Assembly (NCBI GenBank): GCA_050952645.1
Contig: JBMNLI010000012.1
Coordinates: 290,835 to 354,834, forward strand
From: Bdellovibrionota bacterium
Lineage (GTDB): Bacteria > Bdellovibrionota_C > UBA2361 > CAKMMH01
Direction of reading: 5' to 3'
Length of the DNA: 64,000 nucleotides
This document shows positions 1 to 64,000 of the stretch, one piece after another; position 1 is the first letter of the stretch, and the number at the start of each line of letters is the position of its first letter. The position numbers and the translations under genes are program-made. Below the pieces are notes generated by a model, which saw only the letters and a list, made by a program, of their open reading frames with translations, searched no databases and had not been told where the DNA came from.

Positions 1-615
1 TCGTTTATTTTCTTTACGCCATACTTGCTTTTTGCTAAGGAGAAAGAAGCGAAAACTTGGCAGAAAAATGCTAAAGGTTTTTTTAATGAAGAGTTTGTAG
101 TTAAGAAAAAAGAAAAAAAAGAGATTAAAAAAAAGTTCAACGCAGGCACTGGGTTTACGGAGTTTGAAGAGGTCACTCCTACTCTAGAAGTTCTTAAAGG
201 TGCTCCCCATCAAGAAAAAGAACCTTTTGCAGAAAATGAAAAGGAAGAAAGAGAGGTTTATTACATTAAAGCGTTTATAAATGCAGATGATTACAAGCAT
301 TATAAAGATGAAAAAGAAAAGGCAAAAGATTTTTGTCTTAGAAATAATATTCATCTTATGAATTTATATGCTATTTGTAATAAGTGTGATAAAGAGAAAG
401 TTTTTAAAGATTTTGATTGGCTACATTCTTTTATTTTAGGAAGTGTTTTTAGAATTATAAAAACACTTCCTAGTAATTATATTAGTATTGAGAAATCACC
501 AGCTTATGCCGTTGGGTTAAAAAATGGTGAAATAATACTAGAAGGGAATGATTTATTAGAAAAGTATATAAGGAAATCCTTTTATATAGGAGAGTTAGAA
601 GCTAAAAAACTATAA
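1..615 (+). CDS. 5'-partial exported protein, diverged F-type TrbC-like pilus assembly protein
   Basis: Frame open from base 1 with a hydrophobic stretch (SFIFFTPYLLFA). C-terminal PSNYISIEKSPAYAVGLKNGEIILEGN resembles the P..F..y.I..VPA.vv...I.GN pattern of F-type TrbC. Neighbours are TraW/TraU-like. Confidence 0.45.
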   Translation, partial: SFIFFTPYLLFAKEKEAKTWQKNAKGFFNEEFVVKKKEKKEIKKKFNAGTGFTEFEEVTPTLEVLKGAPHQEKEPFAENEKEEREVYYIKAFINADDYKHYKDEKEKAKDFCLRNNIHLMNLYAICNKCDKEKVFKDFDWLHSFILGSVFRIIKTLPSNYISIEKSPAYAVGLKNGEIILEGNDLLEKYIRKSFYIGELEAKKL

Positions 616-688
616 ATGTTTATATAACAATATGCGTAACTTTTTTTAAAAGATGAGAATTTTTTAAAGACTAGAAGCAAGATAATAG

Positions 689-1564
689 ATGAGAGAGCTA
701 CTTATAATGAAAAAAATTTTTACCTTACAATTTTTTACTTTATTACTCGCATTACTTATAGCTCAAATGCTTATTTTTGCAAACGGTGCGATGTGTGAAA
801 CTAAAAAAACGCAAATAAAAATAGATAGAAAAAAAATTCAGCGTGAGGTTTTAGAAAATTCTTATAATGAGATTATTGAAGATTATAAAAATAGCTATAA
901 TGGACGGAAATTAGAAAAAAAATGGGAAAAAGCGTTATACGAAACGTTAAAAAATGGGAATAATTATGCAAAAAACTTTAACATGAAGCAAAATGTGCTA
1001 TTTCATATTCGTTCAAAAGAGAAAAATTTAGATATGTCTTATACTAACAAGGACTACGTAGCAAAGGCAGATAATAAGGAGCAAAACACTACATTATCAA
1101 GGCAAGAGCTTGAAGAAAGTAGTAAAGAAATGGAAAAATCTATAGAAAAACATTATACCCCAAAACGTATAGAAAATTGCAAAAAAAGTTTTACAGAAAC
1201 TGAAGCAAATGCACTTAGGGACAGATATGCTTTGCGAGAAGAAAACGAAGTAGTCTTTGATGAGCTTTTACTTTCAAAAGATGTATTAAAATATATAAAA
1301 AAAGATAAGCTAATCGAAAAAGATTTTTTTGGTGATAAAAATAAGATTAAATTTTATTCTAATGAGCCATTTGATTTTGTTTCTCTAAAATTAAAAGATT
1401 TTGAAGTAAAATGTCTTCCATTAAGAGTAATAGTAACTAAAAACACTATCACTAGGCATTACGGAGTAAATGCTTTAAAAAATTATGATTTTAAAAAAGA
1501 AGATGGCGAGCTTCATTATCAAGTAAAAAAGAATTTAAAGAAATTACTTTTAGACTTAGATTAG
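689..1564 (+). CDS. Exported protein, diverged TraW/TrbC-like
   Basis: N-terminal signal-like segment. C-terminal DFEVKCLPLRVIV resembles the F.I..VPa.V motif of TraW/TrbC. Confidence 0.4.
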   Translation: MRELLIMKKIFTLQFFTLLLALLIAQMLIFANGAMCETKKTQIKIDRKKIQREVLENSYNEIIEDYKNSYNGRKLEKKWEKALYETLKNGNNYAKNFNMKQNVLFHIRSKEKNLDMSYTNKDYVAKADNKEQNTTLSRQELEESSKEMEKSIEKHYTPKRIENCKKSFTETEANALRDRYALREENEVVFDELLLSKDVLKYIKKDKLIEKDFFGDKNKIKFYSNEPFDFVSLKLKDFEVKCLPLRVIVTKNTITRHYGVNALKNYDFKKEDGELHYQVKKNLKKLLLDLD

Positions 1565-1615
1565 GTTTAAAAGCTTAAAATTAGCCTTTAAGATAATTAT
1601 TAAGATAATTAGAGT

Positions 1616-4600
1616 TTGAAAAAATTAAGTTTGAAAAAAAACGTTAACAAAGGTTATATTATGAAAAATTACTTTATAAATAAAAATTATAAATTAAGAG
1701 TAGTAGTAACTATATTTTTTATATTTTTCTTTATAGCATCTCCTTTATACGCAGAGTTTGATGATTTTAGTGATGCAGTGCCTAAAGGTGCAAGTGTAGA
1801 AAATTTAAATAAATACAATACTAATACTAATATTAATACTACTACTAATACTGCTACTACGAATATTAATGCTAATACAAACGTTAATAAGCCTACAAAT
1901 TCTAATGTAAACGATGCTTCAAATACCTTTTCTAACACTAATAAACCTACTAGTGATACTACTAATACTTTAAACCAATCGGGTGCTAACAAGCCTACTA
2001 CTACTACTAATAATAATAATAATAATAATAAGCCATCTCGTAAAATAACTAGACAAGAAGCGATAGCCGAGATAAATAGTCAACTTAACAATGTAAAGCA
2101 AGCTACAATGCTACTAAATGTAATAGGAATAAATAATTATGGAAATTTTATAAATCATATAGGCGGAGTGCAAAACATACTTTCAACCATAAATTCTTTT
2201 GGTGGAGTTAATAGTTTTGCTTCCGTTGTAAATAGTCTTCAAGGATTTAAAAACTTTCAATCTTTAATAAACCAAGTAAATGGAATAAGCAACCTTGCGC
2301 AATTTATAAACGGCCCAAATATTGGTGGCGTTAGAAATTTTATATCTCTTATAAGGTCGCTAGGAGGAGGCGGAAATTTGCAATCACTTCTAGGAGATAT
2401 TGGAGGGCTTGGAAGCTTAAATTCGCTTATAGGAAATCTCGGGGGTATTGGAAGCTTTCAATCGATACTTAGTGCTTTAGGTGGCTTTGGAAATTTTTCT
2501 TCGCTAATAAGTGGTATAGGCTTTGGAAATTTAGCTAACTTTATAAGTGGCATTGGTGGTATTGAAAACCTTGCAAATTTTGCAGGGATAGTAACATCGC
2601 TATTCGGGGGATTTGGTAGTAATCTTTTTCAAAGTTTTTTAGCAAACTTAAATTTACTTGGAAGTTTAGGAAATATCCCTAGTATTTCAAGTATATTGTC
2701 GCAATTTGGTTTTGCTAATCTTTTAGATTTTATGAACTGGGCTGAAAGATATCTAAGATTTTTCGGTATATCTTTAGGTTCTATAGCAAGTGATTGTGAA
2801 AATTCAAATAGCGTCTTGACTTGTGCGAGCCAAGCGATGGTCAACGGAACTATGAACCTATTTGGAGCTGCTGGAGGAGAATATACTTGTAATGGTGGAG
2901 TTTGTAGCCGAAATAATACTATGAAGCAAGCTAGTAAATGCCAAGGTGGCTACTGCCCTACTACGCAAAACTTTGATAATTTTGATAAGAATTTAAAATT
3001 TTTTCCTAAGGAGATTAGGCTAGACCCTAATTTGAAAAAAAAAACTAAATTAACTAAAAGTAATGATATAGCGATTAATCAAAAAGATAATAAACGTGAT
3101 GAAATTATGCAAGACATAGCTAGTCAGTTGCGTGGTTCTGAAAGGGAAGAAACTTTTAAAGCGGTAAAAGAGCAAATAGATAAATATGTAGATACATCTG
3201 CTAAAGAAACTAGTTCAAAAGATAGAAAATTACCATTTGCTATAGGAAATGAAAAAGCATCTGAAATGCGAAGCAAAGAAGAAGCAATCGCTTTAGCTGG
3301 TGATTTTAAAATGTGCAATAAAAAAATTGCAAGCGACAGATTAGATATAAATATGCTAACGGCTCCGCAGCTTAATTATAAAGAGAATGTTTCTTGTAAA
3401 GACGGCACAGGAATATATCTTTCCTCAGCAAAAAACGTATCTAAAGGCAGTTATTTTGAACACCGTGCTTATAATCGATTGCAAGGGAGACTCTCAGATT
3501 TTATTGGCGACCCAGAAGGAATATTAACTGGTTGTTATGAAATACATAAGGTAAAACCTCAGTATTATAATATATTAAGACCCGTTGGAAGATGTAGAAT
3601 GACATTTAACCTAAAAGGCACTAAAATAGGTGTTCCTTCAAAGTTTAAAGAGCAAATTTGGCTACCTTTTGTTGGTTGTGCCTTAGGTTGCAAAAAATGG
3701 ACTATAATCTCTGAAAAAGTAGAATACTACTACCCTACTCATAAGATAACTTTAAGCCAGGACCCATTATATAGTAGATATTTAGAAAAGAACACGGCAG
3801 AGAAGATGCTTGCAAAATATAAAAATGCTGTAAAAACGGAGCTAGAAACGGCTACATCTAGCAAAGAGCTATCTCAAACGCTTTTAGAAAGCGTATCAAA
3901 GTCTGAAAAAAGAGGCTCAGAGGCGAAATTTAAGGGAAAGAGTGATATGGAGATACAAGCGACTAAGGGCGTGCCAGAAACTGCATTTTTAGGGCAAATT
4001 CAGCACGGTTATATGAGAATTTTTCCATTCGATGCTGCCGAAGAAAAAATGGCAAATAATGTGTGGAGAAATTCCTACATTGCTTCCTCTAAACAAGCAC
4101 TTCCGCATGTTTCGGCAAATAAATCTTATTGGGGAACTGATTTTAGTGGAGAAAGCGATAAATTTTTTACTCCAAACCATACGAGTAAAGATAAAGAAAA
4201 TTTACAGTTCTACTTAAATTATGCTGGAAATGAAAAACAACAAATATTACGAAATAAGCATTTAGAGCATATAAATATTCCTTGGAATACAGTTAGAAGA
4301 GATGGACTTACAGGGGGGTCTTATATATATGTAACCGACCAAAAAACCGACCCAATATTACATGAAAAAGGAGCTCTTCCAGATGAAGAACTTAATCAAT
4401 TAAATCAGCATAACACTCCTATCAGAAACAAGAATGCGTTTGGAGTTGGAAATATATCATCTTTAAATAATCTTACTCCGACGGGTAATAGCGATTATAT
4501 AACACAAACGCTAATTCGTGGCTTTAATATGTTTTTAGCGGAGAAAAGCCCAATAAAAACTTTAACTTTTGAGCACGAAGATAAGGCAAAGCCTTTATTA

Positions 4601-5233
4601 GGAACTGGTATGGGCGAGGTTGGGTTTTGCAAACCACTTGTAGGAACTGATGATCCTCAAATGTTGCCTTATAAATATCTAAATCATGCAGTTGTAAAAA
4701 CTATTGTAGGCGATACTTTTTACCAAACGACGCTTGCTCCTATAACGAAAAGAAATCCAATGATACGTGGCGAAAGGCAAACATTTAAGCTTAAGTATGA
4801 TTTATTACATGCTCCAGTTTTAGAAGAGGATAATGGAGAAAAATATCCAAAATCTTTTAATGAAGATTTCAATAAGGATGTTCAGAATATACTTAATAAA
4901 AAGCTAAAGAAAGACGAGTTGAATGTAGATGAAATAAAGGGAGACACTTGTTATGCGTTATTTGAAGCGACTAATAATAATTTAGATTTTAATATGGTCA
5001 ACACTCTTACTAATAAATATAAAAATGTCTCAACACTTGCTAACAAAGGTGAAATAAGTTTTACATTATATACTTTATTTTCAGGGACTATCGCTTTCCC
5101 AGGAATGACGTGCCACACTTGGTATCACGGAGTTGGCGTTACGCCTAGGCCACAAGCGGGACATTGTTATGATATGTTTGGTGGCTCAAAGGCTACTCCT
5201 AAAATTAGAAACGATGAGTTTCGTTTATTTTAA
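1616..5233 (+). CDS. Large exported Cys-containing protein with Asn/Thr linker, 13-aa Gly-rich repeats and TraU-like C-terminal half
   Basis: Signal peptide from ATG 1661 (MKNYF...SPLYA). GCALGCKKWTIISEKVEYYYPTHKITLSQDP resembles the TraU v.yweP...ve.v..P motif. Several Cys pairs. Confidence 0.5.
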   Translation: MKKLSLKKNVNKGYIMKNYFINKNYKLRVVVTIFFIFFFIASPLYAEFDDFSDAVPKGASVENLNKYNTNTNINTTTNTATTNINANTNVNKPTNSNVNDASNTFSNTNKPTSDTTNTLNQSGANKPTTTTNNNNNNNKPSRKITRQEAIAEINSQLNNVKQATMLLNVIGINNYGNFINHIGGVQNILSTINSFGGVNSFASVVNSLQGFKNFQSLINQVNGISNLAQFINGPNIGGVRNFISLIRSLGGGGNLQSLLGDIGGLGSLNSLIGNLGGIGSFQSILSALGGFGNFSSLISGIGFGNLANFISGIGGIENLANFAGIVTSLFGGFGSNLFQSFLANLNLLGSLGNIPSISSILSQFGFANLLDFMNWAERYLRFFGISLGSIASDCENSNSVLTCASQAMVNGTMNLFGAAGGEYTCNGGVCSRNNTMKQASKCQGGYCPTTQNFDNFDKNLKFFPKEIRLDPNLKKKTKLTKSNDIAINQKDNKRDEIMQDIASQLRGSEREETFKAVKEQIDKYVDTSAKETSSKDRKLPFAIGNEKASEMRSKEEAIALAGDFKMCNKKIASDRLDINMLTAPQLNYKENVSCKDGTGIYLSSAKNVSKGSYFEHRAYNRLQGRLSDFIGDPEGILTGCYEIHKVKPQYYNILRPVGRCRMTFNLKGTKIGVPSKFKEQIWLPFVGCALGCKKWTIISEKVEYYYPTHKITLSQDPLYSRYLEKNTAEKMLAKYKNAVKTELETATSSKELSQTLLESVSKSEKRGSEAKFKGKSDMEIQATKGVPETAFLGQIQHGYMRIFPFDAAEEKMANNVWRNSYIASSKQALPHVSANKSYWGTDFSGESDKFFTPNHTSKDKENLQFYLNYAGNEKQQILRNKHLEHINIPWNTVRRDGLTGGSYIYVTDQKTDPILHEKGALPDEELNQLNQHNTPIRNKNAFGVGNISSLNNLTPTGNSDYITQTLIRGFNMFLAEKSPIKTLTFEHEDKAKPLLGTGMGEVGFCKPLVGTDDPQMLPYKYLNHAVVKTIVGDTFYQTTLAPITKRNPMIRGERQTFKLKYDLLHAPVLEEDNGEKYPKSFNEDFNKDVQNILNKKLKKDELNVDEIKGDTCYALFEATNNNLDFNMVNTLTNKYKNVSTLANKGEISFTLYTLFSGTIAFPGMTCHTWYHGVGVTPRPQAGHCYDMFGGSKATPKIRNDEFRLF
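2125..2600 (+). repeat. About 12 copies of a 13-aa amphipathic repeat (GG..NF.SLI..L)
   Basis: Translation IGGVQNILSTINS FGGVNSFASVVNS LQGFKNFQSLINQ ... IGGLGSLNSLIGN LGGIGSFQSILSA LGGFGNFSSLISG. Boundaries approximate. Confidence 0.85.
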
Positions 5234-5271
5234 AGCTTTTTTTTTTAGATGTTTTAACTATAAAAGAAACT

Positions 5272-5362
5272 AATTCTTCACGTTTTAAGGTGATTTTAAG
5301 CTCTTAAAGTTAGCAAAAGTTAGCATAGTCTAGTCTTAGGAAGCCTTAAAACGTGAAGAACT
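5272..5362. mobile_element. MITE family copy 1 (short)
   Basis: Perfect 17-bp inverted repeat ttcttcacgttttaagg (5274-5290) / ccttaaaacgtgaagaa (5344-5360), same ends as the other copies. Confidence 0.85.
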
Positions 5363-6110
5363 AAAAAAAAACTTAAGAAAAAGACAAACTTACCTTAAAG
5401 CCTAAACTTTCTCTATATTTACGTATACTATGTTTTTTAAGAGCTTAAAACTTTAGCTTTGAGGCTAGTGTTTATCTTTCTTTAAGTGAATACGTATTTA
5501 CGTCCGTTATTTTAATAATTTATGCGAGTGTTTCGTAACTTTTTTAAATTATTTTGAGTAGGTTCCCTAAATTCTCATTAAATTTTATACGTAAGACTAG
5601 GGAAAATTTGGGTTTTAAGCTTAAAATCTTTTAAAACATGCAAAACCCGTTTTTTTTAGAAGCATTTAGCCTACTAATAAAGATTATATATATAGGAAAT
5701 TAAAGGTTTTTTATGTTTTTTTTATGGTAGGAGTAGTAAATATGATTTTATTTAATAATTCTAATTTAGCAACTAAACTCGATGAAAGCGTTAATTTTAG
5801 TAATTTGGCTACTGAAACGAGTGAGTGTGCTACCGATAAAGCAGAATTTGATAAATTGTTAAAAGCATATCTTGATGGTATAAAAGTTTATACTGTAAAG
5901 CAAAGTTAAGAGTAAGAACAAGAGTAAGAATAAGAAGTTTATCATATTTTAAAATATTTGTTTTAATTAGGTTTAAATTATAATTTTTTTTACATATTAT
6001 ACTAAATTCTTTTTGTTTTAATAACAATAATATGGTAGTATGATATTACTTTTAGGAGTAGCAATATTAGTTTAAAAACAGCGTTATTTTGTTTAATATT
6101 TAAAAAGGAT

Positions 6111-8255
6111 ATGAAAGATATGGGAGGATATAATATTTTTAGTGGAAATAACTCACCTGAAACAAAAGAAAGAACAAAAGCAAGAGGTGAAGTAACAAAG
6201 GGTAATAAGAGAGAAGAACCGCTAAAAAATTTTTCCTTTAATAAAGGTAAAGATGGTGAAACTATAGAATTTAACCCTACCGATTTTAAGAAAGTTCAAC
6301 AAAGAGAAGATAATACTCAGAGAACCTTAGATTTAAACTCCCCTCACGATCCAAATGGAGCAAATACACCAGATCCAAATTCCTCTCCTGACCCCAACAA
6401 CAGTACTAATCCTCAGATAAAATATGATATGTATGAGGGAAAATTTAATATGAGAGGGTTGCGTGAAGAATTTAAAGAAGCAGTAGCGAAATATAATCGT
6501 ATATCAGATAGTGATATTGCTGATAAGAAAGAAGCTAGGCGAAAAATGGATAAAGCTGGGAAGCTTTATGATGCTGAGTTAGAAAAATCATTAGGGTCAG
6601 AAGGCAGACGTGGAATGAGCAATCGGGACATATTTGAAAGCTTAAATGAAGAACAAAGAGCGGCATTAGATTATGGAACAATAGTACTCATTATAGATAG
6701 TAATTTAGAAGATAGTAAAATAAATTTAACTGAAAAAAAACCTACTAGAGCTTCAAATGTACCTGCAAAATATAAAGACCGTCTGCTTATTATAACTGGT
6801 TCTACAGGGAATATAGAAGTTAAAAAAGCTAAAATAGATCAAGGCGCAAGCTTGGGAGTTGTTTATCTAAACAAAACCAATGGTAATGATAAGAATAATA
6901 GTATCGAAATAGTAATAAGAAGTGGGCAGTTTATTCACGCCGTAATGGTAAATGAAGGTGGTGTAAAATTTTGCTTTAATGGGACTCCTGAAGACACAAG
7001 CAAAAATCAGCCAGCTAACATAATAGTTCTTGATCACTCAATACTAAGGGGAGTTAAAAAAGCAACATCTTGTTGTGCAATAGGAACTACATTTGATGGT
7101 AGCGCATTAGGTGAGGGATTCGTTGGTTTAGCTAGAGCATATAATAATCGAATCCCAATAATAGGAAGAGCTATGCAAGCGTATTATACGTTAACTGGAA
7201 ATGAAAAAAAGAGTATTAAATTACAAGTATATGGATTATTAGGCAACACAATATGGGATAAAACAACTGCAATTTGGCCTGAAGGTCAAACGATATTTGA
7301 GGAATTTACAAAAAGATTTCAAAAAGGTAAATATAATAAACGTTTTATAAGTCCATCGACTAAAGAAAATTATGAAGATTTAATTCGAGAACTATTAAAA
7401 GAGCTTCCTGAAGATAAAAAAACGATTAAAGGTTTAATGGAAGCTGTTCAAGAAAATGAAGATTTAAGTGATGATGAAAAAAGTTTTTTAATCCAAGCAT
7501 TAAAAACAGTAGATACTGATATAAAAGAATATTATGCCAAAATGTGTCGTAAACTTTTAAAATATTGTTCTTGGCCAATGATTTTTAAAAAACCTCCGCA
7601 ACCATTAGATTTAACAGATGGGCTAGAAAGGCTTCAAAAAGATCCTTGCGTAGATATGAAAAAATTAAATGTAGAAGATCTTGCAGATTATGGAATTAAT
7701 GAGAGAAAATTCCTAAATAATGTCGACAAGGGACACGAGCATATTTATTTAATAGTTGATGAAGATACTGGAAGAAGATTCGTAACGGTAGGACGACTTG
7801 ATGGAAAATTAAATGTAGCAAACATAGTTGACCAAAGAGATCCAAAAAATGGACGTTTCGCTACATTCCCAGAACTTTACTCAGACGACATTCGAGTATT
7901 TCAATTATTAAGAAAAATCACCACAACCCCTGAAGAGTTTGAAACTAGGAGAAAAGAATTAAAAATTAGCGATGATGATTTGAAGGAAGTTTTCAAATTT
8001 TTCAATCTTAATGAAAATAATCCTTGGGAAACTGATGGCAGAAGCTATATGGAAAATTATCAAATCTTTCAAGACAGACTTATCACTTGGTTTAATAGTA
8101 GGTCGGAGAGATATGGTAATCATGAAGACTTAGTCCAATATAAGAATCCTAAGATCACTAAGGAGGTAGAAGTTGGAGGGTTTGTAAGTGAAATTAAAGA
8201 AAACAGACAGAACACGGATGCTTTAGAAGGGTTTCTTATAAAGCTCCCTGACTAA
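6111..8255 (+). CDS. Hypothetical protein, 714 aa
   Basis: Long ORF with AAGGA RBS and a short PDPN repeat; no family recognised. Confidence 0.8.
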   Translation: MKDMGGYNIFSGNNSPETKERTKARGEVTKGNKREEPLKNFSFNKGKDGETIEFNPTDFKKVQQREDNTQRTLDLNSPHDPNGANTPDPNSSPDPNNSTNPQIKYDMYEGKFNMRGLREEFKEAVAKYNRISDSDIADKKEARRKMDKAGKLYDAELEKSLGSEGRRGMSNRDIFESLNEEQRAALDYGTIVLIIDSNLEDSKINLTEKKPTRASNVPAKYKDRLLIITGSTGNIEVKKAKIDQGASLGVVYLNKTNGNDKNNSIEIVIRSGQFIHAVMVNEGGVKFCFNGTPEDTSKNQPANIIVLDHSILRGVKKATSCCAIGTTFDGSALGEGFVGLARAYNNRIPIIGRAMQAYYTLTGNEKKSIKLQVYGLLGNTIWDKTTAIWPEGQTIFEEFTKRFQKGKYNKRFISPSTKENYEDLIRELLKELPEDKKTIKGLMEAVQENEDLSDDEKSFLIQALKTVDTDIKEYYAKMCRKLLKYCSWPMIFKKPPQPLDLTDGLERLQKDPCVDMKKLNVEDLADYGINERKFLNNVDKGHEHIYLIVDEDTGRRFVTVGRLDGKLNVANIVDQRDPKNGRFATFPELYSDDIRVFQLLRKITTTPEEFETRRKELKISDDDLKEVFKFFNLNENNPWETDGRSYMENYQIFQDRLITWFNSRSERYGNHEDLVQYKNPKITKEVEVGGFVSEIKENRQNTDALEGFLIKLPD

Positions 8256-8333
8256 AATATAATATCAATATTTTATCAGAACAATCAGCTTTATTAAAAA
8301 TTGCCTAAGCGTGTGAAAAATTTTTTTAAAGCC

Positions 8334-9230
8334 TTACTTAGCATTCAACCTAACCACATTCTCCATAAGCGTTGCTATAGTCATAGGGCCTACGCCGTTT
8401 GGAACGGGGCTTATAAATACGTCTTTATTTTTAAAGCTTTCAAAGTCGATATCCCCTACTACTTTATTGTCGCTCGCTCTGTTTATTCCGACATCTATTA
8501 AAATAGCACCATCTTTTACATTGTCCGAGTTTATCAATTTTTCTTTGCCAACCGCTGAAACTATAATATCTTTATCCTTTACTTGCAAAGCTAAGTCCTT
8601 AGTTCTTGAATGCGAAATAGTAACCGTTGCATTTTGCCTTAAAAGCATAAACGAAAGAGGAAGCCCTACAAGCATAGAACGCCCAATAACTAGCGCATTT
8701 TTACCCGATAAATCTATCTTTTCAAAACTTTCTAACCCATCATGGCTATTGCCATTAAGTGAAAGACTTATTAACTCCATAACCGCCTTTGGCGTGCAAG
8801 GATATACGCTCGGCTTGCCATTAAATAATTTGCTAGTATTAATCGGAGTTAAACAATCCACATCCTTATTAGGCGAAATTAAAGATAGAAAATAGTTTTT
8901 ATCAAAACCATTAGGAAGCGGAAGCTGAAGCAATATCCCCGTAATATTAGTATCTAAATTTAATTTAAATATAACCTCTTCTAACTCTTTCTTAGAAATA
9001 TCCTTGTCTAAAAAAATCGTCTCCGTTTCTATAAAACATTCCTTTGCTTTTTTCTCCTTGTTTGAAACGTAAATTTTAGACGCCTCATCGTCCCCAACTA
9101 ATATAACAGCAAGCTTTGGAAGCTTTTCCCCATTAGCTATAAGCTTAGAAACCTTGCTCTTAACCGCTTCAAATTTTTTTTTAGCAAAATATGCACCATC
9201 TAAAATAATAGGAGTTCCCATAAAAATCAC
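8334..9230 (-). CDS. folD: Bifunctional methylenetetrahydrofolate dehydrogenase/cyclohydrolase
   Basis: YVSNK, GILLQLPLP, KDVD, PCTP, GRSMLVG, DVGIN and PVPNGVGPMT motifs. Confidence 0.97.
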   Translation of the reverse strand: MIFMGTPIILDGAYFAKKKFEAVKSKVSKLIANGEKLPKLAVILVGDDEASKIYVSNKEKKAKECFIETETIFLDKDISKKELEEVIFKLNLDTNITGILLQLPLPNGFDKNYFLSLISPNKDVDCLTPINTSKLFNGKPSVYPCTPKAVMELISLSLNGNSHDGLESFEKIDLSGKNALVIGRSMLVGLPLSFMLLRQNATVTISHSRTKDLALQVKDKDIIVSAVGKEKLINSDNVKDGAILIDVGINRASDNKVVGDIDFESFKNKDVFISPVPNGVGPMTIATLMENVVRLNAK

Positions 9231-9273
9231 TCTCTCTTTCTTTAATCCTACTAAATCTTAAATTAAATTTTTC

Positions 9274-9495
9274 GGCTCTTCACCGTTTTAAGTGGATTAA
9301 AGACCTTAAAATTAGTATCACGCACCCCACAAAGCCTAAAAGAAAATTGACTTTAAAGAAATTTGCATAAAATAAATTACTTTAAATATAGTTGTAATTT
9401 TTCTTTAAACTATAGCTAGTTTTTTACAAAAGCCAATTTTCTTTTAAGCTAACCTAAAAAACAATTTTTCTAACCCACCCAAAACATGAAGAACC
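9274..9495. mobile_element. MITE family copy 2 (long form, intron-free)
   Basis: Ends ggctcttcaccgttttaagtgg / ccacccaaaacatgaagaacc. Flanks aatttttc (9266-9273) and aatttctc (9496-9503) match 7/8 as a TSD. Inner IR at 9338-9354 / 9429-9445. Confidence 0.9.
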
Positions 9496-9561
9496 AATTT
9501 CTCTTATATGCCTCAAAATATTTTTTTAAAAGCATCTTAACTTAAAACTGAGAAGCTCTCC

Positions 9562-10413
9562 TTACTTTAATCTTCCCTCTATAAAAGGAACCTTAAAAAC
9601 ATTTTCGTGAAACACAGGGCCATGCCCAAAAAGCCCGTTCTCTCCAAAAAGCTCGCCATGGTCAGAGGTAATTATTATATGGGTATTTCTTGGAATAATA
9701 TCGTAAAGCTTTTCCATAACCATATCTAAATACTCAACATTTTTTTCTTGCTTTTGCTTTAACTTTTCCATTCTATCCATAAAATAATATGCATTTGAAA
9801 TTTCTCCATCTGTAGCATTAGCTAAATTAGGCTCAAAATGCTCATCATCTAAATGTTTAAAAACTCCATTTTCACCATATAAAAGTTCATTATCTTTTAC
9901 AGTCTCTTTAGGGAGTGTAAACGGATAATGCGTTTCCCCAGTATTTAATAAATAAAATGATGGAATATCTTCATAAAAAGTAAGCTCATCTAACATCGCA
10001 TCAAAATTATTATACTCATCTACTAACTCATACCTATCAAAATGCTTATTTAAAATAGTAGTTTGATTTAATACAGGCATGGAAACTAGCGCATTAGTCC
10101 TATAACCTTGCTTTCTTAAATACGCAGGAAGCGAAAGCTCTGGAACGAAATTCTTAAATGAAACCCCATCGATATTTAATCTTTGCTCGTAATTTGCAAA
10201 ATCCTTTTTATAAACCTCAGATGCAAACACCCCTTTTCCATTCGTGTGCGGACTAGCCCCCATCATATATACTGCATGCGATGGGATAGTCCAAGATGCG
10301 TAAGCATACCTACATTCCTTTTCGCCTAGTCTATCTATATTAGGAGTTTTAGCATTATAAAACGTATCGAATCTACAACTATCAAATACTATAAACAATA
10401 AATTATTTTTCAT
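9562..10413 (-). CDS. Sulfatase-like / alkaline phosphatase superfamily protein
   Basis: FDSCRFD, WTIPSH, THYP and ITSDHGELFGE..HG motifs. Confidence 0.88.
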   Translation of the reverse strand: MKNNLLFIVFDSCRFDTFYNAKTPNIDRLGEKECRYAYASWTIPSHAVYMMGASPHTNGKGVFASEVYKKDFANYEQRLNIDGVSFKNFVPELSLPAYLRKQGYRTNALVSMPVLNQTTILNKHFDRYELVDEYNNFDAMLDELTFYEDIPSFYLLNTGETHYPFTLPKETVKDNELLYGENGVFKHLDDEHFEPNLANATDGEISNAYYFMDRMEKLKQKQEKNVEYLDMVMEKLYDIIPRNTHIIITSDHGELFGENGLFGHGPVFHENVFKVPFIEGRLK

Positions 10414-10447
10414 ATCACTAATAAATTAAAAATACATAAAGAATAAA

Positions 10448-11278
10448 TTAAATTTCTACTTTAAATATTTTACTAGCTACTAAACCACTTAAAATAGAAA
10501 CTATTAAAAATACGTATATCCAATTAAGCTTAATACCAAAATAGCTTTGCTCCGCTTTTGGATACCTTATAGAAATGCTCTCTATTTCCTTAAAATCTTT
10601 ACTTATACTATATTTTGAAGGAAATAGTATCGCCTCAAAAAAACTTTTTGAACACGTAGAAAACTCTGGTCTACCATTATCACTAAGCTTTACTGGAATA
10701 CTTAACGATCCCCCATCTTGCACAAGGTTTAAAGTGATATTTTTGTTTTCTTTCGTGTGAATATTATCAACTTTAAACTTCCAAAAAACTTTCGACTCGT
10801 CTTCTATTCTTAGCGAGGGGCTTACCGTCCCTTTATCACTACTTAAACTATAATCAAATAAGTCGGAAGCTTTATCAAAACTAATCTCTATTATAGCATC
10901 TTCGTTTAATTTTAACCCCCTATTTTGAAAATTAAAATTCATTTGTGCCATAATAAGAAGCGCAGGAATCATTAAAATTAAAAGAGGCACTAGGGCATAC
11001 GTTAAATACCTTACTCCTTGCTTTAAAAGCTCTAATTGTGCGTTTAAACACACTTTTACGCTATGTCTATATAATGCAACCTCTAATATTCTTGCTGCAA
11101 CTTTTCTTTTAGTTTTTTTTAACCCTTTCTGGTTTGAAACTTTTCCATACACTAATAAAAATATTATTCCACTTAAAATAGAAATATAAAGTATTTTTAT
11201 CTCATCACTAAAATTTCTTACAGGATATAAAAAAATATCAAAGATAGCTACTAATATACTATTTAATTTATTTGCCAT
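10448..11278 (-). CDS. Membrane protein in sulfatase cluster
   Basis: 3-4 hydrophobic segments; co-oriented within the cluster. Confidence 0.75.
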   Translation of the reverse strand: MANKLNSILVAIFDIFLYPVRNFSDEIKILYISILSGIIFLLVYGKVSNQKGLKKTKRKVAARILEVALYRHSVKVCLNAQLELLKQGVRYLTYALVPLLILMIPALLIMAQMNFNFQNRGLKLNEDAIIEISFDKASDLFDYSLSSDKGTVSPSLRIEDESKVFWKFKVDNIHTKENKNITLNLVQDGGSLSIPVKLSDNGRPEFSTCSKSFFEAILFPSKYSISKDFKEIESISIRYPKAEQSYFGIKLNWIYVFLIVSILSGLVASKIFKVEI

Positions 11279-11295
11279 AAACTGCCACGTATTAC

Positions 11296-11517
11296 TTAAT
11301 CTAAATATCCAAGCCCTTTTAACTTGCTAGAAATAGCATCTATTTCACTTTGAGATAAATCACTAGCATCTTTAGAACTTTCTGCATTTAAAATCCTATC
11401 GGTTTCAGTTTCTAACACTTTGCAAGCAAACTCACTTACTGAAACTCCCATAGTGTCCGCTACTTTTTTAAGTTTCTCATAAAGCAAATCATCTATTTTT
11501 ATTTTTTTCGCAAACAT
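11296..11517 (-). CDS. Ribbon-helix-helix (CopG-like) protein with C-terminal LKGLGYLD tail
   Basis: KIKIDDLLYEKLKKVADTMGVSVSEFA fits the RHH pattern. The tail resembles the sulfatase-family L..LGY motif. Confidence 0.75.
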   Translation of the reverse strand: MFAKKIKIDDLLYEKLKKVADTMGVSVSEFACKVLETETDRILNAESSKDASDLSQSEIDAISSKLKGLGYLD

Positions 11518-11598
11518 AACTCTAACACTCCTATATAAAATTTTATCTTACTATATCTTACGTTTTTTAACTAATATTTTAAATGGTAAAAAATATAA

Positions 11599-13710
11599 TT
11601 AAAATATATCCTTTCCCTCCATATACTTTGGAGGATTAAGAGCAAATAATTTTAAAATGCTTGGTGCTAAATCTATTATATTTACCTTTTCTTCTTTTAT
11701 TTTTATATTAGAAAAAAGCACTCCTTCAACAATTTCAGGCGATACGTCATGGTCTGCACTCCAAGCTTTCGTATTATCCGAAAAAATCTCCTTTTCTAAT
11801 GCTCCTTGCACTCCACCCCAAGAAACTCTATAAGTGTCCTCAGCTCCTATAATAAGGTCTGGGGCATCATCGACATATAGCCCTTTGTAAATTTTCTTAG
11901 CATCAAATATACGCCTTATTGCACGCTTTCCCGTTTTAGGGTCTAAAAGCAAAATTAAATTTTTACTTATTTCATTTTTTAAATCTTCTAGTTCGCTATC
12001 TTCTACTATACCATTGGTCTCTCTTCCTTTTCTATTTATAAAAATTCCTGCCATACCTACTGCAAACGCTTTGGTTTTTGACCAATCAACATTTAGAAAA
12101 TACTCATCAGTCTCTTTGCTCGGGTCTTTTAATACCATATAGCCATTTTGAACTAGCCAAGTATTTAAATTAAAACCTCGTCTAAATGATGTAAACCCAT
12201 GGTCGGACATTATTATAAGCACATCATCTTTATTTATTTTCTTTAGCGTTTTACCTATAAGCTCATCCATTTTTTCATACATTTCAACTATGGTATTTTC
12301 AAACTTTTCCCTATCTTCACAAGGCGATGGATGGTCTTTTTCTAAATATCTCCAAAACATATGTTGTATTCTATCGCTCGCATCGAATACACAAGCGCAA
12401 AATCCTTCTGGAGTATTTTTTAATGAGTTAAAAAACATCTCTTCTCTTTCTTTGTGGTTTTCGTAAGTTTGTTTTAAAAACGTTTCATCATCGAGCGCTT
12501 TTTCATTTCTTCCCCACGTATCCTCCATAAGCCCTAGTGTGCCATAAAGCCCTTGCAGTTTTGCTAGGTAGCTAGAAAAAACTACTGGGTGCGAAATAGG
12601 AAGCGCAGGTTTCTCGGGGCTTATATTTATAGGTGTTTGATATAGTAAGAAAGGCTTAATACTTCTTAAGCAAAATTTTGATATACCTTGAATAACTCTT
12701 CTACCAGATTTAAAATTGAGCGGAATCCAAGGCGTATATTCACCTACTTCTAAATCGTATTTTTCTTTACCTATAATCAAAGTTCCTTTATTTTTATTTT
12801 TATTTTTACTTTTAACTTTATTACTATCTTTATTATTATTACTGTTATTGTTATCTATAACTACCTTAAAAGGTAGAGTTAAAACTGTACCATTCTTTTT
12901 AAAAGGATCGTTTGGGCCTTGAACGCTTGAAGATACTTCGCCATTATTTTCTATAACTCTTATAAAAGTTCCTCCCGTAGCACGCACTAAAAGCTTCTCA
13001 TCGTCTGTGTAAGCTAAAAATGAGCCTTGAGTTCCTTTTAAGTCGGGAACGCACATAGCAGATAATATATTTCCATCAAACTTCTCTGGCGGATACGAAA
13101 TAGGAACTCTTAGAATATTTGCAAAAATACCTTTCTTGCCAAGAATGGTCCAAAAAGGCTTGCTTTTTCTTAAAAGTTTAACAGTAGCTTTACTCGATTT
13201 TATAAAACCAAATTTCTTAAAAAACCTCGTTTCAGTTTTAGTTGAAGAAAGCTCTGGTAAACAGTATCTTTTATCTCTAGTTAAAAAATCAAAAATATTG
13301 TGAGCCCCAGGATTTACTCCCGTTTGAAACGTCGACCAAGCCACTGGTGAAATCGACGGTATAGTGCTTCCTAGTCGTCTATAATCTCCTTGCTCTTTTA
13401 AATATTTGAAATTTGGAAGTCTCCCCTCTTCTATATATTTTTCTACTAATTTAGGCGATAAACCATCTAAGCCTATTAAAACTACTCTCCTAGTTCTAGC
13501 GTTTTTATCTATACCTTTTCCACTAATCTTTCTTACGATTAACTGTATTGGCCAGAAAGCAAGCGTTAGTATAGCTAAAAATATGGCTATCACGAATACA
13601 AAAGCCGAACCAATAAAAGCAAACCCAGCCCCTGGGCCTACGTAAGCAAATGCATTAGTTGGAGTTAGTAATAGTAAGATTACAAAAAAAATTTTCTTAT
13701 TTAATTTCAT
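11599..13710 (-). CDS. Alkaline-phosphatase-superfamily nucleotide pyrophosphatase/phosphodiesterase
   Basis: AYVGPGAG N-terminal motif plus TM helix; IGLDGL, SPVAWSTFQTG.NPG.H, DRIQHMFW, SDHGF and WSADH motifs. Confidence 0.9.
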   Translation of the reverse strand: MKLNKKIFFVILLLLTPTNAFAYVGPGAGFAFIGSAFVFVIAIFLAILTLAFWPIQLIVRKISGKGIDKNARTRRVVLIGLDGLSPKLVEKYIEEGRLPNFKYLKEQGDYRRLGSTIPSISPVAWSTFQTGVNPGAHNIFDFLTRDKRYCLPELSSTKTETRFFKKFGFIKSSKATVKLLRKSKPFWTILGKKGIFANILRVPISYPPEKFDGNILSAMCVPDLKGTQGSFLAYTDDEKLLVRATGGTFIRVIENNGEVSSSVQGPNDPFKKNGTVLTLPFKVVIDNNNSNNNKDSNKVKSKNKNKNKGTLIIGKEKYDLEVGEYTPWIPLNFKSGRRVIQGISKFCLRSIKPFLLYQTPINISPEKPALPISHPVVFSSYLAKLQGLYGTLGLMEDTWGRNEKALDDETFLKQTYENHKEREEMFFNSLKNTPEGFCACVFDASDRIQHMFWRYLEKDHPSPCEDREKFENTIVEMYEKMDELIGKTLKKINKDDVLIIMSDHGFTSFRRGFNLNTWLVQNGYMVLKDPSKETDEYFLNVDWSKTKAFAVGMAGIFINRKGRETNGIVEDSELEDLKNEISKNLILLLDPKTGKRAIRRIFDAKKIYKGLYVDDAPDLIIGAEDTYRVSWGGVQGALEKEIFSDNTKAWSADHDVSPEIVEGVLFSNIKIKEEKVNIIDLAPSILKLFALNPPKYMEGKDIF

Positions 13711-13736
13711 ATGAAAAAATACTACCTTATTTATAT

Positions 13737-15075
13737 TTAATTTATATATCCTAACGTAGTTAAGTGTTCTTTAGTTTTTTTATCTAGCTTAACGTTCGTA
13801 GTTTCAGTTTTAAAAATAGATTTACTTTTTAAATGTTCTTCCATTTTAGTTCTCATAGTTTTTAGTAAATCTTTATTCACATTTAAATTAGATTTTAACT
13901 CAATAGGGTCGGTTTTCCAATCGAAAAACTCTTCTTTCTCTTTAGTTTTAGGTGTTGCAAAAGTTTTTATATAATGAAAATTTTTATATATAATAGAGTG
14001 GATTTCAGGCTTGCCCGTCCTTTCTCTACTAGCTAAATCTGAAAATAAAAATTTTTCTTTAAATTTCTTATCTGTAATAAACGCTTCGCTTAAGTCGTCC
14101 CCTTCCCAATAATTTCTTTTATCAGATTTTAAAAGCTTTGCTAATGTTGGAAGCACATCGAGATGAGATGCATTAAAATTTATCTCTTTTCCTTTTAGTC
14201 CACGCATATAAAAAAACAGTGGCACTCTTAAAACTTCCCTATTTAATGTTTTGCCGTGTCCTTTTTCTGGATTTCCAAAATCGTTTAACCTTTCAGAAAA
14301 TGCTTCTCCATGGTCGGCAGTGAAAATTATAAGTGTGTCCTTATCCCAACCAAACTCTTTGTATAGTTTTTTTATAGCATCATCTACGTAAGATATCTCG
14401 CTATCATAATTTATAATATCTCTCCTCTCATTTTTTAAAGCATTTCTAGCAAATTTTTCTTGAAAATGGTACGGGCCATGAGGATCCATGTAATGAATGT
14501 ATAAAAAATATTTCTTTGACATTTCCATTCTTTCTTTAAGCGATAAAATTTTTTTATTTACTGCCGTTGCCCCTTTATAGCGACTAGTTATTAACTTATC
14601 GAAACCTTGAGCAAACCCCATCTCTTTTGAAATATTTAAATTGTCTGCAACTCCAAAGGTATCATACTGGGCATCCTTAAAAAGCTCAGTCATCGTTAAA
14701 ACATCTTCAGGAATCCTGTTTAATTTAAATTTGCTTTTATTATCCCTCTTAGAATGTATAAAGCCTATTTTTACCCCATGGTCTTTTTGATAAAGAGAGG
14801 TAAAAAGCGATGCGGTAGCAGGAGCGGTATATGAAGATGTAGAATAGAAATTTTTAAATAATATAGAATTGTCTATAAGCGTGTTTAAAAAAAGGCGTCG
14901 TGTTATATTTATAGCCATAAAAAGGCAGGTGGTCTGCTCTTAACGTATCTACTAAGATAAAGACTACTTTATTAGGTAGCTCTGTTAATTGTTTATTATC
15001 CTTTTTAAATAATAAACAAATAGAAGTGATAAATAATATTATTACTATTAATCCTAAAAAAACTTTTTTCTTCAT
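13737..15075 (-). CDS. Sulfatase-like hydrolase, split by one frameshift near 14888-14893
   Basis: ORF 14854-15075 gives the signal anchor and VDTLRADHL. ORF 13737-14918 gives TAPATASLFTS, HYMDPH, TADHGE and LGYIN. The break lies in an A homopolymer. Confidence 0.88.
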
Positions 15076-15268
15076 AAAATAAAAATCCTTTTAATATTTT
15101 AAAATATTCAAGTTATTTTTTCAAATTATTTATATATAAATGAAACTATAGAAATAGTATTTTATATTTTAAAATTTTATTTTTTCTTATTCTCTTTTAA
15201 ACTATCTACCTTTATCTTTATCTTTATCTTTTTTGTCTTAATTTTTTTAAGCTTTATAATTTTTAGTC

Positions 15269-17221
15269 TTATTCTTTACTAGCTTTATCTTTATTAGATT
15301 TATCTTCTTTAGCTTTATTATTTTCAAGTGCGTTTCTAGTATCATCTTTTATATCATCATTTACATTATTTTTAGTATCATCTTTAGAATTATTTTTTAA
15401 ATCATTTTTTTCGTCGTTAGAAGAAATTTTTTTACCATCTACGATTTCATCTATTTCATCAGCATTAAGAGTTTCTTTTTCTAATACTCTTTTTGCTAGC
15501 TCTTCTAGTGTGTTTTTATTATCTAAAACTATTCTTCTTGTCGTATTATAACACTCATCTATTATTCTTCTAACCTCAGCATCGATTTCTAGTTGTGTAG
15601 TTTCAGAATACTCTCTAGCTTTACCAAACTCTTTTCCTAAAAACACGTGTTCGTCTTTAGATGAATAATTTATAGGTCCTAACTTTTCACTCATTCCCCA
15701 TTGACAAACCATTTTTCTTGCGATATTCGTGGCACTTTCAATATCAGAACTAGCACCAGTGTTAAAATGGTTAAATACTATTTCTTCGGCAGCTCGTCCT
15801 CCCATTAGCACTACAATCTTATCTACTAAATAATCTTTAGAATAAGTATGCCTATCCGACTCAGGAAGCTGCTGCGTAACTCCTAGAGCCATACCACGGG
15901 GCACTATGGTTAATTTATGCACAGGATCTGCATTTTTTAGCTTTTTAGCCACTAGTGTATGCCCAGCTTCATGGTAAGCGGTAGTTTCTTTTTCTTCATC
16001 CGTAAGTATCAAAGAGCGTCTTTCAGCACCCATTAAAACTTTGTCTTTAGCAAATTCAAAATCTGAATTTTCTACCTTTTCTTTATTTTGTCTAGCCGCA
16101 TAAAGCGCTGCTTCATTTACTAAAATCTCTAAATCTGCACCTGAAAATCCAGGAGTGCCCCTAGCTATAATTTCTAAGTCTACATTATCTGCTAGAGGAG
16201 TTTTTCTAGTATGAACTTTTAATATCCCATGGCGTCCGTTAATATCTGGTCTAGGCACTACTACTTGTCTATCAAATCGTCCTGGGCGAAGAAGCGCAGG
16301 GTCTAGCACGTCTGGTCTATTAGTAGCAGCAATCAAGATTACCCCTTCATTACTTTCAAAGCCGTCCATTTCAACTAAAAGTTGATTTAGAGTTTGCTCT
16401 CTCTCATCGTGTCCCCCACCCATACCTGCTCCACGATGGCGACCTACGGCATCTATTTCATCTATAAAAATTATGCAAGGAGCATTCTTTTTTCCTTGAA
16501 TAAATAAATCCCTTACCCTTGAAGCTCCAACACCTACGAACATTTCAACGAAATCTGAGCCTGAAATACTAAAAAAAGGAACGCCAGCCTCTCCTGCTAT
16601 GGCTCTAGCTAAAAGCGTCTTTCCAGTCCCAGGGGAACCTACTAAAAGCACTCCCTTTGGAATTCTACCTCCTAATTTTGAAAATCTTTTTGGTTCTTTT
16701 AAAAATTCTATTATTTCTTCAAGCTCTGCTCTAGCTTCATCTATTCCAGCAACGTCTTCAAACGTAACTTTATTTTGATTTTCATTTAAAAGCTTTGCCT
16801 TAGATTTTCCAAAACTCATTCCTTTTCCAGAGTTCATTGAAACTTGGCGCATAAAAAATACCCATATAGCTATGATTATTACTAAAGGAAGCAAGTTTAT
16901 TAAAACTAAATAATACCAAGGCTCTTCTTTTTCTTCCTTAACCTCTATCTCAACACCTTTTTTATTTAATTTATTTATAAGCTTTGGATCGTCTGGGGCG
17001 ATAGTTGAAAACTGTTCAATAGTATCGAAATATGAGCCAGTTATTTTAGAACCAGATATTTTTACAGATTTTATATTGCCAGATTCTAATTTTTGATAAA
17101 AATTGTGAATAAGAAATTTCAGAACTCTTTTTTATGTCAGGATTCATCGGCACCATATAGAGAAAAAATCATTATCGGCAAGGAAAACCCAAAATATTAA
17201 ATTCTTTACTGTTTGGTTCAC
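15269..17221 (-). CDS. ftsH: ATP-dependent zinc metalloprotease FtsH (N-terminus frameshifted around 17050-17180)
   Basis: [26 protein letters not shown] at 17221 with AGGAG RBS gives [11 protein letters not shown]. Confidence 0.96.
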
Positions 17222-17370
17222 GGAAAAAACTCCTAATAAAAATAAAAAAACACTAGTAAATATAATAAACTTAACTCTAGTTAAGAGCAATAAGCTAATA
17301 AAACTATTTACCTTAAATTCTCGTAAAAAATAAAAAAAACATTCAAAATAATAAAAAATAAGTTATACGA

Positions 17371-17820
17371 TTAGAATTTTCCAGATGAACCAAACCCACC
17401 GTGTCCTCTTTCAGTTTCTCCGAGTGCCTCTAGGGAATCTTCTTCCTTAGCCGAAACTAAACAAGGAACTACTATGGCTTGAGCAATTTTTTCACCTTTT
17501 AATAGAGTTTGTGGTTCCCTCGCTTTCATTTGAAAGAACTATTTTTAGCTCTCCTCTATAACTAGCATCGATAACGCCAGCATGGGTATATATGCGTCCT
17601 TTTAGAAGCCATGCTAGACCTATCTTTAATAATCATTACGTAGCCTAGCGGTATAGCAAAATGTAGTCCCGTGCTGACTAATGCTTGCGTCTTAGGTGCA
17701 ATAGTTATCTCGTTAAATGCTCTTATATCAAAACCTGCATCACCTAAATTGAGGTATAACTAAGTCTATTCCACTTTCTTTTGCTTCTTTAGTTAAGAAA
17801 AATTTTAATTCTGCATTCAT
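17371..17820 (-). CDS. dut: dUTP diphosphatase with several frameshifts (absent from ORF track)
   Basis: Minus-strand fragments GDAGFDI, STGLHFAIPLGY, KDRSS, AGVIDASYRGE, KIAQ and ETERGHGGFGSSG* cover the five dUTPase motifs. Confidence 0.92.
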
Positions 17821-17831
17821 AATATCTCTCG

Positions 17832-17893
17832 CTTATAATATCTAGCTTATAATATTCTAGATTATAATATCTAGATTATAATATCTAGATTAT
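17832..17893. repeat. 14-bp tandem repeat (a/c)ttataatatctag, about 4.5 copies
   Basis: Units start at 17832, 17846 (15 bp), 17861 and 17875, then a partial unit. Confidence 0.9.
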
Positions 17894-18091
17894 ATAACAG
17901 TTATCGTTAACTAAATTCTTCACGTTTTAAGGTGTTTTTAAATCCTAAAAAATTAGCATCATCCACCCACAGAAGCCCAAAAGAAAATTGACTTTAAATG
18001 AATTTGCATAAAATAAATTACTTTTAATATAGCTGTAATTTTTTTTTGAAACTATAGCTAGTTTTATATAAAAGTCAATTTTCTTTTAAGC

Positions 18092-19989
18092 GTGTGCCGG
18101 GCACGACATAGTTCTAGCGGGTGAAAGTCCCGTCACGGGTAGTTGTCACCAAGTGTAGTGATGCCACAAGCTCGAAGCAGTAATGTTAGAGTGAAGGAAG
18201 TGGCGGATCAAAACCAAGGAGCCTACGAACAGAAACCAGATACAAGGCTAAATGGTGGGTGAGGTTGCGCTACAAACCGAAGCCCTAAAGACAAACGTAA
18301 AACCAAACGAGTAAATCTGGAGGTTGTCTGGTGAAAGAACTATGCCTTACCCCGGGAGGTCCAGATAAGCGTGCTATGCACGTGCGATATAAAGCTTATA
18401 TCTGGAAGTCAGTTGATACCATAGTACTTGAGACACCACTCAAGGAAGGGTTGAACGTTAATATATTGTGAATCACTGTAAGCAAGGCTAGAAGAGTCCG
18501 AAATTGAAGATATGCCTAACAAACAGGAACGTAACCTGTGGGGGCAGAAGATAGAGGGGGTGTTTTCTAGTAGCTTTACAAACAGAGGGAGGAGCAACAG
18601 GTGGAATTGATTGAACTGATTATATCAGACAAAAATATAGATGAGGCTATAAAGGCTGTTAAGCGAAATAAAGGTGCATCTGGTGTAGATGATATGCCAG
18701 TAGATGAGCTTGAAGACTATTTTGCCGTTCACAGAGAAGAGATAAAATCTCAGATACGTGAAGGGAATTATAAGCCGAGTCCAGTTAAGAGAGTGTATAT
18801 ACCTAAAGCTAATGGTAAGATGAGACCTTTAGGAATACCTACAGTAGTAGATAGGGTAATTCAACAAGCGGTAGCGCAAATACTAGCACGCGGATACGAA
18901 AAAGTATTTTAGTAATAGTAGCTATGGCTTTAGACCTAGAAGGAATTGCCATCTAGCAGTATATAGAACTCTTGAGTACTTGAAAAGAGGCTATGATTGG
19001 GTTATAGACCTAGACATAGAGAAATATTTTGATACTGTTAATCACGACAAAATTAATTTTCGATAATCAGGGAACGCATCAAAGATGCGAAGACACTACG
19101 ATTGATAAGACAGTTCTTAAGAGCTGGTATAATGGAAGATGGATTGTTTACTGTAAGTGAGAAAGGAGTTCCGCAAGGAGGTCCATTATCCCCAGTATTA
19201 TCTAACATATACCTTGATAAGCTCGACAAGGAACTGGAAGCAAGAGGACTTAAGTTTGTTAGATATGCCGATGACTGTAATATATTTGTTAGAAGTGAAA
19301 AGGCTGCTAATAGAGTAATGAAGTCCGTTGCGAGTTGGTTGGAGCGTAAGCTACGACTTAAAATTAATTCAAGTAAGAGTAAAATCTCTAGGCCGACGGA
19401 AAGCACTTTCTTAGGCTTTACCTACTGGAAGAGTGGGTATAAAACTTGGAAATGTAAACCTGCTGAAGATCGCAAACGAAAACTCTATGATAAAACTAGA
19501 GAAATTCTTTGTAGACGGAAGGCAATGGCACGAACGTTAGGTTCGACATTTCAACAGCTAAGCTGGTTAATTAAAGGTTGGATAAACTATTATAAGATAG
19601 GAACTCTTAAGACTTTTATAGATAAATATGGTCAATGGCTTAGACACAAAGTGAGGGTTATAATACTTAAACAGTGGAAATTGCCGAGACGAATCTATCT
19701 AAATCTTAAGAAATTGAACCGAATGCTTGGTTGCAATTTTAGAAATGAAGAAATCTATAAGGTTGCTAACAGCAGACTCGGCTGGTATAGACGCAGTTCG
19801 TGGTACGTAGTGAATTATGCATTAAGCCCTAAAATATTGGGGCGTAAAACAAAGGAACGAATTGGTTTAATCGACCCTTTGACGTATTACCTGAGTATTA
19901 CTTGATATTATATTAATGGAGCGCCGTATACGAGACCCGTACGTACGGTGCGACGGGAGGGAGAGGGTATAGCCCTCGCTCTACCCTAT
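18092..19989 (+). mobile_element. Group IIC intron
   Basis: 5' end GTGTG at 18092. Short domain V with CGC triad (gagcgccgtatacgagacccgtacgtacggtgcg). Domain VI ends ...ccctAT at 19989. Boundaries are confirmed by the empty site in MITE copy 2 (aagc|taac at 9449/9450). Confidence 0.95.
18601..19905 (+). CDS. ltrA: Group II intron reverse transcriptase/maturase without endonuclease domain; three 1-bp homopolymer insertions
   Basis: NKGASGVD, RPLGIPTVVDRVIQQA, YGFRP, DLDIEKYFD, GVPQGGPLSP, YADD and GWINYY. Extra bases near 18910 and 19049-19060 sum to +3. Confidence 0.95.
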
Positions 19990-20062
19990 TAACTCCCAAA
20001 AATAATTTTTCTAACCCACCTAAAACGTAAAGAACCTTTAACTATACTATTTAACTATATCA

Positions 20063-22143
20063 TTAAAGCAAAGCTTTTCTAGAGAGCCTTATTTTACCGA
20101 ATCTATCGACCTCTAAAACTTTCACTTCAATCTCATCGCCAATTTGCATCTCGTCTTCTACTCGCCTAATTTTCCTATTAGCGATCTCTGAAATATGTAA
20201 AAGCCCATCGGTGCCAGGTAGAATTTCAACGAACGCCCCAAAGTCTGCTATTCTTTTCACTATACCTTTGTATACTTTACCAACCTCGGCTTCAGCTACA
20301 ATGCTTTCTACTACCGTTAGGGCTGAATTTATATCATCTTGATTAACTGCCGTAATTGCTACTATGCTATCATCTGAAATATCTATCTTAACATTATAAG
20401 ACTCTTGAATAGACCTAATGGTTTTTCCGCCTTGCCCTATAATATCTCTTATCTTATCAGGATTAATTTTTAGCGTTACTATTTTAGGAGCGTAGCTACT
20501 AATCTCATCTTTAGGTTTACTTATAACCTCGTTCATTTTAGAAAGGATAAACATTCTTCCTTCGTAAGCTTGTGCTAAGGCTTTTTCTAGAATTTCTTTA
20601 TCTAGTCCTTTTATTTTAATATCCATTTGAAGTGCAGTTACGCCTTTAGCAGTTCCGCAAACTTTAAAGTCCATATCTCCTAAGTGATCCTCATCGCCGA
20701 GAATATCCGTTAGAACTACGAAATCATCACCTCTTTTCATTAGTCCCATTGCTACGCCTGCTGCTGGTGCTGTGATAGGAACGCCTGCGTCCATTAACGC
20801 TAAACTAGAACCGCACACGGTCGCCATGGAACTAGAACCGTTGCTTTCAGTGATTTCTGAAACTATTCTTATTACGTAAGGAAACTCTTCTTCAGGTGGC
20901 AAAATAGCGCTTACAGCACGTTCTGCTAGAGCACCGTGCCCAATTTCACGTCTCCCTGGGCCCCTTACAGGCTTAGTTTCACCTACTGAAAACGGTGGAA
21001 AATTATAGTGTAAAATAAATTTCTTTTTTGCATCATCTTCCATTAAATTATCGATTCTTTGTGCTTCGCTTTCAGCTCCTAAAGTGGTCGTAACTATAGC
21101 TTGAGTTTCCCCACGAGTAAAAAGTGAAGAACCGTGCGTTCTAGGTAGAACTCCAATCTCTATAGAGATAGGTCTTACCTCGTTAAATGCACGTCCATCT
21201 ATTCTTTTTCCTTTATCGAAAGCAAACCCTCTAACGATTTGATAATTTAAATCTTCAAATATTCTATCTATTTGAACTTTAATGTCGCTTGCGTTTTCAT
21301 CATCTTCTTTAACGAACTCTTCTACTAGTTTTTCTTTCGCTAATTTTACGGCTTTTGCTCTTTCTAATTTTTCTTTTACTTGAACTGCGTTTTTAATATC
21401 TTCAGAAATAAATTTTTTTACATCGTCAAACAATTTTTCATCGTATCTAGTATGCTCAAAAACTATTTTTTCTTTTCCTGCTTGTTTAATTAAATCTTCT
21501 TGAAGCTCGATAAGTATTTTTAATTCATTATGAGCATATATAAGTGCATCTAGCACCTCACTTTCAGGCACTTCTTTAGATTCTCCTTCTACCATTACTA
21601 TTGCATCTTTAGAACCAGCAACGATATAATTTAAATCTGCATTTTCTCTTTCAGTTGGACTTGGATTTAATCTTTAGTTTGCCGTCTATCCTACATACTC
21701 TAACTGCTGCAATTGGTCCATCAAAGGGTATCTCTGAGATTGATAAAGCTGCTGATGCACCGCACAAAGCTAGAACGTCTGTATCGTGTTCGCCCGTCTG
21801 CGCTCATAACGGTCGCAATAACTTGCACTTCTCTATTAAATCCATCTGGGAAAAGCGGTCTACAAGGTCTATCTATAAGTCTTGAAGTTAGCGTTTCAGC
21901 ATCGCTAAGTTTTCCTTCTCTTTTAAGAAATCCTCCAGGAATTTTTCCTGCTGCATAAGTTTTTTCTACATAATCTATGGTAAGAGGAAAAAAATCTCCC
22001 TCTTTTTCTTCTCCTAGACAAGCCGTAACGAGCACCACTGAGTCGTAATATCTTACGAGCACTGCTCCTGCTGCTTGTTTAGCTATTCTTCCTGTCTCTA
22101 TACTAAAATTACCACCATGAAAGTCTTTCTGTACTATAAACAT
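20063..22143 (-). CDS. pnp: Polyribonucleotide nucleotidyltransferase (frameshifts near 21667 and 21794)
   Basis: [37 protein letters not shown] and GDMDFKV motifs; KH and S1 domains; downstream of rpsO. Confidence 0.97.
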
Positions 22144-22595
22144 CGATTCACCTCTTTTATTTATTATTTATTATTTATTATTTATTATTTATTATTTTAT
22201 TTTACACTACTACTTAAATATTATACTTAATTTTAACACTCTACTTTAACACTCTACAACATCTTATATCAAAATATCTTACGCTAAATAACATCTTAAT
22301 ATTAAACATTTTACATTAACTATTTAAACTATATACAAGTTAGCACTACTATTTAAATATATTATTAAATATATTATTAAAAAGATGTATTAAAGAGAAT
22401 TTTTGAAAAACATTACTCATCTTAAAAAAATTATAACAATCAAACTAAAAACTAAACTTAAAATTAAGAAAACTTTTTAATTACTCTATTTAAAAAATTA
22501 TTTATTTTATAAACGCTTAAGATGAATTAAATTGAAAAAATTTAAATTTAAAAAATTATTTACTAAGGTATTTACTTTAGCTTATTTACCTTGGC

Positions 22596-22871
22596 TTATT
22601 TACGTAGACCAAGTTTAGCGATCAACTCTCTATATCTTTCAACGTTTTCATTTCTTAAATATTTTAATAAACTTTTTCGACGAGAAATTAGTTTTAACAT
22701 TCCTCTTTTTGAATGTTCATCTTTTTTATTAGTTTCAAAGTGTGTAGATAAATTTAAAATACGATCAGTTAACAAAGCGATTTGAACTTCTAGAGAACCC
22801 GTATTACTTTCTTGTCCTCCGTATTCTTTAATCAATAATTTTTTTCTCTCAGCAACATCTGCTACACTCAT
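22596..22871 (-). CDS. rpsO: 30S ribosomal protein S15
   Basis: [22 protein letters not shown] and LGLRK. Confidence 0.98.
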
Positions 22872-23055
22872 TTAAAAATCTCCTATAAAATTATTTCTAC
22901 AAAAATCAAGATTAAAATTTAACAGATTATTTTAATAAAGTCAATTAAGTATATTGATTATATACGTTTTGAAAGTAGGTTTTGTTAGAGGTAAAATTTT
23001 TTTAGATAGTTTTGATTTTTTGATAAATATTAAATAATAATTAAAAATAGATTAT

Positions 23056-23106
23056 AAAAAAAGGTAGCTCGAAAGTGGATCTTCCCACTTTCGAGTTTAT
23101 ACCTTT
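23056..23106 (-). terminator. Rho-independent terminator
   Basis: Stem ctcgaaagtgg / ccactttcgag followed by a T-run on the minus strand, after ORF 23129-23518. Confidence 0.8.
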
Positions 23107-23128
23107 GCAAGTTTACGGAAGCTGTTTT

Positions 23129-23518
23129 TTAAGCAGCTGTAACACCTCCAAGGCGTACAACTACTATAGCTCCTTCCTTAAGTTCTTTCCCATCAGGTGT
23201 TCTCCCGGTTTTTCGTATTATTACCAAAATCTGATGGAGAATAACGCGAGGCTGACCCCTACTCGTGGCAACGATATCTAGAATATCGCCATCGTATTCT
23301 TTTCCTTTTAAATTTTTACTCGTATTAGAGTGGTAAATGGCATAGCAATTCTCAGCTACTTTCGTCACGATCGCAAGACAGCCTGCTTTAATTCCATCTT
23401 CTTCGATAGTTCCATTGAAAAAAACGAAAAAAAACTCCTGGCCTTCAGGTAAATTCACTGATACCGCATTATTATCAACAGTATTTTCCATTAAAAACCT
23501 TCTTTCTAAGCTAGTCAA
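23129..23518 (-). CDS. Small hypothetical protein (array member; likely start ATG 23491)
   Basis: ORF followed by its own terminator. Confidence 0.75.
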   Translation of the reverse strand: MTSLERRFLMENTVDNNAVSVNLPEGQEFFFVFFNGTIEEDGIKAGCLAIVTKVAENCYAIYHSNTSKNLKGKEYDGDILDIVATSRGQPRVILHQILVIIRKTGRTPDGKELKEGAIVVVRLGGVTAA

Positions 23519-23661
23519 AGCAAAGTAGTCCCTTTGTAAAAACTAAAGGACTGTTAAAACCGACATAACTTTTTTAGTGTACCTTAAAAACTAATTAAAG
23601 AAAATGGTAAAAATTATAAAAATTTATTTAATCTTCAAATAACGCTTTACGTTCTTTATAT

Positions 23662-23710
23662 AAAAAAAAAGCCTCGGAGCGAAAAAAGGTTTTCCTTTTT
23701 CGCCCGAAGC
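23662..23710 (-). terminator. Rho-independent terminator
   Basis: gcctcggagcgaaaaaagg...cctttttcgcccgaagc with a T9 run on the minus strand. Confidence 0.8.
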
Positions 23711-23729
23711 TTATATAACGATTAGCTTT

Positions 23730-24179
23730 TTAGCTGTTCGAGAGTTTAGCAAGCGTTTCATCACGCCACGCTTTTATTTCATCTTGGTGGGCTTCCTCGG
23801 CTTTTAGTACTTCAGCTTTTTCCATAAGGTGTTTTCCATGGAGTGCTGCATGGAGCCCTACGATTTTTGTATTATCATCACCCCAAAAACAAACGTTCCC
23901 ATTTACGAGGCTTTCGTCGCCATTGCGATCGATACTTTTTTCCCAAATAACTGTAATTTTCCCAGTGTCGCTAATTTTGATGATGTTTTTATCTAGCAAA
24001 TCATCAAAAGAGCTAATATAATCAGTGCCAACAAAGCAGGCTTGAAGTCGACCTTCTTTTTTTAGATAGACTACTTCAGACTTTTTACCAAAAATTGTGG
24101 AGGTTCTGATCGCATCTCCGTACTTTTCAGGAACAAAACAATTTCGAGTAGGAACGCCAAACTTAGCATCTAAAGACAT
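23730..24179 (-). CDS. Small hypothetical protein (array member)
   Basis: AAGGAG RBS; followed by a terminator. Confidence 0.8.
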   Translation of the reverse strand: MSLDAKFGVPTRNCFVPEKYGDAIRTSTIFGKKSEVVYLKKEGRLQACFVGTDYISSFDDLLDKNIIKISDTGKITVIWEKSIDRNGDESLVNGNVCFWGDDNTKIVGLHAALHGKHLMEKAEVLKAEEAHQDEIKAWRDETLAKLSNS

Positions 24180-24221
24180 AGCAGTCTCCTTTTATTTTTA
24201 AAACCTATTTAAGTCGTGCCT

Positions 24222-24257
24222 AAAAAGTTTAAGGATTTTTTATCCTTTAACCTTTTT
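24222..24257. terminator. Possible bidirectional terminator
   Basis: aaaaagtttaaggat...atcctttaaccttttt hairpin. Confidence 0.55.
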
Positions 24258-24326
24258 ACGATAATATCTTATTAATTCTTATTACTAAAGTATAACATAA
24301 GCGAACACTTATGCTTTTAAAGAAAT

Positions 24327-24551
24327 TTAATCTTGAGGAAAAATCTTTTTGATATTTCCTTGGGATATATCCTTTAATTCATCTTCGGTAATAGGTCTTA
24401 CATCGCGTCCTACAAAGCGACGAACGATGTTAGGAATGTTTCTTACGATTTTATCCAAATAAATTTTATTATCTTTTATGGCTAAGCCAAATTCTTCTAA
24501 TTTTTGGGCATTAATTTCACAAATGCCAAACCCCTTCAATAAAAAAAATAC
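24327..24551 (-). pseudogene. Probably 5'-truncated paralogue of 25880-26155
   Basis: KGFGICEINAQKLEEFGLAIKDNKI aligns with KGHGVLTISPEELEEAGLTIREGKI. The frame begins inside the upstream terminator T-run and has no RBS. Confidence 0.6.
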
Positions 24552-24577
24552 TTAGGGAGCAAAATTACTCCCTAAGC
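24541..24577 (-). terminator. Rho-independent terminator (twin of 25307-25342)
   Basis: cttagggag caaaatta ctccctaag plus T-run on the minus strand. Confidence 0.85.
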
Positions 24578-24670
24578 GTTATACATTTATGAACTTTAAG
24601 CTATATAAACTCAAGCTCAAACCAAACCAGAATGATTTAACTATCTTATGCAATTAAGCGATTTTTTAAT

Positions 24671-25176
24671 TTAGACTTTAATAGTATTTGATGCATCTTC
24701 AAGCATTTTGCGATACTTATCGAAGTCTTTAAATGAATATTCGCCAATTGATGAAGTAACTTCGCCTCCTGTAGCTTCTAGAAACATAGTCTGATTGAGT
24801 TCGTTAAGCACCTTTAATCAGGGGTTTCTAAAATCAACTTTCCTGCTTGAGACTCGACATTAACTCTTAATTGTCCAAATTTGCGATTTGGAGCAAAATA
24901 ATCAAGAGATAACCCTACAACTTCAAGCAGTTCAATTGGAATAGCGTACCCAAGAATAGTCCAAACCCATTTTGTAGGGTCTACACTATATAAATAACCT
25001 TCGTCAGCGCTATACCCATTTGAAGTACAACTAATTTGCTCCTCGTTTCGCATAAGATTTAGAGCTTTGATTTTTGCCAATAACTCTTTTTCATCGCCAC
25101 TAAAAAACGGGATATCATCCACTCCCTCTTTGGGTGTTTTATTAGGCGGCTCCGCAATAGTAGGATCATTTTCCAT
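24671..25176 (-). CDS. Hypothetical protein (array member), probably one gene with a 1-bp deletion near 24816
   Basis: ORF 24814-25176 ends ETPD*. Adding one T continues LKVLNELNQTMFLEATGGEV...TIKV* to 24671. Confidence 0.6.
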
Positions 25177-25306
25177 CGTTAGCTCTACTTTCCGTAGTTA
25201 TGGAACCTAAAAAGTAAGAAATTTACACTATAAAACCGATTAAAAATAATTGGTTTCTTTAATGCAAAAACGCCAAATTCACCTATTATCTTTCTAAAAA
25301 TAGATT

Positions 25307-25342
25307 AAAAAAATACTTCGGGAGCAAAATTACTCCCGAAGC
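25307..25342 (-). terminator. Rho-independent terminator
   Basis: cttcgggag caaaatta ctcccgaag plus T-run on the minus strand. Confidence 0.85.
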
Positions 25343-25400
25343 GGACTAGACAAAACCTAAAGTATAGGTCTTACAAACGACTAGTAAATATCAAAGAACG

Positions 25401-25778
25401 TCATTCGCTTTTTTTTTCGTATTCGGCCAAGCAACCTTTAATGGTTTCTTCGTCGACAGTTCGATATAAACGCTTGCCACATAACCCCAAATATTCACAG
25501 GAGTTATTTTCATCGAGAATTTGCAAACACTCATGTTCGTCAAGTCGTAAATTATCCCTACGAAGATCATTTGCTCTTAAAGGAACAACCAAGTAATCTT
25601 TACCTATTCCTTGAGTTAAATGTTTAACAGGGTTAAGACCTTTATAAACACAATCATCCCAAGCCTCTTGATTTAATATAACGATCGACCAATCACTAGG
25701 GGTAATACCATTTTCAGCGGTCGAAAGTCTTTGCTCCCTTAAAAAATCATCGAAACTTTTTTTACTTTTACCACTCAC
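25401..25778 (-). CDS. Small hypothetical protein (array member)
   Basis: GTG start with AAGGA RBS; followed by a terminator. Confidence 0.75.
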   Translation of the reverse strand: MSGKSKKSFDDFLREQRLSTAENGITPSDWSIVILNQEAWDDCVYKGLNPVKHLTQGIGKDYLVVPLRANDLRRDNLRLDEHECLQILDENNSCEYLGLCGKRLYRTVDEETIKGCLAEYEKKSE

Positions 25779-25819
25779 AGCTTTTTATCCTTTACAAGCT
25801 ATATAGATTAACCTTACCT

Positions 25820-25851
25820 AAAAATAAGGGCTGCTATAAAAACAACCCTTA
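25820..25851 (-). terminator. Rho-independent terminator
   Basis: Minus strand reads taagggttgtt-tttat-agcagccctta followed by a T-run. Confidence 0.7.
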
Positions 25852-25879
25852 AATACGCCTAAAATCACGTCATCGATAC

Positions 25880-26155
25880 TTATTGGCTCATTCCGTGTCT
25901 AACACCTCTACGCATTTCGCGGTCTAGGGCATCAAGGTATTCCTCTTTAGTTTTAAACACACGTGCTTCACAACCTAAGAGTCCCTCGTATTTGTATGGA
26001 ATTTTGCCTCCTTTTGCGTTTTTACAAATCTTGCCTTCCCTAATGGTCAGCCCAGCTTCTTCAAGTTCTTCAGGAGAAATTGTAAGAACGCCATGCCCTT
26101 TAACGTAAATACACTTACGCCAATCTGCTTCTTTATTAGCAACTACTTTACTCAT
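25880..26155 (-). CDS. Small hypothetical protein (array member)
   Basis: AAGGA RBS; paralogue at 24327. Confidence 0.8.
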   Translation of the reverse strand: MSKVVANKEADWRKCIYVKGHGVLTISPEELEEAGLTIREGKICKNAKGGKIPYKYEGLLGCEARVFKTKEEYLDALDREMRRGVRHGMSQ

Positions 26156-26398
26156 AGTCTTATTCCTTATTTTAAGGATGACCTAGAAACAAAAATTTCA
26201 CACCAAAGAGCAGCTTATAAAAGCCAAACTTTTAGTGTAAAAACCATAAAACGACATTTTATTTTACTAGAGAAATAAACTTTTAGCAACGAAAATAAAA
26301 CTAACTATACTTAGGTTTTTTAGACCTTAGTTTTTTTAAAGCCTTGTTTTTCTAAGCATTGCTTTTCTTTATCTTAGTTTCTTAAAATATTTACTTCT

Positions 26399-27964
26399 CT
26401 AAAATAACTTCTCTAAAATAAATGTCTCTCCACCATCGGTAACTGCTGCATAAACAAGAACATCGTTAACGCGCCACTCTACCTTAAAAGAGCTTGAAAT
26501 ACAAAGACAATCATTAATATCATCTACTTTTAATTTATTAGTAGAAGCCTTACTAGGTTCATCAAAGATTAAATCTTCACCTAAATAAACGCCGTATTCG
26601 TTAATTTGAAAATTCGTAAGAAAATAGAAATTTCCTAATTTCCCTTGAAGTGGCGCTCTTATAGCCCTAGTATGTCCATTTACCTCAAAATCTTGAAGCG
26701 AAACGATGTTTCTTAGCTGCAACGCTGGAAGCGCAATCCTAATAGTTTTAAGCTCATCACTAAAAGATTTTTCATTTTTAGATAAAAAATCTTTAGTAAT
26801 AAAAAACTCAACTTTTCTACCCTTCCCAAATTCTTTACTCACGTCGATTTTTAGCGTTTCCCTATCATCAGAAAAACAGCCTAACACTTCGCCAACAACG
26901 TAGTGTGTTTTAGAAACGGTGCCATCTTGATTGTAGAAAAGACATATTTCTTCTAACTTATCAAAACGTTTATCCCATACACGACCAGCGTAAATAGTGC
27001 TATAGCCTTGCGTCTTACTAGTAGATGAAAAAACATCTTTAGTAATATTAAACAAGCGTTTAAACTCAGCGTTCGCCTCACTTAAAGACACGAACTCTAA
27101 GCCTGCTATTTTATTGCTGCTGCCTTGTGCCTCATCTGAAATGATCTTAGTTTCAATAGCGACATATTCGCTTATTCGTGGAATAAACGACGAATAAAAA
27201 TCGTTAGTCCCGAGCGATAAATATTTGTTGACGCTATTTACAACTTCTATCTTTCCGCTACTTTTAATAAAAGCAAGTGCAGGAAGCATTGAAACTGCCG
27301 ACGAACCTCTTTGATAATTCATAAGAAAGTTATGAGTAAACACATCTTTTGAAAACGTGTTTAATTTATCGATAGGAGTAGCTTTCTTTAAAAAAGAACC
27401 ATCAGAGGTGCTATAAATAACAGTTTCACTCTCTTTTTCAAACTGAGTAGTATACTTTCTACGAAGTTTTTCCGTTAATGGTAAAATTTCTTTTGTAGAA
27501 CCACTCTCAACGTAGGGAGTTAGCTTACTGCTAAACCCACACTTATCGGCAAACTCTTTAGCTTCTTTAGTCCAAAGATTTTTAGGACTTCCTAAAGCAT
27601 CTTCATTCAAAGAAGTAGAAGATGAAAAAGTAGAAGATAAAGGCGAAGATGAAGATAAAGACGCATCGGGCATTGCACCTAAGCTAAGTCGCCTTGGTTT
27701 AAAGCCAAATACTGCCTCACCTAACCTCAAACTTTCTTTAGTGTTAGCGTTAGCAGTGTCAGCACTAGTAGTGCTAGCGTTAGGTTCACTTTGCCTACAA
27801 GTCGTAGGGCTAGAAGTTTCCTCTACATTAACACCAAACATGGCTACATCATTAGCAAAAGTCGTAGCAAAACCTAAAAAAAACAGAGTAATACACAAAG
27901 ATGCGATAAAATTTTTCTTAATCATCGCACTTTGCCTCCTTTCTTTTCTTTTTCCTTTTATCAA
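26399..27964 (-). CDS. Hypothetical exported protein
   Basis: Signal peptide from MIKKNFIASLC..., then Ser/Thr-rich linker. Confidence 0.75.
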   Translation of the reverse strand: MIKGKRKERRQSAMIKKNFIASLCITLFFLGFATTFANDVAMFGVNVEETSSPTTCRQSEPNASTTSADTANANTKESLRLGEAVFGFKPRRLSLGAMPDASLSSSSPLSSTFSSSTSLNEDALGSPKNLWTKEAKEFADKCGFSSKLTPYVESGSTKEILPLTEKLRRKYTTQFEKESETVIYSTSDGSFLKKATPIDKLNTFSKDVFTHNFLMNYQRGSSAVSMLPALAFIKSSGKIEVVNSVNKYLSLGTNDFYSSFIPRISEYVAIETKIISDEAQGSSNKIAGLEFVSLSEANAEFKRLFNITKDVFSSTSKTQGYSTIYAGRVWDKRFDKLEEICLFYNQDGTVSKTHYVVGEVLGCFSDDRETLKIDVSKEFGKGRKVEFFITKDFLSKNEKSFSDELKTIRIALPALQLRNIVSLQDFEVNGHTRAIRAPLQGKLGNFYFLTNFQINEYGVYLGEDLIFDEPSKASTNKLKVDDINDCLCISSSFKVEWRVNDVLVYAAVTDGGETFILEKLF

Positions 27965-28146
27965 GGAAAATTAACCTAAATAGAACTTAGTTTAAAAAAT
28001 ACATAAACTAAAGTTCTATAAAAAAACATACATCTAATTATACTATAATATTTTAAAATATTTTGCAAAGGAAATTTAAGCTTATTTTATAGATAATTTA
28101 CTAGATAATTATAGATATACTCGTTTAAAAATATAGTTTTATCCCA

Positions 28147-29904
28147 TTAGATTAAGAATAAAAACATTATAAATAAAATAACTAAAAAAAGCGTAATACC
28201 AATAGGAGCTTTTCTTTCATTAAATTTACTAGAAATATTATTAAACCCTCTACCTATACTACTTCCTATACTAAGAAGCTTTTTATAAGATATACTATTT
28301 AAAGATTCTAAACCTTTATCTATAGTGGCGTTAGTTTTTTTAAATAATTTCCTATAAAAATAATCGACATCGATAGTTATCTTATCTCGTTCTTTGTGGT
28401 AAATATTATATTTCTTACAAATATATAAAGAAAGAGTAGCAAAAAATAAGATCTCTAATTGTGTAAGAATGTGAAAACTCGTGTAAGGATTATAAACACT
28501 TTCAAAAGGTAAAATATCATAAAGCATTCGATTAGGAAAAAGCCCGATAGCTACACAAAGCAAAGAAAGCAAACCCATCGATACATACATACAAATAGGA
28601 AGTTTCTTGCTGCCATCTTCTAAATTGCAAACATCATCTTCATTATCCTTATTGTTTTTGTTATCTGCAAAATTATCTTTAAAAAAAGCGCAATACGGCA
28701 CCTTAAAATACTTTACGACTGCCGCGCTTCCTATAAGCAAAAACACCCAAACTAGAGTTAAATTATTTTCAAGTGCACTAGAAAGAATCATTGGTTTTGC
28801 TACAAATCCACTAAACATAGGAAAGGCAGCGATAGAAAGCGAACCTATAACGGCAAAAATAGTAAGAAGTGGCACTTTCTTATAAAGTCCGCCTAGCTTA
28901 GAAGCCTTGCAAGTGCCATACTTATAAAGAAGCGCTCCTGTTACCATAAAAAGTAGCGACTTGTATAAAACGTGAACAAACACCTGCGAAATAGCCCCAC
29001 TTAGCGATAAATCGCTCCCTATTCCTATCCCTACAACTATAAAGCCTAATTGATTTATTAAGCTATAAGATAAAACCTTTCTTAAATCGTTTTCTAAAAC
29101 TGCAAAAAAAACTGGCACTATCACCATAACTATTCCAATATAAATTAAGGCTTCCACTCCTAAAAAACACCTAATAAGAGCATACATAGCGACTTTTGTA
29201 GTAAGAGAAGATAAAAACACAGCGCCAACTATACTAGCTTTATGATATGCGTCGGTTATCCAAGTATGAAGCAAAGGAAACCCCGCATTGACTCCTATTC
29301 CTAAAAATATTAAATACGTAGAAAGTGAATTTAAACTTAACTTTCTTATAGAAAGCGATGGAGACTCGCTATATAAAAGCAAAATTCCACATAGCAAAAC
29401 AAGCCCACCTATTATATGAAAAATTAAATATCTAAACGATGCTTTTTTGCTTTCTTTATGTTCTCCTAAATATATGAATATAACTGCACCGAAAGTTAAA
29501 AGTTCCCAAAAAATATAAAAAGAAAGAAAATCTCCAGCAAAAATAACTCCTAAACTAGCCCCTATGTAAAAAAGCCCAGCTCCAATTTCTATGCTATTTT
29601 TAACGTAGCTAGAATAAATTAGTGCAAAAATGGCAAACAAATGAAAAAGAAAGGCAAAAATTAGCGTTATATTATCGTATACGAAAGGCTCTATATTAAA
29701 ACCTAAAATATTAAAACTTAAGATACGCCCATTAAATACATTATCCGACGTAAATTTTACAATAGAAAAAATGCTTGCAATAGGCACTAATAAAGAAAAA
29801 TTCGTTCTAAGATTTCCCTTTAAAAAGCTAGTTATAATTCCACCTATTATAAAAATAATCGATGGCATTAGAAAAAAATTAAAATAAATATTACTGCTTA
29901 TCAT
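28147..29904 (-). CDS. mrpD: Mrp antiporter D/A-like subunit (proton-conducting membrane subunit)
   Basis: WELL, PLLHTWITDAY, LSYSLINQLG and HVLYKSLLF motifs. Confidence 0.9.
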   Translation of the reverse strand: MISSNIYFNFFLMPSIIFIIGGIITSFLKGNLRTNFSLLVPIASIFSIVKFTSDNVFNGRILSFNILGFNIEPFVYDNITLIFAFLFHLFAIFALIYSSYVKNSIEIGAGLFYIGASLGVIFAGDFLSFYIFWELLTFGAVIFIYLGEHKESKKASFRYLIFHIIGGLVLLCGILLLYSESPSLSIRKLSLNSLSTYLIFLGIGVNAGFPLLHTWITDAYHKASIVGAVFLSSLTTKVAMYALIRCFLGVEALIYIGIVMVIVPVFFAVLENDLRKVLSYSLINQLGFIVVGIGIGSDLSLSGAISQVFVHVLYKSLLFMVTGALLYKYGTCKASKLGGLYKKVPLLTIFAVIGSLSIAAFPMFSGFVAKPMILSSALENNLTLVWVFLLIGSAAVVKYFKVPYCAFFKDNFADNKNNKDNEDDVCNLEDGSKKLPICMYVSMGLLSLLCVAIGLFPNRMLYDILPFESVYNPYTSFHILTQLEILFFATLSLYICKKYNIYHKERDKITIDVDYFYRKLFKKTNATIDKGLESLNSISYKKLLSIGSSIGRGFNNISSKFNERKAPIGITLFLVILFIMFLFLI

Positions 29905-30106
29905 AAAAATCTTTATCCTTTAAGATTAGTTTACCTAATAAATTAGCAGACAATACGTAAAAAAATGTTGCTAAAAAACCAACCACTCCAAATAGTGCAA
30001 AGTGTTTTTCAATATTAAAATGCACACTCGACTTATCTATAAAAAACTCAAGCACTAAAAGTACTAAACAAATTATGTATAATAAATATGTTAAAAATTT
30101 TTTCAT
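29891..30106 (-). CDS. Small two-TM protein of the mrp operon
   Basis: Two hydrophobic helices; overlaps the downstream subunit. Confidence 0.75.
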   Translation of the reverse strand: MKKFLTYLLYIICLVLLVLEFFIDKSSVHFNIEKHFALFGVVGFLATFFYVLSANLLGKLILKDKDFYDKQ

Positions 30107-30126
30107 TATTTGCCTTTTTAAAAAAA

Positions 30127-31680
30127 CTAAAAATGCTTAACTACCATCTGATAAACTGCCTGAAAAGTAATATTAGTTACTAAATCTGAATAGAAAAATA
30201 GTAGTAGTGAGATAAGCGTAGTCGCTACTATCGAAAACATACATAGCATTGGAACTTTCCTAATTAAAGGACTCTCTTTAACTTCCTTCTTACTACTGTT
30301 ATCACTAGACTTATCACTGCTTTTATCAAATTCAAAAGCTTTAAATAGTATTGGAAACAAATATATAAGAGCTAAAAATGAGCTTACTAGATAAACGATA
30401 AGAAACGCTATCTTGTTTTCCCAAAGCATCCCCTCTAAAAGCATATACTTTGCTAAAAATCCTCCTGACGGTGGAAGCCCAACTAACGCAAGGCTCGCTA
30501 TAAAAAAGCATATAAACGTTATAGGCATTTTGTAGCCAAGTCCTCCTATTTCGCTAAGGCGTTCCTTCCCAGTTGAAACTAAAATAACTCCTACAATAAA
30601 AAATAAAGTTATTTTAGCAAATGCGTGAGACACTAAATAAAAAAGCGCACCACTAATCGCATAAGGATTTAGTGCAAAAATTCCAAGCAAAACATACGAA
30701 AGCTGACTTATAGTCGAATAGGCTAGCCTTTTTTTTAAATTATCTTGATTTAATGCCATCAACGCTCCAAGTATGATGGTAATGCTTACTACTGTGCAGA
30801 AAATAAGACTTATGCTTACTGTGCCTAACTTTTGAGTTTTTAAAAACTCCGTGCCAAAGATAAAAGCTACTACTCTGTAAATAGAAAACACTCCAGATTT
30901 AACTACTGCCACAGCGTGTAAAAGAGCACTTACAGGCGTAGGAGCAACCATGGCATTTGGAAGCCAAGCATGCATTGGCATTACGGCTGCCTTTGCAAAA
31001 CCAAAAAGAAACATCGATAAAAGCACAAAAATTTCTAGCGATGAAAAATTTGCATTAGCTAAAATTCCATTTGCAGTAAAATCTAGAGTGCCAGTTTTTA
31101 AATATATATAAACTATAGCAGGTAGCACTAGCCCTATGGAACCTCCTAAAATATAGCCTAGATATTTTCTTCCAGAAACCATGGAAGCCTTATCTTGGTG
31201 ATGGGTAACTAAAGGATAAGTGCTTATAGATAATATTTCATAAAAAATAAATAGCGTTAATAAATTTTTTGAAAAACATATTCCGATTGAGGCAAAAATA
31301 GCTAGTGCAAAAAATGAATAAAACCTATTTTGTGAGCGTTCTTTTAACGTTCGCATATAGCCAATAGAATAAATGCTAGTTAAAGTCCATAAAATACTGA
31401 TAATCATAAAAAATATCGTGCCACTAGCATCAAACAAAAAAGAGAGCCTTCCATTTTTTAATAACTCGAAAAGGTCGGTAGTATAGATAAAATTAGAACT
31501 AGTCGTTTGGTAAAATAGTATGCTAATAAGAGTTAACATAAACCCTGTAAATACCATAAAAAAATCTCTCATAATTTTAAGTTTTCTAAATATATAAATG
31601 CATGCTATTAAAATAATTGGATATATAAAGATACTTAAAGGATATAATGAATTTACTACGATACTGTTTTCTGCATACAT
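30127..31680 (-). CDS. mrpD: Mrp antiporter subunit D family
   Basis: FYEIL, PMHAWLPNAMVAPTPVSALLHAVAVVK and LAYSTISQL. Confidence 0.92.
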   Translation of the reverse strand: MYAENSIVVNSLYPLSIFIYPIILIACIYIFRKLKIMRDFFMVFTGFMLTLISILFYQTTSSNFIYTTDLFELLKNGRLSFLFDASGTIFFMIISILWTLTSIYSIGYMRTLKERSQNRFYSFFALAIFASIGICFSKNLLTLFIFYEILSISTYPLVTHHQDKASMVSGRKYLGYILGGSIGLVLPAIVYIYLKTGTLDFTANGILANANFSSLEIFVLLSMFLFGFAKAAVMPMHAWLPNAMVAPTPVSALLHAVAVVKSGVFSIYRVVAFIFGTEFLKTQKLGTVSISLIFCTVVSITIILGALMALNQDNLKKRLAYSTISQLSYVLLGIFALNPYAISGALFYLVSHAFAKITLFFIVGVILVSTGKERLSEIGGLGYKMPITFICFFIASLALVGLPPSGGFLAKYMLLEGMLWENKIAFLIVYLVSSFLALIYLFPILFKAFEFDKSSDKSSDNSSKKEVKESPLIRKVPMLCMFSIVATTLISLLLFFYSDLVTNITFQAVYQMVVKHF

Positions 31681-31686
31681 ATAAAA

Positions 31687-33153
31687 CTATCCTAAAAATG
31701 AGTTAATAATCACATCTATAAATAAATGCACTTTAGCTCCAAAGTATATTATTAAAAGCGAACTAACTAGTAATACCGCATTAGTAATAATTGGAAATTT
31801 ACTATTTTTAGCATTTGGAACTTTTTTATAATTAAAATATATTTTTTCAAAAAATTTAAGAAAAAAAGCTAGTAATATAAAACTTGAAACTATAAGGCTT
31901 ATAACGTAAAAATAACTGTTTGCTTTAAATGCTACTAATATAAAATAAAATTTACTAAAAAATCCTCCAGTAGGTGGAATCCCAAGCACCGAAAGAGCAG
32001 TTATAATAAAAGAGAAAAGTAGAATTTTTTCTTTTGCTAAGATATTAGTATCTAATAAATCGCTATGATTATAAATTTTATAGTAATATTCTAAAACACC
32101 TGCTGATAAAAATAGTGTAAGCATCATAAGGATATCTATTAAAATATGGTAAAGCACCGCTTTAATACCTAAAACATCTTGAAACCAAAGCGCCCCAAAC
32201 ATTAAGGAGCATTCCATTAAAAGCACGTAACAAAAGGACGCTCTAATGTTTTTTTGAGTAAACGCTTTTATCGAAAAGTAAATCATTCCTATAGCTGCAA
32301 TATTTGGCATTAAGTATTTAAAGCCTTCTAGTGAAAAAAGATAATCTACGCCAAACACTAACACTATAACCTTTATACATGCAAACAGAGAAACTTTAGT
32401 TACTATCGGTGCCATAAGCGTGCTTACTGGGCTAATCGTTTTTGAATAAGCAAAAGGAAGCCAGCTGTGAAAAGGAAAGAATGCTATCTTTATCGATAAG
32501 CCTATCACTATAAATAGAAATGAAGCTTTAATTGAGGTCGTTTTATATAGCGGAAGAACGTAATGATGAAGCTCTTGCATATTTAAATTTCCAGTTTTTA
32601 AATATAAAATTCCAACTCCAAGCAAATAAAAGCTAGCCCCAATAGTTCCAATTATTAAATACCTAAATGATGCTACATAACTTTCCTTTCTCCCTAATGC
32701 AATCATGGCATACGAGCTAAGAGAAACTATTTCTAAAAATACGTATAAATTAAAAGCGTCTCCCGTTATAACTATTCCTAAAATTCCAGTTAGAAAAAGT
32801 AGTAGTAATGAATAAAAAGCGTAAAACTTATCTGGAAATCTTAAATAAATAAATTTTCTTGAATATAAAACCGTAGCTAATAAAACAAAGCTTATTATGC
32901 TTAATAATATTGCATTGTAAGTATTTAAATAAAAAGCTATACCTATGCTTTGCCCCCAACCTCCTAAGTTATAACTTCGAGAGCCATTTAGGAAAGTTTC
33001 TTTTACTCCGAGTAATGAAAAATAAATTGAACATAAAATAGACAATACGGCAAGGGGGTAGCATAAGCTTTTTTTAAAAGAGCCTATAACTCCTATTAAA
33101 AGTGCTGCTATAAATGGACATATCAATATTAATATTGGAAGTTGTGATATCAT
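31687..33153 (-). CDS. mrpD: Mrp antiporter subunit D family
   Basis: DAFNLYVFLEI, PFHSWLP and GIPPTGGF. Confidence 0.92.
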   Translation of the reverse strand: MISQLPILILICPFIAALLIGVIGSFKKSLCYPLAVLSILCSIYFSLLGVKETFLNGSRSYNLGGWGQSIGIAFYLNTYNAILLSIISFVLLATVLYSRKFIYLRFPDKFYAFYSLLLLFLTGILGIVITGDAFNLYVFLEIVSLSSYAMIALGRKESYVASFRYLIIGTIGASFYLLGVGILYLKTGNLNMQELHHYVLPLYKTTSIKASFLFIVIGLSIKIAFFPFHSWLPFAYSKTISPVSTLMAPIVTKVSLFACIKVIVLVFGVDYLFSLEGFKYLMPNIAAIGMIYFSIKAFTQKNIRASFCYVLLMECSLMFGALWFQDVLGIKAVLYHILIDILMMLTLFLSAGVLEYYYKIYNHSDLLDTNILAKEKILLFSFIITALSVLGIPPTGGFFSKFYFILVAFKANSYFYVISLIVSSFILLAFFLKFFEKIYFNYKKVPNAKNSKFPIITNAVLLVSSLLIIYFGAKVHLFIDVIINSFLG

Positions 33154-33518
33154 TCATCCTCCATTAGCCTTAAAATTTCATCTTCTTCTATGGACTTATA
33201 CTCTTTACTAATTTTTTGTAAAAGAGAAAGCGCTACTGCGAGCGTAGAAACTCCTACTACTATTGCAGTAAGCATTAAAACGTGAGGAAGCGGATTTGCT
33301 ATAAGTTTTGCATTTACGACATCGCTTTCAGGCACTATCGGAATATTTGCATTGTTTTTTATTCCCATAGAAACGAAAAACAAAATTAGTGATGCTTGTA
33401 AAATGCTCATTCCAATAATTTTCTTTAATAAATTATTTTTAGCCATCATAGCGTAAAATCCTAAAGAAAATAAGATAAAATAAAAAACGTAATTATATTT
33501 ATAAAACAATAATTCCAT
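33150..33518 (-). CDS. mrpC: Mrp antiporter subunit C
   Basis: NPLPHVLMLTAIVV. Confidence 0.93.
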   Translation of the reverse strand: MELLFYKYNYVFYFILFSLGFYAMMAKNNLLKKIIGMSILQASLILFFVSMGIKNNANIPIVPESDVVNAKLIANPLPHVLMLTAIVVGVSTLAVALSLLQKISKEYKSIEEDEILRLMEDE

Positions 33519-33542
33519 TAAAAATTCCTTAGCTTTTAAATA

Positions 33543-34361
33543 TTATAAATTTAAACCCGACTCTAATTCTTCCTCTATATTTTCTTGGACATCGTCTTCT
33601 TCTTTAAGCCCTTTATCAAAGCTACTTCCTGCGGCTAAATATATAAAGCAAGTAAACATTACGATATTAACTGTGAGTGCTACTCCTAACTCTACAAAAA
33701 GCACTCCATAAGAGCGTGCTATAGGAGGAGATACCAACAATATATTTTTTAAAGCCGAATAATCTAGAAAGTTTTTCTTTAATAAAAGACAAAGTAGACC
33801 AACGCTTGCATAAATAAGAACGCCTAAATATGCTAAAGAGTGCCTAGTTCTTTTAAAAAATCTATTAGTAGCTTTTGGAATACCAAAAGAGATAGCATAA
33901 AAAATAAAACTTGCACCTAGTATAACTCCACCTTGGAAACCACCTCCAGGGCTATAATGCCCGTGCACTATTACGTATAAGGCAAATAGCTGTATTACAG
34001 GCATTACAAGTTTGCAAGTCGTTTGCACTACTAAATCGGAGCTTTCGGTAGTTTGAGGCAAATCTTCAACGCTACTTTTTCTCCTTTTAGGTTTAGATAA
34101 TATTAAAATTAAAGCTATCGCTGCCGTTAAAATTACGGTAGTTTCAAACATCGTATCAAAACCTCTATAATCTGCTAATATGGTAGAAACGACATTAGGA
34201 ATATAGGCATCTTTATATGAATTTTCTACGTAATATGGGGATACATTAACATTCGGGGGGGATAAAACATCTCCCGTTATGCGAAAATCTAACGCTAAAA
34301 AACATAAAAATATAAAAAATAAAATTGATACGATTTTATAAATTTTTTTCATACAACCCAT
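33543..34361 (-). CDS. mrpB: Mrp antiporter subunit B
   Basis: NVVSTILADYRGFDTMFE and HGHYSPGGGFQGG. Confidence 0.92.
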   Translation of the reverse strand: MGCMKKIYKIVSILFFIFLCFLALDFRITGDVLSPPNVNVSPYYVENSYKDAYIPNVVSTILADYRGFDTMFETTVILTAAIALILILSKPKRRKSSVEDLPQTTESSDLVVQTTCKLVMPVIQLFALYVIVHGHYSPGGGFQGGVILGASFIFYAISFGIPKATNRFFKRTRHSLAYLGVLIYASVGLLCLLLKKNFLDYSALKNILLVSPPIARSYGVLFVELGVALTVNIVMFTCFIYLAAGSSFDKGLKEEDDVQENIEEELESGLNL

Positions 34362-34443
34362 TTAAACTATAATGTTTAATTTTTTAAAATATTTAATTTT
34401 TAATTTTCTTACTTCTTTTTATTATTATTTTATTACCTTAATT

Positions 34444-34680
34444 TTAATCTTTAGTTTTAATTCCTACCTTACAAAGCGTTGCTATCATTAGCACTGTGCT
34501 AATCCCAGCTCCTACGCAAGCTTCGGTAAAAGCCACATCGACGCCTAGCATCTTTGCTAACAAAACGCACGTTAAAAAACTATAACTCCCCAGAACTACG
34601 ACTGCTGTAAAAAGATTTTCAACGTTTAGAGCTGTAAATGCAAATACTACTAAAACGAATAATATAATAAATTCTAACAT
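34444..34680 (-). CDS. Mrp DUF4040-type small subunit
   Basis: DVAFTEACVGAGI motif. Confidence 0.85.
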   Translation of the reverse strand: MLEFIILFVLVVFAFTALNVENLFTAVVVLGSYSFLTCVLLAKMLGVDVAFTEACVGAGISTVLMIATLCKVGIKTKD

Positions 34681-34703
34681 TTTTACTTTTTCCCTCTGAA
34701 AAC

Positions 34704-35105
34704 TTAAATGCTTTTTTTATCTTTATCATTTTTACTATTGTTTTTATCACTTTCTTCATCATCGTTAGTTTTTATATCGCTCTTTTTATCTAATGGGTCT
34801 TTACCAGCCTCATAGCCTGCATTTATTAAGGCATGTAGTCCCGTTGGCCCTGTAAAAAACATAAACGCAAGAACGAAAAAAACTTTTATACTAGTTAAAT
34901 AAGATGATAAACTTCCATGTTCTACTTTTAAAACGTATATTATTACTGCTACAAGCATTAACATCGTAGAAAGTGAGTCGCCTTTAGAGGCAGCATGCAC
35001 ACGAGTGTAAAATTCAGGAAACCTTATAACACCAATAACTGCTAACGCAAATGATATTAAAGATAAAACTAAAAGTATTATTATTACTGCATCGACGTAT
35101 CCCAT
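34704..35105 (-). CDS. mrpG: Mrp antiporter subunit G
   Basis: RFPEFYTRVHAASK. Confidence 0.92.
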   Translation of the reverse strand: MGYVDAVIIILLVLSLISFALAVIGVIRFPEFYTRVHAASKGDSLSTMLMLVAVIIYVLKVEHGSLSSYLTSIKVFFVLAFMFFTGPTGLHALINAGYEAGKDPLDKKSDIKTNDDEESDKNNSKNDKDKKSI

Positions 35106-35160
35106 TTTTTCTTGTTCCTAAAACTTTCTTGTTTCTAAAACTTATTGCATATTATTGCTT

Positions 35161-35484
35161 TTATTTACAACTACTGTTGTTATTACTATTGCTACTGTTA
35201 TTATTATTACTACGCACTTTAGTTGCGTGTTTTAAGAAACGCCCTACGGCTAGCAATGTTAAAAAATTAAGTAGTGCATAAGTAAGCGCTAAGTCTATAT
35301 ACATATCTAGCTTTCCTAATACGACGCCAATAAGCACTAAAAGAGAAACCGCTTTCGTTCCGATTATATTTGTAGCAAGCACTCTATCTATCATTGTAGG
35401 ACCTCTTAAAACGGCGTAAATTACTACTAGCATAAGAGATACTAGACAAATCATAGCTATATAAAAAGCAAAGTTTATAACCAT
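35161..35484 (-). CDS. mrpF: Mrp antiporter subunit F
   Basis: RGPTMIDRVLA and DLALTYALLNF. Confidence 0.92.
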   Translation of the reverse strand: MVINFAFYIAMICLVSLMLVVIYAVLRGPTMIDRVLATNIIGTKAVSLLVLIGVVLGKLDMYIDLALTYALLNFLTLLAVGRFLKHATKVRSNNNNSSNSNNNSSCK

Positions 35485-35490
35485 AATATT

Positions 35491-35967
35491 TTAATCTTCC
35501 TTAAAAACTTTCAATAGTTTATTTTCGATAGCTTCAATGCCCTCAAGCGCACCTTCTTTTTGTAATGCGTGGATAACTAGCTTATCATCTAATAAAGAAA
35601 TAGTTACTGTTCCTGGAGGTAGAGTAATAGAGTTTGCAAAAATCAACTTTGCTAAGTCGTTTTTTAACTTAGTTTTATAAGTAAATATTACGGGTGATAT
35701 ATTTTTTTCTATATCTTTGCTAAGAATAATTAAACTTACATTTATGTTAGATTTTATAATTTGGAAAATAAGCCAAGGAACGTAAAAAAATAATCTTATT
35801 AAAGTTTTAATATTTTGTGTAAATGAATAGTTAGAGCGAAGAAGATCTCTAGAGGCATAAGCTACAATAAAGCTTGAAAAGAGACCTAACGACATATGAA
35901 GTGCGTCAAATTTCCCATTTAAAGCTAGCCAAATTAAAAAGAATAATATAAAAAAGATAAAACACAT
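35491..35967 (-). CDS. mrpE: Mrp antiporter subunit E
   Basis: ANSITLPPGT and HAL motifs. Confidence 0.92.
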   Translation of the reverse strand: MCFIFFILFFLIWLALNGKFDALHMSLGLFSSFIVAYASRDLLRSNYSFTQNIKTLIRLFFYVPWLIFQIIKSNINVSLIILSKDIEKNISPVIFTYKTKLKNDLAKLIFANSITLPPGTVTISLLDDKLVIHALQKEGALEGIEAIENKLLKVFKED

Positions 35968-36164
35968 ACTTAAACCGTAATCAATTTAAAAAAAACATAC
36001 TACTAGAATAGTATAAAATAATTTATAATTTTGACAAGATTTAATATTATACAAGTGGTATAAGTGGGCCCTTTAGATAAAATTTTTAAAATCATTGACA
36101 TAATTTAAAAATTTCTCTATTCTACTATTTTATATCGTTAAATTGTTTGGAAAATTTTTTTTAT

Positions 36165-36238
36165 GGGCCAGTAGCTCAGCTGGTTAGAGTGCGTGCCTGA
36201 TAAGCACGAGGTCGGAAGTTCGATTCTTCCCTGGCCCA
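36165..36238 (+). tRNA. tRNA-Ile (GAT)
   Basis: Acceptor stem gggccag / ctggccc; anticodon arm cgtgc-ctGATaa-gcacg; GTTCGA T-loop; CCA not encoded. Confidence 0.97.
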
Positions 36239-36432
36239 AACAACCAACCAAACAACCAACAAAAAAAAAGAACAAACAAAATTAAACTAAAACAAAGTAG
36301 TTGGTATGATTTGTTTAATGCTTAAAATTAGATAATTAGTATTGAAAATATTTGTTTTATATACTAACATCTTAAAAGTTGTTGTTGTTTCAAAAAATTT
36401 ATAAATTTATAATTTTGAAATTTGTCTTTTAG

Positions 36433-36505
36433 GGGGGTATAGCTCAGTTGGTAGAGCGTCGGCTTTGCAAGCCGAATGTCATGGGTTCGAATCCCTTTAC
36501 CTCCA
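36433..36505 (+). tRNA. tRNA-Ala (TGC)
   Basis: Acceptor stem gggggta / tacctcc with G3:U70; anticodon arm tcggc-ttTGCaa-gccga; CCA not encoded. Confidence 0.97.
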
Positions 36506-36613
36506 TATTTTTTTTCTTTTCTTGCTTTCCCTTTCTACTTTCACACTTATCATTTTATTTCTTAGCATTTCTTTTTATTATTTCATTTCTTTTTATTATT
36601 TTTTTTAACTACT

Positions 36614-37864
36614 CTAAAATGATGCGATAAATTCCCTGTCGAAAAATTTTGAATTCATTCTCGTTCTTAAAATTTTTATCTCAAAAAACCCATCTAATTT
36701 TTTATAATTTTCAGGTAAAAAAGGAAGCTTGTATTCCCCATGCTCTAATTGAAAAAGAGTGACTCTCGGATAAAAAAGATACCTTTTATAATAACTTTTG
36801 CCCTCTTCATTTATGATTTTTATTACATATATGCCCTTTGCCGTATAAGACTTGTTAAAATAAAAAACTCTAGTTTGACTTTTATCTAAAGGAAAATTTA
36901 CATCTACACTTTCATATAAACCATACTGATTAAAAAGCTCTAGCCTTTTTATCCCCTTTCCGGAAATTTCAACATTAAAATTAAGCGTCTTTTCTCCATC
37001 TACATCTTTTATCTGAACCCACTTTAAATAAATATCACTATCGGCTATAAAATTATCCTCTAAGCTTAATACGTGCTTTATATTTTGACACTCAAAAAAT
37101 TTTTCAAACTTGATATCTCCAATCTCAAAATCAAAATTCTTCCCCTTTATTTGAACTGAAACTTGTAAATTATTTATATACTGCATTAAAGCATTATAAC
37201 TATTTATAACAATCCCTAAACTTTCCTTTGCTGAAACATTGCGAGTCCCTGGTTTTAATAGAAAGTTAATAGAACTAGAATACTTTATAATTAAATTCCT
37301 AAGCTTTGCAGATTCCACTGGAGATAAAACTTCGCTGTTCGGAATTTCAGTTAACAGCTTATCAATAGCGAGTAATATATTTTTTAGAGTTTGCGACGCA
37401 GAAGTCGATTTAATATGCTCCCACTCAATTTGAGTAATATCTTTGTTTATTACTTGCTCCCTGCTTTCATCTAAATCTTGAATGTAAATATTGTGTATTA
37501 ACCATTCTATCTCTTCAAGCGGATTTAATGATAAAAAGGTAACCTGAGTTTCTCTGTTTTCCACATCAACTTGCCCATCACTATCATTCTTACTATCCTG
37601 ACTGTCCTTACTATCCTTATCTTTTGCTTTATCTTGCTTTTTAAAAAACTTATTTTGCTTAATTTTCTTATCTTCTTTTATTTTTACAAAATTTTGCAAA
37701 TCTTTCGCTTCTTTTACTTTAGTTCCTATTTTTTTCGTTTTATCAATAACTACATCAACATCTTTTTTTAACTTTATCGTAGTAGATACATTTAATATAG
37801 CAGGAACAAATATTATGCCTGCTACCGTCAAAACTATTAGAAATATTATCACATATTTTTTCAT
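36614..37864 (-). CDS. Hypothetical membrane-anchored protein
   Basis: N-terminal TM helix; 416 aa. Confidence 0.75.
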   Translation of the reverse strand: MKKYVIIFLIVLTVAGIIFVPAILNVSTTIKLKKDVDVVIDKTKKIGTKVKEAKDLQNFVKIKEDKKIKQNKFFKKQDKAKDKDSKDSQDSKNDSDGQVDVENRETQVTFLSLNPLEEIEWLIHNIYIQDLDESREQVINKDITQIEWEHIKSTSASQTLKNILLAIDKLLTEIPNSEVLSPVESAKLRNLIIKYSSSINFLLKPGTRNVSAKESLGIVINSYNALMQYINNLQVSVQIKGKNFDFEIGDIKFEKFFECQNIKHVLSLEDNFIADSDIYLKWVQIKDVDGEKTLNFNVEISGKGIKRLELFNQYGLYESVDVNFPLDKSQTRVFYFNKSYTAKGIYVIKIINEEGKSYYKRYLFYPRVTLFQLEHGEYKLPFLPENYKKLDGFFEIKILRTRMNSKFFDREFIASF

Positions 37865-38090
37865 AACGATTACCTAGAAAACTCGTGTGAAGTCAAAACA
37901 CACAGCCTATATATACATCTTGCAAAATCCTAGAGTTGATCCTATCAAATTTTTAATATTTAATAAAAAAATTTTCCATATTTAAAGTTTATAAACTTTA
38001 ATATAGAATATAAGCGTATTATAATGTAAACTTAAGTTTTCTTTTAATATAACGAATATTAACTACTTTTAAATATTTAATAAATTTATT

Positions 38091-38765
38091 ATGAATAAAA
38101 AAATAAATAAAATCACTATACTATCAATCTTAATTTTACTTTTAATTAACTCTTTTGTAAGTTGCTCTAACGATAGCAAAAGCAATAAAGATAACAATAA
38201 CGATAACAATAAAGGGCAAAATAAAGTTATAAGTAAAAATAAACAAGAAAAATCATTCCTTGAAAAACTAGGAAAAAATATCGAATCTAGGCTAACTAAT
38301 GAGATAGAGAATCAATTAAAAGAAAATAAATTAACTGGTAAAAATATAAAAATAAAAATAAGTCAAAGTAAAAATAAAAGTAAAAAAGAAAAAAAATATA
38401 CTTATAATGCGGAAGGAAAAAGAGACCCTTTCGTTAAATATGAAGCTGAAAACTCAATAATTGCAAATTTAAATAGTAAAAAAAGAGAGGATGCTCCACC
38501 TTTAGAACAATGCGATATTAAACAATTTAAATTAACTGCCGTTATGTCCGTAGGCGATACCCTAAAAGCGATAGTAGAAAATGCAGACGGAAAAGGATTT
38601 ATAGTCGATATAGGAACTAAAATTGGATTAAATAACGGAGTAATTACTCAAATCCTAGAAGATAAAATTATCATATCTGAAACCTTAGTAGACTTTACTG
38701 GAAAAGAAGAAAAAACAACGATAGAAATGCTACTAAGAGAAAAAGAAGATGAAAAAGAAGAATAA
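38091..38765 (+). CDS. pilP: Type IV pilus lipoprotein PilP-like
   Basis: Lipobox FVSC; YTYNAEGKRDPF, PLE..DI.QFKL.AV and G.KIG.NNG.I motifs. Confidence 0.88.
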   Translation: MNKKINKITILSILILLLINSFVSCSNDSKSNKDNNNDNNKGQNKVISKNKQEKSFLEKLGKNIESRLTNEIENQLKENKLTGKNIKIKISQSKNKSKKEKKYTYNAEGKRDPFVKYEAENSIIANLNSKKREDAPPLEQCDIKQFKLTAVMSVGDTLKAIVENADGKGFIVDIGTKIGLNNGVITQILEDKIIISETLVDFTGKEEKTTIEMLLREKEDEKEE

Positions 38766-38818
38766 TTAGGCTAATAATAAAAAAATTATAAAGAATTTTA
38801 TCATCTTAAAATACACTT

Positions 38819-39790
38819 ATGGATATAATAAAAGCAGATATAATAAAAGAATATAAAGATCTTATAGACTTAGAAGCATTAAAAACTTATAGGACAGATT
38901 TTGAAAAAAAACTTATCTCCTCTACCTCTTTAAAAGAGTTTAACTCTTTTGATAAAAAAAATATTAAAGATAAATTAAAAATAGATACTACTAGTGATAT
39001 AATCACTGTAAAAAGTGAAAGCAAATTAGAAAAGGAAACTTTTACACAAATCAAAGAACAAATAAAACTGCTAGCCCCTTGGAGAATAGGACCGTACGAC
39101 CTACTAGACTATAACATAGAAAGCGAATGGAACTCTTACTATAAATTTAATCGATTAAAAGAATTTATTCCTAATTTAAAAAATAAAATTATCGCAGACA
39201 TTGGCGGTAATAACGGTTATTTTAGTTTTAGATTATCTAGTTTTAACCCTAAACTTATAGTGCTTTCTGAGCCAGTGCCTAAAAGCTATCTTCAATATAA
39301 ATTCTTGCAAAAATTTTTACGCATAGATAACATCATTCACGAACCTGTAAAGGCTGAAAATTTTTCAGTATTTAAAAATTTTTTCGATGTTATTTTTTGC
39401 CTTGGCGTTATATATCACCAAAGAAATCCTCTTTTAATGTTAAATGAATGCGCAACGGCGCTAAAGAAAAACGGGATAATTATTCTTGAAACTATCTGCT
39501 ATGATAAAAAAGAACCCATAGCACTTTGCCCAAAAACTTACTCAAAAATGAGAAACGTTTGGTTTCTTCCAACTCCATCATGCTTAAAACGCTGGCTTGA
39601 AATCTCTAACTTTACAGTGCTAAAAGAAAGCACACTTTGCAAAACTTCTTTTAAAGAACAGCGCAAAACTAAAGATGCTACATTTGAAAGCTTAGAAGAC
39701 TTCTTAGACAAAGATAACCCTAATTTAACTATTGAGGGTTATCATAGTCCTAAAAGATATATAGTCGTCGCTAAAAAAAAGACAAACTAA
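38819..39790 (+). CDS. cmoB: tRNA U34 carboxymethyltransferase
   Basis: PWRIGPY, IESEWNS, DIGGNNGY, GVIYHQR, YSKMRNVWFLP and TIEGY. Confidence 0.92.
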   Translation: MDIIKADIIKEYKDLIDLEALKTYRTDFEKKLISSTSLKEFNSFDKKNIKDKLKIDTTSDIITVKSESKLEKETFTQIKEQIKLLAPWRIGPYDLLDYNIESEWNSYYKFNRLKEFIPNLKNKIIADIGGNNGYFSFRLSSFNPKLIVLSEPVPKSYLQYKFLQKFLRIDNIIHEPVKAENFSVFKNFFDVIFCLGVIYHQRNPLLMLNECATALKKNGIIILETICYDKKEPIALCPKTYSKMRNVWFLPTPSCLKRWLEISNFTVLKESTLCKTSFKEQRKTKDATFESLEDFLDKDNPNLTIEGYHSPKRYIVVAKKKTN

Positions 39791-39822
39791 AAAAAATAAA
39801 TAAAAATAAACGATAAATAAAC

Positions 39823-40191
39823 TTAAGAGCTTTTACTTATAACGGGTAAACTCAATCCAAGCTCCTTATTTAATCTTTCATGAAGTCTGTTTTTTACATC
39901 ATCAGATAACTTCATAGTATCCTTAATTTGAGAAGCAACATCTATTACTTGATTATAAAGACAAGCAAACTCCTGACACTTTGCACACTCACAAATATGC
40001 TCTCTTAATCTATCTGCTAGACTTGGGATTAAATCTCCTTCCATGTATTCCCCATATAAGTTTTCAACATCGTGGCAAGTTATAATCTCTTTTTCAAAAA
40101 TTTCTAATTGCATTTCATTCATCATACATAGCCTCCTAATAATAAAAAATTTAAAGCACTTTTTGCCTTTTTTTTTACTAATATGATGCAC
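39823..40191 (-). CDS. Zinc-finger (zf-HC2) anti-sigma-like protein; true start probably internal (MMNEM)
   Basis: C.....LYGEYMEGDL.......EHICECAKC matches the HxxxCxxC motif. Confidence 0.8.
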   Translation of the reverse strand: MHHISKKKGKKCFKFFIIRRLCMMNEMQLEIFEKEIITCHDVENLYGEYMEGDLIPSLADRLREHICECAKCQEFACLYNQVIDVASQIKDTMKLSDDVKNRLHERLNKELGLSLPVISKSS

Positions 40192-40332
40192 CTTTTACAA
40201 AAGCGTTGCGATTTTTTTACAAATTTGATACATTTTTTTTACAATTTTGCTAACTTGTTAATAACAAAGCCTTTTTTCTTTAAGAAAAGAAATTCATTGT
40301 TAAAAAAACTTTTATCACTATAATAACTCTTT

Positions 40333-41130
40333 ATGTGCAAAAACATTTCTAGACCATATATTACTAAAAAAGAATTTTACTTAGGAATTTTAACTACCCC
40401 TATTCACTTATTCTTTTTTGGAATTTCGTTAATAGTTATCGACATTATAGCAAGAGTAGTCTGGCGAATATACGGGAACAAAAAAGTAAGTGTTATATTT
40501 AGATGGAAAGCATATATAACGCTTTTTTTACTAAAATATACCTCAGGAGGAAAATTTTATTTTAGAAATACCGATGTTATTAAAAAATTACCTAAAGATA
40601 GACCCGTAATATTAGTTTCTAATCACCAAAGTTTATACGATACCGCTATACATCTAATATTTTTAAAGGATCACGATATCGTATTTATAGCTAAAAAAGA
40701 ACTCAGTAAATGGATTCCCACAGTAGCCGTTTGTATGAGAGCGCAAGATACGGCACTTATAGATAGAGATAACCCGAAACAATCTATACAAGCTATAAAA
40801 GAGCTAGGAAAGCGTATGCAAGAAGAAAAATTTGCAGTAGGTATATACGCTGAAGGAACTAGAGCAAAAGATGGGAAATTAAAAGAATTTAAAGATGCTG
40901 GAATAAAAACTCTGTTAAAACAAGCTAAAGATGCTGTAATACTGCCCGTTGCCGTTGATGGCTCATGGAAGACTTTTGCATATAGCTATTTTCCTATACC
41001 ATTTGGAGTAAAATTATTTGTAGAATACTTAGAACCTATCGAACCTAAAGATTACGATATATCGAATATCACTTCCGTTTTACATGCAAAAATTGAAAAT
41101 AAGATAAAAGAATTTAGAGGAGAACTATAA
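40333..41130 (+). CDS. plsC: 1-acyl-sn-glycerol-3-phosphate acyltransferase
   Basis: NHQSLYD, FIAKKEL and EGTR. Confidence 0.9.
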   Translation: MCKNISRPYITKKEFYLGILTTPIHLFFFGISLIVIDIIARVVWRIYGNKKVSVIFRWKAYITLFLLKYTSGGKFYFRNTDVIKKLPKDRPVILVSNHQSLYDTAIHLIFLKDHDIVFIAKKELSKWIPTVAVCMRAQDTALIDRDNPKQSIQAIKELGKRMQEEKFAVGIYAEGTRAKDGKLKEFKDAGIKTLLKQAKDAVILPVAVDGSWKTFAYSYFPIPFGVKLFVEYLEPIEPKDYDISNITSVLHAKIENKIKEFRGEL

Positions 41131-41150
41131 AAAATTTTTTTTCAAAAATC

Positions 41151-41390
41151 TTATTGTTTTTTAGTATAAAGCGCCCTTAGTGCATTAGCTTCTAAAGACA
41201 TTATGGCTTCCTTGCTAGTCCCTAAAATCTTAGCAACCTCTTTAACCGTTTTTGGTGGTTCACCATTTAAACCAAATCGTAATGAAAGCACAGTTTTCCA
41301 CTCGATATCAAAATCTGATAAAATATTTTTCACAGCTTTTAATATCGCTTCATCGTTTAATGTTGTTTTATCTTCTTTGTCTTTATCCAC
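41151..41390 (-). CDS. Stand-alone sigma-70 region 4 domain protein
   Basis: VLSLRFGLNGEPPKTVKEVAKILG.S.E.I..LEANALRAL; 79 aa, no region 2 or 3. Confidence 0.8.
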   Translation of the reverse strand: MDKDKEDKTTLNDEAILKAVKNILSDFDIEWKTVLSLRFGLNGEPPKTVKEVAKILGTSKEAIMSLEANALRALYTKKQ

Positions 41391-41406
41391 AGTATTTAAT
41401 AATAAT

Positions 41407-41511
41407 AGTTCTTTAACGTTTTAAGGTGGGTTTAAGACCTTAAAAATTAGTATCACTCACCTACGAACCCAAAAAACAATTTTTCTAACTCACCTTGAAC
41501 GTCAAAGAACC
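41407..41511. mobile_element. MITE family copy 4 (lacks the inner module)
   Basis: Ends gttctttaacgttttaaggtg / caccttgaacgtcaaagaacc. Perfect 8-bp TSD ataataat at 41399-41406 and 41512-41519. Confidence 0.9.
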
Positions 41512-41576
41512 ATAATAATTACATTAATACTTAGGATTATAGCAGATATTATATATTTAAAAAGTTATAATTAAAG

Positions 41577-43496
41577 TTATAATTCATTATTTAGTAGTAA
41601 ACTAGCAACCGCTAATGGCTCTAAATTATTAGCTTGAGAAAGTGCTTTAGGAGCATTCTTTATAATTTCGCTTCTAAGTTTTTTAGCGATAATGTCGGCA
41701 GTCTCGGAAGTTAAAACTTCGCTCGATAAATCTAGGAGTGCAAAGCCCGTAGCTTTTACTAACTCTAAATTGCTTTCTATAACATTAAACATTTCATCCA
41801 TAGTTTTTATGTTAGTTTCAAGCGTCTCTTTTAAATCACCTAATGCATTACTTAACTTATAAGCATCTATCGAGTTTGATAAATTAAGATTTTTATCAAA
41901 AATCGATGAAAATGTTTTTGATACTCTAGAAAATTTATTCGTTTTTTCTCCGCTAAACCTTACAAATTCGTCTTGCGTGCTATTATCGATATTTTTTAAT
42001 GTTCCAAATACGCCAAGTTCTACGACTTGTGAGCTATTATAAGAAAGCGTTAGCTGTTTTATGCTGTCTAAAGGCTCTCCATTATAACTAGTAATTTCTT
42101 GTCCTAAATTATTTATAACTTTTATATTATTTGCGCTAGGCTCAGAATACGCAATGTAAGAAAGCCCATTTAGATTATTAGAAATAGTAGAAAACTCTTC
42201 TACTAAAACACCACTCTTTATAGTCTTAAAATCATTACTTCCATATTCATAAGATAAAATATTACTCCCATCGTAAACGGCAATAGTATTTAAGTCTATA
42301 AACCCAAATTTTGTAATGTTTGTATTACTTGAAAAATCATCATCGTTAACAAAATCGCTACTTCTAAGTAAATAATTTTGCATATTTTCAGTATCGCTAT
42401 ACGCTGTATATCCCCCATCAGAGCTAATTTGTAAATTAGTAAAAGCCGCGCTTGCTGCCCCCTCCCTTCTTGCTACTTCTTCTAAAATTAAAGGGCTACT
42501 TAAGTCGCTTATATCTACTTTTTCAATCTTTTCTATATTACTATCTTCTGAAAAACTCGAAAATATTACGACGCTACCATTTTCTGAGATTTTTGCTTCA
42601 CTATAATTTAACTCATCAGTAGTAAGTTTTTTTAAAAAGTTTCCTCTGTTGTCAGTTAAATATAATGAAGCGTAATTGATATCTGTTTCATATTTACTTA
42701 CTATAGAAAGCCCCATTTCTTTATTAACATCTTTTAGTTCATACTCTACACCATCTCCTCTTAAAACTATTTTTTCACCAGTAGAGTTTGAGATAAATGA
42801 AACCGCTTTTTTACCATCGATAACGCTAGAAAGAACGTTTACATTATTTGAAATAATGCCACCTAGACCTAAAGTGCCATCTTTAGCATTAGTAGATATG
42901 GTCATAGGAGCATATTTTGAGTTTTCAGACGTTATAACCTTGCCATAAGCACTCTTTGGAATACTTACTTCTTTTTTAGGTTTTATTTTTTCACTTACTA
43001 GACTTTCATTATCACCATCAAAAATAAACTTGTCAAAAACCTCTGCGATAGCTTCCGACTTTTCAGGATCTAAACCAATTATAGAAAATAATTTACTAAG
43101 TCCCTCTTTAGTTAAAAGATCTTTTTCCGCTAGAGAGGCATTGCTAACGAGTTCCTTAAATTCTTTTACTAACTCACCGTACTTTATATTTAATCTCTTT
43201 CTAGTATAAGTTTGAACTGATGGAGATTTAGCTTTTTCTGTAAGCTTTAGCATATCGTCAGTTATCTTTAAAAGCCCTGAAAGAGTGTCCTTTGATATAT
43301 TTAAATAGTTTATAAGAGAGTTTAAAGATGATACAGAGTTAGCATAAATTCTAGCTCCACTTTGCAAAGTATCACTCCAGCCTAGGTCTTTAGTATTGCT
43401 CACACTTTTAGAAGATGTCTTCTTAGCCATCTTCTCAATAGTAGCAACGAAGTCTTTATTTAAAACTGTTGATAAACTTACACGACTTACCGTCAT
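41577..43496 (-). CDS. Divergent flagellin-like protein with central beta-propeller-like insert
   Basis: N-terminal helices match the flagellin N-domain pattern (...LNISKDTLSGLLKITDDMLKLTEKA...TRKRLNIKYGELVKEF...KDLL). C-terminus ALSQANNLEPLAVASLL. Middle has ISENGSVVIFSS and ISSDGGYTAYS blades. Confidence 0.75.
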   Translation of the reverse strand: MTVSRVSLSTVLNKDFVATIEKMAKKTSSKSVSNTKDLGWSDTLQSGARIYANSVSSLNSLINYLNISKDTLSGLLKITDDMLKLTEKAKSPSVQTYTRKRLNIKYGELVKEFKELVSNASLAEKDLLTKEGLSKLFSIIGLDPEKSEAIAEVFDKFIFDGDNESLVSEKIKPKKEVSIPKSAYGKVITSENSKYAPMTISTNAKDGTLGLGGIISNNVNVLSSVIDGKKAVSFISNSTGEKIVLRGDGVEYELKDVNKEMGLSIVSKYETDINYASLYLTDNRGNFLKKLTTDELNYSEAKISENGSVVIFSSFSEDSNIEKIEKVDISDLSSPLILEEVARREGAASAAFTNLQISSDGGYTAYSDTENMQNYLLRSSDFVNDDDFSSNTNITKFGFIDLNTIAVYDGSNILSYEYGSNDFKTIKSGVLVEEFSTISNNLNGLSYIAYSEPSANNIKVINNLGQEITSYNGEPLDSIKQLTLSYNSSQVVELGVFGTLKNIDNSTQDEFVRFSGEKTNKFSRVSKTFSSIFDKNLNLSNSIDAYKLSNALGDLKETLETNIKTMDEMFNVIESNLELVKATGFALLDLSSEVLTSETADIIAKKLRSEIIKNAPKALSQANNLEPLAVASLLLNNEL

Positions 43497-43520
43497 ATAA
43501 AAAAACTCCTATGGTACAAA

Positions 43521-43548
43521 TTATCGAGTAAAAAATATTGAAACTTTA
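43521..43548 (-). promoter_or_regulatory. Sigma28 (FliA)-type promoter
   Basis: Minus strand TAAAGTTT-N12-CTCGATAA versus consensus TAAAGTTT-N11-GCCGATAA, just upstream of the AGGAG RBS of the flagellin-like gene. Confidence 0.7.
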
Positions 43549-43680
43549 AAAAACTTCTGTAAGTATTTGATGTTATTTAACTATTAAAATATTCATAAAT
43601 TTATTCTTTAAATTTTATATGTATGTAATTTAAATACGTGTTAAAATAAAATGTAAAGATAAATCATAAAGGATGTAAGT

Positions 43681-44187
43681 ATGAGTGAAACAGTATATAT
43701 GACTAAAAATTGCTACAATAAGCTTTTTAAAGAACTAGAAACTCTTACGCACGTTGTGCGTCCGAAAACTGTCGATGCAGTTGCTTTAGCTGCAGGCAAT
43801 GGAGATAGGTCTGAAAACGGTGATTATATTTATGGAAAAAAAATGCTAAGGCAAATAGATTCTAAAGTTCGTTTTTTAAGCAAAAGATTAGAGAACGCTA
43901 AAATCGTAGAACCTGAAAAAATTGTTGCCTCGGACGTTCGCTTTGGTGCAACAGTTACGTTATTAAACGAAAATGATGAAGAAAAAAAATATACTATCGT
44001 AGGAGAAGATGAGATTCTAGTAGAAAAAGGCTTAATTAGTTATAAGTCCCCTATTGCAAGTGCGTTATTTAAGAAAAAAGAAGGAGACCTCGTAGAAGTT
44101 CACACCCCAAAAGGAATAGTAGAATACGAAATTTTAAAGATTGAGTATATAAAAATACCTAAGTACGATGAAAATGGTAATTTATAA
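43681..44187 (+). CDS. greB: Transcription elongation factor GreB
   Basis: AAGNGDRSENGDYIYGKK.LRQID. Confidence 0.93.
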   Translation: MSETVYMTKNCYNKLFKELETLTHVVRPKTVDAVALAAGNGDRSENGDYIYGKKMLRQIDSKVRFLSKRLENAKIVEPEKIVASDVRFGATVTLLNENDEEKKYTIVGEDEILVEKGLISYKSPIASALFKKKEGDLVEVHTPKGIVEYEILKIEYIKIPKYDENGNL

Positions 44188-44197
44188 AACTTAAATT

Positions 44198-45382
44198 TTA
44201 AAAATTTATTTTTACGTAAGATAAACTATGATCTGAAGCTTGAGGGTATACATCAGAGATGCCACTGTTGTAATTTCCTTCAACTGCAAAATTTTCCCAA
44301 GTAAAAGACAAACTCGGAACTGCTACTAGTATATCGTCTACCCAAGAATAAGTATTTTGGTACATGTATGTTCCTTGTAATCTCGATGTTTCTGCGTCAT
44401 CAGTAAGAACCGATATAAACACTGGAGGTCTAACGACACCACTTTGACAAAGTGGAACGCCTTTTTTTGAAAGTCTACAAGGCGCCTTACCTGAAAACAT
44501 ACTAAGAGTATGAGTGCCTTTTAAAATTCTTGCCGATGCAGAATCAAGGTCTGCATTTCTATCACCTAGTAAAATTAAAATCTGTTCTCCATCTATTAAG
44601 CTTTTTTTAAATCTATTTTCTACAATACTTCTTAACGCTTCAGCAGATTGCATACGTAAAATTTCCCAATTAGTTTTTGCTGGGTCTTTAAAGCCTCCAC
44701 TTTTAGATTTAAAATGAAAAGTTATTATATTTATTTTTTTAGTTTTATTTTTTCCTCTAGCCTTAACTTTTAGCTGTATTTCAAAAGGCCCACGAGTAAA
44801 AAATTTAGGTCTCTCTCCCTCGATAAGCTTTGGAAGTTCGACTCTTGAATAAGATACGGTATCTAAAACCTCTGCTCTATCTTTCGCTACTAAAAAACCT
44901 ACTCTAGAATATTTATCGTTTGAACGTGCTAAGTAATAATTAAAAACTCTACCAGTATTATGAGCAAGCAATTTTCCAAGTTTTTTTATAGCCTCTTTAG
45001 AGTTGTTTTCATTTCCTAAAAGCTCTTGAAAAGCTATTACATCACATTTATTAAAAGCAAATCTTTTTACTAGTGCTTTATTTTTAAGAGTGTAATCATC
45101 CTTTGAAAGTTTTGCATTTCTCTTTTTAGCATCATCAAACAATCCGTAATTTTCTAAATTTTGACTACATACTACTAAATCAACTTCTCCTCTTGGGTCA
45201 TCATCGTATATTTTATATCCTCTAGATTGTGCGGATAAGTCGTTTGCAATAAGTAAAAATAAAAATATAAAACTTGCATACGTTCTAAACACTCCTGACA
45301 ATTTTTGCATCATTCTTTGTATCGTTCTTTGTATCGTTTTTTGCATCGTTCTTAACATCATTCTTAACATTATTCTTAACAT
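44198..45382 (-). CDS. Exported endonuclease/exonuclease/phosphatase family protein
   Basis: SQNLEN, AFQE, HFKS, GDRN and ASDH; true start probably later than annotated. Confidence 0.88.
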   Translation of the reverse strand: MLRIMLRMMLRTMQKTIQRTIQRMMQKLSGVFRTYASFIFLFLLIANDLSAQSRGYKIYDDDPRGEVDLVVCSQNLENYGLFDDAKKRNAKLSKDDYTLKNKALVKRFAFNKCDVIAFQELLGNENNSKEAIKKLGKLLAHNTGRVFNYYLARSNDKYSRVGFLVAKDRAEVLDTVSYSRVELPKLIEGERPKFFTRGPFEIQLKVKARGKNKTKKINIITFHFKSKSGGFKDPAKTNWEILRMQSAEALRSIVENRFKKSLIDGEQILILLGDRNADLDSASARILKGTHTLSMFSGKAPCRLSKKGVPLCQSGVVRPPVFISVLTDDAETSRLQGTYMYQNTYSWVDDILVAVPSLSFTWENFAVEGNYNSGISDVYPQASDHSLSYVKINF

Positions 45383-45384
45383 CG
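45303..45384. repeat. 12-bp tandem repeat at the 5' end of the EEP gene
   Basis: About 7 degenerate units (tctttgtatcgt / tcttaacatcat) encoding MLRI MLRM MLRT MQKT IQRT IQRM. Confidence 0.8.
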
Positions 45385-45981
45385 CCTTCTCCTATAATTA
45401 GATGTGAAAACCTCATCTAAACTTAAATTAGTTCTTAATGCGTTATCTATTCTGCTTAGCGCAAGCGTACCGATTAAAATTGCATCTATTATATCTTGAT
45501 TACTCTTTTTTAAAATATCTTTTTCTAAAAAACCAATATTTAAAAGCTCCTTTGCGTAAAGAGTGCTAACCGTCTGCCTAGCTATCTGCTTAACATTTTC
45601 TCTATCTATTTGAGAGCCTTTTAAGCCCATTATCTCATATTGAACGGTTCTAGGATTTACTCTCCCTGGAACGCAAGCCTTGAAACTTCTAGCTAAAACA
45701 TCAAAAATACACCTTACTTGCTCAACGACTAGCGTCGCTCTAGGGTCGACTATGGATGTAGCTTCTTCGCAAATTAACACATCGTTTTTTGAAAGTTCTA
45801 ATGCTTTAAATAAAATGGAAACTTTATTTTGAAGATCTAAAAGCTTTTCGCTTAAAACTCCTTTATCTACAGATTTTATATTACCTACACAAAGAAGTTT
45901 TTTTAAGTTTATATCAAAAAGTGCCCAACCTGAACAAGTTAAACTCGGGTCGATGGCTAACAATCTTTTATATTTTTTCAT
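45376..45981 (-). CDS. ruvC: RuvC-like Holliday junction resolvase
   Basis: LLAIDPS..CSGWA, ICEE and DIIDAI supply the acidic catalytic residues. Confidence 0.75.
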   Translation of the reverse strand: MKKYKRLLAIDPSLTCSGWALFDINLKKLLCVGNIKSVDKGVLSEKLLDLQNKVSILFKALELSKNDVLICEEATSIVDPRATLVVEQVRCIFDVLARSFKACVPGRVNPRTVQYEIMGLKGSQIDRENVKQIARQTVSTLYAKELLNIGFLEKDILKKSNQDIIDAILIGTLALSRIDNALRTNLSLDEVFTSNYRRRRC

Positions 45982-46137
45982 ATATATATATTTCTTTATA
46001 TGGTATTAATAATTATGTAGTAATTGATTTTAAATAATGATTAAAATTTAGTCTTTTAATATTCTATTTTGTATATTAAAATTTTAACGTTTAAATTTTA
46101 TAAAGACAATGGATTTTTATAACTATAAATAGGAAAT

Positions 46138-46944
46138 ATGAATAAGGAAGTTTTATTTGAACTATATTCTAAAATGTATTATTTAAGAGAATTTGAGAAA
46201 CTTATTTCAAAAAGTTTTCTTTTAGAAAATATTCAAAAACTCCCTACATCTTATTATAAATTAGAAGCTTTAGCAGTATCGCTTATCTCAGTTTCTTCCC
46301 CTAGCGACTATCTATTTTCAACAGATAGAGTTCATCCCTATTTTATCTTAAAGCATAATAAAATAGAGCGTGGCATAAAAGAATATTTTAAAATATTAAA
46401 AAATAGTGAAAATATCGCTAACAACACCTTAAGGGCTTTTTCGTTTAACGATCACCCTGAAAGAGTATTTAATACGATGCAAGGTATGGCTTTATCGTTT
46501 AAGGAAACCAGCTTTATGCCAGCATTTTTAATTACGCTAGATAGTATGCACGCTACTTTAAAGCAATTTTTAGACTCGGTTATATTTTCTATAACGAACA
46601 CGCTTCCTGCTGTTTACATCATAGAAAGAACTAAACAAGATGATATAACAGTTTTAAATAATATTTTAGAAACCAATAGGGATAAGGTTTTAAGAGCTGA
46701 AATAAAGACTGATGATATATTCGAGCTAAGAAGCGTTTTTTTAAAAGCGATAAGAAGCGCAAAAGAATATTTAACGCCAGCGGTGATCTTATGCAATGCT
46801 TTTAACTCTAGCGACCCAATAGAGTTTTTAGAAAATAAAATGGTGCTACTAGAACTTTCATTAGATGAGTTAAAAGAAACGCTTAATACTGAAATAAATT
46901 ATTTAATAAATGAAGATTTAAAAGAGTTTTTAAATGTTGCTTAA
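46138..46944 (+). CDS. Degenerate 2-oxoacid dehydrogenase E1 alpha-like protein
   Basis: LYSKMYYLREFE, EALAV, D......R.H, LPAVYIIE and DPI are retained. GDG...NN TPP motif absent. Confidence 0.75.
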   Translation: MNKEVLFELYSKMYYLREFEKLISKSFLLENIQKLPTSYYKLEALAVSLISVSSPSDYLFSTDRVHPYFILKHNKIERGIKEYFKILKNSENIANNTLRAFSFNDHPERVFNTMQGMALSFKETSFMPAFLITLDSMHATLKQFLDSVIFSITNTLPAVYIIERTKQDDITVLNNILETNRDKVLRAEIKTDDIFELRSVFLKAIRSAKEYLTPAVILCNAFNSSDPIEFLENKMVLLELSLDELKETLNTEINYLINEDLKEFLNVA

Positions 46945-47764
46945 AATACAAGATTGTTTTTCATGGACATTAAATAGGTTTCAAGATACGTTAGCAAAAG
47001 GTTTGTTAATATACGCTGACAGCTCTAATGAGGTAGAATTATTAGTAAGCTCTTGTAAAAATAATATCGTTTTAAAAGACAATCCTTCTAAAGAGATAAT
47101 CGATTTTGCAAACGGGGCTGCTATTAGCGGTCGCCCTGTAGCATCGCTAGTCTGTGCTAACGGCGAATATAATGATATCATATTAAATATACTAGACTTA
47201 GCTAAGACGCTTTCGGAGCCGACTTTTAAGCATATAAATGTGTTAATAGATAATGATTTCTCTACTTTAGATGTAAATTATATTGGTAATTTATTTAGCA
47301 CATTAGATTACAAAATCTATCTTCCATCTAACCCTTATGATTTTTGTTCATTATTAAAAATAGCACTAGAAGATGCTAATCCTAACTTTTTTTTAATTTC
47401 ACCAGATATTTTTGAAGTGCAAGGTCCAGTGCCTGATTTTGAAACCGACCCTTTAACTAAGAGCCAATCTAAAATAAGAAAAGAAGCTAACGATGTTTCA
47501 ATTATAGCAACGGGCGAAGATATATTTCAAGCTTGCGAATATGCCGATAGTTTACCTTTAAACGCAGAGATTATAGAAACTAGAGTTATATCTCCTATCG
47601 ACTATCAAACGCTTACTAACTCTATTTTAAAAACTAAAAACGCTAAGATAATTCAAACTAACTCTTATTTAGAAAACTTTAATCAAGATTTATGTAGCAA
47701 GCTACAAAATCTTTGTAAGGATGCTTTTATTTGCATTGAAAGAATTGAGTGTAATGAAAATTAA
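46934..47764 (+). CDS. Degenerate 2-oxoacid dehydrogenase E1 beta-like protein
   Basis: GAAISGRPV, PSNPYD..SLLK.A..D.NP, R.E..DVSIIA and AEII..R.ISPID...L..SI.KT. Confidence 0.78.
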   Translation: MLLKIQDCFSWTLNRFQDTLAKGLLIYADSSNEVELLVSSCKNNIVLKDNPSKEIIDFANGAAISGRPVASLVCANGEYNDIILNILDLAKTLSEPTFKHINVLIDNDFSTLDVNYIGNLFSTLDYKIYLPSNPYDFCSLLKIALEDANPNFFLISPDIFEVQGPVPDFETDPLTKSQSKIRKEANDVSIIATGEDIFQACEYADSLPLNAEIIETRVISPIDYQTLTNSILKTKNAKIIQTNSYLENFNQDLCSKLQNLCKDAFICIERIECNEN

Positions 47765-47857
47765 ATATAAATTAAATATAAATTAAATGAAAATTAAATA
47801 GCGAAAAAATTTATTTCTTTTATTTAGTTCTCTTCTTTATTACTCGCTTTTTATCAC

Positions 47858-48103
47858 TTATTCTTTATCACTTTTATTTGTATTACTAGCACTCGTATTT
47901 AAATTTTCAGTTTCTATGTCGGCTTTTTCGCATTTAAAATCTATGTTTTTGTTTTCATTTTCTATTGAATTATTTTTGCATGAATTTCTAAAATTAGTTA
48001 TAGCCTTTCCTAAGCTTGAACCAAGCTCTGGCAATCTTTTTCCAAAAAGCAAAACTGCGACTAATAAAATTACTGCTATTTCCCAAGGACTTAATCCAAA
48101 CAT
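47858..48103 (-). CDS. tatA: Twin-arginine translocase TatA
   Basis: MFGLSPWE...LLFGKRLPELGSSLGKAI.NF. Confidence 0.95.
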   Translation of the reverse strand: MFGLSPWEIAVILLVAVLLFGKRLPELGSSLGKAITNFRNSCKNNSIENENKNIDFKCEKADIETENLNTSASNTNKSDKE

Positions 48104-48170
48104 TTTAAATTTACCTTTAAAAAATAAAATAAATTAAAAGTTATTATAAAATATATAAAAGCTTTTCACA

Positions 48171-49391
48171 TTGATATATAGTATAATATTACGAATGCAA
48201 GAAAACAACTATAAACTTACAATTATAAATAACGAAATAAATAACGAAATAAATAACGAAATAAATAACGATATAGATAAAGATGTAAATAACGAAAAAG
48301 CTAATGAAAACAAGCTTCCATATTTAATTTATGGCACTATATTTTCTCTATTAGTTCATACTGGCGTCTTATTTATATTATTTTCACCTCCTAGCAAACC
48401 TCCTAAGCCTTTAAAGGTATTAAATGTTGATATATCACAAATAAAATTTAATGATAATAAAGAGATTAGTCCTAAAAATTTAGCAAACAAAAAAGAACTT
48501 AAAGAAGAGCAATCAATCGGCTTAGATAAAATAAAAAATCAAATAGTAGATGATAGCGATATAGTTAATAATAAAGTGCCTAAGAAAACAGAGCTATTGT
48601 CTAGTAAAAATAATACTGTTAAAAAAGAGCAAATAAAAAGAGGAGATGGTTTAGTAAATAACTTAAATAATAATTCTATTACAAATAGCGACTTAAAAAA
48701 ATCTTATCTAAATAAAAATAATAAAAAAGTAAGGCCTCGCAATGCGAAAAAACTCTTATCATTAAAGCTAGATGAAAGCACACTTTTAAGAGATTTTGCA
48801 AGCGATGAAACTAAAGATTCTGTTAGTGATAATAATTTTAATAATAATTTTAATAATAATGTTAATAATAACGATTCTTTTAATAATCTTGTAAATTACG
48901 AGCCATTTTCTAGACCTTATGGAAGCGATGCTAAATTTACTCGGAGTGCTGGCTCATCTATGTATTTACCTAATATTCAAGATGGCGATATGACGCTTCT
49001 TAATACTAAAGCCGAGTATTTTGCGGTGTTTGTAAGACGAGTAGCTACTAGGGTATTTAGCAAGCTTAGGCAAAGTGGCTGGGAAAGTTTAAGTCGGCAC
49101 GATATAAACATCATAAATTCTTATGCTAAAATCGAAGCTAAAATGTCTAAAAGTGGTGATATAATAAGTTTAGACTTAATATCATCTTCGGGAAGTGTAA
49201 ACTTTGATAATGTTTTAAAAAATGCTATCAAAACATCTGCAAAAGATAGCAATCCCCCTAAAAATGCCGTGCTTCAAGATGGATTTATTTACTTTATATT
49301 TCAAGCTAAAAGTTGGTCTAGAAACGGAGTAAGCCAAAATGGCACTATAGGAGAACAAAGATGGCTACTACTTAGCACTGGGTTAAAATAA
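48171..49391 (+). CDS. TonB/TolA-like protein
   Basis: TM SLLVH followed by Pro-rich segment; C-terminal SSG...FD......IK.S..DSNPP. Confidence 0.8.
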   Translation: MIYSIILRMQENNYKLTIINNEINNEINNEINNDIDKDVNNEKANENKLPYLIYGTIFSLLVHTGVLFILFSPPSKPPKPLKVLNVDISQIKFNDNKEISPKNLANKKELKEEQSIGLDKIKNQIVDDSDIVNNKVPKKTELLSSKNNTVKKEQIKRGDGLVNNLNNNSITNSDLKKSYLNKNNKKVRPRNAKKLLSLKLDESTLLRDFASDETKDSVSDNNFNNNFNNNVNNNDSFNNLVNYEPFSRPYGSDAKFTRSAGSSMYLPNIQDGDMTLLNTKAEYFAVFVRRVATRVFSKLRQSGWESLSRHDINIINSYAKIEAKMSKSGDIISLDLISSSGSVNFDNVLKNAIKTSAKDSNPPKNAVLQDGFIYFIFQAKSWSRNGVSQNGTIGEQRWLLLSTGLK

Positions 49392-49552
49392 AGAGCATTT
49401 TAGATAAATCTATAAACTTAAAATTAAATTTTATACGTATAACAAAGAAAAAAAACAAGGAAAAAAAGTTTTTTGATAGATTGATAAATTTGATAGATTG
49501 ATAAAAAAGCGATGCTTGGCAAAAGTAGCGCTTTTTTAATTTTTGTTTAAAG

Positions 49553-49987
49553 TTAAAAACCTATATGAAAATTTCCGATACTAACGCTTCCACTTCCACT
49601 GCCGTTGACGTGGACGCCTACATTAACTCCGTTTCTAAGACGAACATTTCCACCTCCACCATAACCGTTAAAATACAAGTTTCCGTTAGGCCCATAATAG
49701 CTCATACTAGAAGAGCCAAAGCTCATACTAGATGACCCATAAGATCTATAGGGTCTAGGATAAGAGCCATAGCCACTATAAGAGGGAGGGTAGTAGTAAC
49801 CCCCTGTAGCACTATCGTATATTGGGGGTGGCGGTGGTGCGTACCAACTATTTGGTGCTTCTACTCTTTGGTGGGGTGGCGGTGGCTGCTGCAAAGCTCT
49901 ACGCCCTCTAAAACCTTGCGCTTCTGCTTGCGAACAAAAGAAAGCAAGCAAAAATGAAGCTAAAATGATAAGATTGAATCTTTTCAT
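49553..49987 (-). CDS. Small secreted Pro/Gly/Tyr-rich protein
   Basis: Signal peptide ending AEA-Q; AAGGAG RBS; C-terminal beta-strand-like segment ending in F. Confidence 0.8.
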   Translation of the reverse strand: MKRFNLIILASFLLAFFCSQAEAQGFRGRRALQQPPPPHQRVEAPNSWYAPPPPPIYDSATGGYYYPPSYSGYGSYPRPYRSYGSSSMSFGSSSMSYYGPNGNLYFNGYGGGGNVRLRNGVNVGVHVNGSGSGSVSIGNFHIGF

Positions 49988-50083
49988 TTTTTTACTCCTT
50001 TCTAGCTACTTTTTGCCAAGCAACTAACTAATTAGTTTAATAAATTTTATGTAATTATTCAAATGTAATTTGTAATATTTAAT

Positions 50084-50158
50084 GCTTCTTTACGTTTCAA
50101 GGTGATTATAATAATCGCTTTTTTTGTTAGCTTAAAATCTCTTTTAAACGTTAAAACC
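50084..50158. mobile_element. Degenerate MITE family copy 5
   Basis: ttctttacgtttcaaggtgatt ... aatctcttttaaacgttaaaacc; no TSD visible. Confidence 0.6.
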
Positions 50159-50207
50159 TCAAGTTTTTTTTGGTAAAATATATCTGTATTTATCGATATA
50201 TTATTAT

Positions 50208-50546
50208 ATGAAAGCTAAATACGTATTTTGTTTGCAAATATTAATTTTTATTTTAGTTTATTCAATATTATTTAAAATGAATAACGACACTCCCTTTTCT
50301 TATAATTTAAAAGCGCCATCTTTAGAAAGTTATCAAAGTTTAAATGTGCCTTGTTTATCGTATAATCCAAGCCTTTGGGAAATCGAACAAATAAGCGGAG
50401 TATCGTTAAAACAAGCAAAAGAAATTAAAAAAATTCTTGATACTAACAAATCATTAACTAAAAAAGAATTTATAGACAAGCTAATAAAAATAAAAGGAAT
50501 AGGCAAGAAAAAATCTAATAAAATCGCTAAGATCTTCTATTATTAA
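50208..50546 (+). CDS. ComEA-like helix-hairpin-helix protein
   Basis: N-terminal TM; IEQISGVS.KQA and LIKIKGIGKK. Confidence 0.75.
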   Translation: MKAKYVFCLQILIFILVYSILFKMNNDTPFSYNLKAPSLESYQSLNVPCLSYNPSLWEIEQISGVSLKQAKEIKKILDTNKSLTKKEFIDKLIKIKGIGKKKSNKIAKIFYY

Positions 50547-50648
50547 ACTTTTAAGCTTCAAAATATTAAAGAATCCTAAAATCATTCGATAGACTTATTA
50601 CAGGATAAGAAAATGTTTTATATAGGGTGCAAGGAGGCTTAAAGTAAA

Positions 50649-51350
50649 ATGAAAGAAATCTTTTCAGCATTATTTGAAAAATACTACGAAGCCATTTGTA
50701 GTTTTTTACAAACTTTTTCAGCTAATACTTGGGTTCTATTTGGACTTATATTTATAGGGCTAATCGTCAAGTTGCCACTACTATTAATTATTCCCTTATC
50801 TTACATAAGTTATCTTTCAATAGAAAATGAAGCGACTAGAAATTTTATCTTAGAGCGAACTAGCATTGCCCCAGAGTTTGTAATGCTAGGCATTTGGGTA
50901 GTTTGCATAAGTTTTAAATTTTTTGCTTTTTCTAAAAATAACGAAAATGGCTTTTCAGCAACTATAAAAAATGTTCTTAGCTTTTCTTTAGTTTTCGTAT
51001 TAGCTATAAGCATAGGGACGCCTGCATTTAAAGCATCAATATTTCAAGAGTTTCAATATGTAATTATTTTTGGAATTCTCTTATATGCATTATTTAATAT
51101 ATTTAAGCATTCTATAAAACTTCTAAAAAGTGGCTTTCTAACTTTTGCTTGGGTTTTTATTATTACCATTTTAGGCATTCAATATAATCAAGAGTATTTT
51201 AAAGATATCTTTAAGGAAAAAGATGTAAAAACTTTTTCAGAATTAAAATATGAATTAAACGATTCTCTTAGTAAAAAAATAAATAAAAAAATAAATTTAA
51301 ATAATACTGCAAATGTAAAAAGTTTTATTATAAATAAAATGCAAAATTAA
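50649..51350 (+). CDS. Hypothetical integral membrane protein
   Basis: About 6 hydrophobic segments. Confidence 0.75.
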   Translation: MKEIFSALFEKYYEAICSFLQTFSANTWVLFGLIFIGLIVKLPLLLIIPLSYISYLSIENEATRNFILERTSIAPEFVMLGIWVVCISFKFFAFSKNNENGFSATIKNVLSFSLVFVLAISIGTPAFKASIFQEFQYVIIFGILLYALFNIFKHSIKLLKSGFLTFAWVFIITILGIQYNQEYFKDIFKEKDVKTFSELKYELNDSLSKKINKKINLNNTANVKSFIINKMQN

Positions 51351-51377
51351 AATTTAGGTGCTATAATACCTAGTATT

Positions 51378-52262
51378 ATGACAGGAACTTTATATATTAT
51401 AGCAACTCCCATTGGTAATTTAGGCGATATTTCTTATAGAGCAATTGAAACATTAAAGCTAGTCGATATTATCGCTGCCGAAGATACTAGAAAATCTTTA
51501 ATATTATTAAATAAATATAATATTAAAAAACCCGTTTTTTCAAACCACAAATTTAATGAAGCTAGTAAATTAAAATTTTTTATAGACAAGCTACTTTTAG
51601 GCGAAAATATAGGTTTAATATCCGATGCAGGGATGCCTTGCATTTCAGACCCTGGGTATATTTTAGTAAAAGAGGCGATAGAAAATAATATCGCTACTAC
51701 TTGCGTGCCAGGTGCTAGTGCTAGCATTACTAGCGTTTCACTTTCAGGATTTGATACATCATCTTTTTCTTTTCTAGGATTTCTTCCAAGAGACAAAAAA
51801 GGACTTTTAAATATATTTAATAAAATTTCATTAGACACTTTAAATAATGTTTTTATTTTTTACGAATCACCTAAAAGAATTATAAAAACTATTGAGTTTT
51901 TAAATAATGAATTTCCAAATTTTTCTCTTTGTCTTTGCAACGATCTAACAAAAAAGTTTGAAAAAATTTATAGAGGCTCACCTAGTAAGATTTTAAATGA
52001 ACTTAAAGAAAATGAGGCTTTTGATAAAGGCGAATACGTTTTAGTTGTAAACACGAATATAGTTAAAAATAAAAATAATAACATTATAAAAGACGCCCCT
52101 TTAACAAATACCTTATCGATAGAAGCTCTCTTAGTAGATTATCTTATAAAAAATAAAAACGAAACTTTAAAAACTGCTATAAAAGAAGTGAACTCAAAAT
52201 ATAAAAATTTATCTAAAAATGAAATTTATAAAGCTTCCTTAAATTTAAAGAATATCCTTTAA
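51378..52262 (+). CDS. rsmI: 16S rRNA C1402 2'-O-methyltransferase
   Basis: ATPIGNLGD, AEDTR, SDAGMPCISDPG and YESPKR. Confidence 0.96.
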   Translation: MTGTLYIIATPIGNLGDISYRAIETLKLVDIIAAEDTRKSLILLNKYNIKKPVFSNHKFNEASKLKFFIDKLLLGENIGLISDAGMPCISDPGYILVKEAIENNIATTCVPGASASITSVSLSGFDTSSFSFLGFLPRDKKGLLNIFNKISLDTLNNVFIFYESPKRIIKTIEFLNNEFPNFSLCLCNDLTKKFEKIYRGSPSKILNELKENEAFDKGEYVLVVNTNIVKNKNNNIIKDAPLTNTLSIEALLVDYLIKNKNETLKTAIKEVNSKYKNLSKNEIYKASLNLKNIL

Positions 52263-54778
52263 ATTACGTTCTCATCTTCATCATCATATTCAGCGGCAAA
52301 AACCTCTCTTGGTTTTGCGCCGTCCATAGGACCGACTATCCCATTTCTTTCCATCATATCTATTATTCTAGCTGCTCTATTATATCCAATTCTAAACACT
52401 CGTTGTATCATTGAAGTAGAAGCTTGACCTTTTTGAATTACATACTCTACAGCCTTATCATACAATTCATCCTTATCTTCATCTTCTTCTATCTCTTCCC
52501 CATCCCCTCCTTCCGAAAGTCGTTCACACATTTTTATTATCTGTTCATCGTAGTTAGGTTTAGCCTGTTTTTTAATGCTATTTATTACCTTTATAACCTC
52601 TGCATCTGAAACGAATGCACCGTGAGCCCTTATATTTGTGCCGCCAGGTTGCATATAAAGCATATCTCCTTTTCCTAATAACTTTTCTGCACCGATAGTG
52701 TCAAGAATAGTTTTAGAATCGAAAATACTAGATACTCTAAATGAAATTCTTGCTGGAAAATTTGCTTTAATTAACCCAGTGATAACATCGACCGAGGGCC
52801 TTTGCGTAGCTAAAATCAAATGAATGCCAGCAGCACGTGCTTTTTGTGCTAGGCGTGTTATAGAGTCTTCTATTTCTTTTCCTACTGAAAACATTAAATC
52901 TGCAAGCTCATCTACCACTATAACTATTTTAGCTAGTGGCTTTATTTTTTCTCCCCTTGCATGATACTCATCTTCTTCTAATATATCGCTTTCAACGATT
53001 CCTTCTTCGATAACGTGTTCTTCCCTTAATTCTATATAATCTTTACTTTTAAATTCTCTTATTGGATTTTCAAGTCTAGTCTCTCCTCTAGCTATAGCAT
53101 TATAGCCATCGATATTTCTAACTCCATATTTATGCATTAACTTATAGCGTCTTTCCATTTCATCTATGGCCCAAAGAAAAACGGCTTGTGCTTGTTTAGC
53201 AGTAGTTACTACTGGAACTTTTAAGTGTGGAATGCCCTCATAGACGCTTAGCTCTAAAATCTTAGGATCGACTAAAATAAGTCCAAGCTCTGCTGGATTT
53301 GCCCTATATAGTAAGCTTATAAGTAGCGTATTGATAAAAACAGATTTTCCTGTTCCCGTAGCCCCAGCTATTAATAGATGTGGCATCGAGGCTATATCTG
53401 CAACCATCGCTCCGCCATATATATCTTTTCCAATAGGGACGGTTAAAATCGATTTTGCGTTTACAAATTCTTCACTTTCTAAAATATCTCTTAACCTAAC
53501 TAGATCTCTATTTTTATTTGGAACCTCTATTCCTACGGTTCCCTTTTTAGGAATAGGAGCTATAATTCTTATAGAGCTAGCCTTTAACCCCATTGCTAAA
53601 TCGCCGTGAAGTGAGGCTATTTTTCCTACCCTCACTCCAGGGGCAGGTTCAAACTCGAAAAGTGTAATCACGGGACCTAAATGAACCTCTTTTACATGGC
53701 CTTGAATTCCAAAATCTCTTAATTTTCTTTCTATTATTCTAGATTTTTCTACTAGCTCATCATCGTCTTCCTCATGTAGTCCTTCGATAGTCGTTTTCTT
53801 TAGTAATGATAAACTAGGTGGCACGTAATTTATAAATTTTTCATCATCACACCAAGCCATAGAAACTTTTTGAGCACTTCTTATAGCCTTATCCACCTCT
53901 TTTATAGACTTTTCATTATCTCTAGCATTTCCTCTCTTTACTAATATTTCAAAATCTTGAGATGCATCTTCCTCTTCTTCGTATTCTTCGTCATCATCAT
54001 ATTCTTTAGTAATTTTATTTCTTCTTCTTTTTGGTTTTGGTAGTTCTATTTCTTCTTCTAGTTCTTCTTTAGGATATAGAAATTTTACGTAATCTTTAAT
54101 TGGATAAAATATTTTTTGAAAGACACTTAAAATAAATGCGTAAGCATAATATGGAAAGACTAAAAATAAATATTTAAATGATGTTTTTAAAAAATTAAAA
54201 GAAATTTTTACAAGCTCTGCAAAAGTATAATTAAGTGAAAATCCAGCTAGGATAATACTAAAACAAAAAGTTAAAATTATAGAGCCAATTTCACCTATAT
54301 ATTTTGTAAGGAATCCACTTACGTTTTCTCCTATATCGCCTCCTGAGGTAGCGCCAAAGGTTAGCGATGTAAATGCTGCTAAGCAAACTATACTTAAAAC
54401 TAAAGATATAAATCTTATTTCAAACTTATATTTAGGGGTTTCATCCTTCTTCTTGTTTTTTTTTGTCAATGTGTTTGCATTAAAATAGATAGCGACAACG
54501 AAGCATAAAACTATTGATAGAGATGACCAGCCTAGGCTTCCTCTTAGAAGAGTGCCTATAAATTGCCCTAAAGGCCCCATTAAATTTTTAGTTTTTTCAT
54601 CAATTTCAAGTGGTTGCCAAGATACTATACTACAAACTAAAAAAATCGTTATTATAGTCAAAATAAATATTAAAAACTCAATGCTAAAATTTTTTGTAGG
54701 AGCTTTTTCCTTATTTTTTATAGATGTTTTAACCCCTTGGCTTTTTTCTCTACTTGTCGACCTTCTTTTTTTTGCCAT
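52259..54778 (-). CDS. ftsK: DNA translocase FtsK
   Basis: N-terminal TMs; MPHLLIAGATGTGKS, DELADLM, ATQRPSVDV; gamma domain IGYNRAARI. Confidence 0.97.
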   Translation of the reverse strand: MAKKRRSTSREKSQGVKTSIKNKEKAPTKNFSIEFLIFILTIITIFLVCSIVSWQPLEIDEKTKNLMGPLGQFIGTLLRGSLGWSSLSIVLCFVVAIYFNANTLTKKNKKKDETPKYKFEIRFISLVLSIVCLAAFTSLTFGATSGGDIGENVSGFLTKYIGEIGSIILTFCFSIILAGFSLNYTFAELVKISFNFLKTSFKYLFLVFPYYAYAFILSVFQKIFYPIKDYVKFLYPKEELEEEIELPKPKRRRNKITKEYDDDEEYEEEEDASQDFEILVKRGNARDNEKSIKEVDKAIRSAQKVSMAWCDDEKFINYVPPSLSLLKKTTIEGLHEEDDDELVEKSRIIERKLRDFGIQGHVKEVHLGPVITLFEFEPAPGVRVGKIASLHGDLAMGLKASSIRIIAPIPKKGTVGIEVPNKNRDLVRLRDILESEEFVNAKSILTVPIGKDIYGGAMVADIASMPHLLIAGATGTGKSVFINTLLISLLYRANPAELGLILVDPKILELSVYEGIPHLKVPVVTTAKQAQAVFLWAIDEMERRYKLMHKYGVRNIDGYNAIARGETRLENPIREFKSKDYIELREEHVIEEGIVESDILEEDEYHARGEKIKPLAKIVIVVDELADLMFSVGKEIEDSITRLAQKARAAGIHLILATQRPSVDVITGLIKANFPARISFRVSSIFDSKTILDTIGAEKLLGKGDMLYMQPGGTNIRAHGAFVSDAEVIKVINSIKKQAKPNYDEQIIKMCERLSEGGDGEEIEEDEDKDELYDKAVEYVIQKGQASTSMIQRVFRIGYNRAARIIDMMERNGIVGPMDGAKPREVFAAEYDDEDENVI

Positions 54779-54970
54779 ATATTGCTATTTCCCAACAAAC
54801 TAAAAAGACTTTAATTTTTATAACTAAGATCTTTAGTTGTTATAATAAATCAAGTATAAAAACATTAAAAGACCTTAAAATTAATTTATAAAATAATAAA
54901 AAAAAACTTACTTTACCTATTGATTTATATGTTAATTATAGGTTAGATATTTATATGTGAAAAATGCTTT

Positions 54971-55058
54971 GGAGTTCTTTCACAACTGATTGTATAAATA
55001 AATTATATATAAAATTTTAAATATGAACTAAATATGAAATTTGTTGTGAAAGAACTCC
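54971..55058. repeat. Perfect 16-bp inverted repeat with 56-bp spacer
   Basis: ggagttctttcacaac (54971-54986) / gttgtgaaagaactcc (55043-55058). Confidence 0.9.
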
Positions 55059-55125
55059 GATATAGTTTGAAGTTTAAAACTATATTATTGATTATTATAT
55101 TTTTAATTTTAAGGAGAATTGTAAA

Positions 55126-55635
55126 ATGGCATCAAGTGCAAATGATAAATTAGTTTCAGCGTTATCACAATTAGCGGAAGCATACGCAGAACTGCAAGAA
55201 GAGTTAGAAGAAAGACTAACTACTAAGGACAATGAGGAAGAAGAAGATTTCGATAGTCAAGAAATAGATGATGAAGATGCATTAGCCGAGGAAGTTGATG
55301 CAGCGATGATTGCTGAGTTAAAATTAGCTATCGATAGCGTTATAGACACTGACGATGTAGCAACAGAGGAATTTGCGGTGATTTTTTCAGCTCTAGTTGA
55401 TGCATTAGAAGAAATAGATCCTGATTGTTTTTCAGACATGGAGCTCATCAACGAATATGAAAGAAGCGGTGGTGCTTCTATCGAGTTAAACGATTATGAC
55501 GATAGTGATGATGAGGACTACGACGAAGATGATGATGATGATTATGACGCTTGGGGCGATGATGATGACGATGATGACTACGATGAAGACTATGATGATT
55601 GGGATGATGATGACGACGACGATGATGAAAGATAA
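55126..55635 (+). CDS. Extremely acidic hypothetical protein
   Basis: AAGGAG RBS; helical N-terminal half; poly-Asp tail with interspersed Y and W. Confidence 0.85.
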   Translation: MASSANDKLVSALSQLAEAYAELQEELEERLTTKDNEEEEDFDSQEIDDEDALAEEVDAAMIAELKLAIDSVIDTDDVATEEFAVIFSALVDALEEIDPDCFSDMELINEYERSGGASIELNDYDDSDDEDYDEDDDDDYDAWGDDDDDDDYDEDYDDWDDDDDDDDER

Positions 55636-55711
55636 AAAATAAAAAATATTTTTTAGTGCTTTTTATCAAAGACAATCATTAAATAATCGTTAAATTATAA
55701 TCATTAAAAGT

Positions 55712-55758
55712 AGAGTTCTTTTTAAGATTTTAAAATTAAAAAGAACTCTTTTTTTTTT
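55712..55758 (+). terminator. Terminator between convergent genes
   Basis: agagttcttttta ... taaaaagaactct followed by a T-run. Confidence 0.7.
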
Positions 55759-55823
55759 CTTAAACTTTTTTCTTAAAGTTTTTTCTTTAAATCAATCTTT
55801 CTTATATATTTTTTTATATTTCT

Positions 55824-57128
55824 TTAATATCTATAAAACTTGGGCTTATAGGGGCCTTCTACGGGAACTCCAATGTAATCTGCTTGTTTTTTTGTAAGTT
55901 TAGTTAAATGAACTCCAAGTTTATCTAAGTGCAATCTTGCTACTTTTTCGTCTAAAATTTTTGGTAGCATATAGACGCCAACAGGGTATTTTCCTCTCTT
56001 AGTGTATAGTTCTATTTGAGCTAAAACTTGGTTAGTAAAAGATGCAGACATGACAAAGCTAGGGTGCCCAGTTGCGCATCCTAAATTAACTAGTCTCCCT
56101 CTAGCAAGAACTACTACTGCTTTTCCACTTGGAAACACGAACTTATCTACTTGCGGTTTTATATTTATTTCTTTTATATTTTTATTAGTCTCTAAATAAT
56201 GCATATCTATTTCATTATCGAAGTGTCCGATGTTGCATACTATCGCCTCATCTTTCATAACCTCAAAATGTTCTTTTCTTATAATCTTTGTATTTCCCGT
56301 TGCAGTAACGAAAATATTTGCTATAGGTGATGCCTCTTCCATAGTCACTACTTCGTAGCCTTCCATAGCGGCTTGAAGAGCGATTATAGGGTCAATCTCA
56401 GTAATAAGAACACGCGCCCCATAGCTTCTCATAGATTGAGCACAACCTTTCCCAACATCGCCATAGCCTGCAATACAAACCACTTTACCTGCAACCATAA
56501 TATCTGTTGCTCTTTTTATTCCGTCTGCTAAAGATTCTCGACAACCATACAAGTTATCGAACTTTGACTTAGTAACCGAATCGTTTACATTAAATGCTGG
56601 AACTTTCAATTCGCCTTTTTCATGCATTTGGTATAGTCTATGCACCCCAGTTGTGGTTTCCTCAGAAATACCGTAAATATCTTTTAGAAGTTTTGGATAT
56701 TTTTTATGAATCATAAGTGTAAGGTCGCCTCCATCATCTAAGATCATATTAGGACCTTTTCCGTCTGAAAATATTAGCGTTTGTTCTATACACCAATCGT
56801 ATTCTTCTAGCGTCTCTCCTTTCCAAGCAAAAATAGGAACTTTATTTTTAGCAAGCGCAGCGGCTGCGTGATCTTGAGTTGAGTATATATTGCAACTAGA
56901 CCAGCGAACTTCTGCCCCAAGAGCTAGAAGAGTTTCTATAAGCACAGCAGTTTGAATTGTAGCATGGAGACAGCCTGCTATTTTAGCTCCTTTTAATGGT
57001 TTAAGTTTTCCATATTCCTTTCTTAAAGCCATAAGTCCTGGCATTTCTTTTTCTGCTATTATGATTTCTTTTCTTCCCCAATCGGCTAGAGCGATATCTT
57101 TAATTTTAAAATCTGTAAAATTACTCAT
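55824..57128 (-). CDS. ahcY: Adenosylhomocysteinase
   Basis: [40 protein letters not shown] and GHPSFVMS. Confidence 0.98.
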
Positions 57129-57348
57129 ATTAAACCTTTCTTCCCTATAAAAATTTAAATTATTTTAATTTGCTTTATTTAATTTTATCTTATTTAAATC
57201 TACCTTATTAAAATTTAATTGATACTAATACGTAAGTCGATTATATATAAAATAAGAATTTTTAGCACTAATATATAAAAAACTAAACTAGAAACTTAAT
57301 TTTATTTATTTTAAAGTTTTATTCTACTTCTTTATCTTATCTCTTATT

Positions 57349-58938
57349 TTATTTCTTATCTTCGTTTATTTTTTCGTTTATTTCTTCTTTCTCATGTTTT
57401 TCCTTTGTTTCTTTTTTTATTACATCTTCTTTCGTTTTATTTTCAATTTTGTAAATAAGATATCTACTATTTTTTCCTCTCTTAACTAGGATTAAAAAAG
57501 GCTTATCTTCTTTTAAATTATTTACTATCAGTTTTACATCGTTTAAAGTTTTAACTTTTTTTCCTGCCATTTCTTTTATCAAATCACCTCTTTGAATTCC
57601 TGAGTCAAGGTAGGCTACATCTTCATCGATATCTACAACTAGCACCCCCTCACCGTTATCATCTATTTGTAGGATATCGACAAGCTTTTTATTTATTTCT
57701 TTTAGCAAAAGACCTAAGGTATAATCCTCTTTTTTCGGCTCATTTTTCTTATCTTCTTTTGTAGCTTTTTCAAAATCAAACTTATCTATCTTTACAAGTT
57801 TTTTAATTATCACGCCATCTCTTATCAACTCTAGTTCATATTCTTTTCCTAATGGCACTTCAGAAACTCTAAGTGATAGCTCTCCAAAATCGTTTATATC
57901 GTAATTATTAAATTTTATAATTACATCTCCTGCCCTTATACCTATTTTTTCAGCGACCGAACCTTTTAGGATATCTGCTACTAGTGCTCCTTTTATTTTA
58001 GGAAGATTTAAAGCCTCTTTTACTTCCTCATCGACTTGCTGGATAATTACACCTAATGCCCCTCTTTCTACTTTTCCTTGTTCTTTTAATTGGTTTATAA
58101 TTTTTTTAACTCGATTTATAGGCGTAGAAAACCCGATCCCTATATTAAATCCAGCTCCACCAAACCTTGATGGACTAAAAATAGCAGTATTCACTCCTAC
58201 GACTTGTCCTTTAGAATTTAAAAGTGGACCTCCGCTACTTCCAGGGTTTATTGAAGCATCTGTCTGTATGTAATTAGCAAATGGCGAAGCTTGTATTCCT
58301 TGCACTTGTCTTGAAACGGCAGAAACAATGCCTGCAGTTACGGTTTGTCCTAGTTGAAATTGGTTTCCAATAGCCACTACCCATTCTCCAACATTTAATT
58401 TATCAGAATCACCTAAATATAAAAAATTAAAGTCCTTTCTATCGCTCTTAATTTTCAGCAATGCTATATCTATTTGTGGGTCTTGCCCTAAAAGAGTAGC
58501 TTTATAAGGTGTTAAATCACCATCGAAACGAACGACTATATCTTCCATTTTATCTACTACGTGGCTATTAGTTAAAACGTATCCATCTTTACTTATTATA
58601 AAGCCTGAACCTAGAGAGGTTATTTTTATTTCATTATCTTTTAGTTTTTTGCCTTTATCATCTTTTTTAGTCAATTTTCCAGAGATATTAACTACCGCTT
58701 TTTCAGATATTTTAGCAAGCATACTAAAATCTTGTCTTTTTCTTAATTTTTTATATCTATTTTGCCGAGAATTTAGCCCTTGGTGTGTGCTTTCAGTAAA
58801 AATCTCATCTGCAAAGGCGCTATTTATATATAAATCATTAAAACTATATAAATTAGCGACATTTAGAGCTAATAAGAAAATAACTACAAAGAAAACAGCA
58901 AAAAAGAAAAATAGCGATATTTTTGTTATGTATTTCAT
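57349..58938 (-). CDS. degP: HtrA/DegP-family serine protease with two PDZ domains
   Basis: GSGFII, LTNSHV, DIALLK and INPGSSGGPL. Confidence 0.92.
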   Translation of the reverse strand: MKYITKISLFFFFAVFFVVIFLLALNVANLYSFNDLYINSAFADEIFTESTHQGLNSRQNRYKKLRKRQDFSMLAKISEKAVVNISGKLTKKDDKGKKLKDNEIKITSLGSGFIISKDGYVLTNSHVVDKMEDIVVRFDGDLTPYKATLLGQDPQIDIALLKIKSDRKDFNFLYLGDSDKLNVGEWVVAIGNQFQLGQTVTAGIVSAVSRQVQGIQASPFANYIQTDASINPGSSGGPLLNSKGQVVGVNTAIFSPSRFGGAGFNIGIGFSTPINRVKKIINQLKEQGKVERGALGVIIQQVDEEVKEALNLPKIKGALVADILKGSVAEKIGIRAGDVIIKFNNYDINDFGELSLRVSEVPLGKEYELELIRDGVIIKKLVKIDKFDFEKATKEDKKNEPKKEDYTLGLLLKEINKKLVDILQIDDNGEGVLVVDIDEDVAYLDSGIQRGDLIKEMAGKKVKTLNDVKLIVNNLKEDKPFLILVKRGKNSRYLIYKIENKTKEDVIKKETKEKHEKEEINEKINEDKK

Positions 58939-59163
58939 AAAATTTCCTAAAAAACTTAAAAATCAAATGCTTATATGTTAATAATGTTTTTTATATTTGT
59001 AAACTTAAAAAGAAATATAATTGTTTTTTAGAAGCATTTTAGTAAAATAGTAAGAATATTAAATAAGCTTAAGTTTATAACAAAATTAAGCGATATTTAA
59101 TATACAACACTGGAGTTAAGTTATCTTAACAAAAAAATGTTTTAATTTTTTAGGATTTTTAAT

Positions 59164-59562
59164 ATGTTAACGAATATAAAATCAATATATGAAAAATGCG
59201 GAAGATACCTAGGGGCGATGAAGGTAGCTCCTACTAAAAAGCAGATGCAAATCTGCCTTTTTATCTTTGGTATCGTTCTATTAACTACTGGATTAGGATT
59301 AGAAGCTATGGCTCAGGCAAGGGCATTAGGTGGCACTATTGATGCGAGCCGAATAAATTCAGCTTCAGATGCGTTAATGATGGCTATTAGAGGACCTTTT
59401 GGAGCTTTAATAATGATTATCGCTGGACTTTTTGCGATAGTAATGGCCGCAATGGGACAATATAAAATTGCTATGTCGCTCCTAGTTATCTCACTAGGGT
59501 CGTTTATCTTGCGTTCAATAATAATTACATTCTTTAACGCAGATAACCTAATTAACGTGTAA
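59164..59562 (+). CDS. Conjugative-type pilin-like protein (TraA/TrbC/VirB2-like)
   Basis: Long leader ending AMA-Q, then an amphipathic helix and two hydrophobic helices separated by a short basic loop (GQYK). Confidence 0.6.
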   Translation: MLTNIKSIYEKCGRYLGAMKVAPTKKQMQICLFIFGIVLLTTGLGLEAMAQARALGGTIDASRINSASDALMMAIRGPFGALIMIIAGLFAIVMAAMGQYKIAMSLLVISLGSFILRSIIITFFNADNLINV

Positions 59563-59583
59563 AAAATTAATAATTTTTTTAAG

Positions 59584-59626
59584 AGCTGCATTTTATTTAT
59601 TATTTAAATAGGATGCAGCTTTTTTT
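59584..59626 (+). terminator. Rho-independent terminator after the pilin-like gene
   Basis: agctgcattttattta ... taaataggatgcagct followed by a T-run. Confidence 0.85.
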
Positions 59627-59746
59627 ATCTTCTTTATTTTGCCCCTCTTTATCTTTGCTTAATACAAAAAAATAACATCTATTATAATTTAAAGGGGTTA
59701 ATGTTTTTTTAATAAATTAAGTTTAACTTTGATTTAGGTTTTTAAA

Positions 59747-62700
59747 TTACTTTTCTAACATTTCTTCGACTTCTCCTTCTCTTTTAATTTCGATAATTTT
59801 TTTCATTCCATCTTTTCCAAGCTTTCCTAATAGTTCTTTAAATATTCCATTTACTTTTATAAGTTTCTTAAGAGATGGAGAGAGAGATATTAAAAATTCG
59901 CTAAGTTCATTTTTCTTTTCTTCTAATTCGTCTTGATGACAAAAAAGGATTTGTAAAAGTAAAAGCGTTAAAAACATTCTAGTTTCGTAAATTCTTAATT
60001 TTAAAAGTTTTTGAAACGCTTTCTTTTTATTTAGCTTTCTAAATCGATTAAATCTTTTCTTGTATAAAAGATTAAACACATCTTTTAAATTATTTTTGTC
60101 TATTTTTACATTTTCTCCTACTAATCTTTTTTTAATATCATCACTTAAATTTATATTTAACTTATTAAACATTATTAGTAAATTTATAGTTTCAATCGTA
60201 TTTCTTAAAATAAGCTTTCTATCAAACCCTATATCACTATTTCTAGTCCTTAAATTTTTATTATTATTTTTTGTTTTAATCTTATTTATATACTTTATTA
60301 AACTTTCATTTTCTATTGAAACGTTAGAAAATATAGTTTCTATTAGTTTTATTTCATTATTTGTAAAATCGCTAATTACACTTTTACTAGAATTATCACT
60401 TAAGCTTTCACTTAGTAAATAATCGGCGCTATCAAGCCCTAAAGCGACGCTTTCTTTAATATTTTCGCTAGGGTTAATATTACTTAAATTATAATCTCTA
60501 TTATTATCGCTTAAATGCGTCGTTAAGTTAAAGTTATTATCTATATTTTCAGTTAAATTATTAGTAGTAATATTATTAGTGTTAAAACTAGTGCTTTCAT
60601 TTGGCGTAGCAAGAAAATCTTCAACTCTAACTTTGTTAGGAGCATTTAGTTTATTTTGTATCACCCTTTCACCATTTAAATCTTTTCTAGTTTGAGTATT
60701 AGTTTTATCTTGATAGGAATATTTGCTATTGTATTTTTCTAATATTTCTAATTTCTTAAAACCATTTTCAAACTTTTCGATATCGTCTTTTATACCGTTT
60801 AGCAAGGCTATTAAGTCGCTATCATTTTTATTAGAGTATAGCTTTGCTATATTTTCTAAATTATCTTTCAAAAGAAGTGTATTGTTTAAAATAGCTTCTT
60901 TTTTTTCATTTAAGATATTATCTATATTATTTTTAGTTTCATCTCGTTTACTTTCTTCATTTATATCTTCATTTATTTTTTCATTATTATCTTCTTTTCT
61001 TTGTCCTATTTGTTTTTGTAAAGATGCACTTAACACAAGGTTGTTATTAGTTTTTTTATTTTCTACACTACTACTAGTTTTATATATTTTGTTAGAAGAG
61101 GTAATAATTTTATCTCTATTAGTTTCATCATTATTATTATTATTTTTATTATCATTATTTTTATTATCATTATTTTTATTATCATTATTTTTATTATCAT
61201 TATTTTTATTATCATTATTTGTAGTTTTATTTAATATTATAAAGAATTTTTCCTTAACTCTATTATTGTAAGTAGTATTATCAAAGGATAGAGCATCGAT
61301 AAACTCTAAAATGGCATCTTTTACATTTTCGTTATTATTACTAATAATTTCGATATCGTTTAGTGTTTCATCTATTGAAGCGTTATTTTTTAACACATTT
61401 ATAATACTATTAGCTACTTTATCTACCTTTTCACTATTAGCTTCAATATTATTATTATCTAAAATTTTATTTATAGATTTATTTATAAATAGAAAGAAGC
61501 TTACTACTATTCTTTCTTTTTCTTCATTTATTAAAGTATTAAACTCATCTTTATTTTTTGCATTAAGTGCTTCTTCTATAAAAATATTATCTTCGACCTC
61601 TTCGTTTGCATAATTTTTAGTTATTTTTCTTAAGCTAGAAACTAAAGATACTATGTCATCGTAGTCGATATTTAGCAAAAGATTATATAAGTAGCGTGGT
61701 TTCTTTAAAAGAAGAGCAAACGATGCACCATGTTTTTTAAGTATCGCATCTTCATTCTCATTTAGCAAAGCAGATTTTTGAAGAACTAAGCTTTCTTTAG
61801 CTTCTTTCCTTTTAGCTTCTTTACTTGCTAAGTAAGCTTTTAAGAACTTTTGCAATTCTTCATCACTCGAATTATTTAAGATAAAGTCAGATACAGCCTT
61901 TGCTTCTTTATTAAAATCATTAAGCTTATTATAAAGCGTTAAGAGTGGCGATTCTCCTTCTTGGGTTTCTTTCCTTTTAGCTTCTTTACTTGCTAAGTAA
62001 GCTTTTAAGAAATCTCTTAATTCTTCATTACTCGAATTATTTAAGATAGAGCCAAGTAGATCCCTTGCTTCTTCAGTTGAATTTTTAAAATTTTTATAAA
62101 GCGTTAAGAGTTGCGATTCTTCTTTGTTTGCTTTCCTTTTAGCTTCTTTACTTGCTAAGTAAACTTTTAAGAAATCTCTTAATTCTTCATTACTCGAATT
62201 ATTTAAGATAGAGTCAAGTAGATCCTTGCTTCTTCAGTTGAGTTTTTAAAATTTTTATAAAGCGTTAAGAGTTGCGATTCTTCTTTGTTTGCTTTCCTTT
62301 TAGCTTCTTTACTTGCTAAGTAAGCTTTTAAGAAATCTCTTAATTCTTCATTACTCGAATTATTTAAGATAGAGCCAAGTAGATCCCTTGCTTCTTCAGT
62401 TGAATTTTTAAAATTTTTATAAAGCGTTAAGAGTTGCGATTCTTCTTTGTTTGCTTTCCTTTTAGTTCTTTCCTTTTAGCTTCTTTACTTGCTAAGTAAG
62501 CTTTTAAGAAATCTCTTAATTCTTCATTACTCGAATTATTTAAGATAGAGCCAAGTAGATCCCTTGCTTCTTCAGTTGAATTTTTAAAATTTTTATAAAG
62601 CGTTAAGAGTTGCGATTCTTCTTTGTTTGCTTTCCTTTTAGCTTCTTTACTTGCTAAGTAAACTTTTAAGAAATCTCTTAATTCTTCATTACTCGAATTA

Positions 62701-64000
62701 TTTAAGATAGAGTCAAGTAGATCCCTTGCTTCTTCAGTTGAGTTTTTAAAATTTTTATAAAGCGTTAAGAGTTGCGATTCTTCTTTGTTTGCTTTCCTTT
62801 TAGCTTCTTTACTTGCTAAGTAAGCTTTTAAGAAATCTCTTAATTCTTCATTACTCGAATTATTTAAGATAGAGCCAAGTAGATCCCTTGCTTCTTCAGT
62901 TGAATTTTTAAAATTTTTATAAAGCGTTAAGAGTTGCGATTCTTCTTTGTTTGCTTTCCTTTTAGCTTCTTTACTTGCTAAGTAAGCTTTTAAGAAATCT
63001 CTTAATTCTTCATTACTCGAATTATTTAAGATAGAGTCAAGTAGATCCCTTGCTTCTTCAGTTGAGTTTTTAAAATTTTTATAAAGCGTTAAGAGTTGCG
63101 ATTCTTCTTGGTTTGCTTTCCTTTTAGCTTGATTAAAAGCATCTAACTTACTAATCTCATTTTTAAGCTTATAAACATTATCTGAAAGATTATTTATTGT
63201 ATCTTCTAGGTTTACATTATCTATTTTATCTTTAAAAGCATTTAACAAAGCTTCTGAAGTTTGATTTGTGTTTTTTGTAGCTTCACTTATACTATTTACC
63301 TCTTGCTTTAAACTTGCATTAGCATTGCTAGTAGTATTAGCTTCATTATCTGCCATTCCATTTGCCACAAGATTTAAGTTAGCTCTGTCATTTACATTTA
63401 ATGAAGCTTGCATCGAAACTTGACTATATCTTGCGTTTATTTGTTCTTCTGAAATATATCTCTCGGCTTCTTCCAAGCCTTGTTGTAATTCTTTATTAGC
63501 ATTTTCTATACCAGCAATCTCATTAACTAAAGAAGCATTATCATTTTCTAGCGAGCCTTGTTGTAAATTTTCTTGTCGTAATTTTGTATTAAGTTTAGCT
63601 AATTTTGTTTCAATGCTATTTGCTGCTTTTAATATCTCGGCCTTTGCTAATCTTATTTCTTCACTTTCATTATATTTACTTTTATCTGTATTATCTACTT
63701 CTAGGATAGGACCTTCATCTTTCAAATTATTCAAGAATTTACCAAAACTTTCTTTAGCTTGTGCTATTAGTTCTTCCCTTTCTTTTCTTTGTGCATCAAG
63801 TTTTGCTTTTAAAGCTAGTTCTTCTTCAGGCGTTAGCTTATCTACTTCTAGGATAGGACCTTCATCTTTAGCTACATTTTGAGCAAGCTTAGTTTTATTA
63901 TTTTCGCTTTCTTCTTCTATTTCCGTCTCATCATTTACTTTATTAGCGATATTAGTGTTAAAAAATTCCCCAGCTTTTTTAAAAATTTCATCTTCTGTTT
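59747..64000 (-). CDS. 5'-partial giant coiled-coil/repeat protein (over 1200 aa), broken only inside the repeat array
   Basis: Frame is open from the window edge through ORF 62427-63734. Removing 61967-62465 joins it in frame to ORF 59747-61855. Confidence 0.75.
61140..61220. repeat. 15-bp tandem repeat encoding NNDNK x5
   Basis: ttattatcattattt units. Confidence 0.9.
61803..63130 (-). repeat. 162-bp (54-aa) tandem repeat: 7 near-identical units plus 1 diverged unit as assembled
   Basis: Unit KRKANKEESQLLTLYKNFKNSTEEARDLL(D/G)SILNNSSNEELRDFLK(A/V)YLASKEA, mostly spaced 162 bp. Confidence 0.95.

Follow-up and report, generated by a model that had tools for sequence, protein, structure and literature searches.

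Does an intron that sits at the foot of a palindrome inside a MITE travel with this element, or does it enter copies of the element that are already in place? The question is raised by a group IIC intron in the window, the whole stretch of 64,000 nucleotides analysed here (contig JBMNLI010000012.1, C12 in the following, positions 290,835 to 354,834, of the Bdellovibrionota bacterium assembly GCA_050952645.1). A reading made from the sequence alone had proposed that the intron uses a multicopy MITE structure as a self-propagating safe landing site and that the MITE's transposase might also move the composite. We compared all copies of the intron and of the MITE in this genome, related introns from other organisms, and the available parts of the articles cited by PMC number below.

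Excision of the intron (18092-19989, plus strand, GTGTG...AT, 1898 nt; most other copies measure 1893-1899 nt) rebuilds a 225-bp element, which aligns from end to end with an intron-free 222-bp MITE at 9274-9495 (plus strand; 193 identities in 220 aligned columns, 7 gap columns). Both target sites of the latter are empty, and the window thus holds the empty target that the sequence-only reading had claimed. The left part of the ISL3-type MITE (17914-18091, plus strand) forms the 5′ exon, and the right part with the right TIR (19990-20036, plus strand) forms the 3′ exon, the first base of which is T; 23 of its terminal 24 nt are identical to the left end of ISL3. The 8-bp TSDs at 17906-17913 and 20037-20044 match at 7 of 8 positions, as do those of the intron-free copy. 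The proposal that the composite keeps its TIRs and TSD stands for the TSD, albeit an imperfect one, and falls short for the left TIR, which is without its terminal GG.

The intron lies at the foot of a long palindrome, and every coordinate given for this arrangement proved correct. The segments 17979-17995 and 18071-18087 complement each other exactly in inverse orientation and yield a perfect 17-bp stem (5′ and 3′ arm, both read on the plus strand), and the 75-nt loop of this stem contains two inner hairpins (18015-18041 and 18049-18064, together 18015-18064, plus strand). The exon junction AAGC|TAAC is positioned 4 nt past the stem and defines site A, with the IBS1 AAGC at 18088-18091 (plus strand), three bases of which pair with EBS1. 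A second target, site B (GGGC|T), is located at 17975-17978 on the minus strand at the other foot of the palindrome; it is unoccupied here, and its equivalent is occupied in five other MITE copies. Folded as DNA, the 5′ exon reaches −20.5 kcal/mol (z = −4.8), a value equalled by none of 200 shuffles, and the empty copy at 9274-9495 also folds better than its shuffles (z = −4.3). The window contains further members of the MITE family at 5275-5313, at 50077-50137 and at 41410-41511 (plus strand), the last being a short form of about 104 bp with neither palindromic core nor intron. A tandem repeat with a unit of about 15 bp lies immediately left of the intron-bearing MITE (17831-17885), and the window also encodes PilP and TonB-type proteins.

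The class of the intron is indicated by several features. Rfam models place group II domains D1-D4 at 18174-18345 and domains V-VI at 19919-19989 (plus strand), where sequence and model agree on the CGC catalytic triad at the base of DV as defined in PMC1702495. The intron begins with GTGTG (GUGYG) and ends with AT (AY), and domain I carries the AGGAA motif at 18195-18199; CGC triad and AGGAA are both among the IIC hallmarks in PMC1702495. Together with a short EBS1, the exon stem and a reverse transcriptase of the En-minus type, these features uphold the earlier class IIC assignment. We located EBS1 (GCUA, 18269-18272, plus strand) in the 8-nt ID3 loop at 18267-18274, which follows the pattern GC-NNNN-CA, from the covariation with IBS1 in related introns and from the consensus fold. 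The sequence-only reading had suggested that a domain-I loop GCT at 18269-18271 could pair with the exon; the location is correct and GCU does pair with this exon, but EBS1 itself comprises the four nucleotides GCUA. The consensus fold of domain I shows no EBS2 loop. Nine of the ten intron copies have T at +1, and covariation analysis did not reveal a pairing A of EBS3 for it.

The intron encodes an RT/maturase (18601-19905, plus strand) with a YADD motif, in which no endonuclease domain was found. It matches TIGR04416 at 410 bits. Its best solved homologues are the E. rectale RT (7uim, 362 bits, colinear to the end) and GsI-IIC (6ar1, 337 bits), and the scores against LtrA (165 bits) and the 6me0 maturase (133 bits) are far lower; by similarity it is assigned to class C, closest to IIC RTs. 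The protein is 433 aa long in five other copies, the frame of which is open. In the window copy the ORF is frameshifted near 18899 and 19052 as assembled; across the ten copies, 5 are open, 4 are frameshifted and 1 is split by an IS1634 element. The PNPase gene adjoining the intron-bearing MITE (20063-22143) is split into two ORFs. This and other split genes make assembly indels a likely cause of ORF breaks, and the frameshifts of the intron ORF are likely due to such errors. The IS1634-family element (1858 bp) lies inside the RT gene at C10:108923-110780 (L112), encodes a 562-aa transposase (NF033559) and occurs in 9 genome copies at 99.8-100%; at this locus an IS is nested within an intron, which is nested within a MITE array.

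The host repeat had been described as a MITE with TIRs, a TSD and a transposase source, and the genome bears this out. It contains one ISL3 (C10:339480-341339, 1.86 kb), which matches PF01610 and NF033550 above cut-off. The ends of the long MITE match those of ISL3 at 24 of 24 and 25 of 27 nt, and these roughly 25 bp of ends are all that the long form has in common with it. An 8-bp TSD with at most one mismatch flanks 25 of 46 TIR-bounded elements, compared to 3.4 expected (0 of 1000 shuffles), and no other TSD length from 4 to 11 comes close. The element is short, non-coding and multicopy, with 44 long-core copies among 143 family intervals that add up to 22.5 kb of the 1.93-Mb genome. The family is modular: forms of 104, about 200-222 and about 270 bp occur next to tandem arrays of 98-, 161- and 196-bp sub-modules. 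The 104-bp form corresponds to the long form minus the palindromic core; a short direct repeat flanks this core in the long form. Judged by sequence, the repeat is an ISL3-derived MITE family. In 40 relatives of the host, represented by fragmented assemblies, we found only two marginal matches to the MITE, and the ISL3 protein has only weak matches in 2 of 12 such assemblies.

Current activity of the family is not evident, because the start codon of the only ISL3 is out of frame with the remaining gene as assembled and because no two dispersed long MITEs are identical, the closest pair showing 4 differences in 222 positions. The landing site is repeatedly used, as had been proposed; the attribute self-propagating is doubtful at present. 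A perfect DnaA-box 9-mer occurs in the right end of ISL3 (C10:341120-341339) and in the MITEs of about 270 bp that derive from it; about 10 of the genome's 25 perfect boxes lie there.

We identified ten copies of the intron in the genome, all of full length and 0-4 substitutions apart (≤0.2%). Nine of them lie within this MITE family, at either foot of the palindrome: (i) three at site A (AAGC|TA), the window copy among them, (ii) five at site B (GGGC|T), at the palindrome's other foot and on the opposite strand, and (iii) one at the site-B equivalent (AGGC|T) in the 98-bp tandem variant. The tenth copy lies outside the family after a simple hairpin (TAGC|A). The MITE palindrome is thus the repeatedly used landing site that the earlier reading took it to be; had most copies followed ordinary terminators, the insertion in the window would have been incidental, and only 1 of 10 is found at an ordinary hairpin. 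The stem ends 3-6 nt before the junction in all ten copies, and TTCTTTT precedes RGC at all ten sites. Site-B motifs without an upstream stem are occupied in 0 of 19 cases and those with the stem in 6 of 47, which agrees with a stem requirement for insertion, at small numbers.

If the transposase had moved the composite, near-identical composites would be expected at unrelated loci with different TSDs. This was not observed. The eight occupied long MITEs are 3.2-16.2% apart (site-A hosts 7.3-16.2%, site-B hosts 3.2-11.8%), compared to the at most 0.2% between their introns. In a tree of 34 of the 44 MITE copies (10 partial or most diverged rows, all empty, were excluded and 5 were trimmed), occupied copies are scattered and do not form one clade. 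AU tests reject a single clade for all eight long-MITE hosts (p = 5e-5) and for the five site-B hosts (p = 0.00036), but not for the three site-A hosts (p = 0.078). Empty sisters exist for four of the occupied sites: a tandem neighbour each at C17:234 kb and at C7:145 kb, units of the 98-bp array at C10:108 kb and, for C6 versus C12:89 kb, copies of a duplicated segment with the same TSD. This MITE-containing segment of about 800 bp is duplicated at 97% (C6:22940-23740, C12:89013-89810, C14:19079, C7:155596); one of its copies has the intron and the others are empty or partial. Since the hosts are far more diverged than the introns, are scattered in the tree and have empty sisters, the intron most likely entered, independently, MITEs already in place, and composite transposition is rejected as the main route by host divergence and tree.

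That the ISL3 transposase nonetheless moves MITE and intron as a unit, or that recombination copies the intron between MITEs, either of which would spare part of the spread any retrohoming, appears very improbable to us, even though several properties of the composites would suit it. Both TIRs and the TSD are kept at several loci, with TSDs of 8/8 at C6 and C10:228 kb and of 7/8 at the window, C7:128 kb and C17:116 kb, and composite and ISL3 are similar in length (2.1 and 1.86 kb). In addition, a synonymous G at position 18618 marks exactly the three site-A copies, the clade of which is not rejected, and the other seven copies have A; such a split has a chance of 1 in 120, and it was noticed after the fact. 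The variant may reflect a lineage effect, recombination or an artefact, for instance of base-calling. These properties have to be set against the divergence of the hosts within each site class, which exceeds that of the introns many-fold, and against differences between hosts, which in the window copy lie as close as 14 nt to the junction. At least two retrohoming events are moreover needed to fill two opposite sites, occupied MITEs have empty tandem sisters, the left TIR of the window copy has decayed, and the assembled sequence of the only ISL3 carries a frameshift.

Independent entry raises the question of whether the intron prefers the MITE or merely meets it most often. We counted as candidate targets all non-coding sites that combine a stem with RGC|W, using custom hairpin rules. 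By these rules the MITE family provides 120-132 sites, 9 of which are occupied, and simple hairpins outside the family (loop up to 12-30 nt) provide 13-49 sites, 1 of which is occupied (p = 0.29-1.0). Per-site occupancy in the MITE is comparable to that of simple hairpins, and abundance suffices to account for the distribution. When any non-coding stem with a loop of up to 100 nt is admitted, the family is enriched (9 of 120 versus 1 of 117, p = 0.019; p = 0.0002-0.05 across thresholds). Enrichment was computed in three ways, and its outcome hinges on whether long-loop chance stems are counted as targets, which leaves room for some preference for the MITE stem.

The pairing between intron and exon bears on the same question. 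In 22 of 25 related introns the first three positions of EBS1 and IBS1 are paired; the remaining three are one partly paired case, one parsing error and one intron that lost the loop. These 25 introns comprise 23 usable of 31 inspected (from 80 loci) and 2 from pattern scans, and 15 of them come from two genomes and are hence not independent. Their 5′ exons are unique simple terminator-like hairpins with no common repeat. Among copies of such an intron in Allobaculum stercoricanis (L017-L020, L026, L029), the EBS1 loops AAUA, AUAA and GUAA match their own exons. In the intron studied here, GCUA pairs at three of four positions at the nine MITE sites, with the third pair being a wobble in six of them, and at four of four at the non-MITE site TAGC. 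An EBS1 adapted to the MITE is rejected on this basis.

An intron RNP specialised on the MITE stem, be it on its sequence or on its branched loop, as IIC-attC introns are on attC, is in our judgement unlikely. It would be in line with nine of ten copies residing in a family of such small extent, with the TTCTTTT common to all ten sites, with the use of MITE sites despite incomplete IBS1 pairing that includes one wobble at site B, and with the enrichment under the loose definition of targets. Compared to simple hairpins, however, the MITE shows no enrichment, base-pairing rules would favour GCUU over GCUA at MITE sites, the 25 related introns sit behind unique hairpins, and the burst of the intron is recent.

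The intron probably originated outside the host lineage. Its GC content is 40.5%, compared to 31.2% for the genome, and its best relatives among the 80 loci (57-77%) belong to Erysipelotrichaceae and Clostridia (Firmicutes) records. No comparable intron turned up in the fragmented assemblies of 40 host relatives, which contain one 106-nt match at 70%; metagenome contigs contributed one internally deleted relative, and viral contigs one relative at 66%. The intron was probably acquired horizontally from Firmicutes, where its relatives follow terminator-like hairpins.

Taken together, we consider it quite likely that the spread of the intron is recent and proceeded by independent retrohoming to hairpins followed by RGC|T, the majority of these sites having come from older ISL3-derived MITEs. 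The steps outlined here are modelled on PMC10190682 and PMC1702495, and activity is deduced from copy identity. The excised intron RNP would bind a stem at its base after this stem has folded in single-stranded DNA, as known from IIC chemistry; EBS1 (GCUA) would pair with the 3-4 bases at the end of the exon, and EBS3 presumably with the +1 T; reverse splicing would be followed by cDNA copying by the intron RT, probably primed at the fork. Because the MITE stem is a palindrome that ends in TTTT-RRGC-T on both strands, each MITE would offer one site per strand. The MITE would act as a passive, abundant substrate, and nine of ten copies would lie within it most likely because it supplies most of the suitable hairpins and not because the two elements travel together. 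Four observations fit this less well: independent homing does not predict the restriction of 18618-G to site A, the family is enriched under the loose definition, the stemless control (0 of 19) is small, and the strand bias is borderline with the window copy running contrary to it.

This bias concerns the orientation relative to replication. Eight of ten copies are co-oriented with G-skew (p = 0.055, borderline), and the strand used would probably be the lagging-strand template, with which these eight copies agree. The same orientation bias is reported for class C introns in PMC8919778. Such a bias would explain the use of both sites, as the MITE has one per strand. The skew switches at C12:299064, and the window copy, which lies 10 kb further on, runs against the trend. 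At the switch (about 8200 in the window) the cumulative GC skew peaks, which suggests a replication terminus within the window; a scan for a dif-like pattern returned nothing convincing.

RmInt1 homes by long EBS-IBS pairing. RmInt1, E.c.I3/I4 and c-Ha.de.I1 likewise exploit a multicopy mobile element as a non-essential target reservoir with partial occupancy, and IS targeting is described as a widely used strategy of introns (PMC3522654). These IS-homing introns enter transposase coding sequence, whereas the intron here enters a non-coding MITE via a stem and 3-4 bases. Within class IIC, the intron shares GUGYG, CGC, AGGAA, a short EBS1-IBS1 and an En-minus RT with B.h.I1, GsI-IIC and the E. 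rectale intron (7uim/7uin). According to PMC1702495, IIC introns follow 'terminator motifs or other inverted repeats', and 3-11 nt separate the stem from the splice site; the IIC RT and RNA recognize a DNA stem of about 12 bp shape-selectively (PMC10190682). Terminators and attC are given as IIC targets in PMC4424553 and PMC3001079, and the terminator view is repeated in PMC8643678 and PMC12584367. Terminator-type IIC introns likewise insert a few nucleotides after a stem, but the intron here relies mainly on a single dispersed transposon, both strands of which serve as targets, and the stem of this transposon, 17-19 bp long, closes a branched loop of 70-75 nt in place of a short loop. IIC-attC introns (S.ma.I2) also belong to class C, and their target, too, is an imperfect palindrome that is repeated and mobile and that folds in single-stranded DNA (PMC3001079, PMC4424553). 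They enter the bottom strand only and form their own clade, whereas the intron here uses both strands and has relatives after terminator-like hairpins; identity with IIC-attC introns is rejected, since this intron has inserted at MITE stems, on either strand, and at a single simple hairpin, not at attC. An ISL3-mobilised MITE of Microcystis aeruginosa likewise has GGCTCTTC-type ends, 8-bp duplications and an internal stem-loop; the available part of PMC11448079 reports no intron in it, and the family here is modular. In our search of open-access articles, we found no description of a IIC intron that targets a MITE.

The case is explained by the known hairpin targeting of IIC introns meeting an abundant source of hairpins, and neither a new mechanism nor co-transposition follows from the data. 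A broader reading, which we regard as possible but on balance doubtful, is that a MITE burst licenses a foreign IIC intron and that dispersed mobile palindromes constitute a third general class of IIC targets, with specialisation perhaps underway. If so, the few simple hairpins with a matching IBS1 (13-49) would contrast with about 120 MITE sites that offer a target whichever the direction of the fork, and recognition of this third class would take place at the foot of a branched stem whose loop measures 70-75 nt. The genome provides a natural dataset for IIC recognition, with about 120 near-identical sites, 9 of them occupied, on both strands and with stemless variants as controls. The data indicate that IIC introns can use a long stem with a large branched loop, in keeping with recognition of shape at the base of the stem, and that one non-autonomous element can set the carrying capacity of another.
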